From positions 64,001 through 128,000 of IMG/VR virus record IMGVR_UViG_3300018933_000001: a DNA stretch of 64,000 nt; one strand, 5' to 3'. The stretch comes from a virus. The translations under genes and the position numbers were made by a program. The notes beneath the pieces are model-generated. The model was not told where the DNA came from. It did not search any database and saw only the letters and a list, made by a program, of their open reading frames with translations. This document shows, piece after piece, positions 1-64,000 of this stretch (positions are counted from its first letter, which is position 1; each line of letters starts with the position of its first letter).

Positions 1-174
1 CGACTTTACTTTACTGAGTTAGGAAAGATACTAAACAATACTGAGGGATTGGATAGTGAAGAGCTAGTGGATGAGGCAAATATACTTATGGGTGTAATAT
101 CTGAATACATATTAAATGAAGGAACTATGTACGAGCTAGTAGACTTAGATGAAGATGTTGTAGAATTAGATTAG
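1..174 (+). CDS. 3' end of hypothetical acidic protein (partial)
   Basis: Frame 1 open from window start (RLYFTELGK...VVELD) to TAG at 172-174. Confidence 0.6.
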   Translation, partial: RLYFTELGKILNNTEGLDSEELVDEANILMGVISEYILNEGTMYELVDLDEDVVELD

Positions 175-193
175 ATGTCTCAGCTTAACCGTT

Positions 194-499
194 ATGACTC
201 CTGGTATTACTCTACCAACTAAAGAAATCCGAGATATGTTTGAGGATATCTACCCGAGAGAAGTAGATAGCTGGCTATTTGCGTCTTACAGGTTAGGGCT
301 TCTAACAGTTCTAGTAGAAGGAACTTTTCACATGGAAATTCCTAACAAAGACCCGGAAACTGTAACTGCTTTTAATTCTGGTTATTTAGATGGAATAGCT
401 CTTAAAAAAAGAAGAAAAGATTTACAGAAGTCTATACCTGTGTCTACTAAACCTACTTATAGTTATCCTCCTACAAAAGAATATCACTCTCCTTTTTAA
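194..499 (+). CDS. hypothetical protein
   Basis: ORF track, co-directional with neighbours. Confidence 0.6.
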   Translation: MTPGITLPTKEIRDMFEDIYPREVDSWLFASYRLGLLTVLVEGTFHMEIPNKDPETVTAFNSGYLDGIALKKRRKDLQKSIPVSTKPTYSYPPTKEYHSPF

Positions 500-522
500 T
501 AGTTTTCCACTCAACAACTCTA

Positions 523-556
523 TAGCTATCTAGTAATTCATCTAGGTAGCTTTTAT
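523..556 (+). terminator. probable intrinsic terminator
   Basis: agctatctag-N8-ctaggtagct hairpin followed by T-rich tract. Confidence 0.55.
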
Positions 557-583
557 TTACTTAATCCCTTTTAACAATAATCT

Positions 584-1120
584 ATGAAGAAAACACGCGC
601 TCAGACTATTTACGATACTTTTAAACCTAAGAACCGTACTTTTGAAGAACACAGACAGATTTTAATTGATTCGGGAGCTTATGATGAAGAAACTTTAGAT
701 ACTGTTGTAGAAGTAGAAATAGAAGATAGACGTAGAAAGATGTCTTCTTCTATTACTCCTAGAGTAGCAAATTGGGCGGGTCATGACCAAATAAGAGACA
801 TGATAAAGAGTGATGCTAGAATATCAGACATTCTCACATTTTTAGCAACTATCTTATATGAAAGAATGCAAAAAGCGGGAGGGCAGTTAAGTGCAGAATT
901 AGTAGAAAAGTGGAGAAATAAAGTTGACCCTCTTTTAGATGAGTTACATTTAGATGAAGCAGTTAAAGTAAGTCTTGAATGGTTTAAAAAAGCAACAACT
1001 TTAGGAGAACTAAATTCCAAAGCAATGAAAGCTTATCTAAATACTAAAACGAGAGGTTCTAAGTCTGAAGAAGTAGATTCTGATAATTTCTTCAAAGAAG
1101 ATGACGATAAACCTAACTAA
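584..1120 (+). CDS. hypothetical protein
   Basis: ORF track; acidic tail DNFFKEDDD. Confidence 0.7.
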   Translation: MKKTRAQTIYDTFKPKNRTFEEHRQILIDSGAYDEETLDTVVEVEIEDRRRKMSSSITPRVANWAGHDQIRDMIKSDARISDILTFLATILYERMQKAGGQLSAELVEKWRNKVDPLLDELHLDEAVKVSLEWFKKATTLGELNSKAMKAYLNTKTRGSKSEEVDSDNFFKEDDDKPN

Positions 1121-1379
1121 TAAAACTATGAAACTTTACTTAGTATCTAGAACAGATAGATGGTCTTGGGATGATTACGACTCTTTTGTAGTAGCTGCTG
1201 AGAATGAAGAGAGTGTTCTAGATTTTCATCCTAAAGGACAGTATTATCTAACTGAAAGGGATGTAAGAAACGGAATCTACCATGGTTGGACATCTAAACA
1301 AAACATAAATATAGAATGTATAGGAGAATCTAATAGCTTAGTCGAAAAAGTTATTATTTCCTCATTTAACGCTGGGTAA
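1101..1379 (+). CDS. conserved phage hypothetical protein (start probably at MKLYLVSR)
   Basis: WDDYDSFVVAAE and IISSFNAG motifs typical of a widespread small phage protein. Confidence 0.7.
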   Translation: MTINLTNKTMKLYLVSRTDRWSWDDYDSFVVAAENEESVLDFHPKGQYYLTERDVRNGIYHGWTSKQNINIECIGESNSLVEKVIISSFNAG

Positions 1380-1436
1380 TTCAAGACCAAGACAAAGTTA
1401 CAATATAACAACTACTTAGAAAACGAGAAAACAAAT

Positions 1437-1961
1437 ATGTCTAATTCTACTTCTTACGTTACAACTGTCACAGGTGCTTTAATCGGTAATCCTAAAAAGA
1501 CTGTAGTTGAGGGAAAGAAAGGTAAAATCACTATCTGGAATTTAGCAATGGCAAAAGATGCTAAAGATGGTGGGAGAAAAGGCGAAGAAAAAGGAGATGC
1601 TAAAGCTACTTACTGGTTTAATATTACTTATCGTGGGGATAATGAGATATTAGAGAATGCTAAGAAAGGTACAGTTCTAACCCTAACGTGTACTAAACCT
1701 TATCTAATGGATGAGTATACTTACTCTCCTTACAGTTTTAACTCTGAAAAAGGCTATGCTAGTGCGAGTGAAAAGTTAGATGCTTTTGGTATTACTTATG
1801 GTTCTTATGTAACTAAGAAAGAAGGGGATAGCAAGCCAGTTGAAGAAAAAGAAGAAGATGCAGATGCTTTCTTTACTGAAGATGATGGTTTAGTTCCTAC
1901 TACACCTAAATCCGCTAAAATGGCAGAAATAGAAAGTGAATTTCTTGGTGAAGATGAGTAA
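1437..1961 (+). CDS. ssb: single-stranded DNA-binding protein (OB fold)
   Basis: VTGALIGNP start, TYWFNITY, KKGTVL, strongly acidic C-terminal tail; replication context. Confidence 0.65.
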   Translation: MSNSTSYVTTVTGALIGNPKKTVVEGKKGKITIWNLAMAKDAKDGGRKGEEKGDAKATYWFNITYRGDNEILENAKKGTVLTLTCTKPYLMDEYTYSPYSFNSEKGYASASEKLDAFGITYGSYVTKKEGDSKPVEEKEEDADAFFTEDDGLVPTTPKSAKMAEIESEFLGEDE

Positions 1962-2006
1962 ATAGATAATAGATTCTAGTACAGTAGGGTTAGGATTAAA
2001 GGGTTT

Positions 2007-2040
2007 AGGGCTGGTTGCTTAGGTAGCTAGCTCTATTTTA
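2007..2040 (+). terminator. probable intrinsic terminator
   Basis: agggctggttgc-ttag-gtagctagctct stem plus T tract. Confidence 0.5.
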
Positions 2041-2409
2041 TTGTTCACAAGTATAGTTGTAAAAATGAAAGAGATTAGCGAATATAGAAAATCTGCAACT
2101 ATTTACTTTGTCCCAAATCTAAGGAATGGCAACAGTCTTAAGATAGAGTTTGGTAACTTTGATGTAGATATTTTCAACAACGTACTTAAGAAGTTGAGAA
2201 ATTTAGGTTTTAGCTGTAGTGAAGCCGTAAGTCACAGTAATTGTATTGGACGACCTAACATAATAGATATCTCTCTTGATTTATGTGTAGATGAGAAAGA
2301 AGTAGCACACGACCTGTTCAATTATTTAGAAACTAAACTAGGTAAAGACCAAGTAATTGACCGTATCAGAAGTACAATAAGGAAGGAGAATAATAATATG
2401 AAAAAATGA
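2041..2409 (+). CDS. hypothetical protein
   Basis: ORF track; start probably ATG at 2065. Confidence 0.6.
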   Translation: MFTSIVVKMKEISEYRKSATIYFVPNLRNGNSLKIEFGNFDVDIFNNVLKKLRNLGFSCSEAVSHSNCIGRPNIIDISLDLCVDEKEVAHDLFNYLETKLGKDQVIDRIRSTIRKENNNMKK

Positions 2410-3257
2410 AGATAGAGCTAGTAAAGACTGCTAACGAAAGATATTATAAAGTAGATGGTGAGAAATGTCCTAGTGTCACGCAAGTTATCTCTTACCACGA
2501 AGATAAGAAGTTTCTTGAGGATTGGAAAGCTAGAAATCCTTTAAAAGCTGATACAACTTCTTCTTCTGCTCGGATGAGAGGGACTAAAATACATCAAGCT
2601 CTGTTCTATTATCATACTAATAGACCTAAATATCTCTCTTTTGCTGAGAAGCTTTGTACTGAGGATAAAAAGTATTTAGCTCAATATGCAGACCTAATGA
2701 GGATAACTCTTAGAGCAGAATTTAAAGAGCAGAAAGTAGGTTATTTAGAACCTAAGTCATCTCAAGGTTTTGGTGGAAAGCTAGATAACATTTCTCTATT
2801 AGATACTAAAGAGTTCGTTTATTATAAATCTACTAAACCAGTCTTTACTAACCCACAAGAATATTTCGTAATAGATTATAAGAATCCAAATAAAGCTAAG
2901 AAACCTGAGCATCTTATAAGCTATTGTCTTCAGTTAGCTGCTTATTGTGCTGCTTTTAACTTTGGAAGTCTCTTAACTTATAGATTGAACAAAGCCCTTT
3001 TAGTAATAGTAAGTCCGAAGATGACTACTTATTACTATCTATCTCCTGAGAAGTTGAGTAAATATTGGGGATTATACAAACAGTTATTAGACGGATATTA
3101 CTCAAAGAAGAAAGTTAACTGGACAAAGCTAAAAGAAGAGTTGGGAATCTTTGAAGATGAAAGAGGTTATCCGAGTATAGCTAAATTTAACTTTCTACCA
3201 GAACGTATTGAGTTGAGAAAGAGTCAAGTAGAAGTAGAGGAAGAGGTACTATTCTAA
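2406..3257 (+). CDS. PD-(D/E)xK exonuclease (lambda-exo/Cas4-like)
   Basis: PSVTQVI, RGTKIH, GGKLD, VIDYK, QLAAY motifs. Confidence 0.85.
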   Translation: MKIELVKTANERYYKVDGEKCPSVTQVISYHEDKKFLEDWKARNPLKADTTSSSARMRGTKIHQALFYYHTNRPKYLSFAEKLCTEDKKYLAQYADLMRITLRAEFKEQKVGYLEPKSSQGFGGKLDNISLLDTKEFVYYKSTKPVFTNPQEYFVIDYKNPNKAKKPEHLISYCLQLAAYCAAFNFGSLLTYRLNKALLVIVSPKMTTYYYLSPEKLSKYWGLYKQLLDGYYSKKKVNWTKLKEELGIFEDERGYPSIAKFNFLPERIELRKSQVEVEEEVLF

Positions 3258-3258
3258 A

Positions 3259-3870
3259 ATGGAAGATACAGTTACTCTAGAAGTTAAGTTACGTGGTGGG
3301 GAAGCTCTTTTTGTAACACCTATAAGTCGTAATTGGTGTGATAAGAATAATAAGTTTCACATTTACGATACTTTAGAATTTTCACCTACTATACCTTGGC
3401 AGTTAAAAATAGGTAACTATGGAGAACGGACTCCTTACTTAAGATTCTGGTTTACTAAAATTACAAGAGCTATCAAAGCTTTTTTAGAGACGTTTCCTGA
3501 CAATATTAAAGAATTTACTGGTTCAAATGTTTTTAATTCTTGGTTTTCAAATAGAACTTGGTATTGGGGAAAATATCACATTGAAAAAGAACTAAGCAAT
3601 GACTGGTTTTATGCAGTAGATATTTTTAAACCCGAACCATTACATATCAACGGAAATATAGAAGTAGGTTCATCAGAGTATATTGATTGGAGTAGCAGCT
3701 ATCCACCTCCTAGTTCTTTATGGATAGAAGAGAGATTGAGAGAAAGATTTCATGTTTGGACATTTGACAAAGAAGAAGATAAGATAGCAGAAGAGAAGTT
3801 CTGGAAGTGGAGACAAGAGCAAATAGATAAAGGTTACAAAGTCTACTATATTACATCACTGGAGACATAA
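3259..3870 (+). CDS. hypothetical protein, tandem paralog A
   Basis: Shares VTP, TLEF, DWFY, HIxGNIE, WxEERL and YITSLET with the next ORF. Confidence 0.75.
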   Translation: MEDTVTLEVKLRGGEALFVTPISRNWCDKNNKFHIYDTLEFSPTIPWQLKIGNYGERTPYLRFWFTKITRAIKAFLETFPDNIKEFTGSNVFNSWFSNRTWYWGKYHIEKELSNDWFYAVDIFKPEPLHINGNIEVGSSEYIDWSSSYPPPSSLWIEERLRERFHVWTFDKEEDKIAEEKFWKWRQEQIDKGYKVYYITSLET

Positions 3871-3871
3871 A

Positions 3872-4507
3872 ATGGAAGATATTATAACTACTCAAGTTAA
3901 GCTAAAAAGTTTTAATGGTGAAGGTTTATGGGTAACTCCTGTAAGTTATATGTCTTGTGATTATTGGGGAGAAAACAAACTGAGGCTATACCATACTTTA
4001 GAATTTCCTCCAGATATCGACAGAGGAAGTGTACTAAAAGATTCTGCACATAATAATTTTTCTCATTTTCCTAAGTTATTTTGGTTATACTCTTGTGATG
4101 TAATTAAGTCCGTTACTCAGCAGTTATTTTCTAATTGTGAAAACTTCTTTGGAGTTGCTGTGTTTGACAGAGTGTTTTCTAGAAGAAGTTGGTGGAATAA
4201 TGTCTACTATTCTATTCAAAGTTCTTTAGAGAAAGATTGGTTTTATTGTAAAGAAGTATACCCTGTAAACTTTCATATAGAAGGAAACATAGAATTAGTT
4301 AGAGAGTTGGGTGAGGGTTATTGGGATGAGATATACTTAACACCTACAGATAGGTGGGTTGAAGAGAGGTTAGCTGAAAAACATTTATATACCTTAAATG
4401 ATAACAAAGACCAAGTAATAGAATCGTTAGAAAACTTCTATCAGTGGAAGAAAGAACAGGAAGATAAAGGTTTAAGTATTTCTTACATTACTTCCTTAGA
4501 AACTTAA
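3872..4507 (+). CDS. hypothetical protein, tandem paralog B
   Basis: Paralog of 3259..3870. Confidence 0.75.
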   Translation: MEDIITTQVKLKSFNGEGLWVTPVSYMSCDYWGENKLRLYHTLEFPPDIDRGSVLKDSAHNNFSHFPKLFWLYSCDVIKSVTQQLFSNCENFFGVAVFDRVFSRRSWWNNVYYSIQSSLEKDWFYCKEVYPVNFHIEGNIELVRELGEGYWDEIYLTPTDRWVEERLAEKHLYTLNDNKDQVIESLENFYQWKKEQEDKGLSISYITSLET

Positions 4508-4603
4508 GTAACTTAGATAAGTAGTTTAGTTCCGTATGTTGTGTTTGATATATGGAACTAATTTAGCATCTACTAATATATTAATTACTTTTGGAGGTTA
4601 TAT

Positions 4604-5497
4604 GTGGATATATTAGATTTATTTAAGCAACGATTCGACTATATAAGAGAAGTTCCTTCTGAATTAGAGTATAGATGTCCCTTTTGTAATAATGAAGGAC
4701 TTAAGATAAATAAATTTACAGGTAAATATGACCTTTATAACTGTAGATGTGATGTCAAGAGAATATATCCTTACTTAACTAAGGATTCTGATACTCCTTA
4801 TGTACCTAAACTGAGACAAGTACCTAAGATAATAGAACCAGTACCTAATCTACTAGACGTTAAGCTAGCTACTATTACTAATTCATCTTCAGTAACAGAC
4901 CTCAATGACAAGTATAGGAACTTAGATGGTGAAGTAGTGTACAAGCATTCTAACTACCAAAGAGCTAAGAGGATTAATAGAGTTAGGTCTACTGGTAAGA
5001 AAATAGTCATACCCCAAGTCCTTATTAAAGGTAGTTGGGTTAATGGTATAGGAGAAGGTACATTTCCACTATTTACTAATCAAAGAACATTATTAGGAGA
5101 ACTAATAATAGTAGTGGAGGGGCAGAAGTGTGTTGAGTACCTTAACTATAAGCAGATAGAAGCAATTAGTTTATTGGGTAGTTACACAACATCTATTACT
5201 AAGATACAAGAAGTAATAGATATAAGTAGGAGTTTAGTACCTAATGTTAAACAGTTTCTTTATCTACCTGACCTAGATGCAGTTGGATTAAACAAAGCGC
5301 TTATATTTCAAAAAGCAGTATGGGAGATGAAATTACCTTGCAAGATATTTGATTTAAGAACTAAGTTGTTAGAACCTAAAGGGTGTGGACTAGATTTTAA
5401 AAGAGGTTATGACGTGGCAGATTATATATTAGAGTTTCCTGATAGTAACCTAGTGAGTGTATTGGAAGATGAGTTCAGAGATACAAGTAGATATTAA
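4604..5497 (+). CDS. DNA primase (Zn finger + TOPRIM)
   Basis: CPFC...CRC zinc motif; IVVEGQKC, LPDLDAVG, GYDVAD TOPRIM motifs. Confidence 0.85.
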   Translation: MDILDLFKQRFDYIREVPSELEYRCPFCNNEGLKINKFTGKYDLYNCRCDVKRIYPYLTKDSDTPYVPKLRQVPKIIEPVPNLLDVKLATITNSSSVTDLNDKYRNLDGEVVYKHSNYQRAKRINRVRSTGKKIVIPQVLIKGSWVNGIGEGTFPLFTNQRTLLGELIIVVEGQKCVEYLNYKQIEAISLLGSYTTSITKIQEVIDISRSLVPNVKQFLYLPDLDAVGLNKALIFQKAVWEMKLPCKIFDLRTKLLEPKGCGLDFKRGYDVADYILEFPDSNLVSVLEDEFRDTSRY

Positions 5498-6872
5498 GAT
5501 AAGTGAGATAAAAGAACAGTATCTTCAAGCATTAGATAACTTACATCTAAAAGCGGAAGAAGAAATTCTTGATGAAGTAGATTTAGAATACGCATTAGAT
5601 AAGATACACAAGGTATATGGAGTTAATCTAGGAGTCAAAGATACTCAGACGGTCACAAGACATTATCTTAGTAGAAGGAACACTACTCTAGATGTTAAGA
5701 AATACTACACTATTAAGGAAGTAATCAACTTTAAGAACAATGAGCTTACTGGTTCTATTGTTCCTAGATTAGTTCCTACTGGAGTAACTATTATAAGAGC
5801 GCCTGCTAAGCAAGGTAAAAGTAGATTAATATATGCTCTACTTAAGTCTATCTATATTACTAAGGAGTTTCTAGGTCTTCCTACTAGGAGATGTGGGATT
5901 ACTATTGTCTATCAAGCTGAAGAACCTATGACTATAGTAAGAAATAGATTCCTTAGTAATAGATTTGATGATGATGATAATCCAGATGTACGTGACTTAA
6001 TAGAAAACGATAAGATAATTATTGTTAGACAAATTAACATTGCTAAAGGTATTGACCAGATAAAGAGAGATGTCAGGAAGTTCTCTAAGAAACACAAAGT
6101 AGATTTAATAGTAGTAGATACGCTAAGAGCTGCTATGAGGTCTGCTAGTGTATCTGAGAACAGTGCAGATTGGGCTAATCCTTCTGGACTTCTGCAAGAT
6201 TATGCTAATGGACAAAATATAGCTATTATATTACTACATCACCATAACAAGAACGGTAAATCCTCAGGTACATCTGCTCTTGACGGTAATGCTAATATGC
6301 TTTGGGATGTTACTTACTATGAAGGTGAGAAATATTCTAAGAAGTCTCTAGTAATAAAGACTACTCCTAGAGATGGTACAGGAGCTAGCTTTGTAGTTGA
6401 TTTTAAGAAAGACCTTAAGTTGTTAGAAGAGGAAGGAGTAACACCTGACCTTACCACATTAGAAGTTAAGATAATCAACTTATTAAAGCAAGAGGAGAAC
6501 AGAGAAGGAGTAGTGGACTTAGGTTTATCAGTGGAGGAATTAGCAGAACAACTAGGAGTAGAAAGTATTGAGAAGCTAGAGTTAGCCTTAGATAGACTAC
6601 TTGAGAGTTCTTTCTTAGAGAGTAATAGAAGTAAAGGTAGGAACTTCTACTATATTCCTAACTACATCCTAGAGTTATATGGTGACTTAGGTATATTAGG
6701 TAAAGCAGAAGAACTAGACTTAAGACTTCAGGATATCTCAGTTCAAGTACAGTCAGCTACTACTAAGCAAGAGTTTTTAGATGCTTTTAAAGGAATGACT
6801 GTTAGAGATAAAGAAGTTGTGTTCAGACTTCTACCAGTTGAAGAACAAGAACGTTTAAAATCACTAACATAA
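5457..6872 (+). CDS. RepA/AAA_25-type replicative helicase with C-terminal winged helix
   Basis: Walker A APAKQGKS, AEE, Walker B IVVDTL, LLHHHNK; follows primase. Confidence 0.85.
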   Translation: MYWKMSSEIQVDIKISEIKEQYLQALDNLHLKAEEEILDEVDLEYALDKIHKVYGVNLGVKDTQTVTRHYLSRRNTTLDVKKYYTIKEVINFKNNELTGSIVPRLVPTGVTIIRAPAKQGKSRLIYALLKSIYITKEFLGLPTRRCGITIVYQAEEPMTIVRNRFLSNRFDDDDNPDVRDLIENDKIIIVRQINIAKGIDQIKRDVRKFSKKHKVDLIVVDTLRAAMRSASVSENSADWANPSGLLQDYANGQNIAIILLHHHNKNGKSSGTSALDGNANMLWDVTYYEGEKYSKKSLVIKTTPRDGTGASFVVDFKKDLKLLEEEGVTPDLTTLEVKIINLLKQEENREGVVDLGLSVEELAEQLGVESIEKLELALDRLLESSFLESNRSKGRNFYYIPNYILELYGDLGILGKAEELDLRLQDISVQVQSATTKQEFLDAFKGMTVRDKEVVFRLLPVEEQERLKSLT

Positions 6873-6883
6873 AATATAAAAAC

Positions 6884-7726
6884 ATGGAAAAGATAAATGA
6901 AATGAGTCAAACCAAATATTTAAGCATTTCTTCAGAACAATTTGTTGCTTGTTATTATGACTATGACTTTGCATATGAAATTGAGTGGAAAGGCCCAAAA
7001 GATAAACCGGAGAAACAATTAGAATACCTCAAATGGGGAGCTGCTAAATATCTATTAACTAAGCATTTTCCTACTTTTCATGTTGAATTACTAGAAGATA
7101 ATCAAGGTCTACCAGCTTTTAGAACACCTAATAACTTACTTAAAGAGGATGCTAGAGAGGCTTTCTTTGAACGTATAGCTAAGATTAAAACTTCCCTTGA
7201 AGAAGATAGAGTTACTTATGAAAAAACTCCACAAAGAGACCAGTGGAAAGTACAAAAAGAAATAGATAAAAAAGAGAAAGAGATAGTTAGTATCCAGAAC
7301 CAGTTATTCTACGACAATAGCGGTTATTATCTTAAACCTTATTTAGTAGACTCAGAAACAGGATTGAGAACTCCTTATCTCTTCTTTCCTTTGATGGATT
7401 ACAATAATGATCCAATCTATCAAGCTGATTCTAGAGATATATCTGATAACATTCAAAGAGCTTTGGTTAAATGTATTGCTTATTACACTGGGATTGGACT
7501 TCTACTTTATACTCGTGGAGTCGGAATTGGTAAAGATAAAGTTTGCGACAGTGAGAAATTTAAGAAGATAGACGAGATTGTTAGAAAGTCAGCAAGATTG
7601 GGAAGACAAGTAGATAGGAGTATAGTTAATTTCGGTACTTCTACTATAATGCTTGATAAAGTGATTAAGGATTTAGATAAAGAAGTAGCGGAAAAACTAG
7701 CAGCTAGACAAGCTAAAGTTCAGTAG
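6884..7726 (+). CDS. Sak3/DUF1071-like single-strand annealing protein
   Basis: YLKWGAA, FPLMDYNN, IQRALVKCIA..GIGLLLY; contains a coiled-coil insertion. Confidence 0.7.
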   Translation: MEKINEMSQTKYLSISSEQFVACYYDYDFAYEIEWKGPKDKPEKQLEYLKWGAAKYLLTKHFPTFHVELLEDNQGLPAFRTPNNLLKEDAREAFFERIAKIKTSLEEDRVTYEKTPQRDQWKVQKEIDKKEKEIVSIQNQLFYDNSGYYLKPYLVDSETGLRTPYLFFPLMDYNNDPIYQADSRDISDNIQRALVKCIAYYTGIGLLLYTRGVGIGKDKVCDSEKFKKIDEIVRKSARLGRQVDRSIVNFGTSTIMLDKVIKDLDKEVAEKLAARQAKVQ

Positions 7727-7788
7727 TTCTTATGAGTGGATGTAGTTATTCTATGTCCACTTCTACTTATTAATTAAAGGAGTCTCTT

Positions 7789-8034
7789 ATGTTTGCAAGA
7801 TGTTTAGATGAGTTTATTAGTAAAGTAGTTAAGTTCACTCACGGAGCTAAAGAGGAAAGAGATTTTGAATTAATTCAGTATGATAAGTATGAAATCTATT
7901 TAGTACCAAGACAAGAAGGTGTTTGGGATTGTTCTATTTATAACTACGGAAAACAAGTTAAGATAGTTCAAGACATTCATTTATCTAAAGATGAAATAGC
8001 TAAATTAGCTAAAGAGTGGATTGATGAGTTATGA
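7789..8034 (+). CDS. hypothetical protein
   Basis: ORF with AAGGAG RBS. Confidence 0.65.
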   Translation: MFARCLDEFISKVVKFTHGAKEERDFELIQYDKYEIYLVPRQEGVWDCSIYNYGKQVKIVQDIHLSKDEIAKLAKEWIDEL

Positions 8035-8231
8035 ATCTATTAGAAAAATGTTCCCGAAGTTTCAGTCTTTGGTTGATGAAGATGGCTTATCGTGGGATGA
8101 ATGAAGCAGAAAAACTACAAGCACAAAACGATGCAACTCTTAGAATTCGTCACTTGAGAATGGATTTTGATTTTGAGTTAGCTGATATGTGGGTTGATTT
8201 CTACATTTGGACAACTACTTATAAGGACTAG
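8031..8231 (+). CDS. hypothetical protein
   Basis: Translationally coupled ORF. Confidence 0.55.
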   Translation: MNLLEKCSRSFSLWLMKMAYRGMNEAEKLQAQNDATLRIRHLRMDFDFELADMWVDFYIWTTTYKD

Positions 8232-8233
8232 AT

Positions 8234-8431
8234 ATGACTGTTTTACAATTTTTAGCTTTACATATTGTAGGTTCTGCTCTAAAAGTATCTTGGTTCTTTT
8301 TTAATGAGATACAAAAAGACAGAACACTTAAAGTAATAGAACAAGAGTTACATGATTTATTAGTTATAGGTACTTATAGTGAACTAGCCTCAGAGGTACA
8401 AGAACTCTATATCTGGTTGTTAGAGCATTAG
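8234..8431 (+). CDS. hypothetical protein
   Basis: ORF track. Confidence 0.55.
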   Translation: MTVLQFLALHIVGSALKVSWFFFNEIQKDRTLKVIEQELHDLLVIGTYSELASEVQELYIWLLEH

Positions 8432-8468
8432 TTAAGGAGGTTATTTATTACTTACCTTAATTAGAACT

Positions 8469-8861
8469 ATGAATAAAGAATTAGTTAGACAATGGGTAGA
8501 AGCTTTAAGAAGCGGTAAATACAAGCAAGGAAGACTGTCACTAAGAGATATTAATGATAAATTTTGTTGTTTAGGGGTTCTTTGTGATATTGCTAAAGGT
8601 AATTTAAATCTAGATTGGAGGTTAGGTACTTCTGAAGATATCTGTTACGAGATAGAAGACACTACAACAGTAGTTCCCGAATCAATATTAGAATTCTTAG
8701 GAGTAAACATTCATAAAGCTTTCATAAATGCAGGAGACTTGCGTTATGACCTAGGAATACCTTCAAATGAATCAAAGATGTCTTTAATAGACTTAAATGA
8801 CTACTATAAAGTATCTTTTAACGAAATAGCAGACATTATAGAAGAAGAGTTCCTTAAGTAG
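8469..8861 (+). CDS. conserved phage hypothetical protein
   Basis: WVEALRSGKYKQG...CCLGVLCD...LND...FNEIADIIE signature. Confidence 0.8.
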   Translation: MNKELVRQWVEALRSGKYKQGRLSLRDINDKFCCLGVLCDIAKGNLNLDWRLGTSEDICYEIEDTTTVVPESILEFLGVNIHKAFINAGDLRYDLGIPSNESKMSLIDLNDYYKVSFNEIADIIEEEFLK

Positions 8862-8868
8862 ATAGCAA

Positions 8869-8907
8869 GAAGAATCCTCTAAAGTTATTAGCTCTAGAGG
8901 ACTTCTA
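8869..8907. terminator. hairpin between convergent genes (bidirectional terminator candidate)
   Basis: gaagaatcctcta...tagaggacttc inverted repeat. Confidence 0.5.
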
Positions 8908-8924
8908 CTACTTATCAACTAACT

Positions 8925-9179
8925 CTAATAAGAAAACAAATCTCGGTAACTAAGACCTACTCGCTCATAACAAACAGCAGCATTTGCTAACATTCTTATT
9001 TTCTGAATCTCACGCAAAATAGTAGTCAATTCAGCAGGATTTTTAACTACTTCTGCTAATTGTTTTGCATATTCAATAGAAGCTTGGTTTACTTTGTTAT
9101 GTAGTTCCTTATCTTCTTCAGTATTAGGAGGATGGTAGCTAAATAAATCTTCTAACTTGGTCAGGAATTCTTGAGTCAT
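8925..9179 (-). CDS. Acb2/Tad1-like helical-hairpin protein (putative immune-signal sponge)
   Basis: FSYHPP...A.L.EV...E....L..I....MLANAAV pattern of the Acb2/Tad1 hairpin-like family. Confidence 0.6.
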   Translation of the reverse strand: MTQEFLTKLEDLFSYHPPNTEEDKELHNKVNQASIEYAKQLAEVVKNPAELTTILREIQKIRMLANAAVCYERVGLSYRDLFSY

Positions 9180-9205
9180 GTCTGTTAATTAAGTACATCT
9201 ATTAG

Positions 9206-9214
9206 AGTTTAACA
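9206..9214 (-). promoter_or_regulatory. extended -10 promoter TGTTAAACT
   Basis: TGn-TAAACT 27 nt upstream of the 9179 start; same motif precedes other isolated minus-strand genes. Confidence 0.55.
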
Positions 9215-9223
9215 CAAAGTAAT

Positions 9224-9508
9224 ATGGATATAATTACGGATGTTCGTTGTCAAAATAGCAGAGTATTTATCACTGTTTCAGATGGTTCTTTAATACAGTT
9301 TGGACTTGATGACAACTTTATTTCTCAAATAGAACAAGAGAAAGTTTTTCTAATTGGTGCAGAGATTACAAGTTTTACAAATGATACTGAGAAAGGTTTT
9401 TTTCAGTTAAAGTTTAAGTCTTTAGAAGGTAGAAGCAGATTTTTAGAGTTTTCTTATGATACCTTGGCTCAGAAAGAGTTTGAACAACGTTTAAGGGAAA
9501 TGAATTAG
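9224..9508 (+). CDS. hypothetical protein
   Basis: ORF track. Confidence 0.6.
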   Translation: MDIITDVRCQNSRVFITVSDGSLIQFGLDDNFISQIEQEKVFLIGAEITSFTNDTEKGFFQLKFKSLEGRSRFLEFSYDTLAQKEFEQRLREMN

Positions 9509-9526
9509 CTCTCTTTATAAGTAGAT

Positions 9527-11695
9527 ATGAAAACACTACAGCTCAAGTGGAGTGATATATTAGCTCCTGAAGTAGAACTTAATCCTAACATCATAGTAGA
9601 AGGTAAAGTAGGAAAGGAAATATGGGATAACTGGGTAGAAGTATTCTCTAAAGCTAAGATGTTCTCTCTTGACCTTGAGACTCATGGGGATGAAGAATAT
9701 TCTGCTCTATATTTCAGATTTGGGTTGATAAGACTAATATCAGTTGGGATAAAGGTAGATGGTAACTATTATGCTCTTATTTATGACTTAGGAGGAAATT
9801 TAGATGATATAGATGAGAGAAAGAAAGAGTTCCTTAATAGTAGGTTTTATCAGGTACTTAAAGAGAGATGTGAGAACCTAAAAGTACCAGTAGTAGGAGT
9901 TAACCTAAAGTTTGATGGTAACTTTCTACTTTATCATTTAGGTATTAAGATTCTTACTTGCCGAGATTTAATGCTATGTTCTCAAGTTATCTGGGCAGGT
10001 ATCGAAGTAATATCTACTAAAGAGAAAACTGATAGTGGAAGTAGTAGAGTTAAAGATAGAAAAGATAGGTGTCTCCTAGGTCATTCACTTAAAGGGATAA
10101 CAGAAAGAATCAATATACTTTACAACACTTCTTTTACTATTGATAAGACAGAGCAGAAAGAAGATTGGGGTTGGAGAATATCAAATGCTAAACTTAACTA
10201 CTCAGGAAATGACAGTATCTTACCTCTTCAACTATTTCCTTATATCCAGCAGTTAGTAGTAGAAAATGGACTTTACTATTCGGTAATGGCGGAGTGTCTC
10301 GCTTTACCTGCATTTATAGAGATGGAAGTATTTGGTTTTCCTATTGATAAAGAGTTGTTAGAGAAGAATCTTAGTATTTATAGAGCTAAATTTGATGAAT
10401 ATAACACTCTAGTATCTACTACATTTCCTGGGGTTAACTGGTCGCAAACAGAACAACTAAGACAAGCTTTTAATACGAAATGGGAAGACTTAAAGTTATT
10501 GTCGATGAATGATGAAGCTTTAAAGTCAGTAGAACATCCAGAAGCACAAGCATTACTCAAAATGCGTACTTTAAACGTACTCATTAATTACATGGAAGGT
10601 ATTAACAACACAGCTTGGAAAAATGAAGGAGAAGATTTCTACTCTGTTAGAACTATCTACAATCAGATATCTGCTAGTGGAAGTGGTAGAAGTTCCTGTA
10701 CTGGTGCATTAAGTTATAAAAGCAGTAAAGGTAGTAGAAAGAAGATTGATGTAGGAACTCAGTTACAAAATCCAGCTAAGACTCCTGCTTGGTTTACTGA
10801 TGAAGGTTTACCCGAGTTTAGGACGTTCTTTGCAGCTCCAGAAAGTTACTCATTAGGAATTATTGACTTATCTGCCAGTCACTACCGAATATGTACTGAA
10901 CTAAGTCAAGACCCTGTTCTATTAGATATTTACTTAAATGATAGAGATGCTCATTTAATTATGGCTCATACCATTGTCAAATTAGATGGTGCAGATGTAA
11001 CTTTTGATGAGTTTCAGAAATTATATAAAAAAGAGAAAGAAGCTAAAACAGAAGGTTGGGTTTCTGATAATAGAAAGAAAGGTAAAATAACCAATTATAG
11101 TGGACTCAATCAGGCAGGTGCATTTAAGTTACAGCAGACATTTAAAGGTTGGGGAGTAATAATATCTCTGGAAGAAGCTAAGAAACTTAAGAAGGCTTAT
11201 AAAGAAACATATAAGAGATTAGACCAGTTTATCCAGAATTATATAAAAGAATCTAATAGTTATAATATCGAGTTTCCTTTTTATAACCTTTACGGACAAC
11301 CAACTACTGGACATTACGGTAAATGCAAAACTTTTACTAACCGAACTGTTCATTTAAAGAAACAAGAGAAGCACAGTGAATGGGGAACTAAATATGAGAT
11401 TCCTTATACTGAATCTATTTCTTTAATTTGGCTTTGTGGAGAAGCTGATATTATCAAGTTCTCGCAGGGAATAGCCGTTATCCAATTCTTTTTACATCCG
11501 GAATGGAAAGCAAGATTTATCAATAATTGTCATGATGAGTTGGATTGGATGAATAAATGTGAGTTTTCTTTTGAAGCTAATAGTGTGGTGATGAGTAGCG
11601 TCCACGAACAAATGGGTACTTGGATTAAGTCTATTCCCGTAGATACTGATTTTGATCCAAATAAACTAACCGTTCAAAACTGGAATGAGAAATAA
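9527..11695 (+). CDS. polA: family A DNA polymerase with 3'-5' exonuclease
   Basis: Exo I DLET, Exo II NLKFD, Exo III YSGND; QLQNP, motif A DLSASHYR, motif B RKKGKITNY, motif C HDEL. Confidence 0.92.
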   Translation: MKTLQLKWSDILAPEVELNPNIIVEGKVGKEIWDNWVEVFSKAKMFSLDLETHGDEEYSALYFRFGLIRLISVGIKVDGNYYALIYDLGGNLDDIDERKKEFLNSRFYQVLKERCENLKVPVVGVNLKFDGNFLLYHLGIKILTCRDLMLCSQVIWAGIEVISTKEKTDSGSSRVKDRKDRCLLGHSLKGITERINILYNTSFTIDKTEQKEDWGWRISNAKLNYSGNDSILPLQLFPYIQQLVVENGLYYSVMAECLALPAFIEMEVFGFPIDKELLEKNLSIYRAKFDEYNTLVSTTFPGVNWSQTEQLRQAFNTKWEDLKLLSMNDEALKSVEHPEAQALLKMRTLNVLINYMEGINNTAWKNEGEDFYSVRTIYNQISASGSGRSSCTGALSYKSSKGSRKKIDVGTQLQNPAKTPAWFTDEGLPEFRTFFAAPESYSLGIIDLSASHYRICTELSQDPVLLDIYLNDRDAHLIMAHTIVKLDGADVTFDEFQKLYKKEKEAKTEGWVSDNRKKGKITNYSGLNQAGAFKLQQTFKGWGVIISLEEAKKLKKAYKETYKRLDQFIQNYIKESNSYNIEFPFYNLYGQPTTGHYGKCKTFTNRTVHLKKQEKHSEWGTKYEIPYTESISLIWLCGEADIIKFSQGIAVIQFFLHPEWKARFINNCHDELDWMNKCEFSFEANSVVMSSVHEQMGTWIKSIPVDTDFDPNKLTVQNWNEK

Positions 11696-12054
11696 TGAAA
11701 AATCTAACTGAGTTTCTACAAAATGAAGGATTTTATAATATGACATTTGAAGAGAAAGAGGAAATAATGAGTAATCCAAGAGTTTGGGTAGATTTTCATA
11801 ATGCCGACCAGTACGGAAATGTGAGACTTAATTGTGCAGGAACACAAAAAGATTTACAAGAACAAGAGATAGAATTAAGCGAGGGACTTCAACTAATTCT
11901 TTATGATGAGGAATTAGAAGTTGAAGGAATAGTAGTCTACTCAGAAATTGAAAATGATTGGGTTGCTCAAATAGATTGGTCGCTCTTAATATATAAGAGT
12001 CTTGGAAAAGAAAAGAGTTTGTTTGAAAGAATTAAGGATAGGTTAAAAGGATGA
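11695..12054 (+). CDS. conserved hypothetical protein
   Basis: VDFHNAD..G.VRLNC.GT..DL motif. Confidence 0.7.
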   Translation: MKNLTEFLQNEGFYNMTFEEKEEIMSNPRVWVDFHNADQYGNVRLNCAGTQKDLQEQEIELSEGLQLILYDEELEVEGIVVYSEIENDWVAQIDWSLLIYKSLGKEKSLFERIKDRLKG

Positions 12055-12332
12055 TTTATAAGAATTATTCAATCTGGATTCAAAGAAACACATATAAAAA
12101 AGACCCAGATGAAGGAGATTGGGAAGGATTTATTAATCAAAACTTTTATCACTTAAACGACGATAATTTGTTTAATAGCTGGGCTTTGTGTATTAGTGAT
12201 AATTCTCCTAACAGTGTTTATGAGTTAGCAAAGATGGAAATTGAATTGCAGGAGATGAAAGTGTTAAAGAAAAGAATGACTAGAAGTGTTGCTAAAATTC
12301 TAAAGTTAGATTATCTCACAAGCTCGATTTAG
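12051..12332 (+). CDS. hypothetical protein (possible distant HicB-like domain)
   Basis: IYKNYSIWI...WEGFI. Confidence 0.55.
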   Translation: MIYKNYSIWIQRNTYKKDPDEGDWEGFINQNFYHLNDDNLFNSWALCISDNSPNSVYELAKMEIELQEMKVLKKRMTRSVAKILKLDYLTSSI

Positions 12333-12449
12333 GGAGAAATAATCGTCATAAACAAATCTAATAGAAGAACTTGGAGAATAATGAATGACTTATCAGTCTG
12401 TATTTACTAATTTATCAGCGTTAGAATATCAAAATCACTTAAGAGATGA

Positions 12450-12683
12450 ATGATGGGTAGTGCGACAACTGCTTTCTTTTCTGGTCAGTATGAGGGAATT
12501 TGGTTAGTTCTAGAAGCTTTATACGAGTGGGAGAACAATCAATTTGAAGCACCTTATGAACCAAAGATGAGTAGAGAATACGCAAAAGAAAAATTAATAC
12601 AGCTAGGTTTGACTGATTTTACAGACGGAATTTTAGTCGAGGCACGAGACCTCGCCATCGAGAAACACTTACTTACCAATTAA
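12450..12683 (+). CDS. hypothetical protein (N-terminus probably extends to ATG ~12385 across a 1-nt indel)
   Basis: Upstream MTYQSVFTNLSALEYQNHLRDE frame abuts this ORF. Confidence 0.55.
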   Translation: MMGSATTAFFSGQYEGIWLVLEALYEWENNQFEAPYEPKMSREYAKEKLIQLGLTDFTDGILVEARDLAIEKHLLTN

Positions 12684-12700
12684 AGAAGAGAAATAGAAAT

Positions 12701-13999
12701 ATGATTAAATTGACTCAACATATTGGTTTTGATGCTGCTACTGCCCTTTCCGTAATGTTTAGGACTTATTGCCGGACAAACGTTGTAGATGATGAAACAG
12801 GTGAGTTAGAACGAGAGTCCCCTCAACAAGCACTAGATAGGTCTATAAATGGATTAGATGTTTTTAATCTCTTAACTAAAGAACAATTAGAATTAATAAG
12901 GCAATACTGTTATAGAAATATAGTGTTTCCATCAGGTAGATGGTTATGGATTGGGGGAACTGATTGGATTGAGAAACAGAAGAATTACATTGGTGCTTAT
13001 AACTGTGCATCTGTACCAGTAGTAGATTGGGAGGCTTTTAGGTTTAATTTCCGCGCTCTATTAATGGGATGTGGAGTAGGAACGGTAGTTGAGTTAGATA
13101 AGATTTCTCAATTACCTAGTATTAAATATCCAATTAATTTAGTAGAAGTTACAGAGTTAGGTAGTAATTGGGTAGAAGGAAACCCAGAAAATGATAATAG
13201 CTGTTTTACTGCTTATAGGATAGACAAAGATACTTTAGGAATTATTTATACAGTAGGAGATAGTAAAGAAGGTTGGGTAGATGTAGCCACAGATATATTA
13301 GTATTTAGTTCTACTAATTTAAGTAATAGCGGGATTTGGGGAAATTTTCATTTACCTGAAAATTTTGATTATAAACAGATTAATTTAAGTATTGACCTCT
13401 CTTATGTAAGACCTAAAGGCAAGCAACTAAAAGGATTTGGTGGACTTTCTAATCCAGAAAAATTAGAAGAAGGTTTAAGAGCTGTAATAACTATTCTCAA
13501 TAAAGCAGTCGGGAAGCAGTTAAATAGTTTAGAAGTATGCAAGATACTAGGAATTGCTGGTGTTATAACAGTTAGTGGAAATGTGCGTAGAAGTGCAAGA
13601 ATAAATCAAGGCAGTCCAGAAGATGACCTTTTTACCACTTCTAAAGATAATCTTTGGGTGGAAATTGATGGGGATTGGGTAATAGACCCTGAACGAGATA
13701 TGCTTCGTATGAGCAACCACTCGAACGTTTATCACACTAAACCTACACTTGAAACTTTAGTAGCAGCAATTAGAAAGCAGTTTTATTCTGGTGAAGGTGC
13801 TATTCAATATGCTCCTGAAGCAGTTAGTAGAGCTAATGTAGACTTACTAGATACAGAAAATAAGAGGAAAAAATTCTTAAATCTTTATTGTGAAGATAGA
13901 AATTTAGCTAAAGATTACCTTCAGGAACTATCTAAGAATACCTTAGATGAGCGTGAATTAGAACATAGAATGAACCGACTAGGATTAAATCCTTGTGGT
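12701..13999 (+). CDS. nrdJ: class II (AdoCbl-dependent) ribonucleotide reductase, exon 1
   Basis: FRTYCR, PSGRWLW.GG, YNC, GCGVG, GNVRRSA, ends at catalytic NPCG. Confidence 0.93.
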
Positions 14000-15154
14000 A
14001 GATAATTTTGCCTCAAGTAAAAAACCTTGCAAAAACGGGGAAAGCTGAGATGTTAATCCCGTGGTAATCAAAAGGGGTAATATGCTTTTGACACCGTACA
14101 GCGTAGGAAGTGAAACTAGGTTACAATAAAAAGAGTAATCGAGAATATAATCTTCCCAAGAGTGCAAGGGTACATAAATGACAAGTGCTTATTACGGATA
14201 CTCCGGTTTTTATAAAGAATCTTATCTAAGGTCGTGTCTTGAATATATTTACGCTAGATATCTAGACTACATGGAAATTAGTTGGGGTGTACGAACCTAA
14301 AACATTTACTCTTACTAATGGTGAACGATATAAACCTGACTTTTTATTAGAGACAGGGGAGTATACAGAAATTAAAGGCTCTTTCAACTATAAAAAGTGT
14401 CTGCCTAAAGTTAAGTGTTTTGAATCTGATTTTCAAGTAAAGGTAAATATAATTCAGGAACCAGACTTAAGAGTTCTTATTAGAAACACTCCATTAGTAT
14501 TTGAGCATCTAAAGAATGAGTGGAAAAAGGTAGCTAAAGTTAGAGGTATGAATATCTCTGGTACTAAAAATCCAATGTACGGAATCGTACAAACAGATAG
14601 TACCAAAGCTAAAATCTCAGCTAGAGCGAAAGAAAGGTTTAACGACCCGGTTTACAGAGAAAAGTGGAAAAATAGTCCTAAGCGAAAAGCATACCACGTT
14701 AATCGCACAGGTATTAAAACGGGAGAAGTAGTCCCTAGATATACCTTACAATGTGAGTTTTGTAGTTCTGGTTTCCTAGTTATCCAAGGTGCAGCTAAGA
14801 TAAGACGTTTCTGTTCAAAGAGATGTGCTATTCAAACTAATCGTGGTAAAACTATAACTACAGACTTAAAAATACGTGAATTAGCCCACAACTTCGCTTT
14901 AAATAATTCGGATAAACTTTTCACTACTAAATTAAACAAGTTAAAACCACTCTTTCAACCACTTTATGATGAAGTGTTAGCAGCTCACAATATTATGGAT
15001 ACTAGAACTATTGCTCTGATAACAATGGGAAAATCAGCTAGTAGAAAAGAGTTTCTGTACTATTTACGAGATTATGTACAAAAGGTACGCGGAACTATAG
15101 AGAATTCAGAATCTATAGAACTAGAGGATAAAAAGCCTTTAGGATAACAAAATG
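14000..15154 (+). ncRNA. self-splicing group I intron in nrdJ
   Basis: 5' exon ends in U pairing with G of IGS (ttgtggt/gcctcaa, P1); AACGGGGAA and AATCCCGTG (P4), CAGCGTA/TACGC (P7), P9 hairpins, terminal G; splicing restores NPCG|EII. Confidence 0.92.
14178..15147 (+). CDS. intron-encoded homing endonuclease (PD-(D/E)xK + NUMOD3-like + Zn ribbon), +1 frameshift at 14284-14287
   Basis: YLRSCLEYIYARYLD..ISW in one frame continues as VYEPKTF..YKPDF..EIKG; KNPMYG; CEFC..FCSKRC. Confidence 0.8.
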
Positions 15155-16231
15155 GAAATTATAGGCACTAACTTTCAATGTAACTTGGCAGATGTCCATG
15201 CTAATCTACTAGACCCCCTTGATTTTAAGCAGCAAGAAGAAGCATTTACAGCATCTACTTTAGCAGCTCTGCCTCTTTTAAAACATGAATTTGATATAGA
15301 ACAGTTTAAATATTCTAGGGATACTGACCCTATTATAGGTATTTGCATTACTGGACTCTTTGACTTTTTTGTACATCTGTTTGGTGAAGATTGGTTACTT
15401 TGGTGGAAAGAAGGTAGGAGTAAAACATACAAAAATGCTGACTATTTTCTATCTATTGAAAAAGCTTATTTAGAGCGATGGAGAAATATAGTTAAAGAAA
15501 CTGTTACTGAATTCTGCCAAAAACACAATATCAAAGTTCCTAACAGATATACAGCTATTGCTCCTTCAGGTACAAAGTCTCTTCTTACTGGCGCATCCCC
15601 GGGCTGGCATCCTCCGAAAGATACTCGATTCATCAGACGTGTTACATTCGCTAAAGATAATCCAGTAGCTCTAGCTTGTGTTGATTATGGTTATACTGTA
15701 GTTCCTTCTCAGTCATGTAAAGACGAATTTGGCAGCCTACTAAAGGATATTAATGACCCGAGAGTTACAGAGGTTTTAGTAGCAATTCCTGTTGAAGTTT
15801 CTTGGGTTAGTTTGGCGGATAAGGTAAACTTCCGTACTAAAGATATTTCTGCTTTAGCTCAACTAGATTTCTATATGCAGGTTCAAACCCACTGGACTGG
15901 ACATAACACTTCAGGTACTTTCGAGCTTTTTGAAAGAGAGATTGAGCCATTAGCAGAAGCTCTTCATAAAATTATTCAAAATGATGAAGGCTATGTAAGT
16001 GTAGCTATGATGCCTAAAGAAGAGGAAGGTGTAAATACTCATCCTCTTCTACCCTTTGAACCTATCAGTAAAGAACGCTATATCCAAGAATGTCAAGATG
16101 TCTTATCTCGAAGAACTAATGACAACTTCTTAGAGTTAGTAAATTTTCATACTACTATGATGGAGTTTACTTCTGAAGCTGGTTCTGCTGGATGTGACTC
16201 AGATAAATGTTTAATGCCGGAGAAAGGATGA
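15155..16231 (+). CDS. nrdJ: class II ribonucleotide reductase, exon 2
   Basis: EIIGTNFQCNL, TAIAPSGTKSLL, HNTSGT, GCDSDKC. Confidence 0.93.
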   Translation, partial: EIIGTNFQCNLADVHANLLDPLDFKQQEEAFTASTLAALPLLKHEFDIEQFKYSRDTDPIIGICITGLFDFFVHLFGEDWLLWWKEGRSKTYKNADYFLSIEKAYLERWRNIVKETVTEFCQKHNIKVPNRYTAIAPSGTKSLLTGASPGWHPPKDTRFIRRVTFAKDNPVALACVDYGYTVVPSQSCKDEFGSLLKDINDPRVTEVLVAIPVEVSWVSLADKVNFRTKDISALAQLDFYMQVQTHWTGHNTSGTFELFEREIEPLAEALHKIIQNDEGYVSVAMMPKEEEGVNTHPLLPFEPISKERYIQECQDVLSRRTNDNFLELVNFHTTMMEFTSEAGSAGCDSDKCLMPEKG

Positions 16232-16380
16232 TGGAAATACTATTTTGGACAACTATTATTATCTCTACTGTCTGTGATTATATAATCTGGGGCTATTTAC
16301 ATCCTTGGATTTTTGTAATTATAACTTGTGTAATCTGGACAGCTTGGTACTTTATCTACTATATGGATATTGATGACTAA
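16231..16380 (+). CDS. small membrane peptide (49 aa)
   Basis: MEILFWTTIIISTVCDYIIWGYLHPWIFVIITCVIWTAWYFIYYMDIDD; start overlaps nrdJ stop. Confidence 0.6.
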   Translation: MEILFWTTIIISTVCDYIIWGYLHPWIFVIITCVIWTAWYFIYYMDIDD

Positions 16381-16473
16381 GCTTCATTTAGATTAGGAAA
16401 ACTTATCAAGAGGGGTTATTAGATTGCTCTCAGCAAAAGCTTCCGAGCTTATTAGCTCCTCTTATATTTAATT

Positions 16474-16689
16474 ATGATTAGTAATGAATATGCGTTTTGG
16501 AAATGGTTTAAGAAAAATAAAAGTAGTTCTTTTAAACTGGAGCAGTTCGAGGAAGGCTATATTTGGTCTTCTTTAAATAGTAAAGGTGAATGGGAGGGGT
16601 CTGATATGTGGTTTGATACTCCTTACGATGCAATGATAGACTTCTTTTCTAACTTAATTTGTTGTGAAGTAGTTGAGAAGAACTCATGA
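16474..16689 (+). CDS. hypothetical protein
   Basis: ORF track. Confidence 0.6.
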   Translation: MISNEYAFWKWFKKNKSSSFKLEQFEEGYIWSSLNSKGEWEGSDMWFDTPYDAMIDFFSNLICCEVVEKNS

Positions 16690-16841
16690 AAAATAATTGG
16701 TACATTTCTATCCCAGGATTGTTAACAGGTTCCGTAATGTCTGTTTTACTAATAATACTTCCTTTTGAAATTGCAATATCTATTATCTTCTCATTTTTTG
16801 TTGGATTAGTTGTGGGTCATTATTTATTAAATCAGAACTAA
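16686..16841 (+). CDS. small 2-TM peptide (51 aa)
   Basis: MKNNWYISIPGLLTGSVMSVLLIILPFEIAISIIFSFFVGLVVGHYLLNQN; ATGA coupling. Confidence 0.6.
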   Translation: MKNNWYISIPGLLTGSVMSVLLIILPFEIAISIIFSFFVGLVVGHYLLNQN

Positions 16842-16845
16842 ATAT

Positions 16846-16995
16846 ATGTCATTACTAAAAGTTACGATTCATTTATTTTTAGTTGCGTTAATATTAACGG
16901 TTGTTATAGGAACATTCTCACCTATTCTTGCGGTAGCTTTTATAGTCTCTTACGTTATCGGTTTCAGTGTTGGGTTTATACTTGATAAGAACTAA
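16846..16995 (+). CDS. small 2-TM peptide (49 aa)
   Basis: MSLLKVTIHLFLVALILTVVIGTFSPILAVAFIVSYVIGFSVGFILDKN. Confidence 0.6.
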   Translation: MSLLKVTIHLFLVALILTVVIGTFSPILAVAFIVSYVIGFSVGFILDKN

Positions 16996-16999
16996 AATT

Positions 17000-17083
17000 A
17001 TGGATTTCTTTGTTTGGGTTGGATTTTTCTTCTTTTTAGTATTTGGAATCTTGATGCTGATAGAGTTTATAGAAGGTAGCTGA
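17000..17083 (+). CDS. single-TM micropeptide (27 aa)
   Basis: MDFFVWVGFFFFLVFGILMLIEFIEGS. Confidence 0.5.
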   Translation: MDFFVWVGFFFFLVFGILMLIEFIEGS

Positions 17084-17160
17084 TTCCATATCAGCTATTG
17101 TAGTCCCTTTCATGCTTTGTCTAATTTATGCTGTTCTAGTGACAATTTTACTTAGATTCT

Positions 17161-17247
17161 ATGATTAAAGTTTACTTATTACTAGGACTTATCTGTTTTG
17201 TGTATATCATAAGTTTTGCTTATTTGTTGTTTTTATTAATTGTATGA
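17161..17247 (+). CDS. single-TM micropeptide (28 aa)
   Basis: MIKVYLLLGLICFVYIISFAYLLFLLIV. Confidence 0.5.
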   Translation: MIKVYLLLGLICFVYIISFAYLLFLLIV

Positions 17248-17348
17248 ATGCAATAGATTTACTTACCTTAGGATTTACAGCTACTATCTATGCTGTGGCT
17301 TTAGGATTCCTGATTTCTTTATTGGTGAGTAAAGATGACTTATTTTGA
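17244..17348 (+). CDS. single-TM micropeptide (34 aa)
   Basis: MNAIDLLTLGFTATIYAVALGFLISLLVSKDDLF; ATGA coupling; similar to N-terminus of next ORF. Confidence 0.55.
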   Translation: MNAIDLLTLGFTATIYAVALGFLISLLVSKDDLF

Positions 17349-17523
17349 ATTAATAATCGTAGGAATTTTAGCAACAGCCATCTACTCCCTTCTTTTTGCT
17401 TTTACTTTAGATTGGATAGCTAAAACAGACTATAATATTTCACCTTTCCTAATAGCTGGATTTTTTGGAATAGTTATCTCTGTGATTTTAGTTTCTCTCA
17501 AAGTTCTCTTAGTGGTAATTTAG
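17335..17523 (+). CDS. small 2-TM membrane protein
   Basis: ORF track; two hydrophobic segments. Confidence 0.6.
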   Translation: MTYFELIIVGILATAIYSLLFAFTLDWIAKTDYNISPFLIAGFFGIVISVILVSLKVLLVVI

Positions 17524-17580
17524 ATAAAACAACCAATCTATTTCGGTAATATAGTTTTTCAAGCTAGAACTCAGCATTGT

Positions 17581-17772
17581 ATGAGTATTGGTGATTTAAT
17601 TAAAGTATTAAGAGAGACTCATGGGATAACTTTAACTCCTCAAGATGTAATCAAAACGGAAGCAAATAGAGGAAACTACTGTTGGTTAATTCCTACTTTG
17701 GCTCAAGTCTACAACTGTGACCAAGATTGGCTTCATACTTTACATGAACAGACTCCAAGAAACTATGGATAA
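17581..17772 (+). CDS. small HTH-like protein
   Basis: IGDLIKVLRE..G.T...V...E pattern resembling XRE HTH. Confidence 0.45.
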   Translation: MSIGDLIKVLRETHGITLTPQDVIKTEANRGNYCWLIPTLAQVYNCDQDWLHTLHEQTPRNYG

Positions 17773-18079
17773 GATAGTTGTATTTTCTTACAAGCGAGAC
17801 AGTTTACCTCACTCAGAATATCAAGTAAGGAAACAGTTAAAAAAGTTCTTAGTAGATGATAGTAGTTCTTTTATAATTACTACTTCTACTGCTTCTATAT
17901 TAGATATTGTGAGAGTTTTCTGTTTAAAAAATAAGTTTAAATTAGTAGCTCTTTACGAAGAAGAAAAAATACCTTTTGATAGAAAAATGAGATTGAATGA
18001 TTGGAGCAAATATCCAGATTTTACAGCTTCAGAGGATGACCTAGAAGAACTAATAGATATAGGATTATCAGAACCATGA
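17717..18079 (+). CDS. hypothetical protein (start probably ATG 17765)
   Basis: ORF track. Confidence 0.55.
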   Translation: MTKIGFILYMNRLQETMDKIVVFSYKRDSLPHSEYQVRKQLKKFLVDDSSSFIITTSTASILDIVRVFCLKNKFKLVALYEEEKIPFDRKMRLNDWSKYPDFTASEDDLEELIDIGLSEP

Positions 18080-18159
18080 CAGAAACACTAATAACAGTTG
18101 TAGCTTCTGTAGTTCTATTACTTTTGTTCATTATCTTTGTATTGGAGTTGAGTAGATGA
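18076..18159 (+). CDS. single-TM micropeptide (27 aa)
   Basis: MTETLITVVASVVLLLLFIIFVLELSR; ATGA-coupled at both ends. Confidence 0.6.
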   Translation: MTETLITVVASVVLLLLFIIFVLELSR

Positions 18160-18506
18160 ACAATTATATTTTCAACGAAAAAAAGTTGTACTGGGAAATA
18201 AAAGCAACTAAAGAAAAGTACAAAGAAATTTACTGGGTATTACATAAGGTAGAATATAATCCAGCAACTACACAGCTAGAAATAACCTTAGTAAATCAAA
18301 ATAATAGTAAAGGTGAAGTAGAAATATACTATTTGGATGTGGCAAGTATTAAGTGCTTGAGAGGTAAAACAGAAGAAGAAATAGTAAAAGTTAGTTTATT
18401 AGGAGAGAGAGATATCCAGTGGAAAGAATTAGATATTAAGCTAGGACTTGAAAAACTATTAATGTCTGTTCAACTTTTAGAAGAGTGGGTAAAAAGTCTA
18501 AAATGA
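18156..18506 (+). CDS. hypothetical protein
   Basis: ORF track. Confidence 0.6.
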   Translation: MNNYIFNEKKLYWEIKATKEKYKEIYWVLHKVEYNPATTQLEITLVNQNNSKGEVEIYYLDVASIKCLRGKTEEEIVKVSLLGERDIQWKELDIKLGLEKLLMSVQLLEEWVKSLK

Positions 18507-19255
18507 TTAATTTAGCTCAATATTTCTATAAACTACCTTTTTTAAGAGGTAAAAGCGTTCACAATCCAACTACTCTAACATTATCTACTAAGATACCTAG
18601 GATTAAATCTGGTACTCGACATTACAGTAGAGGAGATGATGGAACTAGCGAGTTTATCAAAGGTATTCGATTACCTAAACATTCTCCTGCTCACTTAGTT
18701 TACTCAGCTTTAGAGTTTAGTAAATGGTGTTGTAGTAAGATTTTACTGAATAATACTAAATTCCCGTTCCTAGAAGAATTTGAGGTTTATCAATTACAGT
18801 GGTTTATTGAGAATCTACATTCATTAGGAGCATTTTGTTTTAACTGGGGAAGTGACGACTCTATTCACCACATCTTTCCTATTGAGGTGTTAGATACTAT
18901 TGAAAAACGAATTGAATATCTGCAAACTACAGAAGTCAATGGGAAAACTTTAGGAGATTGTCAAGATTTTCTTTCTTTTACAGATGGAAAGTTACTGAGT
19001 TTAGATTTAGCCAGACTAGCTTTTCGGATTCTAGAAACTACTTATACTCTTTGGCATTTCACTCTTTATGGGTTAAAGAAGATGGAAGGAGCAAGATTAG
19101 ATACATCTGCTCTTATTAACAGAACTAGCACTTATCTATTTTGGGTTAGTAGATATTCTACCCTTAAGCTCAATTTAGATGAGAACATTTGGGAGTCTAA
19201 AGTAGGTAATTATAATCCGCCTGAGTTTAAACTTAAGGAGAAAGATAATGAGTAA
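18485..19255 (+). CDS. PduO-type ATP:cob(I)alamin adenosyltransferase-like protein (start probably 18503)
   Basis: SRGDDGTS...G.RLPK (cf. TGDxGTT..G.RVxK), ARLAFRILE (cf. ARxxxRRAER), INRTSTYLF..SRY (cf. LNRLSDxLF). Confidence 0.7.
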   Translation: MGKKSKMINLAQYFYKLPFLRGKSVHNPTTLTLSTKIPRIKSGTRHYSRGDDGTSEFIKGIRLPKHSPAHLVYSALEFSKWCCSKILLNNTKFPFLEEFEVYQLQWFIENLHSLGAFCFNWGSDDSIHHIFPIEVLDTIEKRIEYLQTTEVNGKTLGDCQDFLSFTDGKLLSLDLARLAFRILETTYTLWHFTLYGLKKMEGARLDTSALINRTSTYLFWVSRYSTLKLNLDENIWESKVGNYNPPEFKLKEKDNE

Positions 19256-19460
19256 AGCTACGGAATATAGATTGCAGTATCATCAAGTATTTCAAGTAAT
19301 GAATGCTACACAAGATGACATTATAAATTCTTTAGGAAATTTAATAGAAGATATGTTATCTGAAATGGAAAGTTTAGAAGAATATGCCTCAAAAGAGCAT
19401 CAAGCAAAAAGACTAAGACAAGAAGCTTCTGCTAGAACAGGTATTAAACTTGAAAAATAA
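19248..19460 (+). CDS. hypothetical helical protein
   Basis: AAGGAG RBS; LIEDMLSEMESLE helix shared with other accessory ORFs. Confidence 0.6.
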   Translation: MSKATEYRLQYHQVFQVMNATQDDIINSLGNLIEDMLSEMESLEEYASKEHQAKRLRQEASARTGIKLEK

Positions 19461-19926
19461 TATGACACAACAAATACACAATATCGGCATCAAACTTCTT
19501 CATCCAAATGCTCAAGTACCTAAGAAAGCTAATCCTACAGATTCTTGTTACGATGTTGTAGCTGTTAGAAGAGAAGAGTTATGGACAGATGATGTTTATT
19601 ATGGGGGTAGAATTTACGGGTATGAGTACCATTTAGGTTTTGCTTTAGATTTACCTTCAAATACTGAATTACAAGTAAGAGCAAGAAGTTCTATATTCAA
19701 AACTGGTCTTATCTTAAGTAATGGGATAGGGACAGGGGATGAAGGTTATACAGGAGAATATAGTGTAGTGTTCTACCATGTTGTACCTGAATTACCTCCT
19801 TATGAAGTTGGAGATAGAGTAGCTCAGATTATGTGTAGCAATAGAGCAGATATAGATTTCAATTTAGTAGAAGAGTTGCCAGATAAAGATAGAGGCTCAA
19901 AAGGCTGGGGAAGCACAGGTAATTAG
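19450..19926 (+). CDS. dut: trimeric dUTPase
   Basis: DSCYD, RARSS, NGIGTGDEGYTGE, GDRVAQ, RGSKGWGSTG. Confidence 0.93.
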   Translation: MKNNMTQQIHNIGIKLLHPNAQVPKKANPTDSCYDVVAVRREELWTDDVYYGGRIYGYEYHLGFALDLPSNTELQVRARSSIFKTGLILSNGIGTGDEGYTGEYSVVFYHVVPELPPYEVGDRVAQIMCSNRADIDFNLVEELPDKDRGSKGWGSTGN

Positions 19927-19948
19927 TAATCAAAACAGGAGAATAATT

Positions 19949-20146
19949 ATGGGAGTTAGACAAGCTATTGTTCGTGGATTTCTTAAACTAAACATTTTTG
20001 CTAGAACACCTCATGTAAAAGAAGAATCAGGGTTTATCTCAGAAGAAGAAGCTCTAGAAGAAATAATTGAGAAAGCTAAAAATACTGAAGAATACAAGGA
20101 ACATCAAAGAAAGAAAGATAAGAAGTATAATCCTTTTAACTTCTAA
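19949..20146 (+). CDS. hypothetical protein
   Basis: AGGAG RBS. Confidence 0.55.
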   Translation: MGVRQAIVRGFLKLNIFARTPHVKEESGFISEEEALEEIIEKAKNTEEYKEHQRKKDKKYNPFNF

Positions 20147-20168
20147 CTGAGTTACTAGCAAACCTATA

Positions 20169-20198
20169 GGCTCTCTACTAATACTGGGGAGCTTTTCT
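20169..20198 (+). terminator. probable intrinsic terminator
   Basis: ggctctcta-ctaatac-tggggagct then TTTT. Confidence 0.5.
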
Positions 20199-20199
20199 T

Positions 20200-20775
20200 A
20201 TGAACTCCACAACCTACAATTTACCCAACGCAGACATTATCTACTTCCCAGAATTCTTTGATAAAGATGACAGTTTCTATTTCTATACTAAACTCTTCAA
20301 CAGCATTAAATGGGAAACTAAAATTCTTAACTTTTCAGGTAGAGAAGTACCAATTCCTCGACTAACAGCTTGGTACGGAGAGAAACCTTATACTTATTCT
20401 GGGATGAAACTAGAACCTAATCCTTGGACATCTACTTTACTCGCTCTCAAATCTGCTCTTGAAAAAGAAGCAAATCATTCATTTAACAGTGTTCTACTAA
20501 ATCTCTATAGGGATGGTAAAGATTCTGTTGCTTGGCATTCTGACGATGAAAAAGAATTAGGTATAAATCCAGTAATTGCGTCTATTAGTTTCGGTGGTAC
20601 AAGGGACTTTAAGTTAAAACACAAATATGAAAATATCAAAGAAACAATAGAACTTACAAATGGTAGTCTTCTAATAATGAAAGGAGAAACACAACATTAT
20701 TGGCAACATTCAATCCCTAAGACTACGAAGAAAGTAGAACCAAGAATTAATCTTACTTTTAGGACTATTTACTAA
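20200..20775 (+). CDS. AlkB-family (ALKBH2/3-like) 2OG-Fe(II) dioxygenase
   Basis: PRLTAWYG, FNSVLLNLYRDGKDSVAWHSDDE, WQHSIPK, RINLTFR. Confidence 0.93.
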   Translation: MNSTTYNLPNADIIYFPEFFDKDDSFYFYTKLFNSIKWETKILNFSGREVPIPRLTAWYGEKPYTYSGMKLEPNPWTSTLLALKSALEKEANHSFNSVLLNLYRDGKDSVAWHSDDEKELGINPVIASISFGGTRDFKLKHKYENIKETIELTNGSLLIMKGETQHYWQHSIPKTTKKVEPRINLTFRTIY

Positions 20776-21263
20776 TGAAAACTTATAAACAGCACGAAAG
20801 TAGACTTGAATCAATAAGGTTATATATCAAAAGAGAAAGAGAAGATTATAGTCTTTATTCACCAGAAATGATAGATGAATACGACCAATTTGCTCAAGAG
20901 ATGTTAGAAACTATTCAAGAATTAGAGAAACAAACTAAGAGAACTAATAAGTTAATCTACAAGAAAAGAAAAAAAGATAGGTCAGATATTCCAATTATCC
21001 AAGAAGATTTTGTTAATGTTGGCTATTTAGATATTGATGAAGAGATAGTTTTTAATGAAGTTAGCTCCGAGTTTTTCTATTTAAATGATAGATTTAGCTT
21101 GACTTTTTATGTTAAGGAAAACAGAGAATTTGTTCCTTTCTATCCAAAGAGTTTAGTGTTAGAAGTGATTCAATCTCCTTCACAATTCAGTGATAAAGAC
21201 TTCTGTGCAGTGGGATTTATTGCAGATAATAACTACATTCCTTACGACCGAATTATTGAGTAG
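20775..21263 (+). CDS. hypothetical protein, 'VGYL' paralog family
   Basis: VNVGYLD..EEIVFNE...VGFI...IPYDR. Confidence 0.7.
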   Translation: MKTYKQHESRLESIRLYIKREREDYSLYSPEMIDEYDQFAQEMLETIQELEKQTKRTNKLIYKKRKKDRSDIPIIQEDFVNVGYLDIDEEIVFNEVSSEFFYLNDRFSLTFYVKENREFVPFYPKSLVLEVIQSPSQFSDKDFCAVGFIADNNYIPYDRIIE

Positions 21264-21271
21264 GAGGTTTT

Positions 21272-22687
21272 ATGCCAGATATATCCCAACAACTACTACA
21301 GTTAAGAAAAGAATTAGGATTTACACAAAAAGAATTAGCTAATTTAGTTGGTATTGACCAAACAATGATTTCTGATTACGAGCGAGGAAAGTTTATTCCT
21401 ACTCAGAAGACTATTAATAAATTTGCTAAGCAAGGAATAGTTATAGATTTAGACTCAAATCAAGTAGCACAAGTGAAAAATTATCAAACCAGAGAAAGTA
21501 ATAAGGAGCAAGAAATGATAAACATCCCAAAACAAATCATAAACCTAAGAGAAAACTTATGTCTTAATCAAAGTTCTTTTGCTCGAAAGATTGGAGTTAG
21601 CCCAACAACTTTATGCGAGATTGAGTCTGGTAAAAGAGATATATCTGCTACAACTTTGAAAAAGATAAAAGATAAGGTAGGGGTAGATTTAGAGGTAAAC
21701 GTCCCAACTAACATCCAAATACAAACTGCTGCAAAAGAAATATCTGATAAGTTTGGGATTACTTGGTTTGACAATAAGGAAGAAGAAACAATGAGTCAAG
21801 AAATAGGTCACGTAAGATTTACTTTCAATATTGAGAATGAAATCTTTGAACTAATCTACTCTTCTTATAAAGAGACAAGGGAAACTACTCACATTTATAA
21901 TCTTATTCTCAATCAAGAATACTTTGACTTTACTAAGTTTCTATCTAAGAAATATCCAAATCAAATTAGAAATCTAGAAATACAAAACATCCAAAAGGTT
22001 TTGTTATTAGTCTCTAGTAATAAAACTAACTATTTCTACACTCTAAAAATTGTAGGAGCTGGTATGACAGGAATTGTTACTTTTAAACCTTCTAAATTTG
22101 AAGACGTGATAGAGAAACCAGATATGAGAGAAGAACCTATTATAAGAGCAGTAGTAGAGAAGAAAAAAGAAGAATCAAATCCTGAACGAAACATCCTTAT
22201 TCTCTGTCAAAAAATTATTCAAATCCGCGACGTATTCAACGAGTTGCTAGAACAAGCAGAAGCAGTAGTTCAGCCAATTGCAGATAAACAAATCGAAGAT
22301 AAAGTTAAAAAAGAACAAGAGAAGAAAGAACCTAAAATAGTAGAAGTAGTTCACAAAGCTTTTAAACAAGAAGTAGGGACTATTAATTATATCCAAGTAG
22401 GAACAGTTAATGATAAGAATCAAGTAATATTTAACACTCCTCCATTATCAGAAGCTAAATGTAAAGAGAAACAAAAATATCAATGGAAAACTTATCACTT
22501 AGCTTTTATTTATCAAACTGTCTGGACTTATAATAGTGGGGAAACTAAAGCAGGACAATTTAAAGAGTTTGTCCCTACTAATAAGATTCAAGAAATTGAG
22601 TCTACGGATGGCAGAGGAGTTATTGGTTATGTAGAATACAAAGCCGGAATAGTAGAAGTTATCTATTACGATAGATTTGTTGATTAA
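21272..22687 (+). CDS. double XRE-HTH protein with C-terminal 'VGYL' domain
   Basis: LRKELGFTQKELA..ISDYERG; LRENLCLNQSSFA..CEIESG; IQVGTV..QVIFN...IGYV..IYYDR. Confidence 0.8.
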   Translation: MPDISQQLLQLRKELGFTQKELANLVGIDQTMISDYERGKFIPTQKTINKFAKQGIVIDLDSNQVAQVKNYQTRESNKEQEMINIPKQIINLRENLCLNQSSFARKIGVSPTTLCEIESGKRDISATTLKKIKDKVGVDLEVNVPTNIQIQTAAKEISDKFGITWFDNKEEETMSQEIGHVRFTFNIENEIFELIYSSYKETRETTHIYNLILNQEYFDFTKFLSKKYPNQIRNLEIQNIQKVLLLVSSNKTNYFYTLKIVGAGMTGIVTFKPSKFEDVIEKPDMREEPIIRAVVEKKKEESNPERNILILCQKIIQIRDVFNELLEQAEAVVQPIADKQIEDKVKKEQEKKEPKIVEVVHKAFKQEVGTINYIQVGTVNDKNQVIFNTPPLSEAKCKEKQKYQWKTYHLAFIYQTVWTYNSGETKAGQFKEFVPTNKIQEIESTDGRGVIGYVEYKAGIVEVIYYDRFVD

Positions 22688-22708
22688 TTACTAGAAGGGG
22701 AGAAGTAA

Positions 22709-23290
22709 ATGACATATAAACACTTTGAGTATGAAAAGCAACAGATAGCGAATAGTTGGAGTGCTGATGCTAATAATCAAGAACTCTGGAAATTAGTTCA
22801 AGATATGTTGACTTATATCAAAGAAAAGGAATCTGGGACTATTATAACTGAGAAAGAAGTACAGAAGAAAATGGAACAAGAAATCCTAATGAAAACAAGA
22901 GGGGTATACAAATATGTAACTTCTTGCTATTACAAAGATAATACATCTACTAAGAATGCTTTGGTTCAAGTAGGTTACTTAGATTTAGATGACAACATTG
23001 TTTTCAATGAGCCAGATAAAGAATTTGTAGGTAAGCCAGACACATTAGTTAGATATCTCCCGGGTTTCATGGTTAGAGGATATCGTAGTTGTGAGGAATG
23101 CGTACCGATTACCAACTCTCATAACGGTAAAGATACTAGAGAAATTAATGAAGTGATTAGTAATAGTAGCGTTATTCATTACTCTCCTTCTACTTATGGT
23201 AGCTCTCCTAAAGTAACTTATGCCATTATTGGTTACTTGAACGAAGACGGGGAACTTGTCTACTACAACCAAATAGCTAACAAAGAGTAA
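22709..23290 (+). CDS. hypothetical protein, 'VGYL' paralog family
   Basis: VQVGYLD..NIVFNEP...IGYLNEDGELVYYNQ. Confidence 0.7.
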   Translation: MTYKHFEYEKQQIANSWSADANNQELWKLVQDMLTYIKEKESGTIITEKEVQKKMEQEILMKTRGVYKYVTSCYYKDNTSTKNALVQVGYLDLDDNIVFNEPDKEFVGKPDTLVRYLPGFMVRGYRSCEECVPITNSHNGKDTREINEVISNSSVIHYSPSTYGSSPKVTYAIIGYLNEDGELVYYNQIANKE

Positions 23291-23393
23291 TTAGTAGTTT
23301 AAGAGAGGAGGTTACTAACTCTCTATTAGAAAAAGGAAGGAATAGTGACTAATCCAAACAATCCACTTAACTTAATAGAGTTCGATTTAGGGA

Positions 23394-23861
23394 GTGAAGA
23401 AGATGAATAATAAAGAAAGACTAAGAATCCACAAACTGCATTATGCTAGTTTAGCCGAAAAAATTAAAGATGATAAAGACTTAACTAATCTCATAGAATG
23501 GTTAATTTCTGACCTTGAATCTTATGTTAAAAGAGAAGAAGAGTTATTCGACATTGAGAATCACATTCTTCGGATTGATTATAGAGATTACAAGTTCAAG
23601 ATTTATTTAGACGCTGAAAGAAATACTTTAGTTGGAGATGTTCTACTAAATGATGAAATAGATGTAATTGGGTTGGAATCTGATTCTCTTACTAATTTAC
23701 TAAACGAACTGGAAAGCGAAGTAGACGAACAAATTAATTACAGATACCAAAGTCAACTAGCAAAAGAGATTATTCAATATCAAGACAGAATAAAAGAGTT
23801 AGAACAAGAGATAAAAAAGAAACAGTATTCTGAACCAATGTGGATTTATTGTGGAGGTTAA
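23394..23861 (+). CDS. protein with HicB-like domain
   Basis: DYRDYKFKIYLDAE..TLVGDV...DVIGLESDSLTNLLNELESEVDEQI. Confidence 0.65.
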   Translation: MKKMNNKERLRIHKLHYASLAEKIKDDKDLTNLIEWLISDLESYVKREEELFDIENHILRIDYRDYKFKIYLDAERNTLVGDVLLNDEIDVIGLESDSLTNLLNELESEVDEQINYRYQSQLAKEIIQYQDRIKELEQEIKKKQYSEPMWIYCGG

Positions 23862-23864
23862 ATA

Positions 23865-24089
23865 ATGATTACTAAGATAATGAAATTCAAATGTGAATGT
23901 AACGGTTACGTCTTAGTTCTTGAAGAAATAGAGAAAAACTGTTATAAAACTTTCTGCTATGAAATACCTTATTTCTGTGAAGAACTCTGGAAAGCAGATT
24001 TAAACACTATCATTGGTAGCTTTGTTCTAAAAGTATCAGGAATTAAAAGAAACGAAGAAAAAACAATCCGCATAGTTACTAGAGATTAG
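23865..24089 (+). CDS. hypothetical protein (degenerate HicB-like)
   Basis: ECNGYVLVLEE...C.EI...DLNTIIGSF. Confidence 0.5.
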   Translation: MITKIMKFKCECNGYVLVLEEIEKNCYKTFCYEIPYFCEELWKADLNTIIGSFVLKVSGIKRNEEKTIRIVTRD

Positions 24090-24117
24090 TCTTGTACCTT
24101 TCTTTTTAAGAAACACT

Positions 24118-24351
24118 ATGAGAAAACCTACTTTGCCTGAAGCTGCATTTTTAGCTGTTACTTCTACTACAGCGGTAGTATCTAGTGCAATTTTAGTACC
24201 AGAAATAGCTGAAGAAGTTGGACAAGCTATGCAACAAGCTGCTCAATCTTCAACTCCTGAAAATGATTTTAATAACGGGTATTTAGCTGGAGGTATTACA
24301 GTTGCTTCTGGTGTTGGAGCTGTAATGTATAAAAAAGCTAACGAACCTTAA
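24118..24351 (+). CDS. small Ala/Ser-rich membrane-associated protein
   Basis: Two hydrophobic segments. Confidence 0.55.
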   Translation: MRKPTLPEAAFLAVTSTTAVVSSAILVPEIAEEVGQAMQQAAQSSTPENDFNNGYLAGGITVASGVGAVMYKKANEP

Positions 24352-24462
24352 GTAAATAGTCAAGGGTGCATATATTAATCAATTAACTTAAGAGGATAAA
24401 TGGATTTCTGTAAAAAATAGTCGCTACAGAAGCTAGAAAAGGAATACTGAGGAGAAAACAGA

Positions 24463-24855
24463 ATGACTAAATATCAAGAGTTTCAAGAAAAAATGAAAAA
24501 TGTCCCTACTGTCTGTGGTTATGATTCCAAAGATGTAGTAGCACTAAAATATAAACAGTTATTAGAAAAAGTCTTAGAAGAATTCAAACTATTAGAAGAC
24601 AATTTAGAGTGGAGAAGAAAAGTTGAAGCTAAAGAATGGGGAGATGATGATATTGATTACTTTGAGTCAGGTGAAGAAAGAAAAGTATGGGATGAACTGA
24701 TGAAACAGAAAATAGAAGAAACTAAGACTAATCCACCTTGCCACAATCTAGTATCAAAAATACTCAAGAACAATCCTCAAGTAGTTGATGAGCTTTTTCA
24801 ACTGTTATCTGATTTCAAATTCAAAGTAGAAGAAGGTATTGGTGAGGAAGAATAG
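24463..24855 (+). CDS. hypothetical protein
   Basis: GAGGAG RBS. Confidence 0.65.
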   Translation: MTKYQEFQEKMKNVPTVCGYDSKDVVALKYKQLLEKVLEEFKLLEDNLEWRRKVEAKEWGDDDIDYFESGEERKVWDELMKQKIEETKTNPPCHNLVSKILKNNPQVVDELFQLLSDFKFKVEEGIGEEE

Positions 24856-24909
24856 AAAGAGTTATTAGGGTGCTTTTACTAAACTAACCAAAACAAGAGA
24901 TAGAAAATT

Positions 24910-25539
24910 ATGAAACCTCAAGAGCGACTAGAAAAACTTACAGAATCTATTGAAAAGACAAAAGAAATTATTAGACTAAATAAAAATATAGATGATTCTA
25001 CACCAATAGATTACTGGGAACTATGGTTAGACCAACAAGAATATGCAAGAAAAGATTTAGTACAAGAGATAGCAAAAGAGAGTAAAGAAATGAAAGAAGG
25101 ACTCAGAACCCTAAATACCTTAATTACTTACAAAGGCTACGAACTATTAGTAGAAGTAGTACATTTTATTCCTGAGAAATCTTATAACTTAGAGAAAAGA
25201 CATATTCCTAGTGGTTATACTACTTATGGTGGAAAATGCAAAGAGATTAATTTTGTTAAAGGTCTTTGTTTAGAACTTCATGAATTAGCAGATGAATTTA
25301 AGAAAGCTGTCAACGAGAAGCTGAAGCTAGACAAAGAAAAGATAGAAGAACCTAAAAATAAAACTGTTAACCATCTTAGAACACAATTAGATAGATTAGC
25401 TCAAAGAGATAAAGAAGTTAACTTTACACCGTTTGAGTTAAGAGGACAGTTAATAGAGATATATCATTTGTTTGGTAAGATTCTAGGTATAACTTTAGAT
25501 GATATTTATAGATACTACTTTGAGAGAGCTGAGAAATAA
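24910..25539 (+). CDS. protein with central HicB-like domain
   Basis: TYKGYELLVE...YGGKCKEI..VKG..L.EL..EFKKAVNE. Confidence 0.65.
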   Translation: MKPQERLEKLTESIEKTKEIIRLNKNIDDSTPIDYWELWLDQQEYARKDLVQEIAKESKEMKEGLRTLNTLITYKGYELLVEVVHFIPEKSYNLEKRHIPSGYTTYGGKCKEINFVKGLCLELHELADEFKKAVNEKLKLDKEKIEEPKNKTVNHLRTQLDRLAQRDKEVNFTPFELRGQLIEIYHLFGKILGITLDDIYRYYFERAEK

Positions 25540-25601
25540 ATAAGTAAAAGAGGGAGCTATTAAACTCCCTTAAACATCTTAAAAACTAAGAGGAATAAAT
25601 A

Positions 25602-25895
25602 ATGGCTAAGAAAGTATTTAAATATAGTGATGATAACGGCAAGTTTGTAGAAGTAGGAGTATTAACAGATAGCGAAGAAGTAATATTCCACGAACCAATT
25701 AGAGGAAGAATGACTTGTATTGCTCTGTATTATCCAGATTTCTACATTCAAAAAGAAGACGGAGAATATGATGAAGTATTACCTACTAAAATTAGAAGAG
25801 AGATTATTACTAATATAGAGGGGCTGAATTATACCCTTGGTTATATTGACCATAACGATAAAGTTGTATTTTATGACCAATATCTAGCTAACTAA
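25602..25895 (+). CDS. stand-alone 'VGYL' domain protein
   Basis: VEVGVL..EEVIFHEP...LGYIDHNDKVVFYDQ. Confidence 0.7.
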   Translation: MAKKVFKYSDDNGKFVEVGVLTDSEEVIFHEPIRGRMTCIALYYPDFYIQKEDGEYDEVLPTKIRREIITNIEGLNYTLGYIDHNDKVVFYDQYLAN

Positions 25896-25908
25896 TAGGA
25901 CAAAACTT

Positions 25909-26298
25909 ATGACTCTGGAATCTCTCACTGCTAAGTTACTTACAGACCCTGAAGTTAAGAGACATTACGAGGAGATGAAGATGGAATTTAACATTGCTAA
26001 AGAAATCATTAAACTTAGAACCAAGTTCGGATTAACCCAAAGACAATTAGCAGAGAAAGTAGGTATTAAACAACCTCAATTGGCTAGGATTGAAACAGGT
26101 AAACAGTTAGCTAGATTGGATACTTTGAAATTGATAGCTGAAAGTATGGGTTATTCAGTAGAAATCAGATTGGTTCCTCAAGAAACAGAACAAACAGCAG
26201 AAGAATTTGAAGAAGAGTATCATCGCAGAATAACTAGAGTAGAAAATGGAGAGGATGATGAGAATTGTTGGATTGAATATCCTACTAGAGAAGAATAA
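25909..26298 (+). CDS. XRE-family HTH regulator (antitoxin-like, no cognate toxin adjacent)
   Basis: LLTDPEVKRHYEE..IAKEIIKLR..GLTQRQLAE..QPQLARIETG. Confidence 0.85.
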   Translation: MTLESLTAKLLTDPEVKRHYEEMKMEFNIAKEIIKLRTKFGLTQRQLAEKVGIKQPQLARIETGKQLARLDTLKLIAESMGYSVEIRLVPQETEQTAEEFEEEYHRRITRVENGEDDENCWIEYPTREE

Positions 26299-26316
26299 CT
26301 TATTAGGAGAAAATAA

Positions 26317-26574
26317 ATGGTTGCTAGTTATATCAACGGTCAGAATGAGAGATTTTTTGTTATAGAAGACTACACTATTAATGGATTTAATATCCAAATA
26401 GATAAGAAAGAAGCTACTGAAGAGTTCTATGGTAAAATATATAACTCTTATGAGCCTTATGATTTAATCAAGACTATGAAAGATTTAGATTTAGAGAATC
26501 TAAAAAATAGTATTAAGGATTATACTTATAAGCTAATTTTATTAGGGAACTCTTTAATAATGAGTAATTACTAA
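26317..26574 (+). CDS. HicB-like domain protein
   Basis: TINGFNIQIDK...EFYGKI...DLENLKNSIKDY. Confidence 0.55.
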   Translation: MVASYINGQNERFFVIEDYTINGFNIQIDKKEATEEFYGKIYNSYEPYDLIKTMKDLDLENLKNSIKDYTYKLILLGNSLIMSNY

Positions 26575-26667
26575 TTTTTAAATAACTAATAGGAAGAGGT
26601 AGATTATTATTCAAGATATTTTTAGATTCTTTTCTAAATTTAACTGAAATAATAACTTACCATCCTC

Positions 26668-26730
26668 ACTGCTACTTTTTTATTAATCTCTGGGTATACC
26701 GACTTTAGAGATTCTAAAAAATTACCGCAA
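26668..26730. repeat. left 63-bp inverted repeat / palindromic site
   Basis: actgctacttttttattaatct-N19-agattctaaaaaattaccgcaa; abuts stop codon of helicase-like gene. Confidence 0.8.
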
Positions 26731-28518
26731 TTATTCTTCTAAGATTTCCATAACTTTAACTGTCTTTCCATCTATCCGGATACTCTTAGTTCTAGTAGAG
26801 CAATACTGAGTAACATCGCTAGCCTTACCTTTCTTGCTTAGATGTAATCGAGTATAAACGTCATTAACTACAGTTTTGAGATGAGGTAGAGTATAAACCT
26901 CTCCTACTACTAACAATCTGTTTAACTCAGATTTGATACACTGTTGAATATCTACGTTTTTAAACTTGAGTTCGTTCTTAAGTCTATCAGGTAGATAGTT
27001 AACAGCTTTCATTCTCTCAGCACCTAGCTGCTCATAACTTTCTTTGATGAGGGGGAATCTATCTCCTAAATAGACCCTCTCATTTTCATTTTCTATATAA
27101 CTAATGCAATTAGACTTAAAAGACTTACTGCTCAATCTATGAATAAAGCTATTCTCATTCTGAACGTTAACAAAGTCTTGGTCGTTAGCTAGTTCAAATC
27201 CAGCTTCAACATAAGCTTCTCTAACACTCAGACCATCATGATAAACGTTACTAGAGACTTCCCATCTTCTCTTATCATTGAGCATCATATACTTATTGAA
27301 GTAGAGTTCTCCATCTGTTCCTTTACTAATATAATTGTCATCAGAATAGCCGTATCTAGTATTGCTTTCCCAGTCTATTAAAAAAGCTTTCTGTTCAGAC
27401 TCATTACCTTTATGATAGAGAGATAGTAGATTAGTAGTTTGCTCTACTTTGGTTTTAATTAATTCATCAAACTCTTCTTGAGATAGCAAGCTAGCATCAG
27501 TATTATAAAGATGATAAATTTCCTTTCTGAACGGATTAGTAAGAGTTCTGATTCTACCAGCTATCTGTCTAATATCTGTATCAATACTAATTAAAGTGTT
27601 CTTATTTTGAGTGTTACTAACGACGTAGATAACTCCAGTTTCAGAATAGAAGTCGCATCCTTTAAATGCAGTAGATGTAATAAAGTTGAATTTCTTCTCT
27701 GGGTCAAGTGCTTTCTCTATCTGAAATATATCCATCTTGCTTTGGTTGACTTTGTTGTTAGCACAAATAACTCTAACTTCACTAGGACGTAAATCAGCAG
27801 CTTCAATGATGTTTAGAATAGAGTTAACTGAATTAACAAAGAAATAAGCAGATTTTGAATAATGACCGTTAGGCATTTTAATACCTTCATCACCAGCAGC
27901 TTTATAAGCTTCAATAATATTACAAGCTAACTGGTAAGGTTTATTAGTTTTCTTGCGTTCTACTTTGACTTTGGTGTATTCTCCCCAGTTAATCTGATAC
28001 TCATCTAATCCTTTCAAACATTCAGGATAATACTCAGACTTAATAGGAGTAGCAGAAATATAAGTAACATAATCAAATTCTTGAACTGAATTTAACAATC
28101 TATCTATTGCAGCATCTCTATATGAGTAAGCGTCTAGCAAATCAGAAAACTCATCTACTAAAACTCTGTATTTATCTTTGTTATTAGAAGATAACAGTCT
28201 CGAAACTCTATCAAAACTATCATAAGTAACCATTATCTTTGGGACTTTAGTAGTGTTGATATAGCTAACTAAATCTCTCTCTTTAATACCACCATAAAAA
28301 CCAAATATCTTCTCAGCTCTCCTTTTATTTGGATACTGGTCTACTTTGTTTCTAATTATCTCAATAGTGGGAACTGCTAAGATATAGGGGTTTTGGTCTT
28401 CAAGAGCTAATACTGATGCTCCTACACCAGTTTCGTGTTTATCAATTATACCTTTTGGTAGTTCAGTCATAAACTCTGAACAGTAACGGGAATTAGGAGG
28501 TGCGTCGATGATTATCAT
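26731..28518 (-). CDS. SF2 helicase-like protein (origin-binding-protein-like), degenerate Walker A
   Basis: TGVGAS (no Lys), LAVPT, TYDS, VLVDEF, ISATP, FFVNS, TSTAFKGCD, QIAGRIR. Confidence 0.8.
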   Translation of the reverse strand: MIIIDAPPNSRYCSEFMTELPKGIIDKHETGVGASVLALEDQNPYILAVPTIEIIRNKVDQYPNKRRAEKIFGFYGGIKERDLVSYINTTKVPKIMVTYDSFDRVSRLLSSNNKDKYRVLVDEFSDLLDAYSYRDAAIDRLLNSVQEFDYVTYISATPIKSEYYPECLKGLDEYQINWGEYTKVKVERKKTNKPYQLACNIIEAYKAAGDEGIKMPNGHYSKSAYFFVNSVNSILNIIEAADLRPSEVRVICANNKVNQSKMDIFQIEKALDPEKKFNFITSTAFKGCDFYSETGVIYVVSNTQNKNTLISIDTDIRQIAGRIRTLTNPFRKEIYHLYNTDASLLSQEEFDELIKTKVEQTTNLLSLYHKGNESEQKAFLIDWESNTRYGYSDDNYISKGTDGELYFNKYMMLNDKRRWEVSSNVYHDGLSVREAYVEAGFELANDQDFVNVQNENSFIHRLSSKSFKSNCISYIENENERVYLGDRFPLIKESYEQLGAERMKAVNYLPDRLKNELKFKNVDIQQCIKSELNRLLVVGEVYTLPHLKTVVNDVYTRLHLSKKGKASDVTQYCSTRTKSIRIDGKTVKVMEILEE

Positions 28519-28547
28519 TGAGTTGCGGAAGTTTTGTTTACAACTCT

Positions 28548-28556
28548 ATTGTATCA
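28548..28556 (-). promoter_or_regulatory. extended -10 promoter TGATACAAT for helicase-like gene
   Basis: TGn-TACAAT 30 nt upstream of start, between two repeat half-sites. Confidence 0.6.
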
Positions 28557-28589
28557 GAGATTATTTAAAAAGTAGCATCTTAAGAGAAT

Positions 28590-28652
28590 TTGCGGAACTT
28601 TTTATTAATCTGTGGGTTTAGTGGATTTAGCCAGTAATAAAAAAGTAACAGT
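28590..28652. repeat. right 63-bp inverted repeat / palindromic site
   Basis: Reverse complement actgttacttttttattactgg-N19-agattaataaaaagttccgcaa aligns ungapped with 26668-26730. Confidence 0.8.
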
Positions 28653-28682
28653 AAAAAGGAAACAGAATCTATTAATAATGAA

Positions 28683-28985
28683 ATGGAATACAGAGACTTT
28701 ACCTTACAAATTACAGTAGACTCAGATGATGAGTGTGTAATTGGAGAAATAAAACAGTTAGTAGGTTTAAATGAAAGTAAGTATAAGTTCTCAGCTAAAA
28801 CGATATCTGAATTAAAGAAAAAATTTTATCAGCTAATAGATGAAAGAATTGAGGAATTAGGGCAAGATGTCTTTGGAGATATTTACAGTGGAGGAGACGA
28901 TAAAGTTCCCCAGAAGTTATTAGATATTTTAAAGACTGACTACGACGAGTATATGATGATGAATCCTAAATTCTATTTATTTTAA
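28683..28985 (+). CDS. HicB-like antitoxin N-domain protein
   Basis: MEYRDFTLQITVDSDDECVIGEI...FSAKTISELKKKFYQLIDE matches HicB MEYKGY..F.G.T..EL..F...VD pattern. Confidence 0.7.
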   Translation: MEYRDFTLQITVDSDDECVIGEIKQLVGLNESKYKFSAKTISELKKKFYQLIDERIEELGQDVFGDIYSGGDDKVPQKLLDILKTDYDEYMMMNPKFYLF

Positions 28986-28987
28986 AC

Positions 28988-29166
28988 AATAGTGGAGTGT
29001 AGACTTTTTCTAAAATTTGTACTTACATATAGTCCGCAGATTTCAAGAAATGTCTACATTCTATTTTTGACCCGAAAGTTAAAATAAATAGCTTATAAGT
29101 GAGGTACGAGCTAAATACAGAGTAGAGGATTAATAAATTGTGTCAGTCCTTAGAAATTTATTCTAA
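28988..29166. other. non-coding cluster of five consecutive hairpins, including a third copy of the palindromic site (29003-29052)
   Basis: Stems gagtgtagac/gtctacattc, ttttgac/gttaaaa, tagct/agcta, aggatt/agtcct, ttagaa/ttctaa. Confidence 0.55.
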
Positions 29167-29256
29167 AGTGGTAGAAATAAAATGAATTATTATAGCCAAT
29201 AGTCAAGTAGAAAACAGTCTCGAAACGAGTTCTTACGAGTTAAAAAACTTCTACCA

Positions 29257-29265
29257 TGCTATAAT
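29257..29265 (+). promoter_or_regulatory. extended -10 promoter TGCTATAAT upstream of tRNA-Lys
   Basis: Perfect TGn-TATAAT 11 nt before the tRNA. Confidence 0.75.
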
Positions 29266-29276
29266 TTAAATAACTA

Positions 29277-29348
29277 GGAACCTTGACATAGTGGTTGTGT
29301 AGCTGGCTTTTAACCAGTGTTAGGAAGGTTCGATTCCTTCAGGTTCCA
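29277..29348 (+). tRNA. tRNA-Lys (TTT)
   Basis: GGAACCT/AGGTTCC acceptor, GCTGG-CTTTTAA-CCAGT anticodon arm, GAAGG-TTCGATT-CCTTC T arm; CCA not encoded. Confidence 0.92.
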
Positions 29349-29376
29349 TTTTTTAATTGAATAAGAGGAAAAGTTC

Positions 29377-29784
29377 ATGCACAAAGGTAAACATAGATTT
29401 TCTTACCGAAATTCAGCTATCCAAATAGTAGAGTTTATCGATTTTGATAGTGAAGAGATTAGATATGTTACAGATGTCCTTCCTCATAGCTACGATAGTT
29501 TAGACTCTTTAATTTCTGATTACAAGAGGTTGATAGATAAGAGATTAGAACCTAAAAGAAGAAAGGAAGAAGATGATTTTGATGAAAGGTCAATCTACTA
29601 TAAAGACCAAGAATTAGAACTAGAAAGAGATATTGTTACAGGAAAGGTAGTAGGAGGTAAAACTTATGATTTGTATTCTGAGAGAATGTTTAGACCTTTA
29701 GTTAGATTTAAAGGTAAATTAAAAGATTTACGCAGACAGTTTGAGAAATACGTAGATGATTATGAGAAGTATTTAATCAAGTAG
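29377..29784 (+). CDS. protein with two HicB-like domains
   Basis: SYRNSAIQI...SLDSLISDYKRLID; YYKDQELELE...FKGKLKDLRRQFEKYVDDY. Confidence 0.65.
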   Translation: MHKGKHRFSYRNSAIQIVEFIDFDSEEIRYVTDVLPHSYDSLDSLISDYKRLIDKRLEPKRRKEEDDFDERSIYYKDQELELERDIVTGKVVGGKTYDLYSERMFRPLVRFKGKLKDLRRQFEKYVDDYEKYLIK

Positions 29785-29823
29785 AGACAAACAAAAAAGT
29801 CACATCTATTGAGGGAGAGATAA

Positions 29824-30207
29824 ATGATTACAGAAACTTTAGTTATCTTACACGAAAGTAAAGAATGTCCTTGGTCAGATGCTAGAGAATATAGTTGGTA
29901 CACTAAACATCCAGTAATTAAACGAGTAGGATTTACTTATAAATCAGATTCTATATTTGGAGGTTCTTATGTTAGAAGTTACTCAAAAACTCATGGAAAA
30001 GAAAGTGGTTATATCCCTACTCCAGTATTAGAGAAACTTAATTGTGTTTATGAGGAAGAAAAAGAAAAATCTGTTGAAGAACAAGTTAGATACGGACAAA
30101 AAATATTAGCTCAAGATTTATTTAACGCTATGCTTCGTTATTATCCAGAAGCTTTACCAGAAGTAATTAAGTTGTTAGCAAATTTGAAAGCCCGGCTTGA
30201 AAAATAG
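29824..30207 (+). CDS. hypothetical protein
   Basis: ORF with RBS. Confidence 0.65.
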   Translation: MITETLVILHESKECPWSDAREYSWYTKHPVIKRVGFTYKSDSIFGGSYVRSYSKTHGKESGYIPTPVLEKLNCVYEEEKEKSVEEQVRYGQKILAQDLFNAMLRYYPEALPEVIKLLANLKARLEK

Positions 30208-30237
30208 ATTACACAATCAATACCGAGGAAGAATAAG

Positions 30238-30555
30238 ATGACTAACTTAGATATAACTTTACCACAGTTCCATTTACTACTAGATCATTACTTAATATCT
30301 AAAGACTTAAAGAATAGATTTACTGTTGAAGGGAAAAATGTAATATTCAAAGCATTAGTAGAAAAACATTCACACATGATTTGGACAATAGAAGAGATAT
30401 GTAATGAATATACTGAATTATCTTTAGTTGATTTTTCTAATAAGTATGCTATAGAAGCAGATGAAGAAGTTATTGACAATTATTTATGTCAAGAAAGTAG
30501 TTATGCTTTAGGTTTTACTAAAGATACAGTAGTATTTCAAGATGTTATTGAGTAA
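30238..30555 (+). CDS. hypothetical protein
   Basis: ORF with RBS. Confidence 0.65.
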   Translation: MTNLDITLPQFHLLLDHYLISKDLKNRFTVEGKNVIFKALVEKHSHMIWTIEEICNEYTELSLVDFSNKYAIEADEEVIDNYLCQESSYALGFTKDTVVFQDVIE

Positions 30556-30610
30556 AATAAATGATTGTCCGGGATTTTTAGAAGAAGTGAGTTAGGAGAG
30601 GAAAGTAGAG

Positions 30611-31237
30611 ATGCTAAAAAAATACTGTGATATTAACTATCGCGGACATTTATTAGAGATTGAAGAAAATGAGTATGTACCAGGAAAATTTAATTATAAA
30701 GGTAGTTCCAGAGATAAAATTTTATTTCTAGTTTATCCATATACATTAGAACAAGTTATCAATAGGTTTAGAAGCGCAGTAGATGATATCTTAGGAGAAA
30801 GAATTAGAGAAGGAGATAGTCAATTAGTTCTTACTCTTATCTATAAAAAGTATGAATTGGAGATTTATCAAAGTAATGCACAAAGAACTTATTCAGCTTT
30901 TTTACAAAGTTTAGATTTTGCTACTTGGAGTAATTTAGGTTATGTTTCTATAATTAAAGCTTTTATACAAAGAGTTGAGGATAGATTAAATGGTTTAGAT
31001 GATGCTCCTATTCAGACTATTTATAATTATAAACAGCATCAATTAGTAATTAGAAAACAAGGACTACTATATACTGGTATCTCTTGTGTTCATGGAGAAT
31101 CTTGGAGACATCAAAGTCATGATTGGGATTTTTTAATCAGATGGTTTAAGTCAGATATTGGTGAATTCTCAGATGAGGAGGAAGAGCCACAATTAGTTGA
31201 AATGGCTGAGAATTTAGGACTTTACGAATATTTTTAG
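30611..31237 (+). CDS. protein with three tandem HicB-like domains
   Basis: NYRGHLLEI..FRSAVDD; IYKKYELEI..FIQRVED; NYKQHQLVI..FKSDI. Confidence 0.65.
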   Translation: MLKKYCDINYRGHLLEIEENEYVPGKFNYKGSSRDKILFLVYPYTLEQVINRFRSAVDDILGERIREGDSQLVLTLIYKKYELEIYQSNAQRTYSAFLQSLDFATWSNLGYVSIIKAFIQRVEDRLNGLDDAPIQTIYNYKQHQLVIRKQGLLYTGISCVHGESWRHQSHDWDFLIRWFKSDIGEFSDEEEEPQLVEMAENLGLYEYF

Positions 31238-31246
31238 GAGAAGTTA

Positions 31247-31780
31247 ATGAGTAAGTATCAGCACTATAAAAAAGAATTAGAAGATGCCGTTGAATTTATA
31301 AATGATATAGGATGTTATGGCTGGTTAGGTGATGGAGCAAAAAGTTTAGAGAAAATAGCTAAAGAAATGCTATCTACTATTCGAGAGCTAGAACCAGTAG
31401 AGATTGACCCAGAGTTCTTTGATTGGCAAAGTAGAAAGTTTACTCTATATCCTTTAAGCACTAGCATTAGAGAAGTGTATAAAGAGAAATCTGACGGTAC
31501 AAGAGTTCAAGTAGGGTTATTTTATAATAATGAAAATTTAGCTCTTTACAAACCTAGTAAGTTAAGAAGTCCTACAGGTAATCCTAGTTACATTGAAGGA
31601 TTAAATTGGTCTACTTATTGGTTTTATTTAGATGAGACTAATAAGAAAGTAAAATTTACACCTTCTAATAGAATCCATGAGATATTTGAAGACCCTTGGA
31701 GTACCTATGAGTTTAATGCTTTAGGTTATAAGACTCCTAACGGTACTATTGTTCACTATGATTCTTATATTGAGGAATGA
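31247..31780 (+). CDS. hypothetical protein, 'VGYL' paralog family
   Basis: VQVGLF...LGYKTPNGTIVHYDS; N-terminal AKEMLSTIRELE helix. Confidence 0.7.
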   Translation: MSKYQHYKKELEDAVEFINDIGCYGWLGDGAKSLEKIAKEMLSTIRELEPVEIDPEFFDWQSRKFTLYPLSTSIREVYKEKSDGTRVQVGLFYNNENLALYKPSKLRSPTGNPSYIEGLNWSTYWFYLDETNKKVKFTPSNRIHEIFEDPWSTYEFNALGYKTPNGTIVHYDSYIEE

Positions 31781-31783
31781 GAA

Positions 31784-32116
31784 ATGAAAATAAGTGCTGA
31801 GTATGAAGGCTTCACTCTAAATATCGAGGAATATTCTGATAAAGAAGGTGGAATTTACTGGAAAGCTACTTGTAACGAATTAAATAGTTATACCTTTTGT
31901 TTTTATCCTAGGCTTTATAGGAGTTTAGATGGTGGCATTTCTACATTCAAACGAGAAGTAGTTTTAGCTAAGAAACAGTTAGAGGAACAACACCAAATAT
32001 TAGATGAGAGATTTGCTCTCGATGCTGCTGCGTTTTTTAGTAATGATGAAGATAGTGAGATGAAGGAAGAAGATATTCTCCAATTTCCCATTAAAGGTAC
32101 TAATCCTAGATTTTAA
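31784..32116 (+). CDS. HicB-like domain protein
   Basis: EYEGFTLNIEE...YWKATCNEL...SLDGGISTFKREV. Confidence 0.6.
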   Translation: MKISAEYEGFTLNIEEYSDKEGGIYWKATCNELNSYTFCFYPRLYRSLDGGISTFKREVVLAKKQLEEQHQILDERFALDAAAFFSNDEDSEMKEEDILQFPIKGTNPRF

Positions 32117-32334
32117 GGTAAGATTGTACATTATCTCATTTGGTGGGAAAAAGGTGAAGATAGAGACTTTGTAGGTGAAAAGAAATTAGTTAACACATCA
32201 ATTCCTAACAAAGAAATAGAAATTGAAACTTTTGAATTTATTAAAGGTTGGAGTTTTAAAGAGGGGACAGATTACTATAAAATAATTATCAATAATAAAG
32301 AAGTTAAGTTTAGTCCAAAAGAAGTATTTTTCTC

Positions 32335-32664
32335 TTGATTATGGGATATTGGATAGATAGAAGAAAAGAAGAAGACGCAGAAATTGCGGGAGTATTGGTG
32401 AGTATATTTCCTAGAGGAGGAGAGTGTATGGGAAAAGTAGTACCAAAATCAGCTAACCCAAGTTCTGATGAAAATATTATACCTAACTCTTTCCCAACTC
32501 AAGGGAAAGAAGAACCTCCAGATGATGTTAAATACAATGAAGAATGGTGGAAATGGTATTGTAAAGAAAATAACTTAGATGTGAGTTCAGGTAAAAGTTT
32601 AAGAGGTGGTAGTTCTAGAGATATTATTAGTTACGAAGATGTTCAAGATTATTTATCTTTCTAA
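32335..32664 (+). CDS. hypothetical protein
   Basis: ORF track. Confidence 0.55.
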   Translation: MIMGYWIDRRKEEDAEIAGVLVSIFPRGGECMGKVVPKSANPSSDENIIPNSFPTQGKEEPPDDVKYNEEWWKWYCKENNLDVSSGKSLRGGSSRDIISYEDVQDYLSF

Positions 32665-32667
32665 GTC

Positions 32668-32826
32668 ATGAATAGTAGTTTCTTCCATCAGGGTTATGAG
32701 TTACTAATAGTCAAAGATAATTGTATTTATTACGGTCTTTGCAGAGGGTTAGGTTATTCTAGTAACTCAGATAATGAGCAAGAGTTGAAGAATGATTTTG
32801 TTAAATATGTTGGTGGAGTAGTTTAA
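32668..32826 (+). CDS. minimal HicB-like domain protein (52 aa, not in ORF track)
   Basis: MNSSFFHQGYELLIVKDNCIYYGLCRGLGYSSNSDNEQELKNDFVKYVGGVV. Confidence 0.65.
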   Translation: MNSSFFHQGYELLIVKDNCIYYGLCRGLGYSSNSDNEQELKNDFVKYVGGVV

Positions 32827-33021
32827 TGAAAAATAGTATGTATTGATAATTACAATCGAGAGTCTAGAGCAGATGTTCTAATTGCAGAAAATGTTCACAA
32901 GTATTTTGGTGAAATAATAGTTGAGTTACTGAATAAAAGAGAAGGAGATAGCACTGATGACTTCTTTGTTCTTAAAGAAGATGATTATAAGTTGTGGAAA
33001 GGAATGGAAGAGTTGATTTAG
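32826..33021 (+). pseudogene. conserved phage hypothetical broken by an extra A near the start (probable sequence error)
   Basis: Removing one A from atgaaaaatag gives MKIVCIDNYNRESRADVLIAENV...DDYKLWKGMEELI. Confidence 0.6.
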
Positions 33022-33045
33022 TTATTATTTAGTGGTAGAAAAACT

Positions 33046-33207
33046 ATGATATATAATCACAAAGGTTACGAATTAGTTATTACTTATAACTCAGAATCCG
33101 GATTGTGGGAAGGTAATTGTAAGTCTTTAGGTATTTATGTAATAGCTAGAACTCAAGGATTGTTAGAAAGTAGTTTTCGTGAAAGAGTTGATGATATGGG
33201 AAAGTGA
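33046..33207 (+). CDS. minimal HicB-like domain protein (53 aa, not in ORF track)
   Basis: MIYNHKGYELVITYNSESGLWEGNCKSLGIYVIARTQGLLESSFRERVDDMGK. Confidence 0.7.
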   Translation: MIYNHKGYELVITYNSESGLWEGNCKSLGIYVIARTQGLLESSFRERVDDMGK

Positions 33208-34145
33208 ATAAAATGATATATAGATTTAGAACTAATTACAAAGGACACGATTTAGATATCCAAAAGAAAAAAGATAGTGATAAATATATAGGAACCTCTA
33301 CTTTCTTAAATAACAGATGGAACCATGAAGATTATAGTGTAGATTTCATTATAAAAAGACATCAGATTGAGATAGATAGAATAGTGGAGCAGCAGAAGAA
33401 AATGATAGGAAAGACTTATGAGGAAGTTTATCGTGAGTGGAGAGGTAATACAAAGGTAATTACTTATAAAAATTGTAAGATGCTTATTACTGCCAGAAAA
33501 AGAGCTAAGGATAATCGAATAGTGTATTTAGGAGAGTTTAGTAAGGACAGATATAAAACTTGGATTAGAACTAGCATTGAAAGCATTCATTACGATAAAG
33601 TAATTGCTAAGTTTGAGAGATTTGTGGATGAGTATTGTACTGATTGGGGAGTTAAGGCTGTATTACAGTATAAAGGTTATGAGATAAAGATTTGCAGAGA
33701 AGTGGGTTGTAAGGAGTTCTATTTTGGAAGTGTTCAGTTTCATAAGAATTCTACTTTTAAACATATTGCAGATACTAGAGAAGAAGTAGAAAGATGTTGT
33801 AAAAATAGAATAGATAAAGTGATTTATGAGAAGGAAAAAGTAAAAATAATTAGTCCTAGGAACGAAAAGATTAAAGAATTAGAAGAGTTGCTAACTAGAA
33901 TATCTACTCAACTAGAAGAACTGAAAAAAGAGAAAGATACTTTAACTTATAAGGGAGTAGTTTTAGAGATAGATACTATACCTGATAGATACGGAAGGGT
34001 TAAAGGTCTTCTTAGAAATATTTCTAATCCCGCACCTTTTGTAGAAGATAATTTAGAGAACTTAAAGAAGTCATTCGAGAGTTATGTAGATAAGCTAGAG
34101 AACCAGTACCTTTTATTTTGTAAGTTAACTGGTAGAGACTCTTAA
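33204..34145 (+). CDS. protein with four HicB-like domains
   Basis: NYKGHDLDI, TYKNCKMLI..FERFVDEY, QYKGYEIKI..ADTREEV, TYKGVVLEI..DNLENLKKSFESYVD. Confidence 0.7.
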   Translation: MNKMIYRFRTNYKGHDLDIQKKKDSDKYIGTSTFLNNRWNHEDYSVDFIIKRHQIEIDRIVEQQKKMIGKTYEEVYREWRGNTKVITYKNCKMLITARKRAKDNRIVYLGEFSKDRYKTWIRTSIESIHYDKVIAKFERFVDEYCTDWGVKAVLQYKGYEIKICREVGCKEFYFGSVQFHKNSTFKHIADTREEVERCCKNRIDKVIYEKEKVKIISPRNEKIKELEELLTRISTQLEELKKEKDTLTYKGVVLEIDTIPDRYGRVKGLLRNISNPAPFVEDNLENLKKSFESYVDKLENQYLLFCKLTGRDS

Positions 34146-34167
34146 AATCTAGTTAAATAGTTAAGTA

Positions 34168-34200
34168 AGAGAGTTAGGAAGTCTTAGCTCTCTTTTATTT
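34168..34200 (+). terminator. probable intrinsic terminator
   Basis: aagagagttagga-ag-tcttagctctctt then TTATTT. Confidence 0.6.
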
Positions 34201-34212
34201 TGAGGAGTAGAA

Positions 34213-34543
34213 ATGGGCAATATTATTTATTACTTTCAGAGGTTATAACTTAGAGTATTATCCTCAACCTAACAATACTTATTGGGGTATTTGCAGAAAG
34301 TTAGGTACTAGAGTAAGAGAAGATACTTTAAAGTTACTAGAATGGAAATTTCATCAGAGAGTAGATTCTATTAACTATCTTGTTTACTTATTGTGGAGTT
34401 GTGACCAAGAAGAATATTACTGTACTAATAGTGACCAATACGGAATTGAAGATTTAGTAGAACATTTACCGAAATTAGAAGAAAGGATAAAAGAAATTGA
34501 GCGTAGAAATACTATTTTAAATATTGAAATTAAGAAGCTATGA
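34213..34543 (+). pseudogene. HicB-like domain protein broken by an extra G after ATG (probable sequence error)
   Basis: GAGGAG RBS; removing one G gives MAILFITFRGYNLEY...YWGICRKLG...TLKLLEWKFHQRVD...KKL, coupled to next ATG. Confidence 0.6.
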
Positions 34544-34842
34544 CTATTAATACAAGTGCAACATTAATTATTGAGATAAAAGAAGATAGATTTTCTATTC
34601 CCTTAACTAATGTAGGTGGCTTTGGGCCGAATAATAACTACTACTTAGTTAGAAATAGTGATGAAGTAAAGAGGTTTACTAAGTTTCTAGGATATCTAGA
34701 TTCAGAAGAGAATGATTGTCCAAAAGTAATGGAAGTTTATGATGAATCTACTAGAGAGTATAAACATAAATTTAATATATCCAACAAGCTACATAAATTA
34801 GAAATTGAGTTTAGATTTAATGAACTTTATGTGGATTGGTAG
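34540..34842 (+). CDS. hypothetical protein
   Basis: ORF track. Confidence 0.6.
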   Translation: MTINTSATLIIEIKEDRFSIPLTNVGGFGPNNNYYLVRNSDEVKRFTKFLGYLDSEENDCPKVMEVYDESTREYKHKFNISNKLHKLEIEFRFNELYVDW

Positions 34843-35237
34843 AAATGAAAATAACTATTTGGGGCAATCAATATCCATTACGTCTAGATACTAGAAATTT
34901 ATATTTAAGTTTTCCTGGTATTGAGACAATGGAAAGAAATAAAGAAAAAGAAACAGATTTAGATTACATAACTTTTTATGTTGAGGGACGTTTCTTCAGT
35001 ATTAGGTTTGATTATACTGAGTTTGGTCTTAAGATATTTCCTGAAGTTTATGATTCAGAGCTACAGTTTCTATTTGATAATTTTGATAAAGCTGAGAAGT
35101 TTGGTTTGTTTTTTAGAAATGGAGAAATAGTAGAAGCTGATTCTTACTGGAAAGATGGAGAAATGGTGATTTATAAAAGTAAGTTAGATAAATTGATTGA
35201 ACTAACAGAAGAAGCTGGTCTTTACGATTATTACTAG
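34836..35237 (+). CDS. hypothetical protein
   Basis: ORF track. Confidence 0.6.
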   Translation: MVEMKITIWGNQYPLRLDTRNLYLSFPGIETMERNKEKETDLDYITFYVEGRFFSIRFDYTEFGLKIFPEVYDSELQFLFDNFDKAEKFGLFFRNGEIVEADSYWKDGEMVIYKSKLDKLIELTEEAGLYDYY

Positions 35238-35245
35238 GAAGATTT

Positions 35246-35662
35246 ATGGAAGTTAGACTTATAATTGCTGGTTCTAGAGATTTTAATAATTACGAACTTC
35301 TAAAGAAAGAAGTGGATGAGTATTTCTTAAGTATTGTTAATGACCTTTTTAGTGATTTACCCGTAGGTACTACAAAAGCTATTTATACAAAAATCGTATC
35401 TGGTGGAGCTAGAGGTGCGGATAGATTAGGTGAGAGATATGCTAGGGAAAGAAGTTTAGCAATTAAACAGTTTATTCCTAACTGGGGGAGTGAAGGTAAG
35501 AAAGCTGGTCGCTTAAGAAATGAAGAAATGGCAGAGTATTCTAACTACTGCATTTGTTTCTGGAATGGTAGCCCCGGAACTGCCAGCCTGATTAGATTAG
35601 CTAAGAAGTATAAATTAGGTTTAAAAGTAGTTAATGTAGATTCTACTAATGAAAAAGAATAA
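35246..35662 (+). CDS. SLOG family protein (YspA/DUF2493-like)
   Basis: IIAGSRDF, IVSGGARGAD, AG.LRN.EM, FWNGSPGT. Confidence 0.85.
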   Translation: MEVRLIIAGSRDFNNYELLKKEVDEYFLSIVNDLFSDLPVGTTKAIYTKIVSGGARGADRLGERYARERSLAIKQFIPNWGSEGKKAGRLRNEEMAEYSNYCICFWNGSPGTASLIRLAKKYKLGLKVVNVDSTNEKE

Positions 35663-36218
35663 TTCTCTCAAAACTCTAACTTCTCATAAATCAGATGAAC
35701 ACAATACTCCAAGTTACATAATAGAAGCTGCTAGAGAAGTCCTAGGTACTATTGATTTAGATTCAATGTCTAATACTTTGGCTAATGAAACAGTTAAAGC
35801 CACGACATTTTACACGAAAGAAGATAATGGGTTGGATAAAGATTGGTATGGAAGAGTCTGGTTAAATCCTCCATTCTCTTTAGCAAAGTTAGCTATTCCT
35901 AAACTAATAGAATCTTATGAGTCGGGACAAGTAGAAGAAGCTATATTACTAATCAAATCTGATGTCTCTACTCAAAAATACAAATTGCTTTATCCTTATC
36001 CATTTTGTGAATTGAATAAAAGAGTTAAGTTTGAGAATGTAGATAATAAAGATTCAGCTCCTTTCCCAGTAGTATTATTCTATTTAGGAAGAAATTATTA
36101 TAGATGGAATAAAGTAATGAGTAAGCTAGGTAATGTTCATCCAGGTAATAGATTATTTAATAAATTAGCTATGAATTGTAATATTGATGATTTACGTTAT
36201 TTAGGAGTAATAGAATGA
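35649..36218 (+). CDS. phage DNA N6-adenine methyltransferase
   Basis: DEHNTP, IDLD, DNGL..DW.GRVWLNPPFS. Confidence 0.85.
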   Translation: MKKNNSLKTLTSHKSDEHNTPSYIIEAAREVLGTIDLDSMSNTLANETVKATTFYTKEDNGLDKDWYGRVWLNPPFSLAKLAIPKLIESYESGQVEEAILLIKSDVSTQKYKLLYPYPFCELNKRVKFENVDNKDSAPFPVVLFYLGRNYYRWNKVMSKLGNVHPGNRLFNKLAMNCNIDDLRYLGVIE

Positions 36219-36439
36219 GTCTTGATAGAGAAGAGTTAAAGAGATTAGGTATAAGGTTCCCTTTAATAAAAGAGAGGAAATTACCTAAAGACAACGGGTT
36301 TTCGAGTAGAGATTACGTGGAGGATAATCTTGGGGCTGCTGAATGGTTATTAGATAACTCAGAAATGTTATTAGAAGTGTTAATTAAATATCGTAGAATT
36401 ACTGGAATTACTTTTAAAGAAGAAAAACCAAGTGAATAG
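36215..36439 (+). CDS. hypothetical protein
   Basis: Coupled ORF. Confidence 0.55.
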   Translation: MSLDREELKRLGIRFPLIKERKLPKDNGFSSRDYVEDNLGAAEWLLDNSEMLLEVLIKYRRITGITFKEEKPSE

Positions 36440-36812
36440 TCTAAATGTAAAAAGAATATCTATTAAAGGAAGTCCTAGTCAACCAGACGCAATTTATATA
36501 GGTAGAGAGAATAGAACTTATTGTTTGAGGCAAAGTCCTTTAGCTAATCATTATAAGATAGGTAAAGACGGGACTAGAGATGAAGTAGTAAAGAAATACC
36601 GCCAATGGTTGTGGGAAGAAGTGCAGAGAGGAAGAGCGGTAGAGAATGAGGTTTGGAAAGAGCTAAAGAGTATCTTAAAGGACATTAAGCAGTTAGACTC
36701 TGAAGACGATTATATTAGACTAATGTGTTGGTGTAAAGAAGATGAGAAATGTCATGGGGATATAATTATTAACTGTCTTAATTGGATGAATAAGAGTAAC
36801 TTAGGAGATTGA
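36432..36812 (+). CDS. DUF4326 family protein
   Basis: IYIGR..SPLAN.Y..GKDGTRDEVV.KYR, L.CWC...CHGD. Confidence 0.85.
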   Translation: MNSLNVKRISIKGSPSQPDAIYIGRENRTYCLRQSPLANHYKIGKDGTRDEVVKKYRQWLWEEVQRGRAVENEVWKELKSILKDIKQLDSEDDYIRLMCWCKEDEKCHGDIIINCLNWMNKSNLGD

Positions 36813-36813
36813 T

Positions 36814-37110
36814 ATGAAAGTAGCTTTTTTAAGTCCAGATTCTACTGAGATATGTCTTACTAGATATGATTATTATGATGCAGAAGAGTATGAGCCAAAT
36901 ATAGGACTACGAGATGCTCTGCTAGATTTTTCTAAAATGCAAAAGATTAATAGATCTATTTCAGAAGTTCTTGAGAAATTTGGAAATTGGAAAGTATTAG
37001 TATCTTGCGAAGAAGTTATAGGTACTAATTGGTATTACTCTAATAAGTTTAAAGAACCTAAAACTATTAAAGAGTTGTGCTTAACTAATATCTGGATGTT
37101 AGGAGATTAA
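36814..37110 (+). CDS. hypothetical protein
   Basis: AGGAG RBS; resembles 39358..39630 (MKV.F...G...ALLDF). Confidence 0.6.
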   Translation: MKVAFLSPDSTEICLTRYDYYDAEEYEPNIGLRDALLDFSKMQKINRSISEVLEKFGNWKVLVSCEEVIGTNWYYSNKFKEPKTIKELCLTNIWMLGD

Positions 37111-37112
37111 TC

Positions 37113-37418
37113 ATGATAAAAGAGAAGAAAGCTATTCAATATAGAGGATTTTATTTAACAGCTTGTTACACAGAAAAAGATAACCCTGGGTATATTGGTA
37201 CTATCTACTCTAAGGAATTAGACAAGTATAGATGGAAAACTAATCATTACGGCTACCCAAAAATTATCTATCAGTATCAAATAGATGAAACAATAGACAA
37301 AATGAAAGAGGAAGTTGATAAATTTTTAGAAAAATATAAAAAGTATCTTGAGTGGAGAATAGAAGAAACAAAACTAGAACTTGATAGGCTGTTATTTCAC
37401 TTAAATTTTTTATTTTAA
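37113..37418 (+). CDS. HicB-like domain protein
   Basis: QYRGFYLTA...YIGTI...TIDKMKEEVDKFL. Confidence 0.55.
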   Translation: MIKEKKAIQYRGFYLTACYTEKDNPGYIGTIYSKELDKYRWKTNHYGYPKIIYQYQIDETIDKMKEEVDKFLEKYKKYLEWRIEETKLELDRLLFHLNFLF

Positions 37419-37430
37419 AAAAAGTAAATT

Positions 37431-38300
37431 ATGTTAGTACAAAGAGCTGAGGAATTTGCACGTTTAGTTCACAAAAATCAATTCTATGGAGAATTGCCTT
37501 ACACTGACCACTTAAAAGAAGTTTATTTAACTCTATTAGATTTTGCAGTTAAAGATGAGATAATTTTAGCTGCTAGTTGGTTGCATCACTCAATAGAAGA
37601 TACCTATACTACTTATGAGACATTAGAGATTCAGTTTGGTAAAGAAGTAGCAGATTTGGTTCAATTAGTTACTAATGAAAAAGGAACTAATCGGAAAGAA
37701 ATACTAGAGAAGACAGCTCCTAAAATCAAAAGTAACGAGAAAGCTTTAATCTTGAAGTTAGCTGACAGAATAGTAAATACTGAGTGTAGTCTTTTTTATA
37801 ATGAAAAGCTTTATAAAATGTATGAGAAAGAGTTTCCTAGATTTAAGACTCTTTTATTTAGAGAAGATGAGAAGAACGATGCTATTTTAAAGCTGTGGAA
37901 TTATTTAAGTAATCTGTGTGAAAAAAAGAGTTTGAATATTATGATTCAACTAAATACTGAAAAATGGTGGGATGAAGAGAAAGATAAAGAGTTGATAGAT
38001 AGCTACTCTCTACTATCTTTACTAATTACACCTACCTCTCATTTAAACGAGCAAGGATACCTAAAGCTAGAAGAACTACTTAAAAACTCTTCTAAAGGTA
38101 CTAAATTCAAAATAACGATTGAGAGAAATGAACCAGAAGATGATCCTTGGGTGAGGTTAGCTGGTAAGTATGAAAACGACCCGCAATACGATGAGGTATT
38201 GGCACACATAGAAGAATATCGAAAAGAATTAGACGAAAGAGAAGCTGAGTATTACGATGATTGTTACGAAATAATAGAGGAGAAAGTGTATGACCTGTAA
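37431..38300 (+). CDS. RelA/SpoT-type (Mesh1-like) HD hydrolase fused to an antitoxin-like C-terminal segment
   Basis: FA..H..Q.YG..PY..HL..V, LHHSIEDT, KLADRI.N; tail DPWVRLAGKYENDPQYDEVL..IEEYRKELD. Confidence 0.75.
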   Translation: MLVQRAEEFARLVHKNQFYGELPYTDHLKEVYLTLLDFAVKDEIILAASWLHHSIEDTYTTYETLEIQFGKEVADLVQLVTNEKGTNRKEILEKTAPKIKSNEKALILKLADRIVNTECSLFYNEKLYKMYEKEFPRFKTLLFREDEKNDAILKLWNYLSNLCEKKSLNIMIQLNTEKWWDEEKDKELIDSYSLLSLLITPTSHLNEQGYLKLEELLKNSSKGTKFKITIERNEPEDDPWVRLAGKYENDPQYDEVLAHIEEYRKELDEREAEYYDDCYEIIEEKVYDL

Positions 38301-39024
38301 AGTTAAGCTTGTGTCTATTACCCAATCTTTAATAGATGTTGAACCTGAAGTAGCTGAAAAGATGGGGATTGATGTTAGGAAATTAACTCCAGAAGAACAC
38401 TTAATTTTTACAGCCAGAGTTTCGTCACCTAAGAATCAGAAGAATATTGATACTACTGAAAGACTACTAAACTACTGCTTTACTAGAGGTCACGTATCTG
38501 TATTTGAACAAGTTGATTTTGCTGTGGAAATTACCACCAGTCAAGCTATATCTGCTCAACTTTTAAGACATAGAAGTGGGGTTTTTCAACAATTTTCAGG
38601 AAGATACGCTGAAGTTACTTCTATTGAACCGATTGAGTTTAGGTTACAAGATACTAAAAACAGACAAAATAGTTTAGACACTATAGCTTTGATAGATGTT
38701 GAAAATAGAGAAAATTTTAAAGTTCTAGTAGAAGACGAGTCTGTAGAAAATCTAATGATACTTGTTGAACGTCATCTCTTAGAAGCTAAAGAACTATATA
38801 AAACTCTGCTAGCAAAAGGAGTAGCTCTCGAATGTGCAAGATTTATATTACCTACTTCTCATACTACTACTCTTTATATGAAGAACAATCTTCGTAATTG
38901 GATTCATTACATATTGGCTAGAACTAAAGATGGAGTACAGAAAGAACATAAAGAAGTAGCTCTCCAAATTAGAAAGATAGTTCAAGAACATTTTCCAATT
39001 ACAGCTAAAGCTTTGGTATTTTAA
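38290..39024 (+). CDS. thyX: flavin-dependent thymidylate synthase
   Basis: ARVS, GH.SVFE, QLLRHR...QQFSGRY, E.ARFILP, N.RNW.H, QKEH. Confidence 0.93.
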   Translation: MTCKVKLVSITQSLIDVEPEVAEKMGIDVRKLTPEEHLIFTARVSSPKNQKNIDTTERLLNYCFTRGHVSVFEQVDFAVEITTSQAISAQLLRHRSGVFQQFSGRYAEVTSIEPIEFRLQDTKNRQNSLDTIALIDVENRENFKVLVEDESVENLMILVERHLLEAKELYKTLLAKGVALECARFILPTSHTTTLYMKNNLRNWIHYILARTKDGVQKEHKEVALQIRKIVQEHFPITAKALVF

Positions 39025-39037
39025 AAAGGAATAAATT

Positions 39038-39376
39038 ATGTATCTTAAAATTAATCTACTAGAAGACGAAGAGTTAAGAAAAACTATTAAACAGTTAGTA
39101 GAATCTCAACTTAAGTCATTAGTTCGAGAAGAAGTTACTAAGACTATTAACTCTGAAGTTGACAGAATACTCAAAGCTGAGAACGGTTTTATGTCTAATC
39201 TACTAGATACTAAAATTAGAGATTATTTGTCACAACATTACTCTAATCCTAAATATAGTAGGTACTGTTCAAGACTAGAGCATTTAGTAAGAGACATCTT
39301 AGGTGAAAAGATTAAGTTAGCCATGGAAGATAGATTAATGAAAAGTTTCTTAGATTTGTGCAAGGAAGAAGAATGA
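39038..39376 (+). CDS. hypothetical protein
   Basis: ORF with RBS. Confidence 0.6.
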   Translation: MYLKINLLEDEELRKTIKQLVESQLKSLVREEVTKTINSEVDRILKAENGFMSNLLDTKIRDYLSQHYSNPKYSRYCSRLEHLVRDILGEKIKLAMEDRLMKSFLDLCKEEE

Positions 39377-39630
39377 AAGTAATATTTATTAACTCAGATT
39401 TCTTTTGGTGTAATAGAAAACCTAGAGACTATGTAGGTACTAAAGGATTTTATCAAGCTTTACTAGATTTTAAAGAAGATAGATGTTCAAATTGTACAGA
39501 TGAGTTTTTTCTAAAACATCATGACAATTACTTAGTATATTCCACTGCGAAAGAATTACCTAGTGATTTAAAATATGAAGGCTTAGTAAAAGACCTATAT
39601 CCTAGAGCTTTAGATTGGTTTGATAAGTAA
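39358..39630 (+). CDS. hypothetical protein (start probably 39373)
   Basis: Similar to 36814..37110. Confidence 0.55.
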   Translation: MQGRRMKVIFINSDFFWCNRKPRDYVGTKGFYQALLDFKEDRCSNCTDEFFLKHHDNYLVYSTAKELPSDLKYEGLVKDLYPRALDWFDK

Positions 39631-39632
39631 GG

Positions 39633-40952
39633 TTACATGGAGGGAGAGATTTGGCTTTGTTGCTCTATCTGCTTCAAAGCCTTTGCTTCTTCTATTTCTT
39701 GTTCAGTTTGAAGAGGTAACCCTAATAAACCTCTAATCCTATTATTAATTACAGGGTCATCTCCACTAAGAATCCCCATTGAAACAGCAGTAAAGATATT
39801 TTGTAATTGCTGCATTTCTACTCCAGGGTCTGAAGAAGAATCAATGGTAAATTTACCGTAATCTTTCTGTTTGCCAAAGTTGTTAATAATTATTGGTTTA
39901 CAGACTTTCTCAATAATTTGGTCTTGAATCTGATTTACTACTACTTCTATATTTGCGTCTAAAAGAGTAGACTGCTTTACGGATAGTGTTGCTACCCCGA
40001 TTGAACCACTACCTTCTTCAAATATTAATACTGGAACCCCAAATGCTCTGTGGATGTTCTTATTCAGTTCTGTTAATGCAAAGTTCCAAGAAGGGCTTCC
40101 GTCAGATACATTAAGAGCAGTGACATTATTAGCTTTATCTGTGACGATGATTGCGTTGTTTTCTACATTAGCTAGTTTTTCATACATTACTTGAGCTGCA
40201 TTTTTCCTCAAAGGTTGATTGTCTCTTCCCATTAAAGGCTTACCATAAGCATCAGTAACAGTAGCATTGATAGTAGCAGCACTATCTACTTGAGCAAATA
40301 GAATACCAGTAGATAAGTTCTTAATAGATACAATCATGTCAGCTAGAACTGCTATTTTAGCTTTCCAGAATGGATATGCAATTGCAGCTTCGGCTTTTCC
40401 AAACGGGTCATTGAATATAGTAGCAGCAGAATTAGTTACATGGATGATTTTTTTATATGGAATAGGAATGTTAGATTTAGCTCTATCGTTGTAAATTACA
40501 TATTCAATATATCCTTTTGAACCTTTAAACTTTACTCTTTCTAAGCTTAGTGGATAAATGCTTTCTAGTTTTAGATAACCTTGTTTATCTAATCTGAAGT
40601 TAATTTCTGCTACTGAAAATCCTAATGCTGGGGCAATAGCTAATTCTGATACTGCTTTCTTTAGAGTATCCCGCATATTACCAAACATTTCTTGAAGAAA
40701 ATCAGTTATTTCCGGCTTAGTATGTTGGTATACACCAAATATATTAGCAGCTCTCAAACACTTAATATCTACGCAAGCTTTTGCTATTGGGTCTTTATGG
40801 AGAAAATGTAGAAGTTCAGTAATAGAATGTGTTCCATCCCAACTAATCTCTTGAATAGTAGAATCAGATAATTTAGATATTTTAGAAGAATGATTCGTAG
40901 TATAAAGCTGTTCTTCAAATTGTCTTGTAGGTTGAGGATTACGTGATTTCAT
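39633..40952 (-). CDS. phage portal protein (Mu gp29/DUF935-like)
   Basis: GFSVAEI, K.IH...DPFG, IQDQII..PII..NFG; 439 aa. Confidence 0.75.
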   Translation of the reverse strand: MKSRNPQPTRQFEEQLYTTNHSSKISKLSDSTIQEISWDGTHSITELLHFLHKDPIAKACVDIKCLRAANIFGVYQHTKPEITDFLQEMFGNMRDTLKKAVSELAIAPALGFSVAEINFRLDKQGYLKLESIYPLSLERVKFKGSKGYIEYVIYNDRAKSNIPIPYKKIIHVTNSAATIFNDPFGKAEAAIAYPFWKAKIAVLADMIVSIKNLSTGILFAQVDSAATINATVTDAYGKPLMGRDNQPLRKNAAQVMYEKLANVENNAIIVTDKANNVTALNVSDGSPSWNFALTELNKNIHRAFGVPVLIFEEGSGSIGVATLSVKQSTLLDANIEVVVNQIQDQIIEKVCKPIIINNFGKQKDYGKFTIDSSSDPGVEMQQLQNIFTAVSMGILSGDDPVINNRIRGLLGLPLQTEQEIEEAKALKQIEQQSQISPSM

Positions 40953-40980
40953 TTGTCATTTTATTTTATTTCCTTTGTAA

Positions 40981-40989
40981 ACTTTAACA
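40981..40989 (-). promoter_or_regulatory. extended -10 promoter TGTTAAAGT upstream of portal
   Basis: Same motif and spacing as at 9206 and 60794. Confidence 0.55.
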
Positions 40990-41010
40990 TGAAATGAGTA
41001 GAGGTAAATT

Positions 41011-41394
41011 ATGGGATGTTACGTTCGGTTTTCATTAGATATTAAGTTAAAACTAGATACTCCTAGAGAAGTTGTAGACGTTTTAAAATACGCTCTACCA
41101 AGAAAAGCTAGTAGGTCTAAAAAGATAGAATTACCTGACCACAGATTTTTTAAAAATCCTGATTGGTATTTTACTTTAGGATGTAGCAATGATTTAGAAA
41201 TACCAAGATTGAGAAAACTTAGAGGAAAAGACAAAGGTTATAGTTTGAATATCTATTCAGAATTTAAAGAGAATTGGGGAAGTGAATATAGATTTATTAA
41301 TTGGATAGAACCTTATTTAGACCATTTACCGGGAGAGGTTTTAGGTTGGAGAGAAGATGATTATAATGAACGGACTGTTATTAAAAAGAAATAA
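41011..41394 (+). CDS. conserved phage hypothetical protein
   Basis: MG.Y....L...LK.DTP..V..VL...LPDH.FF, F..WI.PY. Confidence 0.7.
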   Translation: MGCYVRFSLDIKLKLDTPREVVDVLKYALPRKASRSKKIELPDHRFFKNPDWYFTLGCSNDLEIPRLRKLRGKDKGYSLNIYSEFKENWGSEYRFINWIEPYLDHLPGEVLGWREDDYNERTVIKKK

Positions 41395-41406
41395 GGTGAT
41401 TAAATT

Positions 41407-41799
41407 ATGACTTTTAACCAAGAAGAATATATCAAATTACTTTCTGAAATTGTTATCAAACCTATTGAATCTGATGAAGAATTAGATAGATACGTGAAAT
41501 TAGTAGAGCCTTACTTCTTTGATAAGGAGAAAAGTCCTGAAGAAGTATCTATTTATAATCTACTAACTATCTTGATTGTTGAATACGAAGAAAAACATTA
41601 TCCCGTACCTGAACTAGAACCATTAGAATTCTTAAAAGGTTGTATGGAACTTCATGACTTAAAACAAGAAGATTTAGTTGGTGTTATTGGTAGCCAAGGA
41701 GTAGTATCTGAAGTTATTAATGGTAAAAGAGAAATATCAAAAGCACAAGCAAGAGCATTAGGTGAATTCTTTAAAGTAGATTACAAAAGTTTTTTATAA
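41407..41799 (+). CDS. orphan HigA-type antitoxin (HTH)
   Basis: TFN.EEY..LL, LI.EYEEKHYP, LKQEDLV.VIGS.GVVSEVINGKREISKAQA.ALGEFF. Confidence 0.85.
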   Translation: MTFNQEEYIKLLSEIVIKPIESDEELDRYVKLVEPYFFDKEKSPEEVSIYNLLTILIVEYEEKHYPVPELEPLEFLKGCMELHDLKQEDLVGVIGSQGVVSEVINGKREISKAQARALGEFFKVDYKSFL

Positions 41800-41810
41800 G
41801 GAGTATATGC

Positions 41811-42101
41811 ATGGACTTTTATAGAATAGAGACAAAAGCTGATGTTACTTGGAATAGAGAAGTTTTAGGTATTTACGCAGACGGATTTGTAAATAAGCAA
41901 CTACTAATAGATACTTATAACGAGCAAGCTTTAAAAACTGTACTTGGAGGTGTTTCTTCTAATGAGTTTATAAAGTTGACTGTTGAAGATGTTAAATATC
42001 AGTGGTGTAAATTAGAAGAAGATAGCAATGGGGAAGTTTACTCAATACTTAGTGATAAAGGAGAAGTAGATAGTTTTGGTGTTACAGCTATTTATTGGTA
42101 A
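41811..42101 (+). CDS. hypothetical protein
   Basis: AAGGAG RBS. Confidence 0.6.
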   Translation: MDFYRIETKADVTWNREVLGIYADGFVNKQLLIDTYNEQALKTVLGGVSSNEFIKLTVEDVKYQWCKLEEDSNGEVYSILSDKGEVDSFGVTAIYW

Positions 42102-42358
42102 CTAAGATGATTGAAATTAAATTAATGTATGAAGTAGATAGTTTTCCCATTATAGGTTACTACTCAGAAGACCACGTTATAAGTTAATGTTTGTTAAAGA
42201 GACTCTGTTATCGGAAATAGAAGAATTAGAAGAATGACTAGCATTACTTAAGAACAGAGTTACTAATTCAGAAGATATAGGTGTGGGAGATGGAGTAGTT
42301 ATAGGAACAGGTAAGATAATCAGATTGGTAGGTCAATATCAGGTACTAATGGAAGAGT

Positions 42359-44128
42359 ATGACTAATAAAAAGCTTATATTTATAGTTGGGTGTTCTAGA
42401 ACCGGAAGTACCTTACTACTTTCTTACTTATGTGGATTAAAGAATACTAAGATACTTTATGAGACTAGATGCCTTACTAATTCACTTAATCTATCATCTA
42501 GTGATTTTATAGATTACTTAGCTACTATGTTTAATTCTATTACAGAAGATATAGTAATAGAGAAGACTCCAGAACATTGTTTCTATTTAAATATAATAGA
42601 ACAACTGAGGAAGGTATGTAAGAGAGATATTCATGTTATCTATGTTACTAGACCACCAGTTCCTACTATCTTATCTATATTGAGAGCTAAAGAAGTATGG
42701 ACAGATATAGACGTATTAGGAGCTTGTGAGAAGTATGAAGAGTCAATGATTAGTATCTATCATAATCTTATTACTAAGGTACATCATCCTAACAACACAG
42801 AAGGAAGAAAGAGTTTATACGTATATAATTGGCAAGATAAGTTAATAGAAGGTGTTAGTTACAGAAGTCATGTTATTAGTGCTTATAGTTTTTCTATTAG
42901 TTATAAAAGTCTATTAGAAGATGTTTACTTTACCTTATATAATCTCTTAGTTACAAAACTACATCTTGGCCTTAGTGACTCAGATATAAGAAGCATAGTA
43001 GTTAATAGAGTAAGTAACTTAAGAAAAGTATTACCTCAAGTGGAAAAACAATTACATCATAATAACTTGTTTAAAGAAGTAGATGTAGTTAATAAAGAGA
43101 GACTTAGTAATGTAAGTAAACTAGCTGATGAAGATAAGAGAAATATTAAGTACATTAATAACTACTTTACTGATAAAGGTAATAAGTTTAATATATATGA
43201 CTTAGTAACTAAGAAAGAAGTAATAAGTATAGATAATGTTCCATTGGTTACTATAGTAGTTCCTCTATATAACAAAGAAAAGTATATAGTAGACACTTTA
43301 AACTCTTTATTAAACCAGACTTATGACAATATAAGAGTAGTAGTAGTAGATGATGCTTCTACTGATAAAAGTTTAGAGGTAGTAGAAGATTATTATAGAA
43401 ATTTACCTTATACCTTCTTACAACAAAAGATGTGTATAGTGAAAAAAAAGAGTAATCAAGGGGTTTCTTCTACTCGTAATATAGGTATTAGCAACCTTAG
43501 TAGTGAAAGTGATATATGCTCGTTCTGTGATGCTGATGATATATGGGACTCAACCTTAGTAGAAAAGTCAGTAGATACATTCAAGAGATATCCTTATGTA
43601 GATTGTGTTTACTCTAGAGTTCTATTACTCAAAGATGGAGAACTAATAAAGACTCACAGTAAGATTTGCAACGGAGATGTTTATGAAGATAGTTTAGAAT
43701 ATAACTTCCTTAACTGTGGTAGTAATATCTTTGTTAAAGCTTCAGTATTAGAACAACATAATATTAGATTTAATGTAGAGTATGACGGATGTGAGGATTG
43801 GGATTTTCTTATCCAACTAGCTAAAGTAGCAACGTTTAAATGTACCAAAGAGTATCTAGTAAAATACCGTCAACTATCTAACTCTTTATCTACTAACAAA
43901 GAACTTCAAGTAGTTAAGGGGAAGAAGATACTGGAGAAGTATTTAGGTGTAGGAGCAAGTCAAACTTATAGAGGGGAGAAGTATAGTAGAATATTTACTC
44001 GTCTATTTCTTTATTACTTTACTATTAAAAACCTTAAGTGGTCTTACATAAAAGATTTAGACATTAGTTATATACTTAGAGTTGTAATGTCTAAGTCAAA
44101 AGCTTGTGTTAAGTCACATATATTATAA
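42359..44128 (+). CDS. sulfotransferase + GT2 glycosyltransferase fusion
   Basis: IFIVGCSRTGSTLL (PAPS-binding), EKTPEH; VVPLYNKEKYI, VVDDASTD, FCDADD, EDWDF. Confidence 0.88.
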   Translation: MTNKKLIFIVGCSRTGSTLLLSYLCGLKNTKILYETRCLTNSLNLSSSDFIDYLATMFNSITEDIVIEKTPEHCFYLNIIEQLRKVCKRDIHVIYVTRPPVPTILSILRAKEVWTDIDVLGACEKYEESMISIYHNLITKVHHPNNTEGRKSLYVYNWQDKLIEGVSYRSHVISAYSFSISYKSLLEDVYFTLYNLLVTKLHLGLSDSDIRSIVVNRVSNLRKVLPQVEKQLHHNNLFKEVDVVNKERLSNVSKLADEDKRNIKYINNYFTDKGNKFNIYDLVTKKEVISIDNVPLVTIVVPLYNKEKYIVDTLNSLLNQTYDNIRVVVVDDASTDKSLEVVEDYYRNLPYTFLQQKMCIVKKKSNQGVSSTRNIGISNLSSESDICSFCDADDIWDSTLVEKSVDTFKRYPYVDCVYSRVLLLKDGELIKTHSKICNGDVYEDSLEYNFLNCGSNIFVKASVLEQHNIRFNVEYDGCEDWDFLIQLAKVATFKCTKEYLVKYRQLSNSLSTNKELQVVKGKKILEKYLGVGASQTYRGEKYSRIFTRLFLYYFTIKNLKWSYIKDLDISYILRVVMSKSKACVKSHIL

Positions 44129-44609
44129 GTTAGCTATCTATGAATACTCCTTATCTAACTTCTATAGAAAGGTAAGTAAACGAGGTGATGAGTATTCTTC
44201 TTACTTCTACCAGTTATCAGTAGATGAGAAGAAGCATAGCAAGATGTTATTTAGTTTGTTAAGTAAGAGAGGTTATGATGTACCTAATAAGTATTTAGTA
44301 GAGGAAGTAATAATACAAGGTCAGAAAGTAGAGACTAATATAGAGATAAGTAAGAGAAATGTACTATTTTACTTAATCTTTAAAGGTAAGTCTGCGTCTA
44401 GTTACTCTACTAATGAGTTACTTAGTTATGTAATTAAAGGGGAAAGAATAGCTTATGTGTATTACTCAGTTTTATTATGGATAGTTAAGTGTCTGAGATA
44501 CATTACTCAAAACAAGTTATACGACTTAGACATAAATATTCTGTCAACTATTAGAAGTGAAGAAAAGGAGCATAGTAGTAATGAAAGAAATTATAATCAA
44601 CACAAGTAA
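44106..44609 (+). CDS. ferritin/rubrerythrin-like di-iron protein
   Basis: E...FY, DEKKH, GE..AY.YY, EEKEH paired ExxH motifs. Confidence 0.7.
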   Translation: MLSHIYYKLAIYEYSLSNFYRKVSKRGDEYSSYFYQLSVDEKKHSKMLFSLLSKRGYDVPNKYLVEEVIIQGQKVETNIEISKRNVLFYLIFKGKSASSYSTNELLSYVIKGERIAYVYYSVLLWIVKCLRYITQNKLYDLDINILSTIRSEEKEHSSNERNYNQHK

Positions 44610-44802
44610 TGTATATATTATTGGCTTAGTAGAAGGTATTAGGATACTACTTAAGTATGACCCTGATTCATATATCTCTGCTTCTCATGACGTTATTTAT
44701 TTCTGCGGATGTGAAGAAGTCTCTGAAGAAGATGGAAAATTACTAGATAAACTAGGTTGGCGGTTTGATAGCGGTGTAGATAGTTGGAGATGTAGTGTAT
44801 GA
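44557..44802 (+). CDS. conserved phage hypothetical protein
   Basis: ILLKY....ISASHDVIY...VSEED...L..LGW. Confidence 0.65.
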   Translation: MKKRSIVVMKEIIINTSNVYIIGLVEGIRILLKYDPDSYISASHDVIYFCGCEEVSEEDGKLLDKLGWRFDSGVDSWRCSV

Positions 44803-45599
44803 AAGACTTAGAAGTTAGGTGGATTATTGAGAGAGATGTTCTGAGCTACACTGATAATCTAGTTAAGTACCTACAAGAGAAAGACATTTACTATAAAGAG
44901 ACTACGTATCAGGAAGTAGTGTCTCATAAATATAGTAATAAGTATGGTTATTTATCAGATGATGAGATAGTAACTATCTTTGTTGGTAGTCTTAGGTTAG
45001 CTAAAGAGATTAACAAGTACCCAATATATCCAGGTGTTATTTGTACATTAAAGAACTTTGAGTGTATTAACTACTATCCTAGCTGGGGTGACTATTTACT
45101 AAATAAAGATTGGACTATTACTGTACCACCTCTCTTAAAGAGACATTGCAGAGAAGGAGATACTACTAAGAAGTTCTTTTTCCGACCTAATGAGGGTGAT
45201 AAAACCTTTACTGGTGGGTTATTTACTAAATCTGAGCTAGTGAAGTTGGGATTAGAAGACAATAAAGTAATAATTCAAGCTTGTAAGAAAGATATAAAAG
45301 ATGAATATAGATTTCTAGTAGTAGATAAAGAAATAGTTGATTATACTAGATACTTAGATACTCCTAAAAGTGGAATGTATCGAGGAGCTAAATTTCTACT
45401 AGAGAATGCTTTACGTAATCCTAGAACTTTTCTACCTGATAGAGCTTTTACTGTAGATATTGGTGAAAGTAATAACAGAATAGGAGTAGTAGAACTTAAC
45501 TCTTTTTCTTGTGCCAATCTTTACTCTATGAATATGGACAAAGTAGTTCCTGCTATTAACGAGTTAGCTAAGAAGATGTATCTTGAAGAAAATGATTGA
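44799..45599 (+). CDS. ATP-grasp domain protein (DUF4343/R2K-like)
   Basis: FFRP..GDK.FTG, EYRFLVVD, VDIG, VVELNSFSC..LY. Confidence 0.8.
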   Translation: MKDLEVRWIIERDVLSYTDNLVKYLQEKDIYYKETTYQEVVSHKYSNKYGYLSDDEIVTIFVGSLRLAKEINKYPIYPGVICTLKNFECINYYPSWGDYLLNKDWTITVPPLLKRHCREGDTTKKFFFRPNEGDKTFTGGLFTKSELVKLGLEDNKVIIQACKKDIKDEYRFLVVDKEIVDYTRYLDTPKSGMYRGAKFLLENALRNPRTFLPDRAFTVDIGESNNRIGVVELNSFSCANLYSMNMDKVVPAINELAKKMYLEEND

Positions 45600-45624
45600 C
45601 AAATTAAAATGGATAAGTTAAACT
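45596..45624 (+). promoter_or_regulatory. sigma70-type promoter for tRNA pair
   Basis: TTGACA-17 nt-TAAACT. Confidence 0.75.
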
Positions 45625-45634
45625 TAATTTATTC

Positions 45635-45706
45635 GTCGGAGGAGTGACACGGTTTCACACAGGTCTCATAAGCCTGAAATAGTAGGTTCGATTCCTACCT
45701 CCGACT
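45635..45706 (+). tRNA. tRNA with CAT anticodon (Met or Ile2)
   Basis: GTCGGAG/CTCCGAC acceptor, CAGGT-CTCATAA-GCCTG, GTAGG-TTCGATT-CCTAC. Confidence 0.88.
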
Positions 45707-45709
45707 TTA

Positions 45710-45783
45710 CGGAATGTGGTGTAATTTGGTAGCACTCTTGATTTGGGGTCAAGAAGCTGTAGGTTCAAATCCTACCATTCCGA
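45710..45783 (+). tRNA. tRNA-Pro (TGG)
   Basis: CGGAATG/CATTCCG acceptor, CTTGA-TTTGGGG-TCAAG, GTAGG-TTCAAAT-CCTAC. Confidence 0.92.
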
Positions 45784-45790
45784 TTTAATA

Positions 45791-48730
45791 CTATATCTCT
45801 TTCGTCTTCTTCGTCACTTTAACAAAAGGATAAGCATAAACTAGGAAACTATAATTCGGGTCTAAGTCTACATTAGTAGGTTTAGTTATTTTTACTTGTT
45901 TAGATATTTCTAATTTACCAGGAGACAAGACAGTTTCTATTAAAATATCTTCTTCAGGTTGTTCAGAGAAGTTATATTCAGAGTTGTTGTTGGTGTAACT
46001 GTTTGTGTATTTAATATAAGTGCTAGGGTCAGCAGGAAGAGTGAATTCTACTTCTTTATACGATTCTATATCTACATTTATAAAACCATCGTAGATAAAT
46101 TGACTCCACAATACGTTTGTCCATCTGCGAGTGTTTAATCTTTTATTTCCATAAGAGTAGGAAAGGCTATTAATACTTAAATCAAATCGTAAGGATTTTA
46201 ATTCATTACTAATGTTAGTTTCTGTAAGATAGTAATTACTTGGAGTGTTTAAGAAAGGTAAGATTGTACCTTTAGAACTCCACCCAGTAGACCAATCTGA
46301 AAAATAAAAATTTAAACCATGTGAATTTAAAATAGCTTCTCTACTAGATAAATCATAGTTACTAGAACTACTTATTTTATCTCTAATAGCTTTTATTGTA
46401 GAGGGGTTGTACTGTATTGGTCTATTAGGTAAATATTCAAAATAAGATTCTTTAACAATTGCATTAGTATATGGATAAACACTATTCTCTGAATATATTA
46501 ACCCTTCACTCAATTTACTACTTCTAAGTATTTGATATTCATTAAGATCAAAGCCTACAATAGAACTTAGTCTTTTTTCTTTTTTATCATAGTGAGTTTT
46601 ATCCCACATCTCCCACCAACTTACTGTAGATAGAGCAGTATATCTAAAACTTTCCGCAGGGTTACTAGCTTTAAAAGTTCTAGTGTTAGAAGCGTATAAA
46701 AGAGTGGGATATACATTATATTGACTAAGTAATTTTTTCTTTGAGTAATTATATTGTTCAAAGTGATTACCTGTTACGATTTCAGAAAAATCTACATTAC
46801 TGTTATTTCTAGAAAGTAGCTGAGCAAAGCTATCTCTTTCTAACGTACTTTTAAACGTACCAAAAGAGGTTAAAAATTTTCTTTCAATATTTTCTTTATT
46901 CCACACAATAGAAGAATCTAAATCAGAAGTATTTAAATCGTCATTAGTAGAAGTAACTTTCCAATCTTTAATTTTTATAGTTACGTATTTTTGATATTCC
47001 CAGCTTTGACTGCTAAATTTATCAGAATCTCCTTTACAGTCAGTATTAGAAAGAGTATTAGCTGGTTTTAAATTTAGTTTTAAATGTACGACTTGAGTTT
47101 TATTATCTATTACAGATAAATTAAGAGTTCTGTGATACAGGTTATCTACTAATAATTGTAAGCTAAAATTTTGTGGGTTTTTAGTGTCATGAAAGTTTCC
47201 TTGAAAGACTGCTTTTGGATAGTTATTCAGTACATATATCCAAACTCTAGGGTCAATATTTAAATCTATGATGTTTTTATTCCAGTTTTCGTAGAATTTA
47301 TCATGTTGTAGTTGTTCTTCTGTTGTGTTAGTAAAGCCCCTTTGTAGTCTATTTTCTATATCTACTTGAGTTTCATTAGCTTTAATAATAAAAGCGTTGT
47401 ACATTCCAGAGAATAAATCACTTGCTCCTAACTCATAAAGTTTAATAGCTTCTTCTTTCTTACTACTTCCAAGCCAAATTTCGGCTTTATGAGTAGAAAG
47501 CTTCATATCTCTTTTTTTTATTTTAGGAGGGCTACCTGACAATCTACCTTCTCCTGTACCGTTATAGGGGCCACCACTACCTCCTCCTCCAGGACAACCA
47601 GGTTCCCAAGGTGAAAAACCAGGTGGAAGTCTACCAGGTACTTTATCTTCACTTACCTCTAGTATATAGAAACCTCCTGGAGCAGTTTGACCGTTTAAAT
47701 ATAATTGGTGAAAATGTCGCATATACATAAAGTCGTAAGGTAAATCAACCCAACCGTAAGTATGTCCCCAATCATTTTGTACATTACCTACACTTGGTTT
47801 ATCTGGTTCTTCTTCTCCTAATAAAGGACATTTACTATTAATAAAGCCTCTACTATCACAGTAACCTGCTGCTTGTTGTTCTGGACTACAATCTAATGTA
47901 TATCCCGGGAGATAACTAAAGTCACATCTAAAAAAGGATCTTTCTACCTTTGTTACTGGGTCTACTATCCTAATAACTTCCCACCCTTGTAAATTCATTT
48001 CTCCGCCACAACTTAATATAGTGGCATACCCAAACAATTTCTTATAATTAGTATCATATTCTGAATCATGTGAGGTTAAAGCAGCTAACATTGCTTCTTC
48101 TCCATCACTACTTACTTGAGAAGAATAAAATCTCCAACCTCCACCTCCACCTCCAGCATTTTTACCACTTCCATGAGGAGAATTTGCGTCTCTACTTAAA
48201 TCATCTTTAAGACAATCATTAAGATTAGAATAAGGTTTATAAGGTAGTCCAGTATAAGAAACACCGTTAATAGTATCTTTAGCTGCATAATTACATCTTT
48301 CATAAGCACCTACAAATTGAGTACAAGAGTTTCCTTTTCTAATCCAAGTAGAAGTTAAATTAGTGGGAACTGGACTACCCGTATCTACTAACTTTACAAA
48401 TAAATAAAAGACTTCAATATCTGCTTCTGTATATTCAATAATCTTCTTATCATCTATCGGTTTAGTTTTTCTTATCTGTATAATTCTTTCAGTTACTTGT
48501 TCTGCTGATTTAAAGGTGACTGCTTTATATTTACCGTCATCCGAATCTTTAACTACTAGAACTTCTCCACTAGAATCGACATTGATACTAAGAGCTTGAA
48601 TAGTTTTTCCAGTTTCAGTATTTCTTACATTTATCTTTGTCCCAATTCCACCATTGAGAGCATAACCAATAAAAGCAGTATTATTTTCTAGTAACTTTAA
48701 AATCTTAGAAACTACTTGGTCATCATTCAT
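45791..48730 (-). CDS. large putative virion/tail-associated protein
   Basis: 979 aa, last of the minus-strand tail cluster; Gly/Cys-rich central region. Confidence 0.55.
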   Translation of the reverse strand: MNDDQVVSKILKLLENNTAFIGYALNGGIGTKINVRNTETGKTIQALSINVDSSGEVLVVKDSDDGKYKAVTFKSAEQVTERIIQIRKTKPIDDKKIIEYTEADIEVFYLFVKLVDTGSPVPTNLTSTWIRKGNSCTQFVGAYERCNYAAKDTINGVSYTGLPYKPYSNLNDCLKDDLSRDANSPHGSGKNAGGGGGGWRFYSSQVSSDGEEAMLAALTSHDSEYDTNYKKLFGYATILSCGGEMNLQGWEVIRIVDPVTKVERSFFRCDFSYLPGYTLDCSPEQQAAGYCDSRGFINSKCPLLGEEEPDKPSVGNVQNDWGHTYGWVDLPYDFMYMRHFHQLYLNGQTAPGGFYILEVSEDKVPGRLPPGFSPWEPGCPGGGGSGGPYNGTGEGRLSGSPPKIKKRDMKLSTHKAEIWLGSSKKEEAIKLYELGASDLFSGMYNAFIIKANETQVDIENRLQRGFTNTTEEQLQHDKFYENWNKNIIDLNIDPRVWIYVLNNYPKAVFQGNFHDTKNPQNFSLQLLVDNLYHRTLNLSVIDNKTQVVHLKLNLKPANTLSNTDCKGDSDKFSSQSWEYQKYVTIKIKDWKVTSTNDDLNTSDLDSSIVWNKENIERKFLTSFGTFKSTLERDSFAQLLSRNNSNVDFSEIVTGNHFEQYNYSKKKLLSQYNVYPTLLYASNTRTFKASNPAESFRYTALSTVSWWEMWDKTHYDKKEKRLSSIVGFDLNEYQILRSSKLSEGLIYSENSVYPYTNAIVKESYFEYLPNRPIQYNPSTIKAIRDKISSSSNYDLSSREAILNSHGLNFYFSDWSTGWSSKGTILPFLNTPSNYYLTETNISNELKSLRFDLSINSLSYSYGNKRLNTRRWTNVLWSQFIYDGFINVDIESYKEVEFTLPADPSTYIKYTNSYTNNNSEYNFSEQPEEDILIETVLSPGKLEISKQVKITKPTNVDLDPNYSFLVYAYPFVKVTKKTKEI

Positions 48731-48744
48731 AGGAAATATTTAGT

Positions 48745-49011
48745 ATGTATTTAAGTTTTGTATTTGACGTAATGCAGAGAAAAGTAAAACCTCTACATCC
48801 TGGTTCTATTGTAGTAGATATCCTAGAAGATAGAGGAGTTAGTCAAGAAGAATTTTGTAACAGTGATTTTAAACTATTAGAAATTTTACTAGGAGAAAAA
48901 GTTATTAGTTTTCATTATGCCTGGTATATTGAGCAAAAACTAAGTATTTCTCATAAACTTTTATTAAATCTACAAAGAAAAGCAGATATTTGGGATAGTT
49001 TATTAGAATGA
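48745..49011 (+). CDS. orphan HigA/VapI-type antitoxin
   Basis: PLHPG....ILEDRGVSQEEF...G..IS...A..IEQ.L.IS..LLLNLQ...D. Confidence 0.75.
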   Translation: MYLSFVFDVMQRKVKPLHPGSIVVDILEDRGVSQEEFCNSDFKLLEILLGEKVISFHYAWYIEQKLSISHKLLLNLQRKADIWDSLLE

Positions 49012-49512
49012 ACGAAAAGTAATTAATCGTTTCTCATGACTATACTCAAAGCATAAAGCGTCATGAACATTTCCAAGAGCAGGATTAGGTTGTTTGAAGA
49101 ATATCCATCCTCCAGTAGATTGAACGGTAAAGCTATAGATTTGAAAAGAAGTTCCTCTCATTAAACTAGGAGATAGCGCCGGGAAAGTTTCTTGTGCGTT
49201 ATTAGCCGTTGACCAAGCTTTATTAGGAGGGTTGCTATAAGAGAAAGTGGTAGAAGTTAAAGTATTAAATTCAGTAGCCATATTATATTTAATAGGGGAC
49301 GTACTTTCAGCACTTCTATCAAAAAAGTTATATTGAAAGTTGAGAGTAATAGACCCTGTAGTTCCATCCCAGTTAACTATACTACCAGGAACCCATAGCA
49401 TTTTCCCAGTATTGTTAGGGCAACTTCCACATTCTCCTGTTTTACATTGAAGTAATGTTGGAGTAAGAATTTCTGTTATAGGGTTAGTTTTTACTAAGCT
49501 AGTTGGCTTCAT
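49003..49512 (-). CDS. putative structural protein
   Basis: Minus-strand tail cluster, beta-rich composition. Confidence 0.55.
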   Translation of the reverse strand: MKPTSLVKTNPITEILTPTLLQCKTGECGSCPNNTGKMLWVPGSIVNWDGTTGSITLNFQYNFFDRSAESTSPIKYNMATEFNTLTSTTFSYSNPPNKAWSTANNAQETFPALSPSLMRGTSFQIYSFTVQSTGGWIFFKQPNPALGNVHDALCFEYSHEKRLITFRSF

Positions 49513-49528
49513 AACGGATAATTTTTAA

Positions 49529-50101
49529 TTATAGTAAAATTTCTAAATTAATCCGAATCCCTTGTCCAGTAACAGCAGGTAAACTATGAGCATTTCTAGC
49601 TAGTAGAAGTCCGTAAATGTGAGGAGAACCAGCAGGGTCAGTAGTAAAAGCCATTGATACCCCATTAACCGAATAAAGTGTATTAAGAGAGCTAGCTAAG
49701 GGGAAAGAAAACTCTATGTCTCCAATAAAATTTTGAGCTTCTGCATCAGTAAGAGCAAAAGACCCATAGGCTAGTCTATCAGTAAAAACAGTGGTTATTG
49801 GTCTATCAAATAATCTTAGAAGATATTGACCGGTGGATACGACCTCACAATATAAAGAAGCGTTTTGAATTACACCTCCCATTCCGGCTTTTAATGCAAC
49901 GTTAGGAAAAGTAAATTGAGATGTTCCCATTAACTGGTTAGCTGCATAAGCTGTAGTTCCAATTCCTCCAGTATTAGTACCAGCTACAGAAACAGTTTGA
50001 TTAGTAATAATAGGGATATGAGTAGTTTGTCCTGTTACTGGGTCTACAAAAGTAAAGCTAGCAATCCACAGACCTGAACCTTGAGTAACTTGATAAGGCA
50101 T
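49529..50101 (-). CDS. putative structural protein
   Basis: Tail cluster. Confidence 0.55.
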   Translation of the reverse strand: MPYQVTQGSGLWIASFTFVDPVTGQTTHIPIITNQTVSVAGTNTGGIGTTAYAANQLMGTSQFTFPNVALKAGMGGVIQNASLYCEVVSTGQYLLRLFDRPITTVFTDRLAYGSFALTDAEAQNFIGDIEFSFPLASSLNTLYSVNGVSMAFTTDPAGSPHIYGLLLARNAHSLPAVTGQGIRINLEILL

Positions 50102-50113
50102 AATTTTTATTTA

Positions 50114-50497
50114 TTAGTTTGTTTGTTTAACATAAGTCATAATTATTGTAGCTGCATTTGGTTCTACGTTTGTATACCAAGGGAAACCTCCTACTAAGCC
50201 AAAAGCACTACCTCCAGCGAAACTATTCGGAATAACTGTAATTTCTAATTTATCAGTTCCTTCTAGTTTTAGCTTAGAAATAGAATTAAGTTCTAAAGGT
50301 TCTTGGTTAAAAATTGGTAGGTTGAGGTCTTTAATTATTTCTAAATTGTTGAGTTTAACAGTAACTTTAGCTACCTCATTTTTCTCATTTTTTAGTAAAA
50401 CTTTAGCAATAATAAAGCTAATAGCAGTTGTTGCTTGAAATATAGTGGTTGGTGCTACATTGAGTGTTTGGTATTCAGTTTTTAGAGTAGTTGGCAT
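50114..50497 (-). CDS. putative structural protein
   Basis: Tail cluster. Confidence 0.55.
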   Translation of the reverse strand: MPTTLKTEYQTLNVAPTTIFQATTAISFIIAKVLLKNEKNEVAKVTVKLNNLEIIKDLNLPIFNQEPLELNSISKLKLEGTDKLEITVIPNSFAGGSAFGLVGGFPWYTNVEPNAATIIMTYVKQTN

Positions 50498-50499
50498 AT

Positions 50500-50826
50500 T
50501 TATTCTTTAGACCCTTCTTGTTGTAGAGGTAAGTCAGGAATTGGAGAATCTGTTATTTGTAAGTATCTACCCATCCCTACAGCTTCTTGTATAGTTACCA
50601 TAGCTTCTGTAAGTTTAGGATTTCCTTTACAGTTAATAATTAAAGCTTGATTGTCCCAATACGGATAGCCTACTACTCTTCCGTTAGGTAACTTGGTAGT
50701 AATAGTAAAATAAACCTCAATAAACATTTTTTCTACGTCTTCTTGAGCTTCTGATAAATTAATCTGTAATCGTTCTGCGGTATGAACTTCTGAAATGTTA
50801 TCTGAATCTGTAATTATAATTGGCAT
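50500..50826 (-). CDS. putative tail-fibre-associated protein/chaperone
   Basis: Immediately downstream of the tail fibre gene. Confidence 0.45.
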   Translation of the reverse strand: MPIIITDSDNISEVHTAERLQINLSEAQEDVEKMFIEVYFTITTKLPNGRVVGYPYWDNQALIINCKGNPKLTEAMVTIQEAVGMGRYLQITDSPIPDLPLQQEGSKE

Positions 50827-50838
50827 ATATTTTTTCTT

Positions 50839-51996
50839 TTATACAATATTAACGATATTTCCGTTTCTCCACAAAGACCCGGATGCTAGACCTGATGAAG
50901 AAGTTGGCAAAGTAGAGAAATTTATTACACTTCCACCAGCATAGAAGTTACCTACACAACTTAAACCTCCTCCAAATCTTCCAGAACCAGTATTAGTAGA
51001 AGTAGCAGCAGTATTATTAGTAACAATCATAGCTCCTGAAAGAGTGAAGTTGTAGTTAGTAGCATTAATTCTAAAACCTAATCCACCGCCAGCATAGCCA
51101 GAAGAGATATAAAAATCTCTATTTAAACTACTTGGCCCAACTCCAATATCCCAATATGAAGTAGAAGTGTTAATACTAGCAGTAAACCTAAAAGTGTTAT
51201 AAGCATCATTGTTACCTAAAAGGTTCATGATACCTACATCACCTCTAATAGTTAAAGCGCTAGTAAGAGTTTTAGCACCAGCAATTGTTTGATTATTGGA
51301 TAAATCTACAAAATTTTGAGTAGAACTTCCTGTACCACCATTAGCAATAGGTAAGGAGTTAGTAACATCTGCAAGTAAATTTATTTGGGATAAGGTAAGA
51401 TTGGTTCCGTCACTTCTTAGAACTCTATTAGCAGTTTGTACACCTACTAAGTTATTTAAAGCAATTTGTCTATTAGCTAGATTGCTTAAGTTTCCCGCGC
51501 TACTAAGTAGTATCCTAATATTATTGCTACTATCTCTGTATTGTAAATCATCTGTACTTCTCCAAATAGTTCCTACAATACTTCCAGAACTGTTAGGTAT
51601 GACTAAACTACCTAAAAACGTTTTAACCCCATTAACAGTTTGATTAGTAGTTAAGTCTACTCTACTAGCTAGAGAATTAGTAACAGTAGTAGAGAAATTA
51701 GCATCATTACCTAAAGCAGCAGCTAACTCATTTAAAGTATCTAATGCAGCCGGAGAAGAAGCTACTAAGTTAGATATAGCAGTATTAACAAATATACAGT
51801 TAGCAATTTGAGTAGTGTTAGTACCAGCAATAGGAGTAGGAGTTGTAGGAGTTCCACTTAGATTAGGGGATATTGAGTTAGCTTTAAGTGCTAAAGCAGC
51901 AGTAATACCTAAAGAAGTGTTAACATCTGCTATATCAGTAGAACTTCTAGGAAAAGTAATAACTCCATTTTTAAGTATCAGAGGTTGTGTTGACAT
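50839..51996 (-). CDS. tail fibre protein
   Basis: SPNLSGTPTTPT, LVASSPAALDTLNELAAALGNDANFSTTVTN repeat, NQTVNGVKTF, LPIANGGTG. Confidence 0.85.
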   Translation of the reverse strand: MSTQPLILKNGVITFPRSSTDIADVNTSLGITAALALKANSISPNLSGTPTTPTPIAGTNTTQIANCIFVNTAISNLVASSPAALDTLNELAAALGNDANFSTTVTNSLASRVDLTTNQTVNGVKTFLGSLVIPNSSGSIVGTIWRSTDDLQYRDSSNNIRILLSSAGNLSNLANRQIALNNLVGVQTANRVLRSDGTNLTLSQINLLADVTNSLPIANGGTGSSTQNFVDLSNNQTIAGAKTLTSALTIRGDVGIMNLLGNNDAYNTFRFTASINTSTSYWDIGVGPSSLNRDFYISSGYAGGGLGFRINATNYNFTLSGAMIVTNNTAATSTNTGSGRFGGGLSCVGNFYAGGSVINFSTLPTSSSGLASGSLWRNGNIVNIV

Positions 51997-52186
51997 TTAC
52001 TATCTTTTGTTCTGGTTCTATTAGTTCAGCTTCATTTTCTCTTAGTTGAAGTTCCAACTCTTTTATTTGCTTATCTTTTATCTCTATTTGTACTTGTAAG
52101 TTTAATATCTCTTGAAAAAACTGCAAACATTGTAATTGATACTTTTCGGATAATTTCTGTGCATATTCTTGTGAATTAATGTCCAT
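51971..52186 (-). CDS. small coiled-coil protein
   Basis: ORF track. Confidence 0.55.
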   Translation of the reverse strand: MDINSQEYAQKLSEKYQLQCLQFFQEILNLQVQIEIKDKQIKELELQLRENEAELIEPEQKIVNVNTTSDT

Positions 52187-52200
52187 TTTTTATTTCATCT

Positions 52201-54696
52201 CTACATCAAACTAAATATCATTATATCTACAACTGTACCACGGTCAATAGCTTTTATGTCAGCTCTACCTTCTAAGAACACGCTCGTATAGTTCTCAGAT
52301 AACCTATACTGATTGCCAAAGCTATAAACTCCTGTATTATTAGTTTGTATATTAAAACTCTCACCATCTAGGATGTTTATTGGATTATTTATATTACTAA
52401 TTGTTCCAGTAGTATTAAAGACATAGTTATTTGCTACTGTTAAATCGGGAGTAAGGGAACTACCACTAACTACTAAAGGAGATTGTTTACTACTTACTGC
52501 ATTTGTAGATGTTCCACTACTACTGCTTTCACCTCCACCTCCTAAAGCTAGTATTAAAGGAATCATACTATCATCTACTGACCTAATTAAATCATTTAAG
52601 GTACTGAGGTTAGGGTAAATAGATGAGTAGACATACTGGCTTACTTGTTCTAAATTTAATCCTGACTCTTTTTCTTTCCAAATACCAGGAGAAGTAGAGG
52701 GTAAAGTTCCTGGTTTAAAGCTAGTTACATTATTAGCTACTCCTGTCTGGTACTTGTAAAATACTAAATCTAAATAACTACTATCTGTTCCTTTTAACGA
52801 CCTTCTCTGTCCATCAGGTATATAGGTAGTGTCTAAAGATATTAGTTGTTCCTTAAATAAAGGTTCTCCTAAATACTTCATGTTATTAAGTGCCTGAGAT
52901 AAAGACATATCTAGCTCTAAGATACATCCTTTAGCAGTATCATGGTTAATAGATGTTACTTGGTTTCCATCATACAGATAAGCAATACTAAATCTATAAC
53001 TACCTATACTAAATCCACTACCTAACCCGTTACTAATAACAAAGTAAGGTAAGTCGTATAGATTAAAGTCACTATTTATGTTAGTTGCAGAGGGTACGTT
53101 ACTTACTACTATTCCACTATTCCAATCAAGTAAGTTAATAGAGAAAGTGTTATTAGTTATATTACTGTTGTAACTAATTTCAAATCTACGTATTTCAGAG
53201 TTAGATTGTCTCTGCACATATACTATATATCTACCAATAACAAAATTAGTAGATGAACTAGCTATCACATCTGGATAAGTGCTTCTGATAGAGGTAGGTA
53301 AAGTCAGTTGTAAGGTGAAGTTACTATTTTGAGTAACAGATACATAACTACTCCAGCTAGTAACCGATGTCTGACCAGGAGTAGTAGATACAATAGCTCT
53401 AATAGCAGATGAGTTAGGTAAGTCAGTAGGAGCTAAGAAGCAGTTACCTAGATTATTAATAAAAACTCTTTGATTAACTGTATTAGGTATCAATCCTAAG
53501 ATAGTAGTCTTTGGTAGTAAAGGAAAAGTATAGTTTTTAATTAGTCCACTGCCTGATGAAACTTCAAGACCTGTATTAGTAGTAGAAGGCAATACTCTAC
53601 GTCTACCTCCTTCAGTAAATATACAGTCCCCTATTATCTCCCCTCCTGCTACATAGCTACCTACATTAGAAACAAAAGAAGGATAGATAGAAATAATAGA
53701 GCCTTCTGGAATAAAGTCATTGAGTTCTGCTCCTAAAAAATTTAAATAGAAGCTAAAAGATAAAGCTTCCCCAATTAATAAGTCTTCTTCTAAGGCAAAG
53801 TTTGGGTTATTAGCGTTAAAAACTAAAGGAATTCCTAGCTTCTCAAAAGGTGTAGCTCCATCTCTAAAAGTAGTTCTGAGAACACAAGTATTTAAATCTA
53901 CTATTCCTTCAAACACATAACGAATCTTTCTATCAAATAAATTAGTCTTTATATTTTCATTTAGTTTAACTGTAAGAGTAATTCTAGTTCCAACTGCTAC
54001 TGAACCACTAGAGTTATCTACCCACAATCTAGTAGAGGCTGAATCACTTCCGTTGTTGCTATAGCTTACTAAAAGAGGACTAATATCATTTTCTTCTCTT
54101 AAATCGAGTCTACAACCATCTACATCATAAACTGAGGATATATAAGTTGAGAAACCTCCTCTAGCCTTAAATCGCTTACCAGTGCTAGCTAATAGTGTTT
54201 CTTGATTGTTAACTTCTGAAGTAGAATCAAAAGCATCATACTCGTAAACTAATCCAGTTCCGTTATACCCAATCCTTATCCCGTGAAGTAAATCAGCAGA
54301 AGAAATATTAGTAATATTATCTGACGTTATATAACCAGTTCTTAAGAATATATCTCTACTGATAACTAAAACTAATGGGAAACTGGGAGATGGGGTTACT
54401 GGTATTTTAGCTATCTGACTAAAAGTATTTGGTACTGAAGAAGTAGAAACTCCTATAACATAATTAAATATCTCTTCAGTTGGTAGTTTAGCTTGTGAGT
54501 TAATAGTTATTGTGACCTTACCAGAAGAGGGGATAACTACTAAAGACGAGATAAGTAATAGATTCCTACCTATTCTGTTCTCTGTCTGAAGTGAAAAGTA
54601 TAAGTTAGCAGAAGAAAGTGAACCATCAGTAGAAGAAGTTACTGTCCAACAGCTATTAGGAAGAACTATTCTACTATTTGCATAAGTTACTGCCAT
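52201..54696 (-). CDS. putative tail/baseplate protein
   Basis: 831 aa Ser/Thr-rich; C-terminal fibre-like module; AGGAG RBS. Confidence 0.6.
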   Translation of the reverse strand: MAVTYANSRIVLPNSCWTVTSSTDGSLSSANLYFSLQTENRIGRNLLLISSLVVIPSSGKVTITINSQAKLPTEEIFNYVIGVSTSSVPNTFSQIAKIPVTPSPSFPLVLVISRDIFLRTGYITSDNITNISSADLLHGIRIGYNGTGLVYEYDAFDSTSEVNNQETLLASTGKRFKARGGFSTYISSVYDVDGCRLDLREENDISPLLVSYSNNGSDSASTRLWVDNSSGSVAVGTRITLTVKLNENIKTNLFDRKIRYVFEGIVDLNTCVLRTTFRDGATPFEKLGIPLVFNANNPNFALEEDLLIGEALSFSFYLNFLGAELNDFIPEGSIISIYPSFVSNVGSYVAGGEIIGDCIFTEGGRRRVLPSTTNTGLEVSSGSGLIKNYTFPLLPKTTILGLIPNTVNQRVFINNLGNCFLAPTDLPNSSAIRAIVSTTPGQTSVTSWSSYVSVTQNSNFTLQLTLPTSIRSTYPDVIASSSTNFVIGRYIVYVQRQSNSEIRRFEISYNSNITNNTFSINLLDWNSGIVVSNVPSATNINSDFNLYDLPYFVISNGLGSGFSIGSYRFSIAYLYDGNQVTSINHDTAKGCILELDMSLSQALNNMKYLGEPLFKEQLISLDTTYIPDGQRRSLKGTDSSYLDLVFYKYQTGVANNVTSFKPGTLPSTSPGIWKEKESGLNLEQVSQYVYSSIYPNLSTLNDLIRSVDDSMIPLILALGGGGESSSSGTSTNAVSSKQSPLVVSGSSLTPDLTVANNYVFNTTGTISNINNPINILDGESFNIQTNNTGVYSFGNQYRLSENYTSVFLEGRADIKAIDRGTVVDIMIFSLM

Positions 54697-54704
54697 GTCA
54701 TCTC

Positions 54705-54857
54705 CTATCTTATTTGAGTAATTCTAGTAGTAACCTTCTGACCACCTTTACTAGATAGCTTTATCTGTTTACCCGCTATAGTTAAGACATTACCTTTAAT
54801 AGTTATCTTGTCTTTCTGCAATATCTGAAGTAATTTAGTTATTAACTGCTCTTCCAT
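54705..54857 (-). CDS. small protein (50 aa, not in ORF track)
   Basis: MEEQLITKLLQILQKDKITIKGNVLTIAGKQIKLSSKGGQKVTTRITQIR; N-terminus resembles that of the 979-aa protein. Confidence 0.55.
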   Translation of the reverse strand: MEEQLITKLLQILQKDKITIKGNVLTIAGKQIKLSSKGGQKVTTRITQIR

Positions 54858-54901
54858 TTTTTGTTATATTTATAAGGTATCTATACAATAATAGCCTAAG
54901 T

Positions 54902-56331
54902 ATGTTTGGAAAAGACAAAGTTAAAGGTCATAATAGGGTAGCTAAAGGAAAGAGTGGATTTAAAGTTATAAGAGTAGATGACTTCTTCAGAAAGAAAGAT
55001 GAGAATAGAGGTAAGAAGATTGCTTTAGGAGCAGGTCTAGTAATAGGTGCGGGGATTGGCTCAGCACTTCTGCTTAAGGGTAAGGGAGCCAAATCACTCT
55101 TAACTAAAAAAGTAAGTGTTCCTAGTAAGACTACTCAACAAATAACTAACGTAACTAAAGAGAAAGTTCCGATAGTTACATCTACTACTTCTAAATCTAA
55201 TGTTGTAAGAGAATCGACTAAAAAAGATTTTGGTAAAATAGAAGACCCTTGGGAAACTCCTATACTAACTAAGATACAAAAAGAAAGTCAATTAGTTACT
55301 AAGAACTCAGAAGGAAGTAGATTACTAAGTCCTGCTAAGCCTAAACAAAGAGATTTACTACAAAAACCACAAAGAAAGACTAAAAATGTAGAGGATAAAG
55401 TGATTCAAGTAAGTAACGCACAAAAAGATTATCAATCTCTTCCAGTAGAAATGCAGACGATATTACAGGTAGAAAAAGCTCTATTATCTCCCACTAAAGC
55501 AAGTAAGTTAGGTAGACCCCCAGAGAGAACATCTATTGTCAAATTAGTAGATAGCTCCGAAGGTAAACTAGATAAAGTAACTAGGAAAGTCAAAGATAGA
55601 CTCCAAAGAGAGAAATCTATTTCTGATGAAGTTGTAAAAAAAAACTAGATGACATTGTTCCCAACGCATCTAGAAGAAATCTCTTATTAGTAGATAAAAC
55701 TAAAGCTGCTATTAAAGACAGAGATAAGATTAAAGAAATAGCTATTTCTTCTGTTACTGAACGTAAAAGTATGATGGGTAGAGCTATTGTACAAATAAAT
55801 AAAGTAGCTAAAGACCCTGAAGCTGAGAAGTTAGGAATTCAAGTAAAAGCTGAAGAATGGGAAAAAGCACTTCAATCTATTTCTGGTAGAAGAGGTGCTA
55901 TTAAAGCTACTGGTAGAGCAACACTTAAAGGAACAGAGTCACTTGTATACGCAAGAGTAGTTAAACCTAAAATCATATCTACTCTCATGAAAGAAGTTAA
56001 ATCCGGTAATCTTAAATCTACTAACCCTAAAGGTTATGCAGAGAGACTGAAAAGAATTCATGACAACTTTGATGAGTTGATGGTAAAAGAGGGGACTAAT
56101 TATAGAGAGCTTAGTAGAAGAGAATTAGGTAGAAGAGTAGGTAAAGTAATGGAACCTGAAATTAAAGACGCTACTCTCAAGGTTAAAGATTTTGCAACTG
56201 ATGGTAAAAATCTAACAGATGTCTTCCTTGAGAATTCTCAAATGCAAGAAGCTTTTCAACAAGCAGGTATTAAAGATAGAAAGGCCCAGTTACTACTGAA
56301 AATGTTGATGAAAGTAGGAGGACTAGGATAG
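54902..56331 (+). CDS. basic protein with one hydrophobic segment; two ORFs joined by a -1 shift at an A9 run (55636-55644)
   Basis: The -1 frame is open from the A run through 55771..56331. Confidence 0.6.
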
Positions 56332-56335
56332 TTAG

Positions 56336-56872
56336 ATGTTAAGACCTGGAAACCAACATAAATGTAACTTAGTATCTGTATTAGATGGAGATACTTTAGA
56401 ACTAAACTTTGAAGGAGAAACTTTTAAAGCTAGATTGCAATGGATAGATAGTCCCGAAACTAAAAAGAAATCTCAAAATAGTACAGAACCTAGAATTATA
56501 GAACATTGGAGTTATGGAGATTTAGCTAAAACTGCTCTTATCAATCTACTATCTACGAAACCTATAATAATTATTCCTGTACTTCTAGATATTTATAGTA
56601 GATGGATTTGTGATTGTTATGTGGAGAAAGTATCTCTAAAAACTAATGTCCAAGTAGAGTTGTGTAAATTAGGAATGGCTGTTAGCTACTATTTACCTAC
56701 TGAGAGATATGGTTATAGCGACAGAGAACTAGACATTCTACTAAACGTTATTAAACAAACTGCTTTAGCTAATCGTAAAAAACTGGGATTTTGGAAGAGT
56801 AAAGAGATTATATTTCCTCATAATTTTAGACAGTTAATTAAGAAAACAGATAAAACATTAGAGGTTAAATGA
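56336..56872 (+). CDS. thermonuclease (SNase-like)
   Basis: VLDGDT, RLQWIDSPE, DIYSR, L.K.GMA, A...K.G.W. Confidence 0.88.
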   Translation: MLRPGNQHKCNLVSVLDGDTLELNFEGETFKARLQWIDSPETKKKSQNSTEPRIIEHWSYGDLAKTALINLLSTKPIIIIPVLLDIYSRWICDCYVEKVSLKTNVQVELCKLGMAVSYYLPTERYGYSDRELDILLNVIKQTALANRKKLGFWKSKEIIFPHNFRQLIKKTDKTLEVK

Positions 56873-57351
56873 AACTTAAAACAGAAGAAGTAAAACTATT
56901 TAGTTCTGTTCAGTTACAAATTAGTTTACTAAATCAGTATTTAAACAGCAGTAAAGCTGAAATAGTTTGTATGCCTAAAGACTTTCACGAAGTAATTACT
57001 AGGAGATGCCCTGACTTTAGATTAGAAAACGAAGAAAAGATAAGACCTTACTGGGAAAAATACAAAGTAGACACTCATTACACATATTTAGATATTAATT
57101 ACATAGAAGAGGATTTAGTTAAGAGACTAGAACATGACCTTGAAATTACTATAAAAAATATATCTAACTATTTTTCAGAAAAGCTCCAAAGTAGTCCCAC
57201 TTATTTCCTCACTATCATTCTTCCCGATGAAGGATTATTTAGCAGTTACATAGATGAAGTAGATACTTTCCATATAGTAGGGAGTATCAGTTACTGTATG
57301 ACTTACCGACATTTTATAACTCAACCAGAATATCTACTCCCAAAACCATAA
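56869..57351 (+). CDS. hypothetical protein
   Basis: Coupled ORF. Confidence 0.55.
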   Translation: MKLKTEEVKLFSSVQLQISLLNQYLNSSKAEIVCMPKDFHEVITRRCPDFRLENEEKIRPYWEKYKVDTHYTYLDINYIEEDLVKRLEHDLEITIKNISNYFSEKLQSSPTYFLTIILPDEGLFSSYIDEVDTFHIVGSISYCMTYRHFITQPEYLLPKP

Positions 57352-60008
57352 GCTATCTCCCCTAACTCTCTTCCTTTGGTGTACATATTAAAGATACTTG
57401 CTTCAGCAGGATTAGTAGAATTAGTAGAAGGTTCAATGTTTTCTTGTGGTAGTTTGACTTTTTCTAATCTAGTTAGGCTACCCAAGCTACTATCTATTCC
57501 TAAACTAAGTGAAGTAGAACCAGTAACCTCAGTAAGTAATCTACCATCTTCTAGTTTTTGATAACCTACTATATTTACACTACTGCTATTGTTTATTACC
57601 CTACACTTCCAAGCATCCCAAGAATAGTTAAACGTAACTTTACTTCCTTCTATCATCTCAGGTCTAAATAAGGTAGTTAAAGAAATAGAACAGTTGCTAT
57701 TCATATCATCTATTTCTAAATCAGTTATTGCCCCTAAAAAAGCTTGAGATTGATGTTTAGTATTGTAAGAAACAGAACCTTGTATCGGGTCATCTAAGCT
57801 ATATCCTTGCGTAATTAGTAGATATTTGTACTTATCTTTTGGTTTTTGTATTGCATCTTTTCTTTTAGTCTCAGTCATCTTATAGTAGACATCTGCATTT
57901 TCTTTTACACTTTCTTCAGTTTTAGGTACAAAAGGTAGTTGTTTTCTAGTTGCTTCAGGAGGTCTACCACTTCCATCTTCTACTCTAATACTGGTAAATG
58001 CGTTTCTAAAATTACTGTCTTGAGCTGAACGTTCTGTAATGTGTGTCTCGTATTTTTCTTCTAAACCTTCTTTGTCATCACCTATAAAATTATCCCTAGC
58101 TATAGTTCCAGTAGAAGTAAAGCCTAATCCTTCCTCTTTAATAGTTGATTTACTTCTATGAATAAACGTTTTCTTATGTATTTCTGTCTCTCTACCAGTA
58201 GTTAGAGGTGGATTGTAGATTGGATTATCAGTAGGTGTTTCAGGAGGTGAATCTCTAAATTCTCTTCTAAGAGCTAGATTTGCAGGGTCTTCAATTCTAG
58301 AATAACAAGAGTAGAAAGTGTATTCTTCTCCTATGTGCATTGGTTCAACCCAAGTAGGGTCTTTCTTATATTTAGTAATTAACTTACCATTTGAGCTACA
58401 TACTTGATAAGGAACATTTGGAGTATTGCCGTTCGCATCTCGGTAGTAATCTCTATTTTGTCTCAATATAAACTGAGTTCCACCTGTAATAGGAACGGCT
58501 CTAAATCTATAGCAATCTATTATCTCGTTTAGTTCAAATAGTTTTTCCCCTCTAACATTTGCATCTGCCTCATAAATTTTACTTGCAGGGTCAGCTATTG
58601 CACTTTTTTCTTGTTCTAACTTAGCTGTTTCAGTAGAAGATTCTTGTTTAAACCTACACATTTTCCATCCAGTAATCTTATTTCCTAAGTAGTAACCAGT
58701 GGAAGGGTCAAATATATGAGTAGTTTCTTGTGACTCTGTTAATCCCCAATAGTTGCTAGGAGAAGCTTCTAAGATACTTTCTCCATCTCTCTCTTTAACA
58801 ATATCTTTGGATAAATACATGAATCCCCAAGTTTCTACTTTTTCCCATAAGATAGTCGTCCCTTCTCTTTTAGTAAATGTTTTAGTTTTTATTTTACCTG
58901 AAGCATCGTAGTTTAAATCCATTGACCTCAACATTCCTGAATCGCTAGGGGGAGAAGTTGCATTGTCCGGGTCAGAAACGGATTCTTTTACACTAATTTT
59001 TAGTTGTAACCATTGAGGTTTAGTATTTTGAAAAGTATCTTCTCCTTGATTGTTTAGAGGTTCTTCTTCAGATTGGTTCCATGAGAGTTCAGTAGGTTTG
59101 TAGCCTAACTCACTCATATTATCTGAGTAACTAATAGGGGAAATTATTCTGTCTTCTCTTACCTTATACTTTTGAGGAGTTGCCCACTTAATAGTTTTGA
59201 CACCTTCATCAGATGAGTACAAGACATAAAGACCTTTAGTTCTTTTTCTACTATCTAACTCACTAGCAAAAGTAGTAGTTAAGTTAGGAGCAACTGGTCT
59301 TTGATAGTTACATAAGAAGTCGTAACCTAAGTAACTAAAACCTAACCTATTAGCATAAGAACTAAGTGGTACTACTAATTCCTCTGGCTTATTAAGAGAA
59401 TTAGCTAAGTTAGAAGATGTACTACTTCTACCTACCTTACATTGAGGAGCTTCAAAAGGTTTACTACTTCTGTTACTCTCACCTCTATCTTTAACAAATA
59501 TAGGTTGACTTATTAGTTTCTCATACCAACCTGTAAAAGATAAATCTATGTCGTAATGTCCTTCTGGATAAATAACTCTTTCTCCAATAACTTCAGAGTA
59601 ATTAGTTAGTCTAAAGGGAATTCCGTAAAATATGTACTTCTCATCAAATCTATCTCTGAACTTATTTCTTATTTCGTCTATCTCATCTCTACTACACATT
59701 AGTTTAAAAGATATAGATGGGTGACTCTCAAAACTTCTACTAATGGTAAAGCCACCAACTAACTTATGTTCTACTATGAAGTCAGGTAGCTCGATTTGAT
59801 TACTAATAAATATCTCTTTATTTTTAAGTATTTTAAGAGGTAAGGGGTCTTGAGTAATCTTAGTATTTACCTTACAACATAGAAGAACTTTCTGAGTGAC
59901 AGGATTAAAGAGAAATGTACCTGGACTTGCAGCTAGTTTAGTTACTTGTTCATTAGGTAATTGATTAGTAGAAGTAATTATATTATTTAAAGGTGACTTA
60001 GGGGACAT
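57321..60008 (-). CDS. large putative tail/baseplate hub protein
   Basis: 895 aa, downstream of tape-measure-like gene. Confidence 0.55.
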   Translation of the reverse strand: MSPKSPLNNIITSTNQLPNEQVTKLAASPGTFLFNPVTQKVLLCCKVNTKITQDPLPLKILKNKEIFISNQIELPDFIVEHKLVGGFTISRSFESHPSISFKLMCSRDEIDEIRNKFRDRFDEKYIFYGIPFRLTNYSEVIGERVIYPEGHYDIDLSFTGWYEKLISQPIFVKDRGESNRSSKPFEAPQCKVGRSSTSSNLANSLNKPEELVVPLSSYANRLGFSYLGYDFLCNYQRPVAPNLTTTFASELDSRKRTKGLYVLYSSDEGVKTIKWATPQKYKVREDRIISPISYSDNMSELGYKPTELSWNQSEEEPLNNQGEDTFQNTKPQWLQLKISVKESVSDPDNATSPPSDSGMLRSMDLNYDASGKIKTKTFTKREGTTILWEKVETWGFMYLSKDIVKERDGESILEASPSNYWGLTESQETTHIFDPSTGYYLGNKITGWKMCRFKQESSTETAKLEQEKSAIADPASKIYEADANVRGEKLFELNEIIDCYRFRAVPITGGTQFILRQNRDYYRDANGNTPNVPYQVCSSNGKLITKYKKDPTWVEPMHIGEEYTFYSCYSRIEDPANLALRREFRDSPPETPTDNPIYNPPLTTGRETEIHKKTFIHRSKSTIKEEGLGFTSTGTIARDNFIGDDKEGLEEKYETHITERSAQDSNFRNAFTSIRVEDGSGRPPEATRKQLPFVPKTEESVKENADVYYKMTETKRKDAIQKPKDKYKYLLITQGYSLDDPIQGSVSYNTKHQSQAFLGAITDLEIDDMNSNCSISLTTLFRPEMIEGSKVTFNYSWDAWKCRVINNSSSVNIVGYQKLEDGRLLTEVTGSTSLSLGIDSSLGSLTRLEKVKLPQENIEPSTNSTNPAEASIFNMYTKGRELGEIAYGFGSRYSG

Positions 60009-60014
60009 AATAAT

Positions 60015-60386
60015 ATGAATGACAAATTAACGATGACTGGGCTATATAACAAGTTAGAGAGATTAGGTTTTTCAAAAAAGTTTATAAGAGCTATAGGTTT
60101 ACCAAGTTGGTGGGTAGATGAATTAGACCAATCTACTGACTTAGGAGTAGCTTATGAAGCAGCTAGTCACATATCTCAGAGACTATTTACAGACCTAAAG
60201 AGTTTGATAGATACTACTCAAGAAGCTAAGTTTGTGAATAGTATGATTTATGAAGAAGTAATTACTGCACTTAAGAAAAGAAAAGAATGTCTACTGCAAC
60301 TTAGAAAGTTAGGTACTGATATATTAGCTAATGACGTTACTGACTACTTTGAACAGTTACTAGAGTACAAATTAGAAGAACTCTAG
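60015..60386 (+). CDS. protein resembling the N-terminal domain of ImmA/IrrE-family proteins, lacking the peptidase domain
   Basis: LY.KL..LGFSKKFI...LPSWW.DE; no HExxH. Confidence 0.45.
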   Translation: MNDKLTMTGLYNKLERLGFSKKFIRAIGLPSWWVDELDQSTDLGVAYEAASHISQRLFTDLKSLIDTTQEAKFVNSMIYEEVITALKKRKECLLQLRKLGTDILANDVTDYFEQLLEYKLEEL

Positions 60387-60766
60387 GTACTCTCCCTTTC
60401 TTCCATAGGTAAGGAGTCTACTACAGGTACTAACGAATCATTTACATTAGTAATGAAACTAAACTCATCTAGTGACAATAAGTTCTGATACTTACCACCA
60501 TTAAAGTACAAGTTATCCAAGTCTTCTATTAGATTAGGAGATAAGATATCTAGTTCTACTATTTGATATTGAGAAGGTACTGTACTAATAGAAAATACAA
60601 AGTCATCTACTGTTTCTGCTACTTCATTTATATGTTCTAGTTGAAACATAGGAGAAAAGTTAGTTAAAGTAGGTAAGCTATTGGTTAATTGGAAACAAGG
60701 TACTGAGATAGTAGAAGGTGTTATGGTAGTAGTTGGTATAGTAGTATTGCGAGTTATTTTGAACAT
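60383..60766 (-). CDS. putative structural protein
   Basis: Minus-strand cluster with own promoter motif. Confidence 0.55.
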   Translation of the reverse strand: MFKITRNTTIPTTTITPSTISVPCFQLTNSLPTLTNFSPMFQLEHINEVAETVDDFVFSISTVPSQYQIVELDILSPNLIEDLDNLYFNGGKYQNLLSLDEFSFITNVNDSLVPVVDSLPMEEREST

Positions 60767-60793
60767 AATTAGGGAAGTAGAAGGTCTTATATG

Positions 60794-60802
60794 AGATTAA
60801 CA
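60794..60802 (-). promoter_or_regulatory. extended -10 promoter TGTTAATCT
   Basis: Same motif and spacing as at 9206 and 40981. Confidence 0.5.
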
Positions 60803-60822
60803 TAATATTACGGAGAAGAAAG

Positions 60823-61053
60823 ATGACTGAGGAAAGTAAGATTGAATGGTTGATACATGATTACCTAACTGAATTCTACAAAGGTTCTACTTATACTCAG
60901 TTAATAGCAAATAGTATGAGTAACGGAACTCATAACCCTAAAGAGCTAATAGAAAGAATAAAGATGATGCAAAAACACGTAGGTGCATTGTATGGGATTA
61001 CTAATGCTATTTACTTTAGTGTATTAGAACAGATAGAGGGAACTAATGAGTGA
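60823..61053 (+). CDS. hypothetical protein
   Basis: GGAG RBS. Confidence 0.55.
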   Translation: MTEESKIEWLIHDYLTEFYKGSTYTQLIANSMSNGTHNPKELIERIKMMQKHVGALYGITNAIYFSVLEQIEGTNE

Positions 61054-61194
61054 TAAAGAAACCTGTCTAGAACTACTAAAGGTTATCGAGCAAAATTATT
61101 ATGACTCCCTACCTTATTTCTATAAAAACCTGTATCAAATATTGTTAGATTTTATATACCAGTTTGAAAATAGTATTCTACAAGAAGATGAATT

Positions 61195-61416
61195 ATGACC
61201 TCTAATGAACAACAACTAGAAGAACTAAACAAAGACTGTCTTAGGTATCAGCAAGATTTAGATGACCTACATTTATCAATAGAAGCAAATAAAGCTACTA
61301 ACACAACAATAGATAAAAAATTAACCAAGATACAAAGAAAACTAGATGATTCATATAACAAGATACTGAATCTACAAGAAAAAATTGCATTAGAACTCAA
61401 AGCTAGGAGGTTATGA
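61195..61416 (+). CDS. coiled-coil hypothetical protein
   Basis: ORF track. Confidence 0.55.
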   Translation: MTSNEQQLEELNKDCLRYQQDLDDLHLSIEANKATNTTIDKKLTKIQRKLDDSYNKILNLQEKIALELKARRL

Positions 61417-61601
61417 AGAAGCTAGACTTTCTATATTCAAAACTATATAAACAGATAACTCCTCAACAAGCAGAGAAGATAAATGACGTTCATACCTTAT
61501 TATGGGAATTACTCAACTTCCATCCAGAAGCAAGAAATGAAGTAGTTACTTGTATAATATCTTTAAAAGCTAAGTACAACCAGTTAAAGAAATATGACTA
61601 G
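61413..61601 (+). CDS. hypothetical protein
   Basis: AGGAGG RBS. Confidence 0.55.
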   Translation: MKKLDFLYSKLYKQITPQQAEKINDVHTLLWELLNFHPEARNEVVTCIISLKAKYNQLKKYD

Positions 61602-61751
61602 AGAAGAACTAGAAGACTTAAAAGATAAATGTGACACACTATTTAACGAGATTATGTTTGATTACGCAGATATAGCACTACCTAAACTCTATGAGATGCT
61701 GACTAAGTTGTTAAAAGCTTGTGAAAGTAAACGATTAAAGGAAGGTAAGTA

Positions 61752-62063
61752 ATGGAAAATAGACTGATAGTAAAGAAAGTTTTAGACATTGTACTAGACT
61801 ATGATATTTGCTGTAATTTGTGTAATGAGATAATGGATAACTATATAGAAGAGTGTCCTATCTGCAATCAAAAAAATATTGAACTGAAAGAATACGGTAG
61901 TTTGGAGACATACTTTACTGGAAAAAGAGATTATTGTACTTGTTCTAACTGCAAAAGTAGATTTAAATTAGTAAGCGATGAGTGGTACTACCCTAGTTTC
62001 CCTGAACCAGTTGGAGATGAGACTGAAGTAGTTCTTATCCCATTCGATAAGAATTCTCAGTAA
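61752..62063 (+). CDS. Cys-rich zinc-ribbon protein
   Basis: CNLC, CPIC, CSNC. Confidence 0.65.
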   Translation: MENRLIVKKVLDIVLDYDICCNLCNEIMDNYIEECPICNQKNIELKEYGSLETYFTGKRDYCTCSNCKSRFKLVSDEWYYPSFPEPVGDETEVVLIPFDKNSQ

Positions 62064-62628
62064 AAGTTAAAGTAAATCCTTCAGGGGTGAGAATAGGTCT
62101 AGTAGTAGGTTTAGTTACTTTATCTATTGTTTTCTCTCCACTCATTTGTCCCGTATATTGTAGAGGTAAGTAGATAAGTCCTTTTCGGATTGTGTAACCT
62201 ATATTGTAGTTCTCAGTTTCAGGTCTTACATAGTCTATTACTTCTACAAACTTCTTTTCTTTAATTGCATCTTTGGCTATCTTGTCTAAAGAAACCATAA
62301 TGTCAGTTAATGTATAGTCAAATTGAGCTGTAAAGCCCTTTCTTATTAGTGAGTATTTAACATAAGAACCTGAACCAGTAGGAGCCATTCTAGTAGCTTC
62401 CCCTTCAATAGTTACTTGATACGCATTAGGCTCAAGAAATAAACAGATATAAGATTTACCTCTAATAGTGTAGAGAACTTCTTTACCTATATCTGTCCCA
62501 GCTAATAGATTCTTTTCATTTAAGAAACATAACTTACGAGTAAAAGGAAAACATTTAGTTAGGTCGTCTTCTCTACCGTGTTGTCCTAATATAACAGGGT
62601 CATCTATATCAATGAATTTGTTTACCAC
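62035..62628 (-). CDS. putative distal tail protein
   Basis: Directly follows the tape-measure-like gene. Confidence 0.45.
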   Translation of the reverse strand: MVNKFIDIDDPVILGQHGREDDLTKCFPFTRKLCFLNEKNLLAGTDIGKEVLYTIRGKSYICLFLEPNAYQVTIEGEATRMAPTGSGSYVKYSLIRKGFTAQFDYTLTDIMVSLDKIAKDAIKEKKFVEVIDYVRPETENYNIGYTIRKGLIYLPLQYTGQMSGEKTIDKVTKPTTRPILTPEGFTLTFTENSYRMG

Positions 62629-64000
62629 TACTTCTGTCTCCTTCTTATTTTTTCAGTTAAGTCATACAAATGCTTGTTAATATCTACTCCTACATTCTTA
62701 TCCCCTCCACCAGTCACGTTAATAGGAGAAGTAATATTTACATTACCACCTTTCTCGATATGTTCCTCAATCTTATCTATCAACTGCTCAATAGACTTTT
62801 GTAACTTATCATTATCTTTCTGTTCTTCTTTGTATCTAATATCAGCTTCTTTCTTTTTAGCTATATTGCTCTTATCTACTGATAACTTAAAGTTAGTAAT
62901 AGCTTCCCTAATAGTTCTCAGTGAGTCAGGTACTATTTCTCCTTTCTTAGGCTTAGGAGGCTCAACTACTTTCTTACCTTTGAGAGTTATACCAGTAATA
63001 GAATTAGTAGCAGTAGTAACGTTTTTACCTATGTTCTTTACACTTACCTCTATTAGTTTATTAAGTGTCTTACTATTAGTATTGAAAGTCTTAATAAGTG
63101 ACTGAGTATCTAATCCTAATTTCTTAGTAATAGACTTCTCTGCTTTATCAATAGATTTACTTAGGTTATATATAGAACTAGCGGTACTATCTTTCTTAGT
63201 AGTATCATTATCTCTATTAGTACCTGAACTTGTAGTAACACCTCTACCTAACCCACCAATCCCAGGGATGTTAGTAGGTGAGATATTATTTTTGGGTTGA
63301 GTATCTGTACTTAAAGCTTTAGTTAAGTTAGTAGTAGGTATCTCCTCAATAGGTGGACGTGACCTCATTGAGTCAGTGAACTCTTTAAGTATCTTCTCTA
63401 CTTGTGATTGATTAGTAGAGGTTAGGTTGTTACTTCCTATACTTCTCTCATCTAACTCTCGGAATCTTTGAGCTTTACCTCTTACTTGACTATCATCAGC
63501 AGTATTAGTAGTAGTTTGTGCAACTGCCATCTCGGCTTGTAGTCTTTGGTTTCTTTGGTTACGAGCATTGATTAATTCTTTATTCTTTTCTGATTGTTCC
63601 TCTATTTTAGATACTTCAATAGCTAACTCTTTATTTGCTTTAGCTGCTAAGATACCTTGTTCTGCTGATTCCACTGCTAATCTAGCTGCTAACTTCTCTT
63701 CATCTGTAGCGTCTTTTCTAGCGTTAGTTCTAGCTTCTTCTGCTTTAGACATTGCAAGAGCTTGCTTAGCATTAATTTCTGCAATAGTTAACTCTACTTT
63801 CTGTCTTTCTCTTACAATCTTATTCTTAGCTTTTTCTAGATTAAAACTCTCATTCTCCATTTTCTGTTGGAGTTCTAAATAAGTTAGTTTGTCTTGAGCT
63901 TGTTCTCTAGCTAACTTATCTTTAGTCAAATCAGATTTAGCCATTGACTGTTCGATTCCGTAAAGAGTATCAATAGAACTCAAAGTAGAATCCATCAATT
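62628..64000 (-). CDS. C-terminal part of probable tape measure protein (partial)
   Basis: Long Ala/Glu/Lys coiled coil then low-complexity tail ending NITSPINV; open to window edge. Confidence 0.6.
   Translation of the reverse strand, partial: LMDSTLSSIDTLYGIEQSMAKSDLTKDKLAREQAQDKLTYLELQQKMENESFNLEKAKNKIVRERQKVELTIAEINAKQALAMSKAEEARTNARKDATDEEKLAARLAVESAEQGILAAKANKELAIEVSKIEEQSEKNKELINARNQRNQRLQAEMAVAQTTTNTADDSQVRGKAQRFRELDERSIGSNNLTSTNQSQVEKILKEFTDSMRSRPPIEEIPTTNLTKALSTDTQPKNNISPTNIPGIGGLGRGVTTSSGTNRDNDTTKKDSTASSIYNLSKSIDKAEKSITKKLGLDTQSLIKTFNTNSKTLNKLIEVSVKNIGKNVTTATNSITGITLKGKKVVEPPKPKKGEIVPDSLRTIREAITNFKLSVDKSNIAKKKEADIRYKEEQKDNDKLQKSIEQLIDKIEEHIEKGGNVNITSPINVTGGGDKNVGVDINKHLYDLTEKIRRRQK

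Follow-up and report, generated by a model that had tools for sequence, protein, structure and literature searches.

An SF2 helicase-like gene flanked by family-specific sequence elements in an uncultured cyanophage and its relatives: a possible exchangeable initiator and origin cassette

The 146-kb genome of an uncultured cyanophage (G000) contains a gene for a 595-residue, superfamily 2 (SF2) helicase-like ATPase enclosed by three copies of a conserved sequence element, and comparison with related phage sequences shows matching flank elements to be characteristic of this gene family, occurring on both flanks in most copies. We tentatively propose, giving the idea nearly an even chance, that the cassette represents an autoregulated origin-binding initiator together with its cognate sites, and that such cassettes are exchanged between phages. 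An initiator and its sites forming a portable module had been suggested in a first-pass annotation of the sequence; this is the best-fitting reading of the family-specific flanking sites, the union of an SF2 core with a winged helix, the signs of purifying selection and the variable loci, but base composition provided no skew signal for it. Below we describe the elements, the predicted protein and the distribution of the family, and weigh the explanations that compete with this proposal.

Results

The gene occupies positions 26731-28518, on the minus strand, of the window (the whole 64,000-nt stretch analysed). Among ORFs of at least 150 residues it stands alone on that strand from position 1 to 39632, in agreement with its earlier description as the sole minus-strand gene in about 30 kb. 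Its neighbourhood is hypervariable and populated by small accessory ORFs, and genes encoding a DnaB-like helicase and a family-A polymerase lie 15-20 kb upstream of the cassette. GC skew, analysed for an origin signal, approached zero over the 595-aa gene only and revealed nothing beyond the strand inversion of that gene; AT content was unremarkable apart from a hairpin described below, and an origin signal from composition was rejected.

Three elements adjoin the gene. E3 (26668-26730), with left box ACTGCTACTTTTTT and right box TTACCGCAA, begins directly 3' of the stop codon and is inverted relative to the other two; E2 (28519-28577), directly 5' of the ATG and in the orientation of E1, has two boxes that bracket the predicted promoter of the gene; and E1 (28590-28652), the distal upstream copy in tandem with E2, is situated between a divergent gene pair. 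Aligned without gaps, E3 and the reverse complement of E1 match at 42 of 63 positions, far above the window-wide mean for 63-mers (17.9, sd 3.6; next best 35 among about 128,000 positions), and the 63-bp inverted match first remarked upon is therefore upheld, both as an alignment and against background. Also borne out was the description of inverted arms around cores in direct orientation: the arms of E1 and E3 match as inverted sequences at 17/18 and 13/18 positions, and their 27-nt centre matches better directly (18/27) than inverted (12/27). Exact occurrences of TTGCGGAA are limited to 28523 and 28590, with a variant, TTGCGGTA, at 26723 on the minus strand, and AAAAAGTAGCA recurs at 28567-28577, which places half-sites at 28523 and about 28567, around an extended -10, as had been reported. 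Two features of the earlier description required correction. E1 and E3 are real, but the count of elements is three and not two, since 28523-28577 constitutes a full third copy (E2), 23 nt of which are 91% complementary to the left arm of E3; and an AATCT/AGATT palindrome ascribed to each element is confined to E3 and absent from a 95%-identical ortholog.

The conserved parts of the elements are their boxes: invariant columns across six elements from two phages define the left box as TGYTACTTTTT and the right box as TWCCGCA, and this invariance holds although 27% of four-fold sites differ between G000 and its relative G001. Over its full length E1 and its G001 counterpart disagree at about 7 of 63 positions by manual count, against that same 27% of four-fold sites. 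The long box occurs in the cassette and nowhere else in the 146-kb genome. A general phage promoter or regulon motif was rejected on this ground and because the 16-mer shows no enrichment in the window (11 occurrences, 7.8 expected). AT content of E1-E3 is 68-70%, compared with an intergenic mean of 68%. In each element a T-run precedes an A-run, the opposite of a bidirectional terminator; a consensus scan found no terminator-like sites at the elements, and their interpretation as RNA hairpins or terminators was discarded given weak folds for all elements on both strands (z -0.8 to -2.6).

An extended -10, TGATACAAT, was read from the sequence at 28548-28556 on the minus strand, between the boxes of E2, with a predicted transcription start at about 28541; its poor -35 explains its absence from a consensus promoter scan. 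Most homologs have TGnTATAAT or TATAAT-like motifs in the upstream element. Because the -10 sits between two boxes, it is plausible that the 595-aa protein autoregulates its own gene. Beside E3, at 26598-26661, is an AT-rich imperfect hairpin of 64 nt with 29-nt arms, a 40-nt stretch of which is 88% AT and belongs to the top 0.1% of the genome. This hairpin was identified in four of nine phage records examined (G000, G001, G002 and G008), as one full copy each and always beside a cassette of the family; its inner ~36 nt have opposite orientations in G000 and G001. The hairpin may serve as an unwinding element or mark a boundary.

The predicted structure of the protein (pLDDT 83) comprises an SF2 core, a helical region and a winged helix. 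Structure searches with the model matched residues 1-450 to the two-RecA core of many SF2 helicases (Z 16-20). HSV-1 UL9 bound to oriS was the top Foldseek match (E 3.8e-10), which favours the initiator reading; counting against it, this match is roughly tied with generic SF2 helicases, and UL9 is absent from the top 50 by Z. In other resources the query had no Pfam match at E <= 1, no match in the PDB by sequence and none by blastn against cultured phages, and the ESM Atlas returned only 'DEAD/DEAH helicase'. Weak Pfam matches among 25 family members were to DEAD (five members) and ResIII (two), and none of the 25 matched PF02399 (Herpes_ori_bp) at E <= 0.1, a further point against an initiator. 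No model of PHROGs, NCBIfam or PADLOC matches the family, an uncharacterised SF2 type that Pfam does not represent either. The query has no GIY-YIG, HNH or LAGLIDADG nuclease domain, and Pfam, PHROGs, NCBIfam, PADLOC and structure searches identified no transposase, recombinase or nuclease domain or fold.

As previously noticed, Walker A is without its lysine. Sequence and alignment define a variant P-loop, K27-H-E-T-G-V-G-A-S35 (28414-28440, minus strand), in which an invariant lysine instead stands four residues ahead of the first glycine throughout the family; the pattern is present in 25 of 25 aligned members and in homologs from Phab24 and D'Alembert. Motifs II (DEF/Y), III (SAT) and VI (QxxGRxR) are intact in the family. 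Since the catalytic lysine is missing from the P-loop, the protein may hydrolyse ATP differently or not at all, which also weighs against the initiator reading. The C-terminal module, residues 463-595 (26734-27132, minus strand), ends in a modelled winged helix of about 75 residues and is presumed to be a sequence-specific DNA-binding domain. Foldseek retrieved nothing for this domain at E <= 0.001, the best matches having E 0.45 or weaker and including a few winged-helix-type chains; a wider structural search yielded weak matches to the RFX DNA-binding domain (Z 5.9) and to the phage P4 origin-binding domain (Z 4.6), the latter a winged helix belonging to P4 alpha (PDB 1ka8).

Homologs of the 595-aa protein number 464; the survey of flanks drew on loci of viral (41), genomic (11) and metagenomic (3) origin. 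Within the same genome, a paralog of 42% identity located 70 kb away (genome positions 20141-21817) has the left box GTTACTTTTT on both flanks, and six of nine genomic occurrences of GYTACTTTTT fall inside the four flanking elements. When 268 genes of three related phages were ranked by the match between their upstream and downstream flanks, family copies took ranks 1, 2, 4, 5, 6, 7, 10 and 13, the top 13 scores including eight of the ten copies, and cognate flanks exceeded non-cognate ones (p = 3e-5). In several homologs the element downstream repeats the promoter-bearing one in inverted form: perfectly over 26 nt at locus L008 and over 31 nt at L010, and at 83% over 36 nt for the G001 copy at 19 kb. 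A box, CCAGAGATTTAT, occurs on both flanks of locus L086. The G001 copy at 90 kb has an upstream element only, with an ordinary terminator downstream, and its close relative, the G002 copy at 119 kb, has no significant flank match; neither do several more distant loci, and gut-phage relatives have no matching flanks. These exceptions weigh against the initiator reading. In G000, repeated sites specific to the gene adjoin it, as in iteron-type replicon modules.

Proteins of G000 and G001 have a median identity of 67%; the query gene product, at 94.6%, ranks third of 123, and the DnaB-like helicase has an identity of 95.1%. At four-fold sites the query gene is 73% identical, inside the range of other genes (59-89%), and recent horizontal insertion was accordingly rejected. 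High protein identity combined with ordinary synonymous divergence indicates that the query lineage is under strong purifying selection and was inherited vertically by these two phages, rather than recently transferred.

These data bear on whether the cassette might be a local transcription-control or insulation module, with no replication role, in which the protein is an autorepressor, possibly a DNA translocase that dislodges or obstructs RNA polymerase, and its sites at either end of the antisense gene screen that gene from the plus-strand transcription around it. We judge this decidedly unlikely. It would accommodate the predicted promoter between the two E2 boxes and the fact that every copy in G000 and G001 is antisense to its neighbours, and the inverted promoter-bearing elements downstream (L008, L010 and the 19-kb G001 copy) could fire or block antisense transcription. 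Against this, a pure self-regulator is not expected to be as conserved as a replicative helicase; three G002 copies run in the same direction as their neighbours, yet their flanks match; no other target promoters with the box were found; and RNA folds of the elements are weak (z -0.8 to -2.6), with no terminator-like site found.

Copy number of the family ranges from one to five per genome, in three deep clades. All eight related phage records (8/8) carry at least one copy, and the same locus in sister phages is filled by members of different clades. In two phages, G001 and G002, the family is further associated with the GIY-YIG nuclease domain (PF01541), which there belongs to separate genes only, either chimeras or neighbours: GIY-YIG genes adjoin two copies, and the C-terminal module of the family is present in two GIY-YIG proteins. 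In the G002 chimera (L071:1039-1827) the fused module has 50% identity (E 2e-42). The module of one chimera is 73% identical to that of a family member in another phage and only 49% identical to the closest copy in its own genome. Such fusions suggest that the C-terminal module may be a self-sufficient DNA-binding unit reused by GIY-YIG nucleases.

The variable copy number and deep clades, the replacement of one clade by another at a shared locus, the GIY-YIG associations and the location of the cassette in a hypervariable accessory region would all suit a factor in competition or exclusion, binding or remodelling the cognate sites of relatives or satellites that infect the same cell, or guarding its own sites against site-directed nucleases, with paralogs arising from an arms race and flanking sites that are autoregulatory only. 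This we regard as improbable: PADLOC gave no match, the query lineage appears vertical and strongly constrained between G000 and G001, and the two most complete genomes (95% and 100%) keep exactly one copy each, which suits a core function better than exclusion.

Other aspects of distribution pertain to mobility. At the place of the G001 90-kb copy G000 has an unrelated 125-aa gene, and the G002 87-kb copy resides in a 4-kb insert, the corresponding gaps in G000 and G001 measuring 236-262 nt; truncated C-terminal remnants adjoin full copies. Orientation of the cassette relative to its neighbours is the same in G000 and G001, with no switch. The sequences bordering the cassette (...CATCCTC and AAAAAGG...) share nothing, consistent with the earlier statement that no target-site duplication is present. 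An integration product of the attL/attR type was rejected, as the elements are inverted and not direct, the phage locus has no integrase and boundaries in relatives are mismatched. An autonomous mobile or invertible element, as the first-pass annotation had alternatively suggested, in which the helicase-like protein would be a novel type of transposase or invertase acting on inverted ends, is very improbable: the outermost 18 nt are indeed inverted (17/18 matches), as around the single gene of IS-type transposons and Hin/Gin segments, copies do occupy different loci in relatives (G001 90 kb, G002 87 kb) and remnants do occur beside them, but no transposase, recombinase or nuclease domain or fold, target-site duplication or orientation polymorphism was seen, the element positions are not where presence/absence differences between relatives begin and end, the orthologous G001 locus has the same orientation, four-fold sites have diverged as far as elsewhere in the genome, which excludes recent insertion, and E1 lies beyond the promoter-bearing E2, which makes three elements rather than two ends.

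Discussion

If the cassette is an initiator with its own origin, the C-terminal module would read the boxes, and occupancy of E2 would silence the promoter of the gene itself. At E1 and E3, binding that possibly bridges the two sides of the gene would allow the ATPase core to open DNA at or near the elements, the 88%-AT hairpin beside E3 being a candidate opening site, and the phage DnaB-like helicase and family-A polymerase would then be loaded. The second paralog would constitute a further initiator/site pair, as would the copies in relatives, whose genomes have as many as five; whole cassettes would be swapped between phages by recombination, and GIY-YIG nucleases with a captured DNA-binding module may have driven diversification. 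As many as five such pairs would be an unusual number for a single 130-kb phage, and this weighs against the initiator reading. A more extended proposal, in which cyanophages of this group replicate from one to five interchangeable initiator/origin cassettes, built on an undescribed SF2 family with a lysine-shifted P-loop and a portable winged-helix reader of origins, that diversify and turn over under attack by origin-directed GIY-YIG nucleases of rival phages that capture the DNA-binding module, as a phage-versus-phage form of the Odn/PLE conflict, we consider possible yet unlikely.

Several known systems offer partial precedents. Like the family described here, HSV-1 UL9 has an N-terminal SF2 helicase followed by a C-terminal sequence-specific DNA-binding domain (predicted in our case), and at its origins oriS and oriL recognition boxes are inverted around a spacer between divergent promoters (PMC12543377). 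The family differs in having no PF02399 match and no GK(T/S) lysine in the P-loop, in a module of about 130 residues ending in a winged helix where UL9 has a 316-residue domain with an RVKNL motif, and in sites that flank the family's own gene, in several divergent copies per genome. T5 D2 is an SF2 helicase for which a part in initiating replication has been proposed from its homology with UL9; unlike the family, to which no sequence relation was detected, it has a consensus Walker A and matches PF02399 (PMC3632103). Binding of palindromic sites by D2, previously treated as established, goes beyond that paper, which shows helicase activity and UL9 homology only.

In the satellite PLE, the DNA-binding domain of RepA and semi-palindromic iterons of about 30 bp form an exchangeable, co-varying module, and Odn of phage ICP1, a copy of the PLE initiator's DNA-binding domain joined to a homing-endonuclease-type nuclease, cuts the PLE origin (PMC8263062). 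By analogy, the fusion of GIY-YIG with the family's C-terminal module may parallel the capture seen in Odn, as a nuclease bearing an initiator's DNA-binding domain. RepA_N has an unrelated fold and is N-terminal, and PLE is a satellite and not the phage itself. SaPI Rep/ori (PMC9371898), P4 alpha and pRN1 orf904 resemble our cassette as self-contained replicons in which a helicase-type initiator gene adjoins cognate repeats, and for orf904 required cis regions are reported on both sides of the gene (PMC4234260). These initiators are of SF3/AAA+ type or are primase-helicases, not SF2, and come from satellites or plasmids, each of which has a single module. The alpha gene of phage P4 likewise has required cis regions, ori and crr, on both sides.

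To our knowledge, origins and initiators of replication have been identified in hardly any large cyanophages, and a gene family with its own recognisable cis sites provides a handle for origin mapping, binding assays and minimal cyanobacterial replicons. If correct, the initiator reading would add an SF2 type of initiator to bacteriophages, with a specificity exchangeable cassette by cassette. We know of origin-directed nucleases only in ICP1, against its satellite; the GIY-YIG chimeras suggest that origin-aimed nucleases may also operate between competing phages. The P-loop without its lysine, accompanied by an invariant lysine upstream, raises the question of how the ATPase works.

Two contexts outside the three related phages may be mentioned. 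In Phab24 and D'Alembert, distant relatives available in culture, the gene is the first after a non-coding region of 0.9-1.35 kb at a point of divergence, and in the cyanobacterium Pseudanabaena a homolog is located directly 3' of a tyrosine integrase, the usual place of an island's replication gene.

Elements flanking the helicase-like gene

Within the window's first 39.6 kb, the 595-aa SF2 helicase-like ORF (window 26731-28518, minus strand) is the one minus-strand ORF that reaches 150 aa, in agreement with its description in the first-pass annotation as a lone minus-strand gene in about 30 kb. The source, an IMG/VR virus record of 146,537 bp whose bases 64001-128000 make up the window, carries direct terminal repeats; the window has a G+C content of 32%, with nearly all genes on the plus strand. 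Upstream of the ORF lie genes for a DnaB/RecA-type AAA_25 helicase (5457-6872), a family-A DNA polymerase (9527-11695) and a ribonucleotide reductase.

Three elements of about 60 nt surround the gene: E1 (28590-28652) and, between E1 and the ATG, the like-oriented E2 (28519-28577), with E3 (26668-26730) inverted after the stop. Aligned to the reverse complement of E1, E3 agrees at 42 of 63 positions, against a runner-up of 35 and a mean of 17.9 (sd 3.6) for 63-mers across the window; the inverted pair proposed previously thus stands, and E2 adds a third element to the two then recognized. Between E1 and E3 the outer arms match in inverted orientation (17/18 and 13/18), and the 27-nt centre does better in direct (18/27) than in inverted orientation (12/27), again as first described. 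In an alignment with the three corresponding elements of the sister phage (G001), the left box TG-Y-TACTTTTT and right box T-W-CCGCA were invariant, and the boxes are conserved above the neutral level of four-fold sites. The inner AATCT/AGATT palindrome, present in E3 only, was not conserved in the G001 ortholog; the earlier portrayal of each element as itself a palindrome holds only in part; RNA structure of the elements is weak. The boxes of E2 bracket an extended -10, TGATACAAT (28548-28556, minus strand), bearing out the claim that half-sites enclose the gene's own promoter motif. The long box of this cassette does not occur elsewhere in the genome.

In four phages a 64-nt AT-rich hairpin (26598-26661; also locus L004:6850-6925), single-copy per genome, adjoins a family cassette. 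Between this phage and G001 its inner ~36 nt are flipped with the arms unflipped (alignment score 90 flipped versus 66 unflipped); loop inversion within palindromes therefore occurs in these genomes, and would be a simple way for E1 and E3 to have acquired direct cores between inverted arms. On the other side, an imperfect inverted repeat with 33-nt arms (28987-29069) separates a 100-aa ORF from a tRNA-Lys(UUU) gene (29277-29348), which lies 625 nt right of E1.

Flanking sites across the family

Searches with the protein retrieved 464 matches, named in their sources only as "hypothetical" or "DEAD/DEAH box helicase family", with Pseudanabaena as the nearest cellular source. A family member was found in each of the eight related phage records that were checked. 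Among 41 viral loci, G001 has three copies, a second relative (G002) has five full copies and three C-terminal fragments, two of them GIY-YIG fusion genes, and a single copy occurs in each of G004 (95% complete) and G005 (100% complete). A 42%-identical paralog in the present genome (genome 20141-21817, minus strand), outside the window, bears ~55-nt palindromes, GTTACTTTTT...AAAAAGTAAC, on both sides, and six of the nine genomic occurrences of GYTACTTTTT fall within the four flanking elements.

Our flank survey, whose sample includes these 41 viral loci, took the best local match of a gene's upstream 200 nt to its downstream 150 nt and compared it with that of non-cognate pairs. At 11 of the 20 loci compared, cognate flanks exceeded the 95th percentile of non-cognate pairs (Mann-Whitney p = 3e-5), and when all 268 genes of this phage, G001 and G002 that reach 150 aa were ranked, family copies took places 1, 2, 4, 5, 6, 7, 10 and 13. 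Some copies have long inverted repeats, perfect over 31 nt at locus L010 and 26 nt at L008; at the 19-kb copy of G001 the repeat is 36 nt long (83%). The boxes vary by lineage: L005 and L006, for example, have GACATA arms, and L086 has a CCAGAGATTTAT box on each side; the upstream element of most copies includes a TATAAT-type -10.

Predicted protein architecture

No match to the protein was found in Pfam, PHROG, NCBIfam, PADLOC or PDB sequences; a few family members weakly match DEAD or ResIII. The AlphaFold model (pLDDT 83) contains an SF2 two-RecA core across residues 1-450 (Z 16-20), and the top Foldseek match is HSV-1 UL9 bound to oriS (E 3.8e-10), nearly tied with generic helicases. The Lys-less Walker A noted at first inspection proves general: in all members, those from Acinetobacter phage Phab24 and Psychrobacter phage D'Alembert among them, motif I is K-x3-G-x-G-x-T/S, without Lys at the Walker position. 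Motifs II, III and VI are intact.

Modelled separately (pLDDT 84), the C-terminal 256 residues end in a predicted winged helix, its matches weak yet consistent (RFX DBD, Z 5.9; DpnI and VanR, ~5; P4 origin-binding domain, 4.6). Two G002 proteins (L071:1039-1827 and L067:5067-5879, both minus strand) join an N-terminal GIY-YIG domain (PF01541) to the family's C-terminal module, lending independent support to the view that residues 463-595 may constitute a self-sufficient DNA-binding module. One chimera and a full family copy stand tail-to-tail. Over 131 residues the module of one shares 50% identity with the query (E 2e-42); its identity to the module of L086, a family member from another phage, is 73%, versus 49% to the closest copy in G002 itself. 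A third GIY-YIG gene follows the 19-kb copy of G001.

Constraint and turnover

The query and its G001 ortholog share 94.6% protein identity, third among 123 reciprocal best pairs (median 67%) and close to the 95.1% of the DnaB-like helicase. Their four-fold sites are 73% identical, inside the range of other genes, which indicates strong purifying selection rather than recent transfer.

The family tree has three deep clades, and in G001 the paralog's locus is occupied by a member of another clade. Where G001 has its 90-kb copy, the present phage has, between conserved neighbours, a ~125-aa plus-strand ORF of no relation to the family (window 40991-41406; genome 104991-105406). That ORF adjoins a Mu-like portal homolog (39633-40952), the lone minus-strand gene there. 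The 87-kb copy of G002 sits in a 4-kb insert at a place where this phage and G001 carry 236-262 nt. Immediately downstream of full copies lie short, truncated C-terminal pieces left from another family member (G002 88969-89166, equivalent to L069:8969-9166; G006 91381-92025), which suggests successive cassette replacement at one place.

In Pseudanabaena sp. lw0831 (L074:4556-7716), a homolog of 43% identity comes immediately after a phage-type tyrosine integrase, beside a host response-regulator gene, and so probably belongs to an integrated element. In Phab24 (L072:2998-3920) and D'Alembert (L073:2589-3938), a non-coding region of 0.9-1.35 kb at a divergence point precedes a distant homolog, the first gene beyond it; in D'Alembert the terminal repeat lies beside this homolog and an HNH endonuclease gene comes after it.

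A candidate initiator with its origin

By inference, the cassette is best explained as a putative cis-acting initiator with its origin, for which E2 would serve as the autoregulation site, because recognizable sites of this predicted site-specific ATPase lie only round its own gene, constraint on the gene matches that on the replicative helicase, and the family recurs throughout the related phage records checked. The first-pass proposal of an initiator with its own sites is upheld to this extent; base composition gave no origin signal. Rival readings would make the cassette a purely transcriptional module or a competition factor. Least likely is the autonomous mobile or invertible element also proposed initially, since we found no recombinase, no orientation switch and, as already reported, no target-site duplication, and the divergence is old.

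P4 alpha, with ori and crr, is a precedent for an initiator with cis sites, and the modular RepA/ori pairs of PLEs for an initiator/origin cassette. UL9/oriS (PMC12543377), SaPI Rep/ori (PMC9371898) and pRN1 (PMC4234260) are further precedents for such pairing. The ICP1 nuclease Odn copied its DNA-binding domain from the PLE initiator and thereby cuts the PLE origin (PMC8263062). The G002 chimeras fit this pattern, and may be nucleases, site-directed (Odn-like) or homing, that have the family's sites as targets.
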